A DNA stretch of 64,000 nucleotides from Girardia tigrina (Eukaryota), in the NCBI GenBank assembly GCA_001938485.1, contig MQRK01249555.1, positions 1 to 64,000 on the forward strand, read 5' to 3'. Made by a program: the position numbers and the translations under genes. Positions 1-64,000 of this stretch are shown piece by piece. The number at the start of each line of letters is the position of its first letter. Positions within the stretch are counted from its first letter, which is position 1. The notes below the pieces were generated by a model. The model did not search any database and was not told where the DNA came from. It saw only the letters and a list, made by a program, of their open reading frames with translations.

Positions 1-1922
1 GTTTTCTTTGACTTATTTAAAAATAATAAAAAACTTTTTCTTTAATCATTTGCTTTTATAGAATAATTTCTTTTATGTTTAAGTGATGATTTTTTTAAGT
101 CGAATGATTTTTTATTTTAAAAGTACATGAATGCAACGGTGGTATTTGTTTTAGATTTCGCTTTGAGAAGGGGGTTTTCTTGTATCGTATACCGAAGTAT
201 ATTAAAATCCAACATGGACACTAATAGTATTATGAAAACAGATCATCTCTTAAAATATAATTTCTATTATTTTTACTTTCCTTACNNNNNNNNNNNNNNN
301 NNNNNNNNNNNNNNNNNNNNNNNNNNNNNNNNNNNNNNNNNNNNNNNNNNNNNNNNNNNNNNNNNNNNNNNNNNNNNNNNNATTTAATTACCATATTCTT
401 TGCATTCTAAAATTTATAATTTCTTTTTTTGACACTGGAAAGTAAATAAATCAATATCATTTTCATAATCACATTGATATTTTTTTAACAATTCATGACA
501 TGTTTCAAGCATTTTTTACCAAAAATAAATAATTGAACGTTGCTTGAACGATCGGAAAACTTAATTATATTGGGGATATTTAATAACATTTGACGCATTA
601 ATTTTAAAATCACTTTAATTCTAAAAACAAAACTCAATTATTTTAGAAACCATTTCCTCAGATTAATCGAAATTGTCAAGTCACTGAATTATTTTTTATT
701 ATATTGTATGAAAAGTCAATTCATTGATTTTGAATTATCGATTGAATTATATAAGGGTAATCAAAAATTTTAAACAAGCTCGATTTGACTGTTTATTTGA
801 ACGTGACGTCACTAAGCGTCACAAAACACTCTCTTATGATGCATATAAAGAATCTTGAATGTATCAATTTTAATATGCTCAGTATTATTAGGCTCACCCT
901 CTTTTCGAGGAATTATTTGAATTTCCATAAATAGATGATATTCGTCAGTAGGATTTAGTAGTATTAAGACAAATAAATTTAATGTTTGACTGAGGACAAT
1001 ATTTGAACTCTACTTTCTTTCAATACATTAAAAATGTATAAGTGGTAATAACATGTGATATGTTTGTCGGTTTTGTAAACAAACTTTTTAACAAAACTGT
1101 ATGGATAAGATTTTTAAACATTAAGGAAACTTTTAATTTATGGGTTTTTCGTTTTCTGCTTGAGATAATCGCAAGTGAGATCAAAGTCAGTTTGTTAGTC
1201 TAATTGAAATCGGAAAAACATCTTCCAAAAGTACACTTGGAACTCAATAAATATATCAAATCTCAAAAAATTGACATCTACAACCAGTGGATTTATAAAT
1301 TTTGCAGTTAATTTTATGTTATTGAAGTAATCGATTCGTTTGATTTGAAATTCTCCCCATAGATATCGAAATGTTTTTATTTAAATTTATGTTTAATATG
1401 TTATGTTTTTATTTAGAAGCACCGACTAATAATGAATTATGAAATATTTTGAAAAGCATGTGAAAGAGCTAATAGACAGACTTAATTAAAAAGATATCTG
1501 TTGGGTTCACTATGCGTGAGCATAGTGTTACAGTTGATGTTTCCCTCAGTCCACTCGACTGAAAATTACGGGTTCGTTCGGTTCCACTAGCCCTTTAATG
1601 ATTTTGAAGTGCACGAAAGCGTAAAAAGCTAATTTTATATCAAAATTTAAAAAGGTGTTTATTTAAACACAGATATGTATTGAATAAAATGATTGTCCCA
1701 TTATTCAGATCATCAATTTCGAGGAAACAACAAAAACGCGGAACATTTGATGATAAAAATAAAATTGGATGAAAACATGTGAATCTCGGGTGTCAAATTC
1801 TGCGGGCAAAAAATTAATTAAATCAATTTGAACAGTTAATCATAACTCGAAATTAAGTCCCAAAATGGTTAACACAATACAGCAGAACGAACAAATTAAG
1901 CAGATATTTTATTAATTTCATA

Positions 1923-2381
1923 TTACAAATTAGAGAACCGATCCCAGATATCTTGGGAAATTGGGCTGACATATTTCATCATGACTGAGTTACCTTCCGT
2001 ATACGATGAGTAATAGAATACAAATGGATGGGGATTCTCTTCGTTGAAAGCAAATGAGAACTTATCAATCAGCATACAGCCTTTTAGCTGTCCTGGTCTC
2101 ATGTACATTTTCTCTGTTTGAGAATATTTAGCAATTTGATGCGGATACGCTGCCACAAATGACTCGGTGACATTTTCTGATTTTGTTTTCGCAATAAACG
2201 GAAAGGTGAAAATTTCTTTAAGACTTGTTCGAATTTTGCTGGCTCTTGACATTGAAGATTTATTTAGAGAAAGATTCTTCAGAAACGAAACGCGCTTTTC
2301 TTTCGACAGATTGACATAATGTCTATACAATATTACCAGAAACTCGAAATCATCATTTCCATTGTAGATTTCTTTGAGTTT
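1923..2381 (-). CDS. DEAH/RHA-like pseudo-helicase, last exon (ratchet and OB-fold)
   Basis: TTTATTTCAG|AAA phase-0 acceptor; 152 codons plus TAA. DDFEFLVILY resembles SDHLTLLNVY, and FVAAYPHQIA...PFVFY...MKYVSPI resembles the OB_NTP_bind domain. Confidence 0.82.
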   Translation of the reverse strand, partial: KLKEIYNGNDDFEFLVILYRHYVNLSKEKRVSFLKNLSLNKSSMSRASKIRTSLKEIFTFPFIAKTKSENVTESFVAAYPHQIAKYSQTEKMYMRPGQLKGCMLIDKFSFAFNEENPHPFVFYYSSYTEGNSVMMKYVSPISQDIWDRFSNL

Positions 2382-2496
2382 CTGAAATAAACATCTTTTT
2401 ACCACTATTTCATCAAATTTAGTTAGTGAAATTAAATCATACAATAATAAATTGACACTATTTTTTAAGAGTATAAAAGTTTATTATTATCATTAA

Positions 2497-3703
2497 ATGG
2501 GGTCACATTTTTTCACGTTCACGAAAATACACCACTAAATCGCGAAAAAAAATACGATGAAGTATTATTAACATGAAAAATTGGTAAAAAATAACTGAAT
2601 GGTAAAAAATAAAGATATTGTTACTTAGTTATTGTGAGGAATATTTTGAATGTTTGATGTTTTGTGTTTGAATGTTGTAAGTTGATTTGGAAATGTGTCT
2701 CTCCTACCAAGATATATGATTAATATTTGAATTTTTATTATCTAAAAATATGTAATATTTTAATTTATTTCTAATAATAAATTAATTGTAAAATTTTAAA
2801 TAAGTTAATTAATTTTATTTACAATTTTTAATAAATAAATCGAATTAATATTTTTTTAAATAATTAATAATCATTTTAATTTTTATTTAATAAATTTTGG
2901 GTAAATATTTTAACAAATTATTTATATCACCGTTTGCTAATAATAATAAGTCATTAATCAATTTAGTTAGAATGCACTCGTACGAAAGCTTTGACAAAGA
3001 TTGTCTTAAGGACAATCAAAATTATGTTAATAAAAATATGAAAAGTCAAATTGGTGTTCTTAATAGTTATAATTAAGAAACAATTTCTTTATTTTTTTTA
3101 AAATTCAGTCATTTTTAATAATTATTTTAAAACATTAAAATTTTGGATAATTATGAAACAATAGTTCTTATTTGATGAATATTAGGTAAAGTTAAATAAA
3201 AAGGATAATCAATTTTCAAATTTGCACAACTAAATGAAAAGATCTTCAAATTGGACAACTAAAAAAATTAATCCTTCAAATTACACAAATATATAAAATA
3301 AATAATTTTTGTTAAAGTGATTGTCGTAATGGCAGTACAAATATAACACCAGCGTAGTGTGTTGTTGAACTTGGAAATGAGAGTTTATATGAGGATGGAA
3401 GTATCCTATTCTTTCGTGTCTGCAATAAGTCAGTAGACCACATTCACCGTGACTCAATAAAATTAATACATTATGAAATGCTGTTAATTTTTTTTGTATT
3501 ATTATAATTTTATCTATGTAAAAATATTTTAAAATGAAATTTCAATAAACCTTTTTCAGAGTTAATAATTGTAGTTGTTAAGTTATAATAATTGATATCT
3601 CTAAATATATATTCAAAGAGATACATAATCGCGAAAACCGCGAAATTTGAGATTATTGGATCGTGATAAATGTATTTTTGGGTCGCGAAAAAAAGTGGCC
3701 CAT
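2497..3703 (+). mobile_element. Non-autonomous hAT-like TIR element with CGGBP1-type zinc-finger remnant
   Basis: TIRs ATGGGGTCACATTTTTTCACG / CGCGAAAAAAAGTGGCCCAT and CGCGAAA subterminal repeats. About 3385-3460 translates LYEDGSILFFRVCNKSVDHIHRDSIK, similar to the CGGBP1 finger. Confidence 0.55.
2633..3065 (+). mobile_element. Solo LTR (family A; TG...TA termini, 5-bp TSD GTTAT)
   Basis: GTTAT|TGTGAGG...CTTAATA|GTTAT. Homologous inverted copy at 49716-50455. Confidence 0.75.
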
Positions 3704-4069
3704 TTAATAAATGAAGATAAATATTACACAAATAAAAATGGAGATTAAAAAATTACCACACGGAAAAAATGTTTTATTCTTTGAACGTGAGCACAAAATA
3801 TAAGTAAAATTGCTCCATGGCAAATAAACGTAGACAGTTAACAATAGAAATCAAACATAATCATAGACAGTAATTTAAATATTCAGGAATCAATTAGATA
3901 CTAGTTTTCAAGATGTCTAGGTTTCGGAAAATAGAATTGATGCTATCTTTACGCCGATTGTTAACGAATATGTTTCTTTACAATCTATAATGAGAGATAT
4001 TGTTGTTTCTTCTTGATTGCTTCTTTGTTGCTTCCCACTGCAGTCGGTGATGGATGTTTTGAAATAAGT

Positions 4070-4480
4070 CATATATTTCCTAATGTTGAAAAGCCGAAAC
4101 AAGTCGATAAACTATTGCTGTACTTGGAGAACACCAATATCCATGGTCGCAAAATTCGAAATTGAATTAGAAAACTTCCAAAATCTTCAATCAATCTATG
4201 GAGTCATCATAACAGCACTTGTGATTGTATTGCTAGAATGAAAAATGCAGTGGAAGATTGGCATTATGCACTTAATTCATTTTATCATTGCAGTCATCAA
4301 ACCACCTGGAAGTGTTTTCATGGGCTAAGATAAGACGTTCCATTGCAACACACCTGGTAACAACAATTTTATGCTGGACAAGTAAGTCCATCTCGCCTTC
4401 AGTACCGAAGACTATGTGAGCGTCTTAATGGAATGGAAAGGAGTTATAATAGACACTCGAATGAGCTTAATTGCAATATT
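4070..4480 (+). pseudogene. Degenerate MULE (Mutator-like) transposase C-terminal fragment
   Basis: About 4230-4330 translates IARMKNAVEDWHYALNSFYHCSHQTTWKCFHGL, similar to RTNNxVEGWHxxLNxxxxxxHPxxW. Stops present. Confidence 0.6.
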
Positions 4481-4622
4481 GTTTTTACCATATGGTTAAA
4501 TGTATTATCACAGGAGAGTAAAATCAATTATCTGCTAAGTTTATCGAAGTTTCTGTTCGCTAAAGATTTGATATTTGAATGAAAAGTCGGTATTGATTAC
4601 ATAGGTTGAAATAAAATACACA

Positions 4623-4885
4623 TGATAGGAATGTTTGAATGTTACGTGTTGATTTTGGTTGTGTCTCTCCTACCCAGATGGATGATTAATATTTAAATTC
4701 TTTTTATCTGAAACTAATTTAATTTCAGTTTAAGTTCAATGTTAAAATTTATTCAAATTTAAAAATCCCTGTTAAATTTGGAATGGTTTAAATCATTTAA
4801 TTTAAATGTTTCAATGAATAAATCAACTTAATATTTTAAAAATAAGTAAAAATCTTTAAATTTTAACCAATAAAATTTATGATGC
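4623..4885 (+). mobile_element. Truncated family-A LTR copy
   Basis: Shares GTGTCTCTCCTACC(C/A)AGAT..ATGATTAATATT with 2633-3065 and 49716-50455. Confidence 0.55.
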
Positions 4886-4890
4886 ATATA

Positions 4891-5500
4891 CGAGGGGTGT
4901 CCCAAAAGTTCACGGACTGAGAGAATATGGCGTGGTCACGTGTGTGCGTGACTGTACCGCGTGGTGTGTGTGTACGATGACATGAGGTGGGAACCAACCA
5001 ATTCTAATTGAGGTGAACTCTCATTGGCTGCCCGTCGGCATGTGTGTGACATACGAATGTATTAATTTGTCATTTGTCTCTCTTGTGGTTAGTATGGAAG
5101 AGGCAGTGAAATCTCAACGAGCAATCATCTATTTCTTCTGGAAGGAAGACACCCCCACTGCAGATATTGTGCACCGTTTACACCGCGTCTTTGGTGATGC
5201 CGCTATGGGAAGAACGGCTGTCTTTAAGTGGGTGCAACGATTCCAGGCAGGGCGTCAATCATTGGAGGATGATTAACGCAGTGGGTGACTAACAACGTCC
5301 GGATGTCAAGAAAAGTATTTTCTTCGATAATGGTATTAGGAAGTTGACACAGAGATGGGAAAAGTGTGTGAAACTGAATGGTGATTATATTGAAAAGTTC
5401 GATAGCGATTCTGATGAGCATTGATCAATTGTGTTAAGTGGAATAAACTTTTTGAATTTGTTGTTACTTATCAGTCCGCGAATTTTTGGGACACCCTTCA
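4891..5500 (+). mobile_element. Internally deleted mariner (MITE-like)
   Basis: TA-flanked TIRs CGAGGGGTGTCCCAAAAGTTCACGGACTGA / TCAGTCCGCGAATTTTTGGGACACCCTTCA. N-terminal HTH (QRAIIYFFWKE...VFKWVQRF) is joined to the C-terminal GIRKLTQRWEKCVKLNGDYIEK. Confidence 0.92.
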
Positions 5501-6219
5501 TATATAATATTTGTTTAAAAAGTGTGTTTTTTTGTCGGTCACGCTTTTAAATGTGAAATTGTGGAGGAATCGAGTGAATCGATTTAAGGGCGTGGTCAAT
5601 ATGGATCCCAATTTTTAAATCATAAATTTGAAAATAAAAATATTTCATTGGTTCGAATTGTTGCAAAACAAGTTTTAATGGAAATTTAGATAGTTATTGG
5701 ATAGTTGCAAAAGCAATGCAGGTTTTTGAACCAAAACTTTAAACAAATGTAACTCAGCACAGAATAAACTTTATTAATCGAAATAAAAACTGTAATATCT
5801 CACGATATTTTTTTCTGTGTTTTTGTTATTTCTCTTGTACATAGTTTTTTTTGTTCATTGCGTATGACGTATTTTTTTGTATATTCAGCAAAGCGTTATC
5901 TTTTCGACCTGTAAATTCTATCTAAAGCCTTACGAATTATTTTTGTTTTTTTTATGATCATGGATCCTTTTCTTTGAAAACGAAAGTCGACATGCAAGAA
6001 ATCAGATAATTTAGAAGACCTAAAAAAATACCATGTGAAACCTAAATACATATCCAACTTTGATATGAATGAGACTCAGACCAATTTGTATTCTATTGTT
6101 TTTAAGAGAAATTAATGCTCAAGATGGAAAATTTATTTTTTTCGTGTAAATTTAAAAAAAATCATGTTCAGTTTTATATATAATGAAATAAATCTCTTGA
6201 AAATTATTATCAAGAGAAT

Positions 6220-6549
6220 TGTTGTTGATTTGGCGGGTTCCATACGGATCATGCGTTTATTGTCACAAACTAAATTATTCAGTGTTGTTCCTAAGACTCT
6301 GTTTCTCATTCTCCAATAATTCGACAGTGACAGTGGATAAAACAGACAGCACAACACAGTTAAGAAGGAACGAATGAAACTCAGAATAGCGTTCATATTG
6401 GTCATTCTATCGGGCAATAAACGGGCAATATAGATGTTAGAAGATAGTGTTTTGATAGCGAATAATACAGAGTAATAAGATTAATAATAATGAATCTTTA
6501 AAAAAAATCAATAATATCGAACATTGGAAATATATGTTATGTCTTAACA
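6220..6549. mobile_element. Possible solo LTR
   Basis: GC-richer block bounded by TGTTG...TAACA. Flanks AGAAT/ATGAT match only partly. Confidence 0.3.
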
Positions 6550-6719
6550 ATGATATTTTTTTGGGATCCGATGTTGAAATGTACGTTTATTTTTTTTATT
6601 AAATAAATCGTCGCTTTGATTAATTGTTTTTTATTTGATAATTTATTTTTTTTAATTGTAAAAGCAGCGAATATAATATATTTTAATTAAACTACTGTAA
6701 AATTCGCTGCTTTTACAAA

Positions 6720-7874
6720 AACCATAAGATTCAATACATTATTGTCACCAAGAAACAAGTTTATTGATGCCCCTAATGTAGAACTCCTAAGGTTAAAGCG
6801 TTAAAGGCGTCGTCTTGGTTTTTGAAGCATATTTCCTGGAGGAAGTTGTCCAGATGCTTGAAAAAATGGTAGTCGGTGGGCGAGAGGTCCAGTGAGTAGG
6901 GTGGATGAGGCAGGATTTCGTAACCTAATTTGTTTAGCTTTTGTAGGGTCGGTTGTGCGATGTGTGGTCGGGCGTTATCATGGAGGAGAATCAACCCCTT
7001 CATAATGACCAATCTTGGGAACATACGTCGGAGCTCGTGATGTATTTTGTCAATTTGTTGGCAGTACTTCTTTGCGGTGATCGTTTCACCAGTATTCAGA
7101 AAGCTGTGATGGATGAGACCGGCTACAGACCACCAAACAGTCAGTATAACCTTCTTTTGGTGGAGTTTCGGTTTCGGAAAGTGGTGAGGAGCCTCATCGC
7201 GGTCCAACCATTGTGCCGAACGTCGCCGATTGTTGTAGAGAATCCACTTCTCATCACACGTCACAATCCGATCGAGAAACAGGTCGTTCATGTTGCGCAG
7301 AAGACGCCTCAAAATGATGAATTTTTGAGTTTCGTTCAATTCGTGAGATACCCATTTATCGAGATTTTTCGATTTCCCAATTTGCTTCAAGTGCCGAGCG
7401 ACGGTTGATGGATCAACGTTAAGCGCTTCTGAGAGTGTTCGAACAGTTGTGCGTGGATTGACTTGAACCGACTCCTTCAATTCGTCGTTGTCAATCGTCA
7501 ATGGGGCGACTGCTATGAGGCTCATCTTCCATGCTGGTATTGCTAGAGCGAAACTTTTGATACCAGCGCTGCACTGTGCATTCGTTGACACTTTCCTTGC
7601 CCCAAACTTCGTTGATGTTTCGAGCGGTTTCAGCTGCATTACACCCTAGCTTGAACTCGTGGAAGTAAATGTTACGAAAATCACGTTTTGCCATTTGTAA
7701 TTAAAATCGAAATTATTATCAAAAGAAACATTATAATATGTTTTAGACAAATATATCTGAAAGAGTATACATTAAGCTTTCGAATGACTCATAACATCAT
7801 ACATGCTTTAGTCGTATAACATTGCGGTAAATACAAAAAAATCAAAAATCTGCATTCCTTTTGCAACAACCTAA
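6720..7874 (-). mobile_element. Mariner (cecropia/Hsmar1-like), frameshifted, 3' TIR lost
   Basis: ORFs 7491-7694 and 6773-7639 contain [32 protein letters not shown]. 5' TIR TTAGGTTGTTGCAAAAGG with adjacent TA. Confidence 0.92.
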
Positions 7875-7966
7875 TAAATAAATAAAAATTCACAAATGAA
7901 TATTAAATATTTATAATTATTAATAATCAAATTATTTTACTATAAATTAATAAGAGCAAAAGTTAC

Positions 7967-8146
7967 TGTTAAATGGTCCGTTTCAGAATTGAATAAATCG
8001 ATAAACAAATCTTCTGAAACTCGAAGAAGAGATACCAGTGTCAGGCACGAAACCAAACATTCGTCCTTGACAGCATGGAGGAGCACAGAGGCGGTCTGGC
8101 AGTCGATTGGTCTCAATTGCAAGCACTTTTTCCCCAGCTCCGTTAA
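7967..8146 (-). CDS. DEAH/RHA-like pseudo-helicase, exon 3 (HA2 domain)
   Basis: TTCAG|TTA and ACA|GTAACT, phase 0. LTELGKKCLQLRPIDCQTASVLLHAVKDECLVSCLTLVSLL fits the HA2 pattern LTxLGxxMxxLPxxPxxAxxLLxAxxxxC. Confidence 0.88.
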
Positions 8147-8299
8147 CTGAACAGTTTTATTGTCAATAATTTTATATGTTCAAATTTATTATCATTATTA
8201 AGTTAATTATTATTTAGGAACAAATTCACTTGGCAACATAACTATGTCAGAAAAATTCATTTGATAAAAAAAGAAGAATTTCCTAAATTTTCATTTATC

Positions 8300-8720
8300 A
8301 ATGTAAAATTTGTGGCTGCTGAATTTAAACATGGACAAACCAGCAAGATACCATACATCGATCGACCGAAAAATGTAATCTTTAATGATAATGTCGCCCA
8401 AGTTCATCAAATGATCCAGGAATCTGGATGAATTAAGATGAGAGACATAACAGAGTCAACAAACATGTCCAAAGAACGCACATGGAATTACGAGAATGCA
8501 AATTCCGGACAAAAATCTTTTTTGACTGAACATATTTATACTGTTCTGTTGGCGCGGTTTAGGCGTAAAAAGCAGGCTTTAAGACGATTAATTACTGTAG
8601 ATGAGACTAGGATTAACCATGCAACTTCATAAACGCAATTAAAATTCAAACAATGAAATGCGAAGGAAAAGTAAACCACAAAAAGGCAAAAACATTTTCA
8701 CAAAGCCTTCATAATTGGAC
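8300..8720 (+). mobile_element. Highly degenerate mariner fragment
   Basis: WAAEFKHGQTS near 8313 and RRLITVDETRINH near 8580. Confidence 0.6.
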
Positions 8721-9928
8721 AATATTTTATAGCGTAAACCCGATTCGTTGCAATGTTATTTAAAGTACTTGTGTTATCTATTCTGTTAACTGAAGATTTT
8801 TCGGATACACAAAATTTGTTTTCTAATCTGGTACTTGCTAAAATAAATCAGAAGGTTTTCCAATGACTGTACTAGGATAAAGACCTCGATCAAAATTATC
8901 TTCTTCTTTTTAAATAAAATCAAAACGTAATTTAAAAATTTTGTGATAAATGAATGAAAAAGGAATTTTATTGGAATAGATAGTAGTATTTTATCGAATC
9001 TTAAGGCGTTTAAACAGAATTAAATGAATTACGTGGTTATATCATTAAGTACCCGGAAAATTCCCGACTGTAATCATAATTATCATCTTAATGTAGTGTC
9101 CCAACAATAAAATCAGCATGCAGAATTCATCTGGATCGAGCAATACATACAGAAACAGTTTCCAGTCTTGCTTCCACTTTTTAAAGATATATATTCTTTA
9201 TTCCTTTTGTGTTTAAAATATAGATAGACCAATGACTTGTCGCTTGAGTGGAATAATTGAATCACAGCGAAAGGAATATTTAGTCAATTTGAATGTCAAT
9301 TAATGAATGATTGTAGCGTTTATTAAATATTTTAGATATGTTTGATTTAAAAGATGGGGTGATACGGCCGATCTCACCGATGCAAACTGGACGGATTTTG
9401 TCAAAATAAAGTCGATAAATCACAGACAAATGATCTTATGGATTTTGACTCTCTGGCTAATGGAAAGATAAAGCAGTTAATGAACACGTTGAAATCTCAA
9501 TCACTTGGCAAACAATTCGGACATAACAAATAAAACCCATCTTCAACAAGTCACAATGAATTAAAACAGTCTCTTGACGCACTCGTCCAATTCTATTTGG
9601 ATAATGCACAGATAATCCACGTTTTTAGCGCAATTTCCATACTGACAATTGCGATTATTAATTGGTTATTTCTGTGTGGATGGATGGGTGGATGTGTATC
9701 CGCAGCTTTAAGTCGTATCTCCTCCTCAACGAATCAATTTCGAGGGCTAGTTCCAAAAGCAAATATGTTAAGTAAGTTCGGAGGATGATTGTGGGCCAAA
9801 AAAATTCCCGGATTTCCTTCCTGGATTTCCCGGAAAAGCCAAAAAACCTCGAAAAAATNNNNNNNNNNNNNNNNNNNNNNNNNNNNNNNNNNNNNNNNNN
9901 NNNNNNNNNNNNNNNNNNNNNNNNNNNA

Positions 9929-12014
9929 CATTTACCAATCGATTCCTGCAATAATTTAGAACAATATTGCCGAAGAAAGTTTTCAAAAATATCCTTTCGT
10001 TCGGTCACAAAAAATTAATCATAGTCAAATACTGATATAAACGTTTGAATAATTAATAGACAACTATTAATTTCATATGGATTAATTAATTAATTTTAAT
10101 TAATTTTATATGGACATTGTTTACTTGATGAAGTTGCTTTTTAGCGCAATTTACGAAAATTAAACCNNNNNNNNNNNNNNNNNNNNNNNNNNNNNNNNNN
10201 NNNNNNNNNNNNNNNNNNNNNNNNNNNNNNNNNNNNNNNNNNNTCGGTAATTTTTTCATGGATGTGCTGTCGGATTATCCAATATTCGAATTAAAGGCAG
10301 CAACAACAAACAATTTTCTAAAATTCATTTTGGTTAAAATTCGATTAAAATCCGCATAATTAATCTTCATGGATTCAAATCGGTAAGTGAGAATGAAACG
10401 AAACGTTTTTAAACGATTACGTCTCAACGTTCTATTTTCTTCACAGATTTGATTCAAGACTTGCAGCCGTCATAAAATGCCTAAGAAACGCTCCCCATCA
10501 CTCACCAATTGGAAAAAGAAAGTATACAACAAGTCATATAAAACCAAAAATGTTTGATAACATAAGGAAATTGCGCTTAAATTGTCACTAGACTTTTTAT
10601 TAACTTGTTTTTAAATGAACCTAGAAAGTTTTACCCTAAAATTTGATTCAAATGACGTATACTGATCAGCAAAAAACTCATCTCGTTTTGATGCTTGTTG
10701 AGGAAGCCTATGATTATGCGCAGCTCAAAACTCGATTCCGAAGTGAAACAAGAAATGGTCGAGCAAAGATTCCGGAAAAAAGAGTCATTGTAAAATGGAT
10801 TGACGATTTTCGAGCGACTGGAAGTGTCCATGGAAAGCGCGGAAAGAACAAGCCAAAACATGTTCGTACCAAAGAAGCCATTGAAGACGTCCATGAAGCC
10901 TTTACTGCAAATCCTCATCTATAAACTCGACGCAATCCATTTGTTTCAACTGGCGACACTGACAGCGAAGAAGACGATCACGGAACAGTTCGTATGTCAC
11001 AAAGAAGCTTGTAGCGAATTTTGAAAGAAGACTTACAGATACGTCCCTATCATTTGCAAATGGCTCTTGTCTTGAAGGAGACCGACTATGCCGCTCGAAT
11101 TGAGTTTGCTCGAACCGATTTGGATCGATTGGATGAAAATGCAAACAGACTCAACAATCTTCTTTTTACGGATGAAGCCCACTTTCATTTAAACGGAAGC
11201 GTCAATCATCAAGACTGGATCATGTGGGCCGATGAAAATCCTCATTGGTTTGATCTTCGTCGACTTCATCCTCAAAAATTGACAGTTTGGATGGGAATTG
11301 GTGTCGAAGGTGTTGTTGGCCCATACTTTTGGGAGCGACAAGGAAATGAGCGCGGAATCAATGGTCGTTGGATGNNNNNNNNNNNNNNNNNNNNNNNNNN
11401 NNNNNNNNNNNNNNNNNNNNNNNNNNNNNNNNNNNNNNNNNNNNNNNNNNNNNNNNNNNNNNNNNNNNNNNNNNNNNNNNNNNNNNNNNNNNNNNNNNGT
11501 CAACAGTTTCCAAATCGATGGATAGGTCGCAGAACACGGGCGCATCCTGCTCCAGTTACATGGCCACCTCGCTCGCCAGATCTTACAGCATGTGACTATT
11601 GGTTGTGTGGCTACATGAAAGGTCGAATTTATCATCGCGAACAACATCTAAGCACACTCGAAGAGTTGAGAGCAGCGATTGAAGGAGTTGCCAATGAAAT
11701 CCGTGGAGACCGCGCACTTCGTGAACGCGTTGTGGCCGACTACAGACGACGTTTGCATGAATGTTTTCTTAGAGATGGAGGACAAGTTGAAATTCGATAA
11801 TTAATTGTTGTTATGTTTTTATGGAATAAAAAACTTGTTAAATTTTTCGTCTCAAAAATTTTTTTAATTTTTGATGTTTTTTTTCAATTTTTTATATACC
11901 ATCAGAATTTGGCGACGCTCAGGATTCTAAAAATGTATAATTTACCTATAAAAAAGTAGGTGGATAAAAAGATCCAATAGAAAAGTACCTTGGAGTTTAT
12001 TTTGCGTCAACCTG
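9929..12014 (+). mobile_element. Tc1/mariner element, DD41D/maT-like (DUF4817 HTH), decayed
   Basis: ORFs 10643-10924 and 11021-11800 contain LFTDEAHFHLNG, VVGPYF, WPPRSPDLTACDYWL. Right end ...GCGTCAACCTG|TA. Left end is probably inside an N gap. Confidence 0.85.
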
Positions 12015-12165
12015 TATATATTTTAAATATCAAAATACATTAAACAATTATGTTTAAATAAAGTAAAATTTAATGTTTATTGTGCATATTGATGTTTAAA
12101 AAAATGTTTAATCGAATTTTCAAATAATTTTATAATATTTTTTGTATAATAATAAATAATAAAAC

Positions 12166-13269
12166 CTCATAATTTGAAAGCGTCGCTACAACTTTTGGCT
12201 GTTGATTAACCGCTCCATTACTGATTGGCCCGCTCGTCTTGACAATCAGTTCAGCTTTGATCAGATTCTCCAACCCACACCTCAACGAAATCGCAAAATA
12301 CATCAATACTCCTCCAAACTCTCTCAAACATTTTTCTCCCATCGCAATTTGACAGAACAAATAATCCGTCACATCTTCTTTCACTTTCAAATAACTAGAC
12401 AAATCACACGATTTGTCGGTCATCATTGAAAACCGTTTATCAACAGTAAACAACTGAATCAATCTACCACTAGGATTCCCGACAAAACCGCTCTTTATCA
12501 TCGAATCTGTAATGTCCGCTTTTTCAACACTCAAACAATCGACCCGACTCGTCTTGTGTAATCTTCGACAACTGACAAACCCGGGATCAATCACATAATC
12601 GAACTTGATGCCGAGAGACGCGAGCGAAGTTGCGTCCATGCAACTCGATACCACAACGACCGACGAGTACGACTCGAGACTCTTTTTCGTCTCATTATTG
12701 TCCCACAGTGAGATATATGCGTTTATGTAACTCACCAATCGACTTGTCAACCACCTGTACGCTACTCGACAATCCGATTGGTTCGCCAGAAACACAAGAA
12801 CTTTCAATCGACTCGTATCAATTGAAGCCGAATCCAATCCGTCGATTTTTCCGCGAAACAAAACGTAAATCGTGTGAAAAACCGCTTCGAGATAATTGTC
12901 CGGTGTCAAATCGAATTCTCCGATCAAATTAATCGATTGAACGTGATTGAATCGATTTTCAATATCGATTATGAAAGAGTTGTCAAATATTCGTGAGAGA
13001 AAATCGACTGGAAGGGGATACGTTAATAGAACGATTTTCAGCGGTTGTAAATTCGATTGTTTTCGTTGATTTTGAATGTATTTAACGTTAGAAACAAAAA
13101 GATCACTGTAAGGGTCTTTCTGATGGTAATTATTGATTATTATAGATTGATAATCTGACAAAAGATTATCGTTCAATAAAACTTTAGTAAAATCGACACT
13201 CTTTACGATTTTATAATCGAAACTATCGTCTATAATACTACAAGTTTTTATTGCTTGACTTTCATTTGG
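12166..13269 (-). CDS. DEAH/RHA-like pseudo-helicase, exon 2 (RecA1/RecA2 core)
   Basis: TTTTAG|CCA acceptor and GAG|GTTTTA donor, both phase 0; 368 open codons. Contains LLNDNLLSDYQSIIINNYH, LKIVLLTYP, VLVFL, DYVIDPGFV, GRLIQLFT. Confidence 0.88.
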
Positions 13270-13734
13270 CTAAAATTTAAATTATTATTATTTTAAATGA
13301 CAAGTGAAAGATTAATATAATTAAAGCAAACATTTTTAAATCTATGTCAATAGAGCGTTAGGATTAATACAAAATAAAGAAATTTAAGTAGGATTTTAAT
13401 AAAATAGTATTATAGTAAATTTTATTCAGATACCACAACTCATGACAATTCACCACATCTGGAAAATTAATTAAATTTTGTAGACGATTGATAAAAGATG
13501 AAACGTAAAATTTTTAAGATTATTAGTAATGTTTTATCATAAACACTAAAAAATTCTTGGTGGATTAGAAAAACAGAAAAAAATATTGAAGGGGTAGATT
13601 TTTTCCAGAAATTTTGGGGAAAAACTGATCTTAATTTCAGATTTAAGGCATGATTGTTTCAGATAGTCTTTAAAAGTGAACGATATTGGCTGCCTTATTT
13701 GTAAAAAAAAATGTTTCGTTCGGGTTTTATCAGG

Positions 13735-13838
13735 TTAAGGTTACATTGAACAAAATACGTACACAAACACTGCTTAAGGTTTTCAAGAAAACATTAAAGA
13801 GTGAAAATCATTAAAATACGATAATCTGAAGGATTTAA
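13735..13838 (+). repeat. Dispersed repeat fragment, second copy at about 19672-19779
   Basis: Shared TTAAGGTTACATT...ACACAAACACTG.TTAAG...AAGAAAACATT...TCTGAAGGATTTAA. Confidence 0.6.
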
Positions 13839-14417
13839 TGTAATTAAATTCGATGTTTCAACTGTTCCATACTTATAAGAATTTAGGGCTTTTAAAAATT
13901 ATATTTTAAGTATGCTCGGAAATAAATATGTAACGGCATAAGGATTATGTTCGCATCACGCTTATTAATATAGATGTAATGGGCGTAACACCGTATGCAT
14001 TGGAGAGACATCATTTTACCCCAGTAAGATTTTTTGTGTAGTAATTTCAAAATTGTTAAGAAAGAGTTTCTTGGGAGATATTATTGATTATATCACTTGA
14101 TCTAAACAAGTTTTCTTCTACTTTGCGGGTATATTTGGTTATGGTTTCCCAACAGTTTAATAGTATAGATTAATGGAGAAATTTAACTTAAAACACGCGT
14201 GTTAGACATTAATTTGGAACGAGTGTTATACTGCCCCCCACATATTATGTAATCTGTGTCGATTTATTTATTTACTTTATTTTTTTATTTTTAATTATTT
14301 AAGATTATTTATTTAATTATACAGTTATTCTTGTATTTAATCATTTATTTATTAAATAATTTATTTAATATAAATATTTAAAAAATGATGATAGACTATT
14401 TTTAAAAAACATAGTAC

Positions 14418-15135
14418 GATCATCAGAATTTATTGTGATTAATTAACTCGTGAAACTGTCGATAAATTAATTAAATCGGAAAATGAAAAATCAAATACAA
14501 TAAATAGCGACAAAAACAAAAATCAGATAAATAATAATTATGATAATATTGGTTTTGTTTTGACTGTTCCCTACTCTGAGGGTTTTACGAAATTCAAAAA
14601 CTATTTTGAAACATGATGAAAATAATTTATTAAATTTAAAAATTGTATCTAGATCACGTAAGATAGAAAGTTTGTTTAGTAGTAAATCTATCACTCCAAC
14701 TGGGTTATGTTCCAATTTAGTTTATCAATATAAATGTAATAGGTGTGACGCACATACATCGGAGAGACTTGTCGTCATCTCTGTAAACGGATTCAAGAAC
14801 ATAATCGCAGGGAAAGTGATAGCAATATTGCTCAACATAAGAAGAACTGTTCGAATAGTAAATTTGATGTGAGGAATTTTAAGATTTTGTGTTCACAATT
14901 TGGTAATTACTGGGAGAGGGTGATTTGTGAAGCATTGTTGATCAAATCTTTTGATCCTAAAATCAATGTCCAAACACCATCCTCTTCAACTTTATTGAAA
15001 GTATTTTCATGATATAAATGACATAATGATTACATAAACATTGCTTTGATATATAAACGCGAGTATATGATTGTTAATTCAGTCTGATGATGACGGTTGA
15101 TCCGTCGAAATTAATCACAATAAATTCTGATGATC
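14418..15135 (+). mobile_element. Penelope-like retroelement 3' fragment (GIY-YIG endonuclease and pLTR)
   Basis: SNLVYQYKCNRCDA/YIGETCRHL..RIQEH...EALLIKSFDPKINVQ with a frameshift. 27-bp inverted terminal repeat at 14418-14444 and 15109-15135. Confidence 0.85.
15082..15118 (+). ncRNA. Minimal type-I hammerhead ribozyme motif in the Penelope pLTR
   Basis: CTGATGA-T-[GACGG ttgat CCGTC]-GAAA-TTAA-TC with a palindromic stem-III loop. Stem I has only 2 bp. Confidence 0.65.
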
Positions 15136-16325
15136 CTTTTTTGTAATTTGTTTAATAATTAATTTATTTTTTACTTTCTTATTTTTTATTCATTTATGTA
15201 ATAATTGATTCACTAATTTATTTATGAATCTGTGTTGATTACACAATTTCGTTTCGAATTAGGGTAATAACTGGCGGAATGGATGAATAAAATTGTTAAT
15301 TAATTAATAAAAAATGAAATAATTAATTATTAATTGATTGAAATTCAATCAAATCAAATTTATTCATTTATTTAATAAATAATTTATTTAATAATTCATT
15401 TATTCTTTACTTTATTTACATTTTATTCATTTATGTAATAATTGATTTATTGATTCACTAATTTATTTATTCAATGATTGAATAAATAAATTAATTATTT
15501 AATGAATGAATGAACTAATTTAAGAAAGAATAAATAAATTAGTGATTAAATTATTACATAAATGAATAAAAAGTAAATAAAGTAAAGAATAAATTAATTA
15601 TTAAATAAATTATTTAATAAATAAATGATTAAATAAAAGAATAACTGTATAATTAAATAAATAATCTTAAATAATTAAAAATAAAAAAATAAAGTAATTA
15701 AATAAATAAATCTACACAGATTACATAATATGTGGGGGCAGTATAACACTCGTTCCCGTTCCAATATTTTTTTATTAAAATTATTTTTTTAAGTATTTGA
15801 TTTCGTAGACCTTTTAATTCTAATGTTTTTTTAATGATATTAAAAATATGTAAATAATTATTTTAAATAATTTATAAATGTATATTTTTATAGTAAATTA
15901 TTTGGTAAATTTTCAATAATTTAATTTAATTTCCGTCTACATGTTTTTTGAATTTTTAAAATATTTTTTTATTTTTTTTAATTATTGTTTTTTTTCAATT
16001 AATATTTGATAAATTCAAAATATGATTTTCCTAAAATAAAAATTTTGTTCCTATCAATATTTATTAATTGTTTAATTATTCGATTTCGAGAATTTAAAAT
16101 AAAAGATTATTTTTAGAAAAGAATTAAAATAATGTATTAAAAAATAACAGAATTAAATTTTTAATAAAACCAAAGACAATTAAAAATTTTCCAAATGAAT
16201 ATATAATAATCAATACTAAATGTATTGTACATAATAAAATAAAGAAAATCCAAAAAAATCAATAAATGAACAAATTATTGTTTGCTGTAATCATATTAAA
16301 TTAATTACCAAAAAAATTTTTTTAC

Positions 16326-16508
16326 TTCAATCCAAATGGTATTCTGTAATTTCGGAAAACTTTCGAAAAATTCATTCAATAAATAAACTCCATTTAAAAT
16401 TATAGGTAAAAATTCATTCAGTGAATTTTCAATAATTTCACGAAAATCGATTTTATAACTCGTAACGATTTTACGCTTTTCGATTTTAACAATCGATGAA
16501 AATTTCAT
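16326..16508 (-). CDS. DEAH/RHA-like pseudo-helicase, exon 1
   Basis: ATG 16508 to GAA|GTAAAA, phase 0. Splicing gives TIWIE|PNESQA, aligning by position with DEAH motif Ia (IxCTQPRRVAA). No GxTGSGKT after PIILNG. Confidence 0.7.
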
Positions 16509-16691
16509 TTTAGCAATTGATAAACCAAAAGTGACAAAAAAACCGGTTTTAGTTTTCAATTAATTTTACCACAATATTTTTCAAAAATGTAAACTAATGG
16601 TGAATATTTAAACAAAATTGTTTATATTTTCTTCGAAAATAATCAACAAGATAAGATTTGAATGATGTATTTTTTTAACAAAATATCTACA

Positions 16692-16697
16692 TTTATT
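16692..16697 (-). terminator. Candidate poly(A) signal AATAAA of egr
   Basis: First AATAAA on the - strand after the egr stop. AT-rich context makes a chance match possible. Confidence 0.35.
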
Positions 16698-16740
16698 TTT
16701 CAAAGCCTTTACAAATATTTTTTTGCAAAAAATAGAATAT

Positions 16741-17187
<447 letters not shown>

Positions 17188-18315
17188 CTAATGCTTAGAA
17201 ATGTAATTTAACAATTAAAATTGTAATTCTAGTTTAAAATTATTTTTCAGGTGCAATAAAGACTATATAATAATGTGCAACACTTTATTTAAATGAAAAT
17301 TGTTAACATAATAAAATTCGAATACCTTGAGAATTCTAACTAAGCACAAGTAAAATAATCCTTTAAAGTACACTAAAATTTTGATGTAAAAATTAAGCCA
17401 AGGAATTTTAACATATAATGAAATTTACATTAAATATTTCAAATTAGGTAATTCGTGTGCTTCTTATATACATTTACATTATATATAATTCCAAAGAAAA
17501 AATAATGATAAGAATGTATGAGGCTCTAAATTAACTTGTTATAAATATAATTATAAAAAGTTATAATGGATGGTGAAAGGTCGATAATCTAGGTTTTCCG
17601 AGAATCAAAGTTAATGGGCATATTCTACTTTTGCTTAATTGTAATCAAAAATATCAAAAGTATAATTGTTAGAGACAAGTGATGAGATTCAATTTTTGGA
17701 AATAATTGTTTATTCTGATCAAGGATTTTAAATACAATCAAACTCCTTTGTCTTTTTTTCTGAAGAAGAAAGATTACATAAAATATTCCAATATTTCATA
17801 AGTAGAAGATTAGCATTGTCACATATCTCATTAAAGAATCAAAATGAAGTAAAAAAGAATAGATCCCCAAAATATTTTTTGCGAAAGTCAATAATGGAAT
17901 AATATAAAAAAAGTATGTGAAAAGCCAATAAAGAATTAAAACCAAATAAATAAAATGATTAATTTATTGATTTGATAAAATTGATATTAGAACTATAAAA
18001 ATCTGAATATAAGCTAACATTATATTTGGGTAGGTTAATTTTGTTTACGAAATTTTTCGATATTCAAAATATTATTTTAGAGATTTTAATAAACAATTCA
18101 AACAGTTTCTGGTTGAGTCACTTAGTTTCTTGAACAAAATAAAAGAATATCAGAGAATTTCCTTTCCTGATTCACTGTTACAATTTAATAAATCAACCAA
18201 TAATCCTCGACATCACGATGTCGAAAAACCATCAATTTTGAACAAAATACAATTCAATTGCCTATTCTCAAAAACACCAAAAACTCTAGAAAGATATCAG
18301 CATTTCCACTGATTA

Positions 18316-19577
18316 TTAGGGTGAACCAAAAGTCTTTTCGTATTTTTATTAAAAATTTTAACATAATTTTACAACAAATAAAAAACATTTAAGTTTCAAA
18401 GTAAAGACCATTTGAATCTATAGCTTGAACCCATATATGGGCAAGTTGTGCGATCCCACTGCGGTACCAATCTTGTTCTTAGAAGCGAAGAACTGGTGAC
18501 ACCCGTTTTCGACTTCAGTCAGATTATTGAAGCTGCGAACACGAAGAAAGTGTGCCATAGAGCGGAAAAGGTGATAGTCGGATGGCGCAAGATCCGGACT
18601 ATACGCTGGGTGTGGAAGAAGTTCAAAGGAGTCGAGATTTTTGATTTTTTTGTTTGTTTGGCGATGTGCGGTTTTGCATTATCCTGTTGTAGAAGAACTC
18701 ACTTTCGATTGATCAAATCGGGGTATTCCTCACCAAGTGCCGCATACATTCGATCAAGTTGGGCGCAGTAAAGGACAGCGTTGATGGTACGACCATTTGG
18801 AACTAGCTCGAAGTGAATCACGTCTTCGAAATTCCACCAAACACACAAAAGTGCCTTCCTTGAGAAACGATCTCGTTTCACTACCGGTTTCGCCATTTGT
18901 CTGGGGTCCAACCATTGATTTTGTTTGTCTGGATTACTGAAGTAAACCCACTTTTCATCGCAAATTACAATTTGACGGATGAAACGGACATCACGCGGAT
19001 TTTCAAGCATTTTTTGACAAATTTCGAAACGCTTTTCGGCTTGAATTTGTGTCAATTCATAAGGCACTTCTCGACATCGTCTATTGGCCTTACCAAGAGC
19101 GTGAAGGTGTCGTACAATGAATGTTTGAGGAATATTGAGTTCGGCCGACAATCTGCGAGTACTTATTGACGGATTTGTCTCGACGACTTCACGAATTGCT
19201 CCGGAATCTACGGTGATAGGTCGACCTGAACGTGCATTGTCTCCGAGGTTAATGTCGCCTTCGTTAAACCTTTTAACCAATTTTGTGTAGTACGATTTGA
19301 GACCGCATAATTGCCTTCAACTTCGCATATCTTCTTTGTTACTGCAGTTGCATTTAAGTCCTGTTTCCAGTAATGGCGTAAAAGAACACGAATTTCAAAA
19401 TTTTCCATGATTTTTCTAAAAGACCATAAAAATTATATTAACGACTAATTAGAATTTTTATATATATTGTGATAGAGCAGTTCAAGACCTTTAAAAACAT
19501 ATAACACATGTATATAAAATTGAACAAATTGAACAAAAAGACGTATAAAATACGAAAAGACTTTTGGTTCAACTTAA
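18316..19577 (-). mobile_element. Full-length mariner, frameshifted, in egr intron 2
   Basis: TA-flanked ~31-bp TIRs (TTAGGGTGAACCAAAAGTCTTTTCGTATTTT, 2 mismatches); 1262 bp; contains CDEKW, QQDNAKPH, YSPDLAPSDYHLF. Confidence 0.95.
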
Positions 19578-19889
19578 TACTTAACAATTAATTGTTTGGT
19601 TTTAGCATTAAATGTTCTTAAAGGACATTTGAGGGACAAAATGTACACAAACAAACAGATAGATAATAACATTAAGGTTACATTTAAAAATTGTTTACAC
19701 AAACACTGGTTAAGAAAGGATTAAATGAAGAAAACATTGAAAAGCAAAAACAATCAAATTATCATATTCTGAAGGATTTAAATCATTAAAGAAGAGTATA
19801 GACAAGAATATAAGTAGTGCCAAAGTGGTTTCAATGATAACCAAAGTTCAAAGTTACCTCTCAAATAAATCAAAAACGATTTGTAGATT

Positions 19890-20010
19890 GCAAGTTAATC
19901 TGGCTTATAAATTTAATTGTCATGGGTATAAAAACTAGTATATTAAAGAACCACATCGTCATCTGAAAACCCGGATTAGTGAGCATTTACGATCAAGTCG
20001 ATCAAGAAAG
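19890..20010 (+). mobile_element. Degenerate Penelope GIY-YIG fragment
   Basis: Translates VNLAYKFNCHG..*YIKEPHRHLKTRISEHL. Confidence 0.6.
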
Positions 20011-21201
20011 GTTTTTGATCTTTGGCTACATTGCGAAAATATAATTTTTTTCTGTTTTACAAGATTAGTTTTCTGTTTTACAGTAGGGCTTTGATTCATA
20101 TTACGAGAGAGAGTTCTATGAATGATTGTCGATAAAACACTATAGTCCATTAATTAATAATCAAAATTGGTAAATAAATGCTGTCTCAATTTTTAAAATC
20201 TTTATTTAAAGTAAATAAAAAATTATGTCATTAGTAGCCAAAAAAATCTTAAAAATAAAGATTTATATTATAAAACATGAAAATCATAAATTAATGAATA
20301 CATCAGATTCAAAATGTTAAAATATAAAAAATAATTTAGATGAGCATATTTTTTTCAATCTCAAAACTTCTTTTGACAATAGAACTTTTCGTCAGACCGA
20401 AAGTTTAGTTTTGTTTATGGTCATAGTGTGAATTATTCGATTTCCTTGACATAAGTGTCCTATGAATTATACTTAAGTTTCAACCTATAAATACCTTTAT
20501 CACTAAATTAAAAATATCTGTATTTTCTTTCCAGTTTCAAAATTCTTTTAATACCGATTCGGATAACACTTCAAATGAATAATAATTTACATTATTGCAA
20601 GTCTTGTGTTTAACATATCCAATTATTTTCTAACATTTGGGTGACAGGAAACTGCTTCTCAGTATGATAAAGCAATATTTTAAGAACCATATGGTATCCA
20701 TTCCTCAATACTGTGCCATTTTCGGGTAACAGAATTTATTTATTTTTAATTCAATGACTTTCCTTATCAACCTCCGACAGAAATTGAATCATAAATCTAC
20801 TAAAAGTGCACTAAAACTGAATTTATTGTATTGAAAATTTGACATTAAATTTCATATTAACATATTGGGTTGATGTATAAATAATTATTTATTTTAATAT
20901 TTATTATTTGTTGGGGTTATCACAGCATGGGGAAATATATAATAGGGTCGTGACAATAACTATGTTTATAACAACTGGGGTCATAATATTTTAAGAATCC
21001 TATATTAAATGCCTTTATATCACATAAAATAATTTAATAGGATTTATGTAATGTTATTTGTATATATTTTAATTGTTTTGCTTCTAAGATAATCACTGGG
21101 ATGCACATAATTTGTCATCCATTTTTTCATGTATTGACTTCAAGAATCAAATTGGAAAAAATAATTAAATTGAAATTGAAAATTGTTCGTTTTGAATAGT
21201 T

Positions 21202-22200
21202 TGTTGAACCGGCGACTCATTGAGTCAATTATCGTATCTGTGTGTACCAATCGAGTGGCTAGTGAGTGAAATGGTCACTCTGATTCGTCAACCAATCAGA
21301 GCGAGCGTTGGGCTAGCCATTGATTAACTTTAATGATTAGTTATAATTAGCCTTTAGTTTTGAATTATAATGTTCGATTTTTTTTGGACAATTGAACTTT
21401 TGTCAACTCTGGTTTGCATTGTTTTGGTTGAAATAAAACGGCTTTACCAAGAGAGATCTTTCTCTAATTTATCGATAAAGAGAATTTGAGAAAGTTTTCG
21501 TTAAATTTACGATTGTCTAAATGATTTTTTTTGCGAATAATTGAAATTTTTTTTACGAATTCGAATGATTGAAAGATTTTACAATTTTAAATTTTTTACG
21601 ATTGTGAGTTTTAAGCATTCGATTATTATCTAACTGTTATTTGAATTTAAAATTAACATTTTGAATTGATTTTTAATATTATATTACGAATTTTGCTGAA
21701 TCCGATACATAAATTTACTGAACAAATTATTTCAATTAACGCTTAAAGATAAAAATATTATTCGATGAGCTAATATTTATTCTCTACAATAAAATTGGCC
21801 CAGTAGGAACATGAAATGCCCGAACTTCAATTCCGCCACTACCACTCTACCAACAATAAAGTCCGGTTTTCGAGAAACCTGGAGATCGAACTAAACACTA
21901 ATATTTTGAAAATAAAAAACACAAGGAATGAAAAAATTACTTTTCATCTAAAATGATGTAGGAAAATTGCTGCTATCAAATTAAATGATATCTATGACAG
22001 TTCCTACCCTGACAGATCCAAATTAAGAAAGAATATTATATAACTACAGATTTCAATGAAGTAAAAGATTTATATAACAAACCTTGTTTACAGTAATTAT
22101 TATTCATTCAATGAGTAAATTATAATTTTACACATTTTTCAAGATTCTCACGACAGGGTTCAAGGGACCCTTAGTATTATAAATGTTACTAATTCCTGAA
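21202..22200 (+). mobile_element. Possible LTR (21202-21788) with PBS-like TGGCCCAGTAGGA and decayed internal sequence
   Basis: TG...CA block with CCAAT boxes and AATAAA, followed by TGG. An FKGP integrase-like motif lies near 22160. Confidence 0.35.
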
Positions 22201-22289
22201 ATCACAAAAAAAATAATTCTGTTTTCATCATCTATATTTGTAATAAGTTCATTATTTTTTATTATCTATCACAGTAATTACATCAAATT

Positions 22290-22744
22290 TTAACAGCAAT
22301 TCAGAGTTGACAACGATTTCCTGATAGAAGACTGGTGTTCTTGCTTAAAATGTTCTGCTATCTCATTTTCCTTTTCATAATCAATTGGTGGTCTTCCAGA
22401 TTTTGGGGAATTTAGAACGCTTCCTGTTTCTTCAAACTTTTTGAAGATGCTTCTAATACTTTTTTCGGTTGGAATATTTTTCCATTTAAGTCGTTGAAGT
22501 TCTCTTCTTACTAAAGTCACTGACTCATGCTTCGCAAATAAAATTACAATTTTTACACACTGATTTAGATCCATTTTGAATATTACGCTTAAACAATAAC
22601 AACACTGAATACATTTAAACAAAATGAACTTTAAATAAATTTTAAAGAATAAGCTTTAATATGCCTTTATAATTAAAAATAAATACAATATAATTCAAAA
22701 GTTATTGCAGTTTAAAACCCGGTAGTTACTTTATGATCACCCTG
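22290..22744 (-). mobile_element. 5' fragment of a Tc1/mariner DD41D-like element
   Basis: TA|CAGGGTGATCATAAAG terminus. HTH ...PTEKSIRSIFKKFEETGSVLNSPKSGRP. Confidence 0.8.
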
Positions 22745-22789
22745 TATGGCAAGCTATGCAGTTAGGGTAATAAAATTATGAAAAATTAT

Positions 22790-23546
22790 TTTGGATCATA
22801 TACGATCCACTATGCGGTAAGGGGTTAACAAAAAGTTAATAAAATTCAGGAAGCAATGATAGTCATTTTGGGCTAGGTCTCTTAAGTATGGAGGATGATG
22901 CAGAAGTTTCAACTGAAGTACGTGTAGTTTTGTCACGGTTTTAAGTGTAGTATGTGGTTTTGCATTGCCGTGGAGCATGATGAGAGCTGACCTGTTTACC
23001 AAACGTGGCCATGTTTCTTTGAGTTTCAACATCATATCTTCTAATTTGTTGCAGTAGACATCTGCTATGATCGACGAACAAGGTTTCATGAAGTCATAAT
23101 GTATTAAACCTGCGGTAGACTACCAAATACTCACTATCAGCTTCTTTTGATGAATGTTGTGCTTACGTTGTGTTTTGGTTCTTCATTCATGCCAAACCAG
23201 TTAGATGAACGTTTGCAATTATCATATTGACTCAACTTGTCATCGCAAGTGCCGATACCATTAAAAAAGTGATCACATTTATTACGAGAAAGCCTCATCC
23301 AGCAAGCATCCAAACGCTTTTGTTTCTGCTTTTCATTCAACTCATGTGGAATCCATTTAGCTAACTTTTTCAATTTACCAATTTTAGCCCAGTTATTAAA
23401 TATTGTTTGTTTAGTAACAGCAAACGTTTGCGATAAATCATGATAAAACAAAAAATACCAAGCAACAAAACGTTAGGTTATTGTCAAATTATAACTATTT
23501 GAATGTATTGTAATGATGTCTACAAATTTCATACTTAACAAACTAA
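22790..23546 (-). mobile_element. Deleted mariner; same family as 33146-34578
   Basis: WIPHEL, GTCDDK, HGNAKPH, HPPY. TIR TTAG(T/G)TTGT(T/C)AAGTATGAAATTTG. Confidence 0.85.
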
Positions 23547-23629
23547 TATAACTTATAACTTAATAAATTCCCCATTTAAAGGTTTAATCATTACTATATA
23601 CTTCGAAATATTAATATTAAAATTAGAAC

Positions 23630-23968
23630 CTGAATGTATTCTTTTGTGTCTTGTTAATTCATCTGATCTGGAAAAGGTTTTCGAACAATTTTTTTCATTA
23701 CATTGATAAACTTTATTATTCACTTTTACGGTACGAGATTTTCTTGCTTTAGATTTAATTTTCGATTCAACTGAAGGTTTCACGAATGTCTCTTTGGATT
23801 GATTACAATTGTTAATTGTTTGAGACTGGTTCAAAAATTGGGAATTTATAAAGATATAATGTTCATGTTTTACGTCTGATTTATCAAATGATCTGTTTTG
23901 ATACATAGAATGTGGACTATCATCATCAACGGTGTTGACATAAGAGGATGTAGAGTTTGGAGAGTTAC
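23630..23968 (-). CDS. egr: EGR-family transcription factor, exon 2 (N-terminal region and zinc finger 1)
   Basis: Branch-point-like TGACTAAT then ATACAG|GT acceptor. Encodes YQCNEKNCSKTFSRSDELTRHKRIHS; RSDELTR is the EGR finger-1 helix. Donor TCAG|GTTCTA, phase 1. Confidence 0.9.
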
Positions 23969-24774
23969 CTGTATATAACATTAGTCAATACTTGTAAAAT
24001 GGTTCTTTATTTAAAATAGTATTTTCAGAAAAATATTATATTATAAATACATAAAAGAAAAGCAAGATGATAGTCAATATTAATAATAATCATAATGTTA
24101 TATTTTGGTCATATAGGGGGCTTCAATAAAAATTTCCGTTTTATATATTCAGATAAAATTTATTGGAGGCAAAATAAACAAGTTTTTAAACATAAATATC
24201 AGTGAAAGATTTATTTTTTTTACAAATGATGTACCTAAGAAGAAAGATTATGGGCATTATTTCGTTCTAATAGGAATATAACAATTAAATTTAAAAAAGC
24301 TAATGTCTTCAACAGCTCGTAATGTGATAATATTCATCCGGATTATAAGTTTAACATCCACAGAACAATATAAATATTCAAATTAAACAGCCTTGTCATT
24401 CCTAATGCAATTTGAAAAGAAAAATAGACAAATTTATACAATTTTCATTCATAGACATCTTCAAAGTGAAGCAGAACAATAGAAACTTTCATAAACAATA
24501 AAATCTATTTTATAAAAAATTACTTAACTTTCCCATAAAATGTACCTATTGTTTCTGGTCAACGACGTAGAAATATTGGATATTTGTCCACATTATTTAA
24601 ATATTAAAAACATTTCAATGTTCTGATCTTTGTAGAAATGAATTGTTTCTTTCCAGGAATAAATTTGAAGAAAATATTATTATCATTCTTTTCTATTTGA
24701 AAAAAAAACAATAAAAACAATATAATAATTTACATGGAATGATAGTGAAAATTAAGCAGTTATTGATTAATATT

Positions 24775-25229
24775 TTGAGGAATATTTTAAATTGTTCGAA
24801 TGTGTGAATGTATTGAAGCTGTATATTGATTTCAGTATGTTGAACTTAGAATGAGGATTCTCCCACCCAGATGGAAAGTGTTATTTTTTTAAATTTAAAG
24901 TGATTGACTATTCGAACAAAATTAAAATAATAATTTGATAAGTTTATATTTTATAAATTAACAATTAAAATTAAGTTTAATATTTTTTCTACAAAATTTA
25001 AATTAAATTCATTTTCAATAATTTGATAACATTTTTATTATTTTTGGTTTTTGTTAAGAAATGGTTTAAATTATTATTTTTAATCAATATTTTTAGAAAT
25101 TAAATATTTTAAAAATATTTTAAAAAATTTTCGAATAATTATGATTAAAAATAAAAAAAAATAATAAAACCAATTAGGACTATGTCAAACTGAAAGATCT
25201 TCTGAGATTTGTAATGACTCTAAATGTGA
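24775..25229 (+). mobile_element. Diverged family-A LTR-like copy
   Basis: TGAGGAATATTTT start and TCTCCCACCCAGATGGA core. Confidence 0.4.
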
Positions 25230-25231
25230 TA

Positions 25232-25355
25232 ACAGATATCACCAATTAGTATCACCAACCCATATAGTATCACAACCCTATTAGTATCACCTATTTAAGT
25301 TTTTATAAATCACTTGAAAAAAAATCATTAATTTTCATTAATATTTATTATTATT

Positions 25356-25396
<41 letters not shown>

Positions 25397-26141
25397 TTTA
25401 TTATTATTAATTTATTATTAAATATTTATTATTTATAATTAACCAAGAATTAATTATAAAGTGGATCGACCATATGTTTCCTTTGATTGATTTAAGCAAC
25501 GGTAAGTGTATTATTTGAGATTCGTGTCGAGTTCATTTAGGCCTACAAGTAAAAGAACATTGTATTAAGAGAAATGTTGAAATGATCGTGATCCCAGGGG
25601 GATTGACACCTTATCTACAAGTAGGAGATATAGGAATTTTTCGTTCCTTGAAAGATTTGATATATTTTCGTATTAATGAAAGGAAGAACTCTGATTCTGT
25701 TGTTTATACCAAAAATGGTAATCCAAAACCACCATCGAAGGAATCGGTTAATTCATGGGTCGGAGAATCTTTGTATGAATTGAAAACCGAAACCATAGAA
25801 AACTCAATAATATCATCAGGATTTAGTTCAAACCCTGACGATTGGTGTATAGCAAAGCATGATGTGTATGAAAGTTTTGCGAGGTTTGGGCTGTTTCAAA
25901 CCAGATTGAACAATTTCCCTACAAGTCTATTTCCGGGGAAGATGTAGATGATCAGGATATAGACTGTTTAGAAGATAATGATGATGTAGAATGTTTGGAT
26001 GTCGTTAATGAATAAAGTATCATTGATATTTATTTTCTTTTTTTATTCATATTTTGATATTTTTGTTAATGGGAATTGAAAGCACCAAATAGTATCACCA
26101 ACTTAAAAAAAATTTTAGTGATACTATTTGGCGATATCCAT
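25232..26141 (+). mobile_element. Deleted pogo/Tigger-like element (DDE_1 fragment)
   Basis: TIR core GATATC(A/G)CCAA(T/A)TAGTATCAC, TA-flanked. ORF 25582-25947 contains IPGGLTPYLQVGDIGIF. Confidence 0.85.
25359..25390. repeat. (TA)n microsatellite
   Basis: Direct reading. Confidence 0.9.
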
Positions 26142-26282
26142 TAGTAATAAAAATTCAAATAAGAATTGTCTCAATGTTCTTAATAAATATGGATATATAA
26201 TATAGTTTTAGAAGGGTCATTTTAACTTTTTCATTAGTTTTATAAAATTTATTAATCGAATATAAACAATATTTTTCATGTA

Positions 26283-26640
26283 TTGAGTTTTTTGGAAAGT
26301 TCATGCCGATTTTTAATAAAAATTCAAAAGCAAAATTTTTATGTATTTAATCAATAATCTTTTGCAATCGTTCCTGTAACTGAAAAATTCAATCCTTCCA
26401 AAACTTCTCAGGTTTCTCGGCGGAAAATTTATCATGATGGAATTTCAGGACATCTAAATGCTCGAAGTTCTTACCGTTAAGAAAATTATGCAGCGATCTA
26501 AATATGCAATAGTCAGAAGAGTCAATGTCTGGAAAGTATAGTGGGTTGAGTAGCACATACCAGTTAGGGTCTAACAACCTTTTCCTCGTAGCTAGAGACA
26601 TGAAATCTGACATTGTCATGATGTATACATCACCATTTAG
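26283..26640 (-). mobile_element. Mariner 3' fragment
   Basis: YFPDIDSSDYCIFRSLHNFL...KPEKFWKD, with a TIR-like end after TA at 26281. Confidence 0.7.
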
Positions 26641-27184
26641 ATTTATTGTTTGGTTGTTTTTTTGTTGGTTGATGATGAGAAAAACTGGATAAGATTGTTG
26701 ATTCAGTATTGCTTCGTCAAGTTAGTTACTTGATTACGTTGAATTTCATTTTTTATCGATTTTTCGTTTTTAAATAATATTTTATCGATTTTTTTAAAAT
26801 TATGTAATTTTGAAACGATTTTATTTATTTTTTTATTTATTCTTTTTTTTGGAAAATTTTGGACCTATTCATTGTCCCACTTAAAAGTATTTTACTACAC
26901 TTTCTTTGAAAGAAACCATTTAATGTCATATACAAACTTACAAAAATGTAATTTTTAATTATGAAATTACTCTTGTATAATGTTTCTTACTTCTGATTTT
27001 CTCCAAAAAGAAAAAGTTACTTGAACCGCAAATCATAAAATAATGTGTTTTGAATGGATAATATTAAGAAAATGATGGAATTTCATGTCACTAGACTGTA
27101 TAGATGCAAAAATAAATGTTGATATTCCACTGTTATGATTTTGTTTAAATAATTAGTGTCATTTATAACGGTCTTTTTAAATTA

Positions 27185-28835
27185 CCCTGAAATCTCGTTA
27201 TAAGCCTTAGGCTTAGTAGAGAAAAAGTTTTTTTTCAGCTTGGTAAAGGCTTAGTAAAAAATGGAGGCTTAGTATCTAGTAGAGGCTTAGTAAAGAAATT
27301 AGAAAAATTAATTAAAATTTTTTTTAATTTAATATAAAAACTTAAATCTGATCTTTATCATCATCTTCTTCATCACTTCCAAAGTTTCTATCATCCGTTA
27401 AAATGTCAATGAATTGATCACGAATGTCTTCATCATTAGTTTCCATGTCATCATCGTTATCATCTGGGTCTTCTTCGAAAACTTGATCAATTTCTTCTTC
27501 ATCATCACCGTAGAATTTGATTATTGTCTTTTAGAAACCACTTGTAATTGTTAAGACTGGAACTTCATTCCATGCTTCTGAAATCCATTTTGTAATTTCT
27601 TCGTATGATACACGGTTTAAATTTCCAGATTTTGTGTAATTTTTGTAACCGTTTATGAGCCAATTTTCCCACCTGCTTTGAAGACGTGATTTGAACGATT
27701 TATTGACACTGAGACTTGTAGTTTTTTAGTTAGACCTCCTGGAATCATAGCCATCAAAGTACCACTACGATGGAATTTTTCCTTGACGTTATCAGTTTTG
27801 TGAACAGGAGCACAATCGAGCATAAGTAATGATTTACGATTGAACATTACATTTTTCGCTTCATCCAAATTGCTTCATGCCAAAGTAGTTTCTGAAGCAG
27901 TCATGCATGATTTTTCATTTGCCGAGACGATGACATTTGAAGGATGATTGAATTTAGGAATTGTTTTGCGACGAAAAATGATATAAGCTAGAAGTTTAAT
28001 TCTACTTGCTGTTACGCAAAGAACAACCGTGAAGCGTGAGTATTCAGAACCTGTAGTGGAAACACGAATATCAGATGACCCTTGAAAATCCATGGTGAAT
28101 TTTGATGGAATATCAAAATATACTGGAACTTTGTCTATATTTCCAATATGATCAAGTGAATAGTTGTCTTTATGTTGAGTTACGAAATCAACGAAAGATT
28201 TCATTTATTTGTTTCCAATCATCTGGGAGTTTCTGACCGACTGATGTCAGTGCACGGCGAACAACACCATTTCGTTTCATGAAACTGGAAACCCAACAGC
28301 AAGATCCTTTGAAGTCATTAATTTTCATCCGAATTGCATGTGCTTTTGCTTCACGCTTAATAACCGTTCCAGACACTGGATGACCTTCTTTACGCGGTGC
28401 AGTAATCCAGGTCTTCATATGTGCCTCTATTGCTGGGTATTTTGCTGATCTTTTTCGTTTGACAACATTTCCTTCCTTCTTTGTCGCAGCTTCCATTTCT
28501 ACTTGTTGTTTTTTCCATCGCCTAATTTGACTAATGTTTACTCTAAAGTGCTCAGCAGCTTTTACTAGAGAATTATTGACTGCAAACTTGACAGCTTCGA
28601 CCTTGTAATTCACGTATAAGACTGTCGTTTTTTTGATGACATTTTAATTACCCTAAACCTTTTAAATTAATTATTCAATAACATGGATTTTATATTAAAA
28701 ATTAATTGCGAAAATTTTAGATAAAAATTCAGGTAGCGGCTTAATAAAGAAATTAGAAAAAATATGATGACCGAAATTATTTACTAATTATTTTCGGGCT
28801 TAGTAACTAGTAGAGGCTTATAACTAGATTTCAGG
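27185..28835 (-). mobile_element. Full-length pogo-like transposon, frameshifted (HTH, CENP-B HTH_Tnp_Tc5, DDE_1)
   Basis: TA-flanked TIRs CCTGAAATCT(C/A)GTTATAAGCC. ORFs contain KYPAIE, FKGSCCWVSSFMKR, IGNIDKVPVYFD, LMLDCAPVH, IPGGLTKKLQ. Confidence 0.92.
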
Positions 28836-28847
28836 TATTCATCACTT

Positions 28848-31800
28848 TGTAATATGATGTATTAGTGGTTCTTGGAACATCGTCGGAATTATTAGTAGCA
28901 GACATTAAAACTTCTAAATCTAATATTTAAACAAATTTATTATTTTTTTTGAGAAACAATTTGTTTTATAAACCTTAAACCGATATAGATAAAAATACTT
29001 ATAAATATTCATATTTGATTTTTCCATTACTTCTATAAGTCAATTTTAAATTACGATAACACTTTAAAATATTTAATCGTTTCATTTAATTTTATTACTT
29101 TTTTAAAATCGTTTCACATAAAAATTATACACTTTTTTTTACTTTTTATATTATATTAAAACTCTCAAAAATTTTTATTAGCAATTTAATTGATCTTCTT
29201 AATTTTAGTAATTTTATTTTTTCCAAACGTTACATATTTAATTATATAAAAATTTTAATTTGTACATATTTAATATAACCTTCTTTCAAAAATTTTCCTA
29301 ACATTTTTAATTCCTAACATGTTGTTTTTTATGTTTCTTTTAATTTAGAATAAATAAAAGCTACTCGTTTTTGTACTTTTAATACACTACAATTTTATTT
29401 AATCGTAAAATTTCGGAGAGCGATTCAATGGATTCCAAAATGTTCAAGCACATTCTGCCACAGGAAGCCTCAGAGAATGCGTATTCGTATTGGAAGACGC
29501 TATTCAATAAATTTCTGGTGAAAGCAAACATTCCAGAAGAAGAAAACAAGATGCATTATTACTTATGTATGGTGCCCAAGTTTTTTCAGTAATCGAAGGC
29601 TGCATGGATTTCGTCACAGCCATGGCTCGTTTAGACTCCAAATATATTAAGAAATCATCAGTCATCATGAATCGTCACTTGTTACGTTCACATAAACAAG
29701 GAACCGAATCTATCGAACAGTTCATGACAACTCTGAAACAATTGGCAAAGAAATGCCACACTCCGGCTCTCACGGCTATTCAACATAAGGAGCAGCTTCT
29801 CATAGATGCATTTTTTGCAGGTATTTCATCTACCCCGATTCGCCAACGTCTGTTAGAATGTTCCACCGAACAAAATACTTTAGATTATTTATACAAATTG
29901 GCACTGTCCTTGGAATTGACTATGTCTGACTGTCAAAGTTTAACCACGATGCCCTCGACTTTTACGAATGCGGCAGTTCGTTCAGCCCCTCAAGTCTGTG
30001 TCTTCTATGCTGATAAAGCTCATGCCGGCCGTTTCCAAGGTCCAGCTCGGTCATCAATTTGTAATAAATGCAACAAAAGAGGGCATTGGGTCCGTGTATG
30101 TTTATCTCATCGCAACAAAGTGAAAAGTGCCGCTTTATGTCAGCAATGGATTATTCAGGAGATCTGATGCATTTTGAAAAGGAATCTGATCATAATACTG
30201 ACATACTGGCTACACTAATACCACAAAGAAGACGAGATGGTTTGGTAATGGCAAATATAAATGATATCAATATGAAAGTGTTGATTGATACGGGATCAGA
30301 TAATACTTTCATTCACCAGTCTCATCTCAGTGAGTGTGGTTTATTTATTGACCCATCAGCAACCCGCTCAATTACCTTAGCCAATAACAAATATTCTGGT
30401 ATAACAGTTTATGTGGCAAAAAGCCTAGTAGTTCCCGTTATCATTAGTCGTAACATCCTCTAACGCCACTCAACTATACAACCGAATTTTGGTGGAAAGG
30501 AGCACCCGGTTACATTTTGTCTGACTTTAAAGACTTGGGATATAGAACCAATGGATCTTTTACCGGGTTTAGATGTAGCTCAACTAATCCCAATTGCAAC
30601 AACTTCACGTGGGTCATCACGCCATAAGAGTTTTATTACGGCAGAAATTCAAAGGCTGTTGCGTGAAGATATCATACAAGAGAGTAGGAGTCCTTGGAGG
30701 ACTCAATGTTTTTTATAAATGTGACTAAGAAACCTCGTCTAGTAATAGACTACTCTGCAACTATTAATCGATATGGTCGTGTTGAGGCCTATCCACCAGC
30801 CATATTGAGAAACTTTTGATGAAGGTTGCGGGAGTAGGGTATTTTCAACGATAGATCTACGTAGTGCATACCACCAGTTGCTATTGAAACCAGCTGACTT
30901 TCCTTTAACAGCTTTTGAAGCTAACGGACGACTATATGAGTTCAAACTCTGCCCTTTGGATTCACCAATTCTGTTCCAATATTTTAGAGGGCCGTGGATA
31001 TATTTATTAAAAAACAAAGTCTTCATGGAACTTATGCATACCTGGATAATATTATTATTTGTGGCGGTTCCATCGAGGAACATGATGCTCGATTTATGGA
31101 ATTTATGGTTGCAGCAAAGAAAGTGGGTCTCCAGTTAAACGACGAAAAATGCAAATTTTCTCAAAAAAGAATTTCTCTCCTGGAACATATTATAGAAGAT
31201 GACTTACTACGCCAGGATCCTGAACGTTTTAGAACTCTTATGGAATTTCCGGTTCCCACTACTCTGTCTCAGTTAAATCGATTGATTGGGTTTTTTTGCG
31301 TATTATGCTAAATGGATAAAAGATTGTTTGGATAAGACTCCACCATTGACTGGTGCTCGTCAATATCTCCAGGATACAGGAAAGTTATCAGAACCTGCCC
31401 TCCAATCAATTTCAGAACTTAAAAATCAGTTAAAGGACGCCGCTTTTGCTTCACAGAATTTTATTCGTCCTTTTGTGATTGAAATAGATGCATCCGAAAG
31501 AGCAATAGGGGCAACCCTGAATGAGGATGGAAGACCCATAGCCTTTATGTCAAGAGCATTATCATCATCTAAGAAAGGTCAATCGGTTGTGGAGAAAGAG
31601 GCCGCTGCGATTATTGAAGCAATAAGACGATGGTGAGATATCTATCATTCGGTCCCGTCTTTTACTATTGTTACAGATCAAAGATCTGTATCTTTCTTGT
31701 TTTCCGATACTCATTTGTCCAAAATCAAGAGCGAAAAATTACAGCGATGACGATTGGAACTCGCAGATTTTAATTAAGATATTTCGTATCACCCAGGACC

Positions 31801-33137
31801 ACTATACAAGGCAGTAGATACCATATCTCGATGCTCAAGTAGGAAATCTAATGACGATTTACGTGTCTTGCACTGTCAGTTGTGTCACCCCGGAGTAACA
31901 CGGCTGTTACATTATTGCAAGTGACATAATCTACCATATGGCGTGGAACATACCAGGTACATTATCATTTCCTGTGATATCTGCAAGGAACTAAAGCCGA
32001 GATTTTTCAAGCCCCTTAGTAAAAAGTTAATTCAAGCCACAAGGCCTTGGGAAAGAGTATCTATGGATTTTGTGGGTCCTTTGCCCAGTACTTCCGAATA
32101 TCGAAATCTTTTAGTTGTTGTTGATGAATTTTCAATGTATCCATTCGTATTTTCTTACAAAACCCAATTTGCTGACACTGTGATTGAACACCTTCTTTCC
32201 TTTTATCCCTGTTTGGATCTCCTAATCGAATTCATTCAGATCCCGGTGCACAATTCGAAAGAACTAGACTCAATGACTTTTTGGAAAGGAATGGTGTTGT
32301 AAAAACACGGACTACGCCTTATCACGCTGAGGGCAATCGGCAATGCGAGCGTGTTAATGGAACAATTCTTAAAACCATGTCGTTGAGCTTACGCCAACGA
32401 AAGTTTGAAAAAGCTAGGTGGGTCGAAGTGTTACCAATAGCTCTGGCATCTATACGAGGTCTCCTCGGTACGTCCACAAATGAGACTCCACATGATCGGT
32501 TCCTAGGGTTTTCAAGGCAATCTGGATTTGCATCACCCTTGCCTGACTTTCTGACTGATAAAGAAAATACTCTTGTACTTCATAGAAAACACATATGGAC
32601 TAAGGGGGACTTGTCGGTGGAACCTGTTATCCTCAAAGAAGTAATTTCTCTAAATCTTGCACCTGTACAATTCCAAGATTGTCTTGAAACCACTGTATCT
32701 ACACAAAATTTGGCCCCGTCAAGCAAAGAGACAACGGAATCAACTAACTCGACTCTACATGTATCGAAATCCGACAAAATACTGAAACTAATGACTCACT
32801 CCTTCAGGACACTACATTTAGTAAATCTTTGGTAGCTGTTGAAAATACATTGGGGTCACGCTCTGGATGCCCTCTACGACCACCACAAAACCTGTCAGAT
32901 TACGTCATCCACCACTGTTAATATAATTGAATTTTCGTTGAATAAAATAAATTTTCTTTTGACGAATTTGTATGAAAGCTTGATTAAATTGACGTCTTCT
33001 TGTATCCAGAAAAGATATGTTGTCGAAGTTATTATTTGATTTTATTTTTATTATTTTGAATTTTAGGAAATTTCGAGGGTAAGAAAATTTTCGTTGAATA
33101 GTTCGTTTGGTTAGGATATTCGAAATTTAGGGAGGAA
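28848..33137 (+). mobile_element. Gypsy/Ty3 LTR retrotransposon, decayed (putative 5' LTR 28848-29391, gag-PR-RT-RH-IN, PPT; 3' LTR absent)
   Basis: CCHC knuckle CNKCNKRGHWVRVC; protease LIDTGSD; RT IDLRSAYHQ and YLDN; RNase H DASE and EKEAAA; integrase WERVSMDFVGP; PPT AGGGAGGAA at 33129-33137. Confidence 0.92.
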
Positions 33138-33145
33138 TCTACTTA

Positions 33146-34578
33146 TCCAATTTTTTATTTTACCGATTGGAGCCAAGTTATTAAAGTTTGCTTTGTAACA
33201 GCAAATTTTAGCGATAAATCATGAACAATTTGTAATGGATCCGACTCCACGGTTAACTTCAGTTTGCATTTGTCTACCTGCGTTCCTTGACGATTCCGAG
33301 ACTCATTATTGAGTTTCAAATTGCCTTTCATGAATTTTCTGAACAAATTTTAGAATGTCTGCTGCATAGTAACATAGTATCTGAATAGAATATTAATGTT
33401 TCGCATGGTTTCTGATGCTGAGGTTCCATATATGAACTCGTGTACGTTATAATAGTTCAAATTTCTGTTTTTTTCATTTTTAAAATAGGGGAGACTCGAC
33501 TAATTTCGTGATATTAAGAGAATTTTGATTTTTTATACAGAAAATTAAAACATAGATATTAGAATATTATATAAGAGCATATGTACAAGATTCGTCCTTA
33601 AATATCTAATGTCAAATTTGCAAATTTCTTTTAGGTTTCGAAGTTATAGACCTAGAAGCAAACTAGGTTCTGTATGTCTAACTTCGTGATAAAGAAAGTC
33701 TAATTCCGTGATAATATATTTTCAGAAAGGCTAACTCCGTGATAATTTTTTTATATTATTAAAAGTACAATAAAGTCCTTCAAGGTGCTCCATGGTATCT
33801 TAAAAGCCTTTGCTGCTTTATAGACAGACCAGTTGTTCGTGATAACATTGTTAATAGCGTTTTTTATATCATTTTCAATATAGGCCTTATTCTTGTATGC
33901 CATGGATATCTAAAATCTAAAAATTATTTATTATGTTATTACAAATTGCTCCAAAAGAATTAAAGTCAAAATTTTCCTTAAATCACTAATCTTTTAGTGT
34001 AAAATTTTATAAAAATTCTGCTCTACAAAATTTTGAAAAAAAAATCTTAGAATTACCCACAAATTATTAGGAAATTTTAGGAAAAAAAAATTCAAAAACA
34101 CAAATTCAGGAACTTTTTTTTGTCTTTTGTACTTCAAAATAATAAAAAAAACAAAACATTTTTACAATAACAGAAATATGTTATTAGCAACAAGGCACGG
34201 CCTTTTCGATTTAATAAGAATTAACAAAATTATGAATAAAAATTATACACTATTTTGTGTGTTTACTATGTTATTATCAAAAACTTACATCAGCGTTTCT
34301 TTTTGTTAGTAGAACAATTTACTGTAATAGATAAAGCAACAAAAAATGGTCTAAAGAACTGGTATTACATTTTGCATTAGTTTTACTTAAGCTATCACGA
34401 ATTTAGCCGTGTCACGGAGAAAGCCGAGTCTCCCCTAGTGATTATTAGAACATATCATCGATAATTTTAATTAATTTTTATTGATGCATTTAATAGCCAA
34501 GATATGTAGCAATCAAAAAAACCAAACTGAGCAACAAAATGTTAAGTCATTTCACAAATTTCATACTTGACAACCTAA
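33146..34578 (-). mobile_element. Mariner 5' fragment split by a pogo-like insertion
   Basis: Similar to 23350-23546. TIR TTAGGTTGTCAAGTATGAAATTTG at 34578. Confidence 0.7.
33488..34435 (-). mobile_element. Non-autonomous pogo/Fot1-like element with pipsqueak HTH remnant
   Basis: TA|GGGGAGACTCG...CGAGTCTCCCC|TA. 33903-33778 translates MAYKNKAYIENDIKNAINNV...SVYKAAKAFKIPWSTLK. Confidence 0.85.
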
Positions 34579-35704
34579 TCTACATTTTGAAGTAAATTTT
34601 TTTATGTTTAATGGGTTTTAGATTTTATAGTCTTGCCAGCTTCATAAAGCAAATAAAGAATTAAATACATAAATGTTATAAGTAGGTAATTTATGCTTAT
34701 TTAGCATTAAATGTTTCATGCAGTGAGAATAAAACTAGATCACGTATCTATAGAAGCATTTAACTAGTTTATTGGCATTGAAAAAGTTACAAATCTGTAT
34801 CTTCAATAAAGTTAAGAAACACTACAACATTTTATGTATCACTAAGGTGAGTCAAAAATGATGTCGCCTTCATTACTTATAGATCCTTATTATTTGAAGT
34901 CTCAAAACTTGATCATTCTACTAATCAAACTTGCTTGTAATAAATTTTAACAATTTGTTTAGTAAATCATTGAAGAAATAACAAGTTCTATTAAATCAAA
35001 AGTCAGTCTAAAACACATTAATTATACAAATATGACAAAAAACGCTGTAGATGTATATTAATTTTATAATTTATTAAAGTTTGCATTATTTTTCTTTCAA
35101 ATTATTTATTTTTTTTCAAAAAATAATTCAAACATTATAAATATCAATTCTCAAAAAAATTTTTCTATTAGAATTTACTTTTAGTATTAAACAAAACACA
35201 AAAAATGAAGAATACTGATCTGATTTGGCAAAGAATTTTTGTCAGAAAAATAAATCGAATCAAATATTTATTATAGTTTATCAAATTTCATAAAATGCAA
35301 TTAAAAATTTAGCTGATATAATTCATTTTCCAAAATTTAGTCTGACGAGACTTTGAGTTTTATCTGACGTTAATATTAAAAAAAATAAATAAATAATTCT
35401 TTCTAATTAAAATTGCAAACTAATGAATATTGACAAAAAATTAAAATAATAAAAATATAAGATAAAAAAGAAAATATATTGACTTCAGAAATAATTCATC
35501 ATTAACTGACTAATTTTCTTTTGAATAAAAGATCAAAAAACTGACAAAATGTTTTGGAAAAAACATCCAGACCTCCTCCTCAAGTAAACGTTTACAACGT
35601 TTTATTTGTAAATAAATTTATTTTTCCTTTTAATAAAAAGAATTTTCAAGTTTTCCAGTTATATTTTTTTTATCAGCAAAAAATAGTTTCACAACCGGTA
35701 ATAC

Positions 35705-35771
35705 CTGCAACACCTGTCGAGTAAGCTCTATCTGAAAGCCAAAGTTCAGTATCACTTAGTGGTACATCCAT
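35705..35771 (-). CDS. egr: EGR-family transcription factor, putative coding exon 1 (MDVPLSDTELWLSDRAYSTGVA/G)
   Basis: ATG at 35771, open to GCAG|GTATT. The phase-1 donor matches the phase-1 acceptor at 23968. An alternative phase-1 donor ACAG|GTGTT lies 9 nt earlier. No homology support for this exon. Confidence 0.55.
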
Positions 35772-35989
35772 AAATAGTTATTATTAACAAATTAATAAAT
35801 TTTTATCATCTTCCCTTATTACTGTAAACAAATTAGTTGTTTAAAATAATCACGACTAATTAAATTGTTTAAATTATTATATTTTTGTATTATAATTAAA
35901 AATTTTGTCAAATTTTGTAATTTTAATATCAAATAAAATCTCAATTAATAAAGGAGTTTAATCTATTTACCATTTACAATCATTACTAT

Positions 35990-36658
35990 GGGATCGTTCA
36001 TAAACTACGTCACGCGATTTTTTCGTTTTCATAGCCCTCCCCTCCCCGTCGTCACAACTCGTCACAAAATATTATACCCCCTATAAAACTACGTCACAAA
36101 TTTCGGAGCCCCCCTCTTTTTAAATAAAAAATATTTAAACAAAAGCCTTTCAACTGAATTCAGGTAAACAAAATTTATATTAATTCATTTAAAACAAAGG
36201 AAAAAAACAAAACCATACTGTGACATTAAACATAGTAAAAATATAATAAACAAATCAAATTGTTGAAAATTGCGATCAATTCAGAGTTGAACTCCAAAAA
36301 TCGGCACAGTCCCATCGATTATGAAACCTGATTTAAAAATGGACTCTGATCTGCAAAAATTCACATAATTTCGTCCAGGGAAAATTTCAGTTGATCTTTG
36401 CGATCTCTGTGGCTTTCCCCCTCGTTAAAATAATATTCTATTAATTCCCTGGCTGTGTTATGATATCTCAAAACCAAATTTTTCACTATTAATTTATTAA
36501 TTTTATTGTAAGCGCATCAGGAGACGATTTGTAGATATTTTATGATTTTTTGAATGTGACTTCACATTTCAGAATACCCCCTTCCCTATCATCACACATC
36601 GTCTCAGTCAAATGAACCCCCTCCCCCTTAGTAGGTGACGTAGTTTATGAACGAACCC
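35990..36658. mobile_element. PIF/Harbinger-type MITE
   Basis: 24-bp TIRs GGG(A/T)TCGTTCATAAACTACGTCAC and 3-bp TSD TAT. Confidence 0.85.
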
Positions 36659-37461
36659 TATGAGGAGCAGGCGCACTCTTAAAAATTTTGAAATAATTAA
36701 TTTTTATAAATAAATTAAAAAAAGAAAATATCTAAAATCAAAAGTTTTTTGAAAGAATTATAATTAAAAATATCTCTAATTAATTTTAAACAGTTATTTT
36801 CAAGAATAATTTAATTTTATTTTCTTAAAATTTAAGTTGAAATTAATTGTCAAATAATTGATTTAAAAAAATATATAAAGCTAATGAAAATTATGTTTTA
36901 AATTAATTTTAAAAGTTATTCTCAAAAAATAAATTAATGAAATTTTGATTGATAGAAATGTAATTTTTAAAAACAGATAATTTTTAAATATTAAGTTGTT
37001 GGAAATTCTGTAAATTAATAATTTGATAAATAATTTAATTTTAAACAGCTTTTTTTAAAGAAATCAAACAATCAATAAAAAATTTATAATTAATATAAAT
37101 TTTAGTATTAAATAAATTTAAATATTCTAAATTATTTTTTTGTATTTAAATTATATAAATGTTAAAGGATTTTTTAATTAAATTTTGAATTCTATTCTTG
37201 ATCAAAAACCCAACAATTACCACTGAAAAACTATATTAAAATCATTTATATATCAAAATTATATAAATATAATATAACGATGTGTAGAAAATAAATCTCT
37301 ATTTTTGATATCTGGAAATTGGCCAAGTTTATTTAATAATGAATTATTATTTTTTTAAGTGTCTCAAGAGGAAAGTAAAAGTAATTTTCAGATTGAATAA
37401 TAATAAAACTTTCTGGAAAATTGAAAAATTTAGGTGTAATGCTGATTTAATTTTCTAAATA

Positions 37462-37547
37462 CAGTGGAAACTCCATATAGTCACAGTCTATATATAATCA
37501 CACTTCTAAGTGGGTCCCCTGAGTGTGAATATAAGAAGATTCAACTG
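37462..37547. mobile_element. Tiny Tigger-like MITE
   Basis: TA|CAGTGGAAACT...AGATTCAACTG|TA. Confidence 0.55.
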
Positions 37548-37589
37548 TACATATAAATTGGAAGTTTAATATATAAACCAGTCGTTAAT

Positions 37590-38040
37590 AATCATAGAAA
37601 TATTTCGAAACATGAAGTATGTAGTATTTTTTATGTTGTTTTTGTATTGTGTCTCCTACCCAGAGGGTCGATTGATATTTTAGCGTTTTATAATCCAGAC
37701 TGTTAGAACAGAATTTTAAAATTTTCAATCTTCATTTCTTATTATTTTTGTGAAATTGAATTTTAATAATTTTCTTATTTCAAATTTGGATTTATTATTA
37801 TATTTTTTCAAAAAAATATTTTTATAACTTGTGATAAATTACAATTTTAAAATAAAGTTTTAAAATCAACTTAAATCTCCAAATGTGTAAAGTATGAAAT
37901 TAAATTATCATTAAAATAAATTAAATAATTTATTTTGAACAATAATGATTCAGAAACTCTCTTTAGTTTTTCAATCAAGAACGGTATCGATGTATAAAAA
38001 GTTCCCTACGGATTGTTCAGAGAATAAGCCAAACTATAAT
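37590..38040 (+). mobile_element. Diverged family-A LTR-like copy
   Basis: GTGTCTCCTACCCAGA core at about 37649. Boundaries approximate. Confidence 0.35.
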
Positions 38041-38149
38041 ATTAATTAAGATTATAAAAATGTAAATTCTCTTAACAAATAATTCTTCTGATAATAAATT
38101 GTTCAACGCATTCATTTTAAAATTTCCATGCCCGTTTATTTTTGACAAT

Positions 38150-39300
38150 CACTTTCTGACCGACTTACAGTTTTGAATTACAGCATAATTCTTGATGAAC
38201 ATGTGATAAAAGTGACAAAACTCCAATAAAGTTTGCAGTTCTTTTTTAAAGTAAGGTAACTTCCATTTTTATGCTAATGATTTTATAATGGTCTGTTTTA
38301 AAATCTTCTTCATTGATTATATGATATACATTTTTATCTCTGTTTTCATAAACTTACATTTTATTGGAACTAGTTTTAACCCCGTCTGTTTTATTTTCGA
38401 TAGCACCATTTCCAATCTTTGGTTGTGCTTCTCTATAGTTTTTATCCTTCATGGTTTAAAATTAATCGACTTATCCTTTTCTGTATTAATGTTATCTTCA
38501 ATTAGATCACTTTTCCAGATATTCCGTCTGTACGCACTAAATATATCTTCATTAGTCCATAGCATTTGCATCAGGATATTTCTTGTCTGTTTGTTACGTA
38601 CTTTAAATAGCTCATTAATGTACATTTATTAATGCATTTCTTTTATTGATATTTCTTCTTTCTTCTCTTTCTCATTCGAAAGGCTGTATATTGATAGTAT
38701 CCTTTCATTTGTTAGTCTCTGTGATAAAACTCTGTTAAATACAACGTAATTCCATTATGTAAGTACATATGTACTTCCCCCTTCAATGTTAGTTAATCTG
38801 ATCCCTAAATATCAATCAATGCATCTCATAAAGTTATTCATTACTAACAGGTCATTCCCACTGAGTTCCTCTTTTTTTCATGTAAATATATTCTCTCGAT
38901 TTTCATCTTTCATATTTTCCTTGTAACTGTCCACTCTCATTCCTCGAATGAAATAATTTTCTGTACCACTTGTAAGAATATTATTTAATACAACAATTCT
39001 ATATATTTTAATATCTTGAGTCTCTATTAGGCTATTTTACGACTACTAAGGGTTAACCCCGGAGTTAAAAGACTCCATAGGTATGGTTTTCGAAATAAAT
39101 TGTATTCTTCATATTCAGTATTTCGATAAAATCATATCTTGTATTTACTTATATCTTGTCTTTCTTCATGTTTCTCAGCTCAATTAGAATGTGGAGAAAT
39201 ATTTTGAACATATTGTAGAAAACATAGACCTTAATATAGGGACGGATATTGAGTGTTTTCGACAGTTTAAAAAGACTAAGATAACGAAATTTGTAGCAGT
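38150..39300 (-). mobile_element. Highly degenerate Gypsy pol fragment
   Basis: - strand about 38420-38335 translates RLEMVLSKIKQTGLKLVPIKCKFMKTEIK, an RT C-terminal motif. Confidence 0.55.
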
Positions 39301-39485
39301 TAAAATTACATAGAAATTTCGTTTCAGAAGAATATTTGCGATCATAACTGTAAATAGTATTATAAGTAGTGTTATAGAAAGATTACTAACAACACACACT
39401 GTTTAACATATATAAATATATAGGTCGGATGCATCATTTATATAAAATGAAACCATTATTGATATAAATGGAAGTTTTCTTCGAT

Positions 39486-39547
39486 GGTCTATAGTCATGC
39501 TTAGATTGATTGATAAATATCAATCAATCTAAGCATGACTATAGACC
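39486..39547. repeat. Perfect hairpin/palindrome (30-bp arms, 2-nt spacer)
   Basis: GGTCTATAGTCATGCTTAGATTGATTGATA-AA-TATCAATCAATCTAAGCATGACTATAGACC. Confidence 0.95.
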
Positions 39548-39598
39548 GCTTCAAAATATATTATTGAAATTATTATTTAATTTCTTGCAGGGTATTAG

Positions 39599-40019
39599 AA
39601 TTAATTAATCTTGTAGAGGGATAGATCGATCGATAATTCATAATTGTACATATTACATTAGACAATTTGTATGACAATATAGATAATTAAATCCTTGATT
39701 CACAAAAGTGTCGCTGTAATTATCGTAAAAATGTTTCTTGAAAAATACGTCACCAGTAAATTAATTTTCTTGGTGATTGTAGAGAATAGAACACTTTATC
39801 GTACTTTAAAAGTAATAAGGAAGTATGGTGTGGCCAACATGGACATTCCAATCTTCCTGCTCCTGTCGATTATACCCAAATTGATGAAAAGTATTCAGTT
39901 CAGAAAACTTTCTGTTTCTGTAAATAAGTCGAGATCGAAAAAATAATCTTCACTCAATTAATTAATCTTGTAGAGGGATAGATCGATCGATAATTCATAA
40001 TTGTACATATTACATTAGA
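39599..40019. repeat. Identical 64-bp direct repeats (39599-39662, 39956-40019)
   Basis: AATTAATTAATCTTGTAGAGGGATAGATCG...TACATTAGA occurs twice, 293 bp apart. Confidence 0.9.
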
Positions 40020-40278
40020 TAATACTGTATTTCCCGTTTATTTAGAGAACAATCCAATTAATTACAAGAATTTATATTAATTGAATCCACTTCACAAAAT
40101 TCTAGTCAATCACATATAGGAATAATCAAAATAATTTCATTTTATTAAAGAATGTACATCCATTATTAAAAATTAATATAGAAGCATACATACTACATGT
40201 ACACACATACTTACTGCATGAAAACATAACTTTACACCTTAACAAATTAACAAATCATGTGAGACTTCGTTTTGCAAT

Positions 40279-41795
40279 TAGGGAGCAACACATCGTATCG
40301 TACATCGTTTAATATGGTCAATGCATCGAAAAACCTTCATCGTTAAACGATGCATCGAAAGACTGCATACCTTTGTTATCTAACAATATAATTATATAAC
40401 AACAATATAATTACTATGCAACAATGCAAAGTGCTGCATCGATATGTAAGTTGTGGAGAGATTTAATTGATAAGGTGATAGGACTGGTTAGCTTCTTTAA
40501 TCATTCTCAGAAGTCAAAGGATTCACTTATTGCCGAAGTATCGAAAAATCCAGATATCACAATTACCAAAATAGTTCAAAGTTGCTCAACCAGATGGAAC
40601 AGTGACCTTTATCAAGTACAATCTATCAATGAGCTACTGCCGGCCATCAAATTTGTTGCAGAAAAAGATGTTTCGCAAAATCTAGTCAACAAACTACCAG
40701 ATGAAGAGGAGATCGAACAATTGAGGACAATGATTGAACTGTTGAAAACATTTGAAGAACTCTCCCACCTTGCAAGGGCAGAGAACGAGGTCTCTATAGT
40801 CCATGTCATTCCGAAGCTCTTTGATCTGGAAGACAAATTGCAGTCAATATCACATGATTCACCCAATCCCATGATGAAAGAAGTCGTTGATCATTACTTG
40901 TTGGAAATGAATGACAGATTTCCCGAATGTGGAGCTCAAGTTTTAGAATACGCATATGCCAACATGTTGGATCCACGTTACAAAGGATCAACATTACATG
41001 GCATTGGGCAAAGGTATCACATGACAAAAGTATCCCTGCAGGAAGCTGTGTTCAACATGTGCAAGGCCGAATTTAAGAACACCCCCTCACCTCACAAATC
41101 ACAATCCTCCATTGTTGATATACAACAAGACACTAACACACACAGCTACTAAAAAGCACAACAACTGTGTACATAAGAAGGTCTTCCATCAGTTTGAAGG
41201 TTCAAACTTTTGGAAAACTGGTAGATAACCTGGAAGGAGTGACCTCCTTGATGGCGGAAATCAAGGAGGAATTAGAAAACTATTTAACAACAACACCGAT
41301 TGCCGATAATAGTGACATACTTCGTTACTGGAAAAATCAAGCACTTAATTATCCGAAACTTGCTTGCTTCGCAAGGAGACTATTGGTGATTCCAGCAGCT
41401 TCCTCCAGCTCTGAACGAGTGTTTTCCACAGCTGGAAATATATGTGGTGAGAGAAGAACAAATTTGTCAGCATCCAAAGTTGAAAAACTTGTTTATATAA
41501 TAGAGAATTGAAGATAGATGAAGAAAATGAATAATATGCCTTTTATAGTTTTATTCTTTTTTGTAAATTTTCTTTGCCATTATTGTAGCACAATAGCAAA
41601 TATCAATGACGAAATAAAAATTTAGATTTGAATTTAGCTGCTTTATATTTAAATGTTATTTTTCGATGCCTTGTTTAACGATGCAGGCTTTAAACAAGGC
41701 AACTTTTAACAATGAAAGTTTTTCGATGCATCGTTTAACGATGAAGGTTTTTCTATGCATCGACTCATCGTTAAACGAAACATCGTCGCTCCCTA
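40279..41795 (+). mobile_element. Internally deleted hAT transposon
   Basis: TIRs TAGGGAGC(A/G)AC; 8-bp TSD TTTGCAAT/GTTGCAAT; CATCG subterminal repeats. ORFs contain TRWNS, LDPRYK and the dimerisation domain (YWK...YPKL...PAASSSSERVFS). Confidence 0.93.
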
Positions 41796-42499
41796 GTTGC
41801 AATGTTTAAAAGAAATTTCATTTAATAAAAGAAGAATTAAGTTTCATTTAATTTTTCAAAAAAAAAACGTCAAAAAATATCAAAACATCACGAATTTATT
41901 AAAAATCTCTAAATTTACAAAAAAATTCAAAAATCTCACAACAAAACTATAAAAAATGAATTTATTTATTAAAAGAATAATTAGTTTTATATAAAAAAGC
42001 TCCAAAACATTATTCGAAATAACGACGAAAGACGATTTTTTTTCAGATGTAATCGAGTTTGGAAACTAAAGAATCATTTTCATTTCATACGAAATAACGT
42101 GGAAATTATTAGTCATTTTTATATTTGAAATGATCTTAAAATATCTTCCAATATCGAGACACGGTTTCTCGTGAAGAAGATTGATTGTTAAATCAAACCA
42201 GTCTTGAAAAACATGGGTTTTCAATATGCTCCGTAGGATTAAATTACGTTATCAGAGTCCAACGTCGTATCACATTTTAATAGGTAGTTTTATATTATTT
42301 GAATGACAATTTGCTGTATAGTTTTTGTTTTTTCATTATTCTTTCCTTTATTTCACGATTGTCGATTGCTTTAAAAACAGTTTATTTTCTCGAAATTCTG
42401 CTGACAACATTATCGTTTTTATAAAATTTCATTAAAAATAATCAAGAATTAAGTCATTGATTAAAAGATTTCTTTTAATCAATGACATTATTCTTTTAA

Positions 42500-42725
42500 C
42501 CCTTTCCAACCCAAATTATTATTTTTGAAAAAAAAAATTTATTGTTGTTTTGTTTGCTAAGAAACAAGTGAGAATCGCGCTTTTTTGCATTCTAATATAT
42601 GTAGTGCCATCTATTAGACTTTTTAGAAACTATTACTATGTGTAAAATTTAAATTGGGTAAAAGAGATAACTGTAATTTAATTTTTCAAATATGTTGCCA
42701 TATGGCAACAATGGGCTGGAAAGGG
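42500..42725. mobile_element. piggyBac-type MITE
   Basis: TTAA|CCCTTTCCAACCCA...TGGGCTGGAAAGGG|TTAA. Confidence 0.85.
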
Positions 42726-43839
42726 TTAATTAATGAGACAGACAGTATTGTATGAGGGGTTAATTTAAATTTTTATCTCGCCTGAATAGTTTATTATTTT
42801 TTAATTGAAAGGGTAAAATATTTTTATGTTAATTTGCTTATTAAATATTTTAAAAAATTAAAAATTATATAATAAAAGAAAATCATAAAAAATAAAATAT
42901 TTATTTAAAAATAAAAAATATCTTNNNNNNNNNNNNNNNNNNNNNNNNNNNNNNNNNNNNNNNNNNNNNNNNNNNNNNNNNNNNNNNNNNNNNNNNNNNN
43001 NNNNNNNNNNNNNNNNNNNNNNNNNNNNNNNNNNNNNNNNNNNNNNNNNNNNNNNNNNNNNNNNNNNNNNNNNNNNNNNNNNNNNNNNNNNNNNNNNNNN
43101 NNNNNNNNNNNNNNNNNNNNNNNNNNNNNNNNNNNNNNNNNNNNNNNNNNNNNNNNNNNNNNNNNNNNNNNNNNNNNNNNNNNNNNNNNNNNNTAATTAA
43201 ATTAAATTAACAGGAAAATTTGTTTTAGAAATGTGAATTGTTATAGTAATAAATTTTGGTGTTTTAAAAAAAAATGAATTCTGATATAGACGTTGCAACC
43301 ACTTCTCACAATATCTATCAATTATTGCATTGATATTTTTTTATATTTATATGATTTTAATTTCTAAACTTCCGTAAAAATTTCCATGGAAGTTTGCAAA
43401 TTGAAATATAACTAATTATAGTTATTCGCAATAAATAAATACAGTATTTATTAAAAAAAACATGTAACATTATATTTATTTCTAATTGAACAAAGAAAAT
43501 ATATGTAAACGATATAAATATTAATAAATCATGAATTATGGCTCTCAAATAATGAAATTAAATCTCAAATTACTCAATGAAGTCAAATAATTGCTATTTA
43601 TAATGCGAAATTACACTTTTTGAAAAGAAATTAAAGCAAATACTAAATACAAATATATTATTATAACGATTTAATCTCTTCATTATATTTTACCAAAACA
43701 ATTAGATTTTCAGGAATTTATTTTTGTGGTTTGTAAGTATAGTTTTATATGGTCGACTTTTTGTATGGCCTCTTCCACAGTTCGAAATTTGTTTTTAGTA
43801 CAAAATGACTAAAATTAATTCCAGTATCAAGTATAATTA

Positions 43840-44720
43840 CAAAAGTGGTCACATTTATCAATTAAATTAATAAAATTAAAATTATAAACAACGGTAGATC
43901 AACTGATGTCTGGACAGTGCTTAATCATCATTGTGTAGACATTGTACGCGTCTTATTTAATTAAAAAATGTATAACTTGTACATTTTCATATGCAATATT
44001 CCTTATTTTTATTTATTCTCTTATCTTGGAAATGATTGCGATTTCAAACAAAAGAGTGTAAATATCATTCTACTTGCAGAGGACGGTTACTTCTAGTGAC
44101 AGATTAGTAATCGATTAAGTATAGTAAATAATTTTTTAAAAAATTGACTTAAAATACATCCAGAAGGACAACTGATTCTTGGAAACGTCCATGATGTCCT
44201 CCCAAAACATATACTTAAACTGACAACATGATACACTAATTTATGGTTACAAATTCAACAGCTTTAGGTTTATTTGTACAATCGCAACTGTCTCCAGAAA
44301 CTAATAGTAGTTCTTCTCTTATTCACTTTTCACCACATCAAAGAAAAGTCCTAATAATTTTGTTACCACATGTATCTTCATTGGACTGCAGCTCAACGTG
44401 ATAGTGATGTTCACCGACGAGACGTTAATTCGCTAGTTGTTCTCATATAATTAACAAGTCCAAAAACCACCAATTCAACAATATTGAAGCTTTAGTTAGT
44501 TCGGAGAGTGATCACAAAACCAGAGACAATTTCCGTTAGCAAAACTGTAAATGCACTACGCTACCTCTAAATTATTCATAAGATTCCCTTATGGATGAAA
44601 TTGGATATGTGGATATTTTACCAGCATAATAGTGCATCATGTTATCAAGCACAATGCACCAAGCAATTTTCAGAGTTTTGTCATCTTGACCTGATTGAAA
44701 ATTGTTGTAAAACGGTCAAT
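43840..44720 (+). mobile_element. Very degenerate Tc1 (DD34E) remnant
   Basis: VMFTDE near 44404, QHNSASCY (similar to QDNAPCH) near 44623, LDLIEN (similar to LNPIEN) near 44685. Boundaries approximate. Confidence 0.5.
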
Positions 44721-46631
44721 AGTAAGATATAAAAACTCACTAACTCCCCATAAACACTATTTTTACCAAAGGTGTCAAAAGAAACCTTTTCTTCGAAATA
44801 GGTGGTAGAAATTAAAACATTTAAAAAAAACTGACTAAAACATTTTAAATATTAGATAAAATATTTTTATAAAAGTAAGTAAACATTGCTAAATAATTTT
44901 AAACTATAAAATAAAATAAACTTCATATTAAAAATAATTTAGTAATTTAGTTTTTCAGAGCAGAATAAGACGTTAAAAGAAACTGAGAGCGTTGTGTTAG
45001 ATAAAATTTATAAGAAATATTTCTTTGATTCTCTTAACAGAGTCAAATTTTATTTTAAAAATTCTACTTATAAATGTCTTAAAGAAACATGAAACAAATA
45101 ATATCAACTTTAAAAAAATCAATTCCTACTTTGTGTTCAACTATTAGTATTACTTTACATAATAATAATTTTTCTAGTTAATTAGAAATTATTAGTAATT
45201 AATTAACTAATTTCTAATAATACTTTATTAACAATTAATTTAATAAACTAATTGAATAATCACTACGATTTTTTTATTTAACATCTCACGGGATTTGAGT
45301 TAATATGTAAAATTTCAGAGCGATCAAGTAATGAAAATTGGTTCAATTTAAGCAATGTATTTTTGCTTCATGGCTTTATACAGAGAGAATTTTTAAACTA
45401 ATAGTAGGACTGGAAAAATAGAGTTTATGAACCAATGGTAAATTAGTTTAAAAAGTTCAAAGGAGAACTTTTATGAAAAAAAAATAAAAATTGTAAAATA
45501 ATTTATTTACTAGATAATTTAAATCTTAAAATAATTTTTGATTTTGACGGGATAATATTAGAATAATGGGAAGAAATAATAAATTAATGTCCAAACTTTT
45601 TATAATTGATTTCAACTCTTTTATATAAAAAAATATGAGACAAAGATTATCTTCTCTACACTCAAATGTGAAACAGAAGTAAAATTTAAAGCGTATGCAG
45701 AAAGAATACAACGATTGGAACTAACGAATAATAATAGGAATTTTAATATAAATTTACAAAAAATAAGAATTAAAGAATTATCTCTAAAGACTTGTAATGA
45801 TAACTTTATCTCAACAATGGATCATCAGAATTAAAGTTAAATATGAATCAAATATTAATTTAAATTAATAATGATTCATTTATTCACAACAAGAGACGTA
45901 TAAATATTTTTCCAAACTGTAATTAAAAAAGAATTAAATGAAAATATTTCTGTATCCATATTGATTATACGTTTACTAAAAATTAAAAGCTATTTAACTT
46001 TAGGGTACAATTATAGTTAACGTTGGTTCAACACACATATACAGAACCTGGTACAACAAAAGTAACTGAACCGTAACATCAATACATCTGTTATGAGATG
46101 TGACAAGTATTGCCATTGCAGAGTGAACCGTGTCCATTGCATTTCAATGGCGGTGCATACTGGTGACAAAATTTTCTCATTATCTCAATGCCTAGAACAA
46201 AATTAAGAAAACATATTAATTGATATAATCAACGCTATCAAAATGCACTTAAAACCATTGTTATTAGAAGGAAATATGATTTTTATTGGGATTTCATACA
46301 TTTGATAGATTTATTTATTCTCTTTTGACTAAAATTCTCATTTAAAGTGAAAATTAATTCTTTTTAGAATTTAAGTTTTCATTTCTTCTATTAAAGATTT
46401 CATTGACAGAAAATGATTGAAAATTTGACAAAAGTCATTCCAAATTAATAAAACATTTTCGCAAACCCATTCTGTCTATTATTACTTTATATTTATAATA
46501 TTTTCCCTAGCAAATTAAAGAAATAATGGCAAATTATTATTAAATAATTCTGAACACCATTTTTTAAAAATTAATTTTGATCGATTAATCACCATCTTTA
46601 GTCAAAATTAACATTAATTTTACAGCTTATA

Positions 46632-47639
46632 TTAGGTTGGTCGAAAAATAATGGCGGTTTAGGCACACAAACTTCAAAGACGTGCAAATTCACAGAAACA
46701 AAAGTTTATTAATCAAAGTATGAACCGTTGGTATCAATACATTTTTGCCAACGAGAAACAAGTTGTTTTATTCCATCAGCATAAAATGCAACGGTTCTCG
46801 AAGCGACGAATTCTTGGAAGGCATTTTGAGCATCATTTTAGTTTTTGAAAATTTTTTCACGTAGGAAGTTGTACAAATGCCTGAAAAAGTAGAAGTCCGT
46901 TGGCGAGAGGNNNNNNNNNNNNNNNNNNNNNNNNNNNNNNNNNNNNNNNNNNNNNNNNNNNNNNNNNNNNNNNNNNNNNNNNNNNNNNNNNNNNNNNNNN
47001 NNNNNNNNNNNNNNNNNNNNNNNNNNNNNNNNNNNNNNNNNNNNNNNNNNNNNNNNNNNNNNNNNNNNNNTCAATTTCATGACAGTACCTCTCCGCTGTG
47101 ATTGTTTCACCTGGATTCAAGAAACTATAGTGGATGATTCCAGCATCACACCACCAAACTGTCACTATAACCTTACGGGGTGTTAGTTTTGGTTTTGGAA
47201 AGTGTTTCGGTACTTCATTTTTGTCCAACCACTGTTCAGATCGACGTCGATTATCATACAGAATCCATTTCTCATCACAGGTAACAATACGATCAAGAAA
47301 TGGATCGCTTTTATTGCGAAGATGATTGGCAGAACAAATTTCATAGCGTCGGTTCTTTTGATTTTCATTCAAATCATGTGGAATCCATTTATCAAGTTTC
47401 TTGATTTTTCCAAGTTGTTTTAAATGACCCAAGACTGTTGAATGACTAATGCCCAACCCATCTGCAAGTTCTCTGATTGTTATACGGGGATCTGTTTCCA
47501 CCATGGCTATATGAATATACAGCTAGGCATAAGATTTCAAATAATATCTAACACTAATACATTTAAACTTATATACATATCAAAGTAGATAAACAAAGTA
47601 TAAAGCTCAAAAACCACCATTATTTTTCGACCAACCTAA
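46632..47639 (-). mobile_element. Mariner (cecropia-like) with N-terminal deletion; contains an N gap
   Basis: TA-flanked TIRs TTAGGTTGGTCGAAAAATAATGG. Contains WIPHDL, TCDEKW, LSPTDFYFF. Confidence 0.93.
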
Positions 47640-48131
47640 TATATAAAGTAACGATTAAATAACCAATAATAAGATGGAAAAATACATATTTTAATGATTG
47701 AAACTTTTTATATGGAAAAGTTGTGAAAATCGAGAATATGCTTAGCCTCCAGAAAATAATTGTCAACATTTAATCATATAATAATCATCAAAATTTAAAT
47801 CATTTTAAATTTAGTTCAAATAAATTGAAGTAACTTGTACGTACATAAATTAAATTATGCAATTTGTTTAATGATACTTGATAGTATTTCTAGCAATCAA
47901 TTACTGAAGAAACAATACCGAAGAAGATAACAGACTTTTACTGTATGCTTGGAAAAATGCACTTCGTCTTTTATCAGTCATCAAGACATTTAAAGAGTTG
48001 TAGCAAGAAAATTTTTTATTAAAAAAGTTGAGGGTGAGACTTGAATATTAATTTCCGAATTAATATGTTTTATTAGTTATTATTACCAGATCTTAGAAGT
48101 CATTGTTTTCGAATAAATTTTAAATCAATTA

Positions 48132-48311
48132 CCGTATTTTCCGGTAGATAACGCGCACCTTTTTATGCATATATAACGCGCATAGCAGCATGGTGGTATA
48201 CCTAAGAGGTATATATCGTTATCACCAGTGCAGGATTCACAGTTCATATTTTGACAAAATTTATCATTTTTTGTATAGATAACGGTGTGCGTTATCTACC
48301 GGAAAATACAG
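48132..48311. mobile_element. pogo-type MITE (180 bp)
   Basis: TA|CCGTATTTTCCGGTAGATAACGC...GCGTTATCTACCGGAAAATACAG|TA. Confidence 0.88.
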
Positions 48312-49219
48312 TATTAAAAAATAACAAAATAATTTTGCTAATCAAAAATTCTTATAAAACTGGTTGATTGAACTCTTTTGATATTGGTGCATTATTGTCA
48401 ATGCTTTCAATAACTTTTAAAATGTTTGTACAAAAATTCGAAGTTATAAATTTAATATTACAATAACAAATTATTCCACGTTCCTCAATATTACTTGTTT
48501 CTCTAAAATTGTACTTTGGAATTCGTATAAAGAGATGACTCAAATGTTTTGGAATCGCATTCACTGCATTTATATTCATAATCAATATCAGAACAGTGTT
48601 AAATGTATAGTTTATTTACAGAACATAATGTAGAATAATTTACTTTATTCCAATGGAAATAAAAACTAATTCTATCTATTTAATTCGATAATATCTCAGA
48701 CGCATTATTTAAAGATGTATATTACACAACACTTATAAATTCTTGTGTTTTTCAAACCACTACAATTTGAACAAATTAATAGAATAAAAATATTTTTGAA
48801 TTCAGTATCATTTTCTTTTACGTTTTCTAATTCCGTATGTGACCAAACTTGAAACTGTTCATCAGCGAAGATTTCTAGATAATTATCAATGGAACCACAT
48901 ATATAAATATGATAATTTATTAACATGAGAATCACATTGAAAAAAAAGAAAAAGTAATACGCAGTTGATTCACAAAGGTTGATAAGCAGAAAATGAATAT
49001 TTTAACTAACAATATAAAAATTTAGAATAAATTTAGAATATTTTTTATGAACCGTATTCTATTAAAATTTAGAATAATTCTATATATTCAAGCTACAATA
49101 CACAATAATAGCAATATAATTTATAGATATATCAAATTGTAGCAAATTATTCGTAGTTTACAATTAATAAAAAACAGGGAGATCGAATCCATGAATTTAC
49201 CTAACTTCATACTAAAGTA

Positions 49220-49686
49220 CCATATTTATCGGACTATAAACCGCGGCTTATATGAAAAAAAAGTATGAAAATTAAAAAAAAATTGGTTAGACTTAACCGC
49301 GTGTGTGACTTGTATAAAAATATAAACATCAATATATAAAAACAAAACCAATAATTTTATTTTAAGATTATTCGATTTCCTCGAATTCATGAAAATCTTT
49401 ATCATCTATTATTTCAAATGTTTCGAACGTCATTTCGAACTTCATTTTTAACATGGATTTTAATTCAAATTATTTTAATAAAACAAAAATAGTTAAAGTC
49501 AAAATTAAAATAATATTAATTTAAATTTAATAATTTCTTCATTCGCATAATTTAAAATAAGTTTTTGATTCAAGTTTTCAAGTCACAAAAATATGCGACT
49601 TATACGCTGTTGAATTTAATTTTCAAAATTTAAAAAAATAGAATGCGACTTATATGCGAGTACAACTTATAGTCCGATAAATGCGG
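49220..49686. mobile_element. pogo-type MITE
   Basis: TA|CCATATTTATCGGACTATAA...TTATAGTCCGATAAATGCGG|TA. Confidence 0.82.
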
Positions 49687-49715
49687 TAACACTCCATATA
49701 CAAATTGCTTACTCC

Positions 49716-50455
49716 TATTAAGAACACTGATATGACTTTTTATATTTTTATTAATATTACAAGTTTGATTGTCATCAAGACAATCTTTGTCAATACTTTC
49801 GTACGATTGCATCTGTCTAATTAATTAATGAATTTAATTTTATTATTTGAGTAAATGGAGATTGTATAAATAGTTAAAATACTTATTCTAAATTTTATTG
49901 GCTAAAAATTAAATAAATAATAATTATCTTAAAAATATCAATTCAATTTTTGATTTAAAAATTGTAAATAAAATTAATCCACTTATTTAAAATTTTACAA
50001 TTATTTTAAATTAGAAATAAATTTAAACATTACTAATTTTCAGATAAAAAGAATTAAAATATTAATCATCCATCTGGGTAGGATAGACACAATTTCAAAT
50101 CTACATACAACATTCAAACACAAAACATCAAACATCTTATCTTATAAAAGCCCAAGTCACTCACTGCCTGCCTGCCTCACTAACGCTCATATTATCTACT
50201 TACAATTGTAAGTAGATATTTATATTAATAATAATTCATATGGAAAATTATNNNNNNNNNNNNNNNNNNNNNNNNNNNNNNNNNNNNNNNNNNNNNNNNN
50301 NTTTGTGAAGACACTTATTTCTAATGATTAAATGTGGAAAACAAATGAATTTTAAAAAAAAAATGTCTTTTGAAAATTTATTTGAAATTTTAACTCTATA
50401 TAATTATATCCGTCATACATAACGGGTTATTTACTAGTTCTAAATATTCCTCACA
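49716..50455 (-). mobile_element. Solo LTR family A (inverted), carrying a Helitron
   Basis: Reverse-complement homolog of 2633-3065. Flanks ACTCC/ACACC give a 4/5 TSD. Confidence 0.78.
50135..50437 (+). mobile_element. Non-autonomous Helitron
   Basis: A|TC...CTAG|T with no TSD, subterminal hairpin CCGT-N8-ACGG. The empty site is visible in the paralogous LTR at about 2651. Confidence 0.85.
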
Positions 50456-51070
50456 ACACCCGAGTGCAAAAGTTAAATAATAACACAGAAAATAAATTTA
50501 AGATATTATTTCATTTTTAATTTATTTACTACTATTTTTTTTAATTATTAATTTTGAATTGATTAGTAATCAAAAAAGTTATTATTATTCAAATTATAAA
50601 ACATCGTATTTCGTCTCATTTCAGTTTCCATCAAAGCCTAATAATGCACTTGAATATAGGAGCATTATTAATAACATTATGAATATAAATGAATGCAAAC
50701 GAGTTTCAACATGTGCTAATGTTTCATTTGTTAAAGACGTGTATGTATGAACACATCAAAGACAATTCCAGGCCCGGATGTATGCCAGTGAGTCTGTGTG
50801 TCTGTATGTTTGCGTAAGTGACAAACAGAAACTTCAATCACACACACAATCAATTTTGTTAAGTCAATTTACTACCAGGCATCACATGAAAAGAATCGTG
50901 CTATAAAATTCATTTGAATATTGAATATATATCAAGTTAAACATTAATTTGTGAAATAGATTATTATTTTTTTCATATTTTTTTATTGACACCGTTTGAC
51001 ATATCACGAAAAACTAAGTAGAAAAGTTGACTACAAATAAAAGCTACTTCTTGAAAAATTAGAAAAGATA

Positions 51071-51072
<2 letters not shown>

Positions 51073-51114
<42 letters not shown>
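51073..51114. repeat. (TA)n microsatellite
   Basis: Direct reading. Confidence 0.9.
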
Positions 51115-51118
<4 letters not shown>

Positions 51119-53327
51119 GAATTTTGGTTTTAATATTCAAAAGATTTGATTGATATTTTGATCACAACTAAAGTTTTCATGAAGTAAATTATTTTTTATA
51201 TTAATAATTTAATTAAAATTTTCTTTATAAATGTTAATAATTGACCAACACAAACTGTCCATCTTATGAAACTAATATTATTCTTTGAGATTGTTATTAC
51301 GTCTTTCACCATATTGTTTTCAAAATTTGTTTAAAATTTGTTTGTTAAATTTATAATTTCGAATTTTTGTACAAACATTTTAAAAGTTATTGAAAGCATT
51401 GACAATTATCTTTCACAAAAATTGGTTTTATCATAATAGTAAAAAGTAAATTTATTAAACTCAATTTTTTCTATTTTAATTATTATTTCGCTAATTTATA
51501 ATATTTAAATAATTTCCAAATCATTTTTTATTAAATTCAAAATTTATTTAACATCGTTAAATTATTTTCAAATATAATATTTCTTTTTATAAAATGTTTA
51601 TACTATTTTACTTTTAATATGGAAATTTTTCTGCAGTAATAATAGCTGTTTTCTTCATTTCTTTTTTTATTATAACTAAGAAATGTAATTGCCGGAAAAT
51701 ATATTGTAATAGATTTCTTAGATATTCAAAATATACACTGATTATTCCGTGCGTCAACAACTTAAAAAATTCTTTGATTCTGCAGTAAAATTCAGTGATT
51801 TTTCATGTTTCATCATCAGCAATAATATATTTTTTTGCGAAAAGTGTTTGAATTTAAATTTAAATATTTATTAAAACAAATGGTAAAGGGTAAATTTTTA
51901 AAAATTATTTAATTTTAAAAAAAGATAAATATAAAATTTAAAATTCTTATTAAAATAATATCAAAATTTATATATTAAGTAATGTTTTGATTGTTATAGA
52001 TTCATAAATATCGAACAATTATTAATTTCTAAAAATCCTTTAAAATATTTTTTACATTATTTTTTTATATTTCTTTTCTAAGTTAAGTTAAACTTACAAA
52101 TTCAAAATTTGGATCAATTAATGAATGAAATTCATTGAATATGATTTTAAATGTTCTCTAATTTTAAATAGATTAACATTATTTTTAAAATATTTTTTTC
52201 CACAATAAAACTAATTTACAAGTAAGATTAATCGAATAATACTTTGAATTAAAAAAAAATATTAAAAAGGTTTTTATCATTTGATATCTCATCAAAATTT
52301 AAAAGTAAAAATTTAACTTATCTTAAATAATAATTACAAAATTATACAAATAAATTATTTGAAATTTTTAATAATATTGTATATCATAAATTAACAATAA
52401 ATTAGAAAATTATATCTTAAAAAATATTCTTTATCGAATAATTAATCCAAAATCCTAACTACTACATCTCTAATTAGTAACATTGTTCATTTGATACCTA
52501 ATGCATTAGTCAAACACAAAATAAGATAACCTCATGGGTACATCACTAAGCGAGTCAGTCTCGTCATGCAATTCTGGTTAAAGTGCAGTATGACGAGTCT
52601 GAAATCCTAACCTAAAATAACCTTTATTCAAAATAAAGAAATTTATGGTTATATTCTAAAACAGTGTTATGCCAAAACAAAATTTTAATTTTAGATATTA
52701 AAATCGATTTTTACTTTTATAATTATTTATAATTAAACTTAAGCAATTAAATCTATCGTTTTATTTGTTGAAAAAAAAGTTTTGGTATTTAAATATTTAG
52801 TATATAAATAATGTAGTAAATATATTTTTTACGTAATGATATTAATAAAATTTTAATTTTATTAAAAATTGATTTTAATAATATAATGCAATTTTCTACA
52901 ATTTTTTGATAATATTTTTTAATCATTTTATAATTATTTAAAAAACACATTTTAAAGTTTACATTATTATTTCATTAATCTTTGTATTTTATAGTATAAA
53001 ATAATACAATTAATTCTTTGAAAAATATTTAAATCAAACACAACTATTTTGTCACCTATTATTTAATATTAAAGATAAATACGAATTAAATATTAGTATT
53101 TTTGTTTCAAAATAATGTTTACATTTACAATTTAGAAAAATTTTCTTGATGACTTTTTATTTATAATTGTAATTTTCCTTTTTTCACCCATAATTTCTTC
53201 TCGTCGATGATGAGTCAAAAAATGTTCTTATTTATTCTAAGTTGATCAGAGTTTGAAAATCGAAAATCTCGACTCGCTGTACTTAACTGAACTTTCATTT
53301 ATTACTCAATGCTTTATAAGAGATTGA

Positions 53328-53463
53328 TTATTGAACATGTTTCAAAGTTTCATAATCCCTCATCAGAAATTAAAATTTTGTTTAAAAATTAACATTATAA
53401 CTAACAAATATTAAATTATAATTGCTGATGATGGGGTATGAAATTTTGAAACATGTTCAATAA
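53328..53463. ncRNA. Inverted pair of degenerate minimal hammerhead motifs (Penelope pLTR/retrozyme-like)
   Basis: + copy ATTG-CTGATGA-TGGGGTATGAAATTTT-GAAA-CATG-TT-CAAT (53421-53461). - copy CTGATGA-GGGATTATGAAACTTT-GAAA-CATG-TT-CAAT (53366-53330). Confidence 0.6.
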
Positions 53464-54749
53464 GCAATTTCTACAAAAAATATTTTTCAAATATATCAAA
53501 TTAGCGTTCACAAGACTCAATAATATATTTATATTTTTTATTAACAAATAAAAAAAAATAAAACATATATATCATAACTATATTTATAGTCTTTTTTAAT
53601 TTTGCATAAGCTATTCAATTTACATTGTTTAACTTATTTTTTTTACTTTTTTATGAATAAAGTTTTTATTAATATTTTTTTGATAAATTGGGAAAAATAA
53701 ATATAGAAATCTAAAAAACGCTAGAATAAAAGATATAATTTAAATTTAAATAAGATTATTTGATATTAGTTTTTTTAGAATATAATATAATATTTATTAA
53801 AACGATAACATCTTTATAAATAATTTATTGCTTACAGTTTTCGTTTATATTTTACTTTTTTTAAAAAAATATTAATAATATATCGCAACTTTCAGTAGAA
53901 AAAAACCTCGATTAAAATTATTTTTAGATTAAATAACCGTAAAATGTGAGGTAATCTAACCAAACAAGAATGATAAAATTATGTTACAATAGTTTGGAAA
54001 TAATAACAGACAAGCAAGTAAAATAAACACTCTTTGTTACCAAACAATAGTATTTCAATACTAAATGAACCTTTTTGTTTCAGGTATTTAGACTTATCCA
54101 GATATAAATATAACTTAAGACAGAGTGGTTAAGCAAGCATATTGCCATTTCAGTCTGGTAGCCAGCGCTTTTATACCAAACACTTGGATGAAATACTACA
54201 ACCAAGCAATTTGGATAGACTGGACTTTTACTACATCTTTTTTTCAAATACATTTCATGAACAAAATGCTTTAAAAATACATTACAATGAAATAAAGATT
54301 ACAAGTTATACGAGTTTTAATAATTAATATGGTTTATCAAAGTTATAAACACAAATTTATGATTATAGAAGCAATGCCATAAAGATTAGTACAAAGTTTT
54401 ACAAATTATTTGAATTTCCTATAATAACCATTTTCTTGATTTTAAAAGCATGATTTATTTTGTTGCAGTATACTTTACTTAAAATTCGTGTACAAATATC
54501 AAAAATAATAGTAAAATACGTTTTCTTGCCATTCTTGTGACTAGTATGAATGCGAGATATTTATTGATATCAAACTATATAACTATTAAAATCGATGTCA
54601 TATAAAACATTAAATATATTCAGCATAGTTCAAGTTTCTATATCACTATTAGAAATTGATGAACTTTGTTAAATCTCCCTCAAAACAAATTTTTAAAAAT
54701 AAATGTAATAATTTATTTTTAATAAAGTGATTTGATTTTTTCAGAAATC

Positions 54750-54850
54750 ACCTTTTAAATTAACGACCTTTACCATCTTTCTGGTAGTTTTTCAATTCCC
54801 CCAAAAAAGAAGACTCTAATTTTGAAGCAATGTTTAAGTGCAAATCTCAG
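54750..54850 (-). mobile_element. Mariner C-terminal remnant
   Basis: Translates FFFGGIEKLPERW. Confidence 0.5.
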
Positions 54851-56708
54851 TTGGTTAAAAATCGAGTGAATACGACCACTATGGAAGAATCTCTCACCAA
54901 GCTCTAAAATCTTGTTTATTTGTTTATCAACTTGTTTATCAACGCGTGGTTTAATGTTGTCATCAGGAAAAATGATTCTATGACTAGATGAGCAATAATA
55001 AATATCCTTTGTACTTCTATATAGTAACACGTGAACTATCCGAATTAAACCTCATATCGGAAAATTATTAACATGTTTTCAACTAAAGAAAATTTCCTCA
55101 TTAATAGTTTGGTAATGGTGAGGTTTGTTAAACAGTATTATGTATTATTTATTTAAAATATCTTAAGAGATGGCATTGTATATTGTAATGCTTTAAATCT
55201 TATATACTTATCTACATTAAATTATTATATCCTTTATTTAAAAGTATTAGATTATTTATTACTCTCGTGTTAAACGTAATGTGTGATTGGTGAATTCAGA
55301 ACTCTACTTATTTATGTACACGTATGCGTTATGCATTGATCCCTTTATGTCTTGTATAAATTGTATTCTGAATTAATGTTTTTTTTATATTGTTGATTTT
55401 TTTGTTGACGATTAATAAGGAAGTGATAATTTGATTGTCATTGAACTTTGTGACTGGTCTTATCATCTTTTCGAGGAGTTCGGCCTACATGATTTCAGAT
55501 GGGAAATCTACAATATTTTGATATTTATTTGATTTCGTATTTTTTTATTTTTTGTCGATCAAAGTGAACTAAATAGAAAATCAGGAACAACAACCTCCGA
55601 TTAAAAATAATTGTCGCAAAGACTAGAAAAAGAAGAATAAAAAAAGGGAATTAACAAGACAATTTCATTCGGATCGGGCAAAGCGTGACAGCGTGATCGG
55701 AAGTGCGCAACATTAATTTAACTTGAATGACAATTATGATATTAATGATTATTATTACTATCATAATATATATTTAAAAATAAAATTTAAAATTTAAAAA
55801 AGTAATCAATTGAATTGCATAGCAATTCACAAATAACTGATATAATAATTATCGCAGCCGTTATACAGTCTTATCAAATTCTGTACGAGACCAAAGACAA
55901 AAACTGACGATTCTGCTACAGAAAATTCGACATAAATTGCTATTCAAAAATTCGCTATATATATTTGACAATACTAAAGGATGAATTTGAATCTCTGTGC
56001 CTTATATATTCGACAATAAAAAAGAGGATGATCTTGAAATTCATTTGCCATATATAATTGACGATAGAAAAAACGGTTAACTATTTATTTTTTTTATTGG
56101 TTAGAACTATCAAACTGTATTATGGTTATCAATATAATCACGTTTATTCGACATTTGTTAATTTTTTTTTATTATTCGTGACTTGCTAAACAGGTTCATC
56201 TAACTGCACTAGTTAGGTCAACCTGATTAGTTACTTCTATAGTCACAGTTAATAAAAATATCAGATCCACTATACGATAACTCGAGGTGTGAATTTGATA
56301 TTTTTATACCTTTATTTAAAAGTATTAGATAAAAGTATTTAGGAAAGAAATTATGCTTATGATGAATAATGTTACTATAATACATCATAATAATGAATAA
56401 AATTTTTAGAAAAAGAAACTTTTTCCTAGAAAAAATAGATCCATAAAATATTTAGAAAATTTCTTTTTTATTACATAAAGCGTGGCTTATCTCCTGTACC
56501 TTAGGGTAAAAGTAACACATTAATAGCTTTGCTGTTCGAATATTCAAGAAAGTTTCTAGATGTAATTATCAATTTTAATTAAATGAATTCTTCGATAAAT
56601 TAATTGAATTTTCTTCTTTGATAAAAGCTAGACAGAATGACAATGTTTCAGGATTTCTGGACTTTCAAGCTAAATGAACACGTAAACTTTCATAACATTG
56701 TTTATTAA

Positions 56709-57277
56709 CCCTAAAATACCCATGCTGGGCTCCTGAGGACTCCAGGCACACAATTTTCGTAATAAATTGTTTGTTTGTACACTTTTGTAAAATTACTACT
56801 AGTTATTTGTAGTTATGTGTTTAAGCATTTGATTCCTCAATATATTGTGAATTGCCATCAAGTGTTTATCAAGTCGACTTTTGTCACCCAGTACAGGATA
56901 TATTTTATACCCCACAAAATTTTAACTATTAATTATTTTTTAAAATGTAAATAATATAATATGATTTGCTCTGTATAAACCTCATCAATGAAACAATAAA
57001 CCACTAATTATTGTTAATGTTTTAATTATTATTCAATATGAACAATAATATTGGGTAGTTTGAAGACTTGAAAGTTTTTCTATACAGTACATAGAAAACT
57101 GCAGCAAATTGTTTGATGTTAAAATTTTGTATTAGAAAATTTGGAAAATATTATATAAATTAATTGTTCTTTGAATATATATTCAAATTTTTCATAAAAC
57201 TAATGAAATTTTTTGGGGTCCTAAATGGACCCCACTTGAGCATATACGTTGGTTTTAATAGCATAGGCACTTAAGGG
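56709..57277. mobile_element. piggyBac-type MITE
   Basis: TTAA|CCCTAAAATACCCATGCT...AGCATAGGCACTTAAGGG|TTAA, with subterminal GGGGTCC/GGACCCC motifs. Confidence 0.8.
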
Positions 57278-58388
57278 TTAATACGAATCTTATCTAATAA
57301 TATATTCATTCCCTTCATATTTCTTTGTATTGGAAGTGATGAAAATAATTCAATGATGATGCCTTCATAAAAGATCCTTATTTTATAATTGAAATAGAGA
57401 ATATTTTAACATACTTCAAAACTCTTACCATATTTTAAATGATTTTGAAAATATTGTTAGATGCTCAGATAGAGTACCATTTACTTTAATTAACCACCAT
57501 GATAACTGTATTTCACCCTTGTTATTTTAAAAAAAATGAATAACGAAGGAGATGCAAATTCATATTATACTACTTAATGAATCTTTCAGTTTTGGAGAGG
57601 GAACCAAAAACACGTTGGTTTTTCTGAATAAATATTTTTTTTATCAAACGTAATTTGTAATTCTATAATGAAACATCAAAAATTATTTTTTTTGTGAATG
57701 ACTATTATTATTAGGTATTGTTATTATGCAAATGTATCGGATCTTACAAGCCGATTATTATGTTCAATGATAAGTAATTTTGGGTAGAGACTTTGAGTAT
57801 ATTTGTATTTGTATATTTATAACATTTGTTACATAAACTTACAAAAATCAGCATATAATTAAAATTTGTCTCAACCTTTGAGGATGATATCTGCCTTAAG
57901 TTAATTTTAATCGTTTGATCTATTGTAAAGAAGGTATTTTCCTTTTAAACTAATGGAATTATAAATATTTATTATACTTCAAATTTCATATTGCATTTTG
58001 AAATCTTTACATAAAAAAGATAAAATTTATTTTTAATCTTTCTTATGAGTAGTCTAGAAATTGACTACGTTATTACTTATAACGGAATACATTTTAATCT
58101 TTACGTTACAGATAAAAGAGATTTAATTTTTTATACAACCCATTGAAAATTCATATTATGTATATACATATAATTTAATTAACCATTTATTATTTTACAA
58201 TTTAAAACGTGTTTCGTTCTTATCAGAAACATGATCATGTGTATCGTCCATTGGTAGAACAGATTTATAAAATTACAAAATAAAACCAAAAAGGAATCTC
58301 TATCAAATACAGAATATTTGACAAATTCTGAATCGATAGAAATAACTCAAAACACTAAAAAGATTTATTTTAAAAATACTAATTGAAG

Positions 58389-58843
58389 TGGTAGTCTCCG
58401 GATCGAACGTTGATGACCAACACCTCGTACTATTGCTAGAAATTGTTGCTCGGCGGGACGAATCAGCATGTCTAGTTCCGATCAGAATTCGATTGGACCC
58501 GGCTGACACCTGACGGTGTACCGCTAAGTAACGGTCTCTCGTTCGAATCGCCGCAGCTTCCCGTACTACATCCCCGTTGCTGTAACCACCGATAAGGCTT
58601 GATGTGGTGGATGATTGCCTCGGTGCCCGAGATACAAGTGTGCATTTGGCGTAGTCGCGGAAATCCGACGGGCTTTGCCGCATTAAGTGGAGCGATGTCC
58701 CAAGTGATCCGGCCGATATGATTCGTCGGCGAGCAATGAGATTCGATTCGCCCCTCATTAGAACGTAAAATTAGGTTTTAGCAAGAAAAGAAAGCAATTA
58801 ACACAGAATTAGCATTTATTGACTTTCAAATCAGATGTCAACA
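58389..58843. mobile_element. Probable GC-rich solo LTR (455 bp)
   Basis: TGAAG|TGGTAG...TCAACA|TGAAT: TG...CA termini with a 4/5 TSD bound the GC island. Confidence 0.55.
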
Positions 58844-61800
58844 TGAATTCCACAGTTTTAAAATAGTGTCATATTATTCAAATAGCGATAATTAGTTTTT
58901 ATTATTTTTAAATTTTCTGTTTAATATTTTACGAGTTTAATTTTTTACTAATATTTCAATTAATTTTTAAAACTTTTAGTAATATTTTGCAAACAATACA
59001 GTTTTAATAAATTTAGTCTTTAATATAATTAATAAATAAACATATTAAAAAAAGTTTATGAAAAATGTTGAAATTCACTTTAGGATTTTATAAAAAATAA
59101 ACATATTTAAAAAAAATTTAAAAATTAAATATAAATAATTTTGATACAATATAATAAGTAAAAAAATATTCAGTTAAATAGTCAAATTTAAACATGATTT
59201 ACTTATCACAAAGTCAAATAAAAATATTTAACATTGTGATAGTTTTGCTTTTTCCATTTGGAATGTTTATAAAAGGGTAGTGATGTAAATTCAATAATGA
59301 CTCTCAAAACTGTCTTTCAGAATGCGTATCGAAATTTGAAGCCAAAATTTAAAATTCATTCTTTACACCCTCTATTTTTTATTCTGACACGACTTTAAAT
59401 GCTAAAAGACTTTATGCGTCCGATTTTTTTTGTGTGTGCTCCCTAATACGAGTACGGAGATAACGACGTGTTTCTTCAATATACGAATTTTGACATCCGT
59501 GACATAAACATTTATAAAAAAATATTAGATCGAACACCCGAATATGTTTTTGATTTTAACGAGAAAAACCTTTTATCTTTGAAGTGACAGATACAACTTT
59601 TAAATCATTGTTTAGGAAATTAAGTAAGGCATGTTTAAAATTAAAATAAATTTCAGAATGACACTTTCACAATTGCTTTAAGACCCTCTTACAATTCTTC
59701 TTTCTTGATTTTGAACTTTTTTCTTTCATCAATCTTTTAGTCTAATGTCTGTTTCAAACGCTTATCAAAAACACAGAGTATATATTCTTACTCAGTCTCT
59801 TCCTCAAAATGTTCAAACCTTAGTGAGTTAAAAAAGGGTTGAAGATGAAGACCATACTCAGTGTATCAAGCCTTTCGAAAGACCACTTTTGTATTTTGCC
59901 ACACAAAAATTGTTTGGTGTAATATACAGTTCTGTGTCCGTTCTCGTTCTGTGGATTTCTGTCGCGTAATTACCATTTATCTTTTTAATAAAAAAATCAT
60001 GGAAAGCGTGTCTGTTATTAGCTTTCGTCTCCACTGTGAACTTAATGTTAATTTCAACATTTTTATAAACTTTTTTTTAAAATATGTCTATTAATTATAA
60101 TAAAGACTAAATTTATTAAAAGTATATTTTTTAAAAAATATATTAGTGTTTTTCTCACATTATTTTTTGAGACGAGTAAACTTATCGTTACTCTTTATAA
60201 TACAGAGCGGGAGCGGAGTTTACTCGTTTTCTTGCACGAAGCTGTAAACTTGTAAACAAGGGGCTCTAAGCAGGTGCATGGAGTGCGTTATATTGTAGGC
60301 GTTATCCAATCTATCTACCTGCGGATAAAATTAGTTTGAGATGGAAAAAAATAATAAAAATGTCCTACTAGATAGTGTTAAAATAAATATTTTTAGTGTT
60401 TTGAGTTATTTATATCCAATCAGAAATATGATTTATTTTCCATTAAATATTTAGACTTGCATAAAAATATTTAAATAAGAATAAATTCCAATATTTTCAT
60501 ATAATCTCCAATGCTCATTGTATTTCCTTTTTTCCTAATATGACTATATCAACATACCTTTAGAAATACAATTAATTCTGATTTCTTTGTTTGGGTGGAA
60601 TTAGTTCTGATTATTTTATATTATTTTATCTATTATTAACAGAATGAGAATTTGATGCCAAATAAGAAAAAAGATCATACTTTTTCAATTATAAATCGGA
60701 AATAATCATTTACAAATTAATGATCCCGTAAAAAGGATTTTCTTTTTAGTTCTATTTTTTGCTCGTTTTTCTTTTATCAATTGATAATTTTAAATAAAAA
60801 ATTAAAAATTCAAATGTAAAATTGATTGCTTTTAAAGAGAAGTTGAAAAAAGTCTTATTTTTCTTCAAGGAAATTCCTTATTACCAACTGAGTATGCAAT
60901 TTAAAACATAATATCACTTGTGATAAAATAAAGTTGAGAATATTTTGGATAAATTATACCACGCTGAACTCTGGTCCTTAATTGAAGGTATTATTTCTAT
61001 AGATCATGTAGTCTAACAATACTACCCTTCAGAAAAACATAACTTCAGTTAAATAGTTGATGTCAATATTTTACAAAATTACTGCTCGTAATGTGAATCA
61101 AAACCTTTTCGTAGAACAGAAAACTGATCTTGTAAAATGGATGAGGTTCTATTATCACAACTCTAACAATGACCAAGAATCTTACTCGATCGACTCAATT
61201 TTAAATTGTCTCTCATTTGGGTTTTGAGATGACAATTTTTCTCTCCAATGTTTGACACTAATGACAAATAAATTTATATAACAGATTAGCTAGCAATCCA
61301 TAAAACTGTCTTCAAATTTTTCCCAAGAAAAGCAGTCACTTATCATGTGATTGAAATCACTTTATTTTTACCTATATTTTTACAAGTACATTTTTAAATA
61401 TAAATTCTTCAGAATAAGGTAACCTATTGATATAAATGTACCTTATGTTTTTTTCGTCTTTAACATTTCTTAACATGTGACCATACATATATTTGTCCAA
61501 TTTCACCTTAATGTTGTGCACTACATATATGTATTTGTAAACGTAGAACCTCATCTATTTTTCTAAGATGCGTTTTCTGTTCTATACAAGACTCTCGGTT
61601 CACATTACGACCTGTAGTTCTATGAATGTCTAATGATAAAACACTACAACCCATCGATTTACATAATTTTTATTATATTACAAGTTTTAGATATATTATA
61701 CGAATTAAAACTTTGAAAATGTATTACTGATTACAATGCAAGAAAACATCAAAACTTGCCATTGATCATATTATATGTTATACGAATGTAAAAAATACAT

Positions 61801-62468
61801 TTATAGATATTCATGTTCTTCAATTGCATTATGTTATATACATTTTTTTATTTCAAATTAATTATTAATTATTAGTCTTAAACTCACACATTATGGTACA
61901 ATGAATATCCATAAAAAGCTGATCACGAAAGCCAATAAACCCGCGGCTAGGATAGCCATAATACCATAAAACACTGATCAAAATAATAAAATCCTTTCAA
62001 TACACAATACGAAAGAGTTTGAATTTTAATTAGCATCTTAAATAGAAGATTAGGTGTTGAACATCTTAAAAAAATAAGAATAAGAATTGCATTAAAAACA
62101 TGGTTTAATTTAAAAAACATTGAGAACATGATTTATATATCAATTAAAAATATCCATGTGGTTTAAATTATTAGATGCGATGTTCTGGTCAAATATTTAT
62201 TAAAATGTAATCCGCAAATGTTTATTTTACTTAGAAATAAAAACACAAGTTCAGAAAAATTCTACAAATATATTTTTTGTCTAATTTAATAATTGAAATA
62301 TAACAAAAAAATTTAGTTTTCTATAATTTAAATATTTCACCAAACTATTAATGTTTTTTTCAATTGAAAAAATAATATGGGGACCTGTTATTAATTAAAA
62401 CAAACTATACGTGGAATACATTATCATTCAAAATTGAACATTGTTTGAAACAATCTTTCTTTAATTTA

Positions 62469-62654
62469 CCATAATTTACTGTGGATAACCCGCACCCGTG
62501 TATAACATGCATCTCAATTTTTGATCATTAAGTTCCTTTTGAAAATAATAATGTAATGTAAATAATAAATAATGTATAATCCACATCCATAATTTTTTCG
62601 AAAAATCGTCTTTTTCCACCGTATTACCCGCATGTTATCCACAGGAAATTAGGC
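62469..62654. mobile_element. Degenerate pogo-type MITE
   Basis: Inverted ends TAATTT(A/C)CTGTGGATAAC. Confidence 0.55.
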
Positions 62655-64000
62655 TATTAAACTTATTGAATTCATTGCGACACCCAAAACAATTAACAAT
62701 AATATACATATTTAAAACTAATACATTTAATCAAAAATAATTAAATTGTTTTTGCAAATAAAAACTTTATTCAGTCAATTTATAACATGCAAAAAATATG
62801 TTAAAACAATGTTGATTTTATTAATAATTTAAAATATAAATAATAATTAAAACACAACAATTTTTATTTCAATTTTATAAAAGAGTAAATAGTTTAAAAT
62901 GGCTTTTCAATAACTTTAGAAAATATAAAACAATAATACAATAAAATGAAGGATTTCTCAAATTTTTATTACCAAACTAATATATTATCCTGATCGGAAC
63001 AGAATGTCGGGATTGTATTGAAAACTTTTTTTTATTTATTTATAAAAAATAATTTAATATTTTCTTCCTCTTCCCATATCGTCATTTAGTTGTTTAAAAC
63101 AATAATTCTGTGTGTTCATTCGAAATTTTAAATAATTACTTATATTATGAATAATTACTATATGTAATTAACATATTTCATATAATGGAATTAGTGTAAT
63201 ATTAAAAAAAAATATTTTTTGAAATTTTATTTGTATAATTTTCAATATAAATTATAGTTTTATTACAAAAATTTTAAAAAATATATGTATATATATATAA
63301 ACTTATATATATATATATATATAATTATAATTTGTTTTAATTAATTCAATGACTTTCAATTTCAATAACTTAAGAAAACAAAAAAATTGAATATTTTTAC
63401 GATTTTTTATGACCAAATTAATAATTTTATAAGGAAAATTTCATTTATTATTTAAAATAATTTAATATTTAAATCTTTTTTGATCATCGTTTTTCAGTTT
63501 TTAAAACAATGTTTTTTTAATTACTTATTTTTGTATTAGGAAAACTAATACTATAACTAATAATAATACATAATTAAATTATTTATTTTTTTCCAAAAAA
63601 TTATTTTTGCATAATTTGTTTTCTGAAAAGTGTAGTTACAATAAAAATATTTAAAATAAAAAAATACACTTAACAAAATTTTATTTTAATCTTTTAAATC
63701 TGTAAATTGTTTAAATGAATTGAAAAAAATTCAGTTTTTTTAAAAATAAGTGATAATTATTAATAACAAATTATTTTTATAAAATCTTTGTTTAAATAAT
63801 TAATTAAAATGCAATTTATATATAGTTTTAATTAATTCAATGATGTTCAGTTTCAATAATACAATAAAATTATTATTAATAATATTAATAGTAATAAAAT
63901 AATTTAATTATTTTATTTATTTCTTGAATTTTCTCATTACAACCAACGAAAGACAAAACTCCAATCCACCAACCTTGTGAGAAAGGAATGTCGGGATTAT

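Follow-up and report, generated by a model that had tools for sequence, protein, structure and literature searches.

An expressed flatworm gene that probably encodes a DEAH/RHA-derived pseudohelicase and whose second exon is partly dispersed through the genome

Introduction

The locus described here raises the question of what becomes of a helicase gene when the sequence motifs of its motor are gone while its reading frame stays open. It lies in a stretch of 64,000 nucleotides from Girardia tigrina (contig MQRK01249555.1), called the window throughout. Such a locus might be a functional gene for a non-catalytic protein, a transcribed pseudogene, an enzyme with non-canonical residues, a passenger of a mobile element, or the disabled orthologue of a conserved helicase, and we weigh these readings below where the relevant evidence is presented. 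A preliminary description had proposed an ATPase-dead DEAH/RHA fold that is maintained by selection, and four independent lines of evidence now support this proposal: the spliced mRNA, two intact orthologues, a 21:8 bias toward synonymous changes, and the structural superposition of an orthologue, with the absence of ATPase activity itself inferred from sequence.

A four-exon gene that is spliced and expressed

The gene had been drawn as four exons on the minus strand, and this model was borne out with the coordinates as claimed, phase 0 at every junction, GT..AG introns, and a product of 641 aa (Table 1). Transcript contigs from four runs in four different studies contain the exact joint of exons 1 and 2 (16326|13269), which is the only joint that these contigs show at intron 1, and transcript contigs stop exactly at 12166, the donor site of exon 2. 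One contig of 2057 nt (X1) matches the length of the full spliced mRNA as the sum of 280 nt (97 nt of 5' UTR plus exon 1), 1104 nt, and 673 nt (180 + 459 + 34). Across the two remaining junctions, the related protein P0001 is colinear with the window and reads TNYQ|LTELG and DHAE|KLKAIY where the window has SNYE|LTELG and DHLT|KLKEIY. The length sum and this colinearity together leave no space for a hidden exon in the 3 assembly gaps, all of which fall within intron 2 and touch no exon. The N-terminus is complete, as transcript contigs run past an in-frame stop ahead of the ATG and a soil-metagenome contig from a related species (L053) has an exon 1 of the same 183 nt and 61 aa with the same MKFSS start and IE|GT end. 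The gene is thus real, spliced, and expressed, and the junctions foreseen from the letters of the window agree with the transcripts and with P0001.

Table 1. Positions of the gene, its introns, and other features in the window.
Feature	Position	Strand	Description
5' UTR	16509..16605	minus	at least 97 nt; transcript contigs extend to 16605, 16602, 16569, and 16565
In-frame stop	16562..16560		upstream of the start codon, inside transcript contigs
Exon 1	16508..16326	minus	183 nt, 61 aa (MKFSS...TIWIE)
Intron 1	13270..16325	minus	3056 nt, GT..AG
Unrelated repeat	~14400-15350		in intron 1
Exon 2	13269..12166	minus	1104 nt, 368 aa
Repeated part of exon 2	12276..13120	minus	aa ~51-331; dispersed copies
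Intron 2	8147..12165	minus	4019 nt
Mariner-type transposase remnant	11021..11800	plus	in intron 2
Assembly gaps (N)	9859-9927, 10167-10243, 11375-11498		in intron 2
Exon 3	8146..7967	minus	180 nt, 60 aa (LTELG...TDHLT)
Intron 3	2382..7966	minus	5585 nt
Mariner copy, HTH_48	7700..7494		in intron 3
Mariner copy, Transposase_1	7645..6776		in intron 3
Second HTH_48 fragment	5013..5276	plus	in intron 3
Exon 4	2381..1923	minus	459 nt including stop, 152 aa
3' UTR	1889..1922	minus	~34 nt, inferred from the 673 contig letters past 12166; AATAAA at ~1913..1908

The transposon sequences in the introns had been described as full of lesions, which holds for the mariner copy of intron 3 that is frameshifted and split over two frames. 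Intron 1 carries an unrelated repeat that is strongly expressed, and the intron at the same position in L053 is only 44 nt long.

DEAH/RHA ancestry and predicted fold

The protein has two RecA-like domains that share ancestry with those of DEAH/RHA proteins, the first of them shortened, followed by a C-terminal module of winged helix, HA2 (ratchet) domain, and OB-fold. By a register set in a hand alignment, exon 1 holds a remnant of strand 1 and helix 1 of RecA1 that lacks the P-loop, while exon 2 encodes the remainder of the shrunken RecA1 (with the places of motifs II and III), RecA2 (motifs IV, V, and VI), and the winged helix. The HA2 domain starts in exon 3, the best conserved part of the gene with 67% identity to P0001, and continues in exon 4 together with the OB-fold (52% identity to P0001).

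The DEAH/RHA ancestry follows from PDB sequence searches, weak Pfam matches, and a structural model, for which separate exons and P0001 were used in the homology searches and P0001 was the protein modeled. With phmmer, exon 2 matched HrpA (5.9e-9) as well as DHX35 and DHX15 (both 2.6e-5) in a motif-by-motif register, and P0001 matched DHX35 (3.9e-6). Pfam searches had been predicted to recover HA2 and OB_NTP_bind along with weak DEAD and Helicase_C hits. The first part of this prediction stood, albeit below threshold, with HA2_C in exon 3 (E 6.6e-4, 20.6 bits, under the gathering cut-off of 21.3) and OB_NTP_bind in exon 4 (E 4.3e-5, 24 bits, under the cut-off of 29.5), and P0001 is matched by the same two families; the second part failed, as the Pfam Helicase_C and DEAD models gave no match at all. 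An AlphaFold2 model of P0001 reached a pLDDT of 80.8 and a pTM of 0.79, with the reservations that its alignment included canonical helicases, so that it may lean toward the canonical fold, and that it does not comprise the N-terminal ~85 residues since P0001 begins inside RecA1. Superposition on Prp43 had been suggested as a check; in a Foldseek search against the PDB, this model of the orthologue aligned across all domains to DEAH/RHA structures (E 1e-22, TM 0.70-0.78), namely those of DHX15, Prp22, Prp2, Prp43, and Prp16.

The predicted architecture therefore appears to share with DHX15/Prp43, DHX16/Prp2, DHX8/Prp22, DHX35, and bacterial HrpA the order of RecA1, RecA2, winged helix, ratchet, and OB-fold, and the alignment to them starts ahead of motif II and extends as far as the OB-fold. 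It differs from these helicases in an identity of at most ~24%, the absence of a P-loop, the replacement of motifs II-VI, and a deletion of ~26 aa at a hairpin. DHX35 was repeatedly the best eukaryotic PDB match, and the best canonical matches are proteins of ~700 aa, the size of DHX33 and DHX35, including a named DHX33. The gene could accordingly be read as the disabled orthologue of one conserved helicase of this type instead of an extra paralogue, but the scores are weak and almost tied with Prp2 and HrpA, and canonical DEAH loci are numerous in the genome, among them a 740-aa open frame that is 44% identical to a DHX33. We regard this reading as unlikely: The abundance of canonical DEAH genes elsewhere in the genome, with exons that are long and open, argues that the gene is an additional one and not a decayed essential helicase.

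Loss of the ATPase and RNA-contact motifs

The motif readings made by eye at positions II, III, V, and VI were upheld when the sequence was aligned with canonical DEAH helicases by HMMER and MAFFT. Motif II reads NNYH in place of DEAH (NNYH, NNFH, or NNLYH among the three species), motif III TYP in place of SAT (TYP, TYV, or TYL), and motif VI IKSGFVGN in place of QRxGRxGR (IKSGFVGN, VRSHYLSN, or MRTHYAHN), while motifs IV and V are replaced by FLANQSD and SSCMDATS (SSCMDATSLA), respectively. The catalytic Asp-Glu pair is thus Asn-Asn and both arginine fingers are absent in all three species. At the place of the P-loop, the hand alignment of exon 1 gives PIILNGVY in the window and PIIINGLY in L053, with ~6 residues missing. 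Motif Ia reads PNESQA (window) or TQNSGS (L053), and both lack ~26 residues between motifs Ia and Ic, a deletion that by the same hand alignment apparently takes away the 3' hairpin and its RF dipeptide. The arginines of motif Ia, this hairpin, and the threonine of motif V have roles in RNA translocation (PMC5473145). In the flatworm gene, all of these elements and also the threonine of motif IV are replaced or deleted.

An active helicase or NTPase that works with non-canonical residues, or through an alternative isoform with a P-loop, would fit the retained histidine of motif II and the retained VIDPG segment, and rare isoforms would be invisible in transcript contigs. Against such an enzyme stand the substitutions shared by all three species, the equal length and start of exon 1 in L053, and the single joint found at intron 1 in four studies. 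The Walker A pattern GxxGxGK[ST] was searched for in all exons, intron 1, and 2 kb of upstream sequence and is absent from all of them. The in-frame stop upstream of the start codon likewise means that no exon restores the P-loop, and the gaps offer no room for one, so that the extra P-loop exon considered at the outset was not found. An active enzyme is consequently extremely unlikely, and we infer that ATPase activity is absent.

Conservation and selection

Two further species, represented by P0001 and L053, carry this gene as well and share its junctions and its degenerate motifs. The three relatives have only ~46-50% identity, which marks a fast-evolving protein. In 1.84 billion representative proteins, the gene was recovered from no more than three closely related sequences. 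Even the degenerate motifs are preserved between species, for example as NN-x-H-x-[KR]-DPY-x-DL-x-VSN. Between the window and L053, pN is 0.36 and pS is 0.80, which is saturated. Among the differences listed between the window and strain transcript contigs (four transcriptomes), 21 are synonymous and 8 non-synonymous, which at a neutral site ratio of 1:3.8 gives a pN/pS of ~0.10. Counted by lineage, the decayed repeat copies of exon 2 (see below) showed synonymous to non-synonymous ratios of 6:29 and 0:6, and the gene lineage had 7 synonymous versus 7 non-synonymous changes, a small count.

These data bear on the possibility that the locus is a transcribed pseudogene, i.e., a decaying copy of a DEAH helicase that is still open by chance. 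The destruction of every catalytic motif, the transposon debris that fills the introns, the broken copies of exon 2 pieces across the genome, and an identity of ~24% to any canonical helicase would all suit this explanation. It is contradicted by a frame of 641 codons that is open over four exons and yields a spliced mRNA, by the same frame and junctions in two further species at a distance where synonymous sites are already saturated, by the low pN/pS among the listed differences, and by the conservation of the degenerate motifs. The pseudogene reading is thereby largely refuted and has next to no probability left. Purifying selection keeps the gene intact in at least three related species, as the preliminary description had proposed.

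Exon 2 as the source of dispersed repeats

A feature that had escaped the earlier interpretation is that exon 2 is repetitive. We newly found that ~770 bp of this exon have been amplified to more than 100 mostly broken genomic copies (counted as six-frame matches), some of which are fused to a zinc-finger-like module. The copies group into at least three families of repeats, which have sharp ends in common that recur at 13120/13107, 13042/13037, 12922, ~12700, 12598, and 12276.

With most of exon 2 being repeat, the gene might belong to, or derive from, a mobile element, and the number of copies as well as the sharp ends of the three families speak for this. However, exons 3 and 4 occur only once in the genome, and exon 1 is accompanied by a single decayed copy. 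The window copy also lies at the center of a star, with family consensuses that are 86-95% identical to it and farther from each other. Only the window copy is flanked by helicase parts on both sides, as in the orthologues, whereas the others run into foreign sequence, with a new ATG upstream and the zinc-finger-like module downstream. An origin from a mobile element is very unlikely in view of this evidence. The central position of the window copy, its helicase flanks, and the foreign flanks of the other copies instead lead us to conclude that the gene is the source and that the repeats arose from it as captured or duplicated pieces.

Discussion

Taken together, these results make it very probable that a functional gene, restricted to its lineage, here encodes a pseudohelicase derived from the DEAH/RHA class. 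With the P-loop gone and DEAH, SAT, and QRxGRxGR turned into NNYH, TYP, and IKSGFVGN, its product would neither bind nor hydrolyze ATP in the canonical way. It would keep the architecture of RecA2, winged helix, ratchet, and OB-fold next to a shrunken RecA1. Because the ATP motifs are lost along with the parts that grip and ratchet RNA, the protein most likely works without enzymatic turnover, as a rigid binding platform that may resemble Utp25 and MUT-15 by analogy. Speculatively, protein partners could be bound via the conserved surfaces of RecA2, the winged helix, and the ratchet domain. RNA might be bound through the OB/ratchet side. Of the roles that had been envisaged, namely a scaffold, an RNA clamp, or a decoy for G-patch cofactors, the RNA clamp now appears less plausible because the canonical RNA-contact elements are replaced or deleted as well.

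Pseudoenzymes often serve as scaffolds or regulators of active family members. Among DEAH-family paralogues, vertebrate DHX32 and DQX1 are reported to have partly divergent motifs and to keep the P-loop and most other motifs, in contrast to the flatworm protein, which has no intact ATP motif. Pseudohelicases as a kind of protein are already known, and the validated examples that we found in the literature, Utp25 (PMC9539457) and MUT-15 (bioRxiv 10.64898/2026.09.04.749402), are both DEAD-box-derived. MUT-15 of C. elegans, in which DEAD has become NNAE, was reported to lack ATPase activity and to serve as a scaffold and as a platform for RNA (bioRxiv 10.64898/2026.09.04.749402). The flatworm protein would share with it a helicase fold with degenerate ATP motifs, including the change of Asp-Glu to Asn-Asn in motif II (NNAE there, NNYH here), but MUT-15 has only two RecA domains, while the DEAH/RHA-derived protein has kept winged helix, ratchet, and OB-fold. 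Utp25/Def, a DEAD-box-like pseudohelicase of the SSU processome, is essential although its helicase motifs are dispensable (PMC9539457) and thus sets a precedent for a non-catalytic helicase shell. It belongs to another helicase family and is ancient and eukaryote-wide, unlike the narrowly distributed flatworm gene.

One could go further and see in this gene the first pseudohelicase of the DEAH/RHA class, a flatworm-specific, MUT-15-like scaffold in an RNA-silencing or RNA-processing complex on which its own exon 2 fragments feed back, either as small RNAs against the gene's mRNA or as truncated competitor proteins. In this combined form, the scenario is quite improbable.

What the locus very probably offers is a rare helicase-derived pseudoenzyme of a narrow animal lineage rather than a defunct gene, with the amplification of a coding-exon fragment as its second notable feature. 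As a clean natural case of the DEAH/RHA class, with the five-domain shell retained and the ATP motifs and RNA-ratchet elements gone, it can reveal which surfaces of DEAH helicases stay useful without the motor and may point to a lineage-specific regulator of the splicing, ribosome-biogenesis, or small-RNA machinery.

A complete and spliced four-exon gene

The pseudohelicase gene lies in AT-rich eukaryotic DNA (GC 18–39% in 2-kb bins of the window), and both a re-reading of the sequence and the transcript contigs agree with the preliminary description on its four exons E1–E4, which are joined at GT..AG junctions, all in phase 0, into a product of 641 residues. All three assembly gaps (9859–9927, 10167–10243, and 11375–11498) fall within intron 2 (12165..8147) so that no exon is hit. 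E2 was present in small public runs of eight studies, and transcript contigs from four runs, each of a different study, were placed on window positions 12100–16740. In each of these four runs, one contig joined 16326 directly to 13269, which bears out the predicted splicing of E1 to E2; the omitted segment is bounded by CT..AC on the plus strand, i.e., by GT..AG on the gene strand. Contigs in each run also stop precisely at 12166, the predicted donor of E2. Since intron 1 is almost devoid of depth in all four runs, barring an unrelated repeat in its middle, these runs represent RNA.

The preliminary description had considered an additional exon that restores a P-loop. We reject such an exon, whether in the gaps or within intron 1, because a search of all exons, intron 1, and 2 kb of upstream sequence found no Walker A pattern, because an orthologue is colinear with the gene (see below), and because of the length of transcript contig X1. 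Its 2057 nt comprise 280 nt (16605..16326), the 1104 nt of E2, and 673 nt past the E2 donor that correspond to E3 (180 nt), E4 (459 nt), and 34 nt of 3′ UTR. This length fits four exons exactly and therefore leaves no space for another one, be it in the gaps or elsewhere. An AATAAA signal follows around 10 nt downstream of the stop codon. At the other end, the contigs reach beyond a stop codon (16562..16560) that lies in frame ahead of the ATG (position 16508), and the N-terminus is therefore complete.

An egr-like C2H2 zinc-finger gene shares the strand of the pseudohelicase gene, and its last exon lies shortly upstream. Contigs of the pseudohelicase mRNA begin at 16565–16605, and none of those listed bridges to the egr-like stop at 16744; a dicistronic unit thus finds no support among them, though contigs of this kind are not sufficient to exclude one. 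Separately, the stretch at ~14400–15350 of intron 1 showed very high summed contig depth (up to thousands) in all four RNA runs, together with many joints and strand switches. It is an expressed repeat of high copy number that has no relation to the pseudohelicase gene. Introns 2 and 3 contain mariner remnants.

Coordinates of features in the window and of exon-2 repeat copies and modules elsewhere in the genome
Feature	Location	Coordinates	Strand	Remarks
E1	window	16508..16326	-	183 nt, phase 0
E2	window	13269..12166	-	1104 nt, phase 0
E3	window	8146..7967	-	180 nt, phase 0
E4	window	2381..1923	-	459 nt
Last exon of C2H2 zinc-finger (egr-like) gene	window	16744-17187	-	ends 235 bp upstream of pseudohelicase ATG
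Mariner/Mos1-type transposase remnant	window, intron 3	6776-7700	-	HTH_48 and DDE part in different frames
Mariner/Mos1-type transposase remnant	window, intron 3	5013-5276	+	
Mariner/Mos1-type transposase remnant	window, intron 2	11021-11800	+	interrupted by assembly gap
Exon-2 copies	L002-L012, L033-L052			dispersed, mostly stop-ridden
Zinc-finger-like module	L003	1252-1563	-	
Zinc-finger-like module	L004	1470-1793	+	
Zinc-finger-like module	L041	548-781	+	
Zinc-finger-like module	L012	2008-2205	+	

A DEAH/RHA-derived protein in three species

A word search returned a single relative, the 539-aa protein P0001, whose sole record is a UniParc entry. It is colinear with E2-E3-E4 (46%, 67%, and 52% identity, respectively) and reads through both junctions without a break (TNYQ/LTELG against SNYE/LTELG in the window for E2/E3, and DHAE/KLKAIY against DHLT/KLKEIY for E3/E4). 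An exhaustive HMMER search with P0001 across 1.84 billion representative proteins recovered only two more family members, while canonical DEAH helicases scored at E 4e-8 or weaker with ~24% identity. One of the two, P0002, is the 347-aa product of L053, a 1428-bp soil-metagenome contig of genomic DNA from a third species (GC 28.5%). Its exon 1 has the same length of 183 nt (MKFSS...ICIE/GT), intron 1 spans 44 nt (GT..AG), and exon 2 spans 1077 nt and ends at NYE/GT; the gene is also present in this soil-dwelling relative. The other, P0003, is a 104-aa fragment from exon-2 repeat copies.

Exons were queried singly, with P0001 as a stand-in for E2–E4 in searches and folding. The alignment of E2 to DEAH/RHA helicases of solved structure starts ahead of motif II and extends past motif VI, with matches to HrpA (5.9e-9) as well as DHX35 and DHX15 (2.6e-5); P0001 aligned best to DHX35 (3.9e-6) and Prp2. 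DHX35, Prp2, and HrpA score almost equally, and we therefore assign the protein to no single subfamily (DHX35, DHX33, Prp2, or HrpA). Of the Pfam matches that had been anticipated, those to the C-terminal parts were found, i.e., HA2_C in E3 (6.6e-4) and OB_NTP_bind in E4 (4.3e-5), both below gathering scores, and no family matched E2. The suggested superposition on Prp43-type helicases was borne out for the orthologue P0001: Its AlphaFold2 model (24-row alignment; mean pLDDT 80.8, pTM 0.79), possibly biased by the canonical helicases included in that alignment, matched DHX15, Prp22, DHX8, Prp2, Prp43, Prp16, and DHX37 in Foldseek at E ~1e-22, with query-normalised TM scores of 0.70–0.78 and 15–19% identity.

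A named DHX33 probe detected dozens of canonical DEAH exons in the G. tigrina genome, including long open frames (740 and 884 aa) as well as a DHX15-like 554-aa exon on contig C244868, and the pseudohelicase is probably a gene extra to this canonical set. Four contigs (C132321, C153434, C69250, and C213643) carry what is apparently the same canonical DEAH open frame (571 aa, equal scores), reflecting either redundancy in the assembly or a helicase gene that has recently become multi-copy.

Loss of the catalytic motifs

A multiple sequence alignment of canonical helicases with the window protein, P0001, and P0002 reproduced the motif losses that had previously been read by eye, and the structural parts described as kept (LVFL of motif IV, VIDPGF, LTELG, and the OB strands) are indeed retained.

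Helicase motifs in the multiple sequence alignment
Motif	Canonical	Window	P0001	P0002
II	DEAH	NNYH	NNFH	NNLYH
III	SAT	TYP	TYV	TYL
IV	LVFLTGQ	LVFLANQ	LVFLANS	LAFVAST
V	TNIAETS	SSCMDAT	SNCSDKN	SNTTDKT
VI	QRxGRAGR	IKSGFVGN	VRSHYLSN	MRTHYAHN

The place of the P-loop reads PIILNGVY in the window and PIIINGLY in L053 and is around six residues short in a register aligned by hand. Motif Ia is replaced by IE/PNESQA in the window and by IE/TQNSGS in L053. From there to the TDG-like place, only ~21–25 residues remain compared to ~47 in canonical proteins, and this shortening removes the GY...RF 3′ hairpin, which, as shown by He et al. (PMC5473145), bookends the stacked RNA and is required for unwinding. 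All three species share these changes; both the ATP site and much of the RNA-translocation apparatus were therefore lost long ago. The degenerate motifs contain new conserved strings, e.g., NN-x-H-x-[KR]-DPY-x-DL-x-VSN.

Exon 2 as the probable source of dispersed repeats

A six-frame search of the 1.43-Gb assembly with E2 returned more than 100 matches, most of them with stop codons. The copies share ~770 bp of E2 (13120..12276) at 72–91% DNA identity, and their recurring sharp end points define at least three families. Family consensi are 86–95% identical to the window, each being nearer to it than the families are to one another, and only the window copy has helicase sequence on both flanks. 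The gene is therefore the source of the repeats. The opposite scenario of a repeat-derived exon is rejected on the same proximity of the consensi to the window and because E3 and E4 are unique in the assembly while E1 has a single decayed copy.

The exon-2 copies are chimeras that begin with their own upstream ATG (MSSYxKSDDISK...) and switch at 12276, inside the exon and in frame, into a zinc-finger-like module. Read by eye, its Cys residues form two patterns of the RanBP2 zinc-finger type (WKCERCELTN...C..C and W.C....C...N......C..C), and Pfam gave no significant family for it. A genome search with the module by itself gave more than 100 matches, and some intact open frames of 400–1100 aa contain it several times; it may represent a large gene family. 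Terminal inverted repeats flanking the repeat units were sought, with no convincing result. The open frames reported beside two E2 matches (876 and 835 aa) were absent when the frame scan disallowed X and are taken for runs of N.

Purifying selection on a fast-evolving protein

The window differs from contigs of four transcriptomes at no fewer than 29 coding positions, and those listed comprise 21 synonymous and 8 non-synonymous changes against a neutral expectation of 1:3.8 (pN/pS ~0.10 among the differences listed). For two runs with every difference listed, the counts were 7 and 2. Using the repeat-family consensi as outgroups, we counted 7 synonymous and 7 non-synonymous changes private to the gene lineage compared to 6:29 and 0:6 in decayed repeat families. 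The oldest family showed 22:16, a ratio expected if the constrained gene lineage makes up part of this branch. Between the window and L053, pS in E2 is 0.80, i.e., synonymous sites are saturated, and pN is 0.36. Judged by these substitution patterns, which favor the earlier proposal of a fold under selection, the gene is under purifying selection, yet its protein evolves fast.

Functional implications

Motif loss, substitution pattern, and spliced mRNA together support the view that the protein is expressed, selected, and predicted to be ATPase-dead. Because the ATP site is gone and most of the canonical residues for gripping RNA have been exchanged, we regard an RNA clamp, one of the roles proposed in the preliminary description, as less likely than a binding platform that works independently of ATP. 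The protein would act as a scaffold, adaptor, or competitor that binds partners via its conserved RecA2, WH, and ratchet surfaces. A role as G-patch decoy is possible because the WH domain and RecA2 are where G-patch peptides bind (PMC7132122).

Precedents are Utp25, a pseudohelicase that serves as a non-catalytic platform (PMC9539457), and MUT-15, in which DEAD has become NNAE and which lacks ATPase activity but functions as scaffold and RNA platform (bioRxiv 10.64898/2026.09.04.749402). Both are of DEAD-box type, whereas the window protein is of DEAH/RHA type. A literature word search for a DEAH/RHA-class pseudohelicase found no paper describing one, which is weak evidence of novelty. The gene belongs among the pseudohelicases, a kind already known, and the amplification of part of its coding exon E2 is an added feature.
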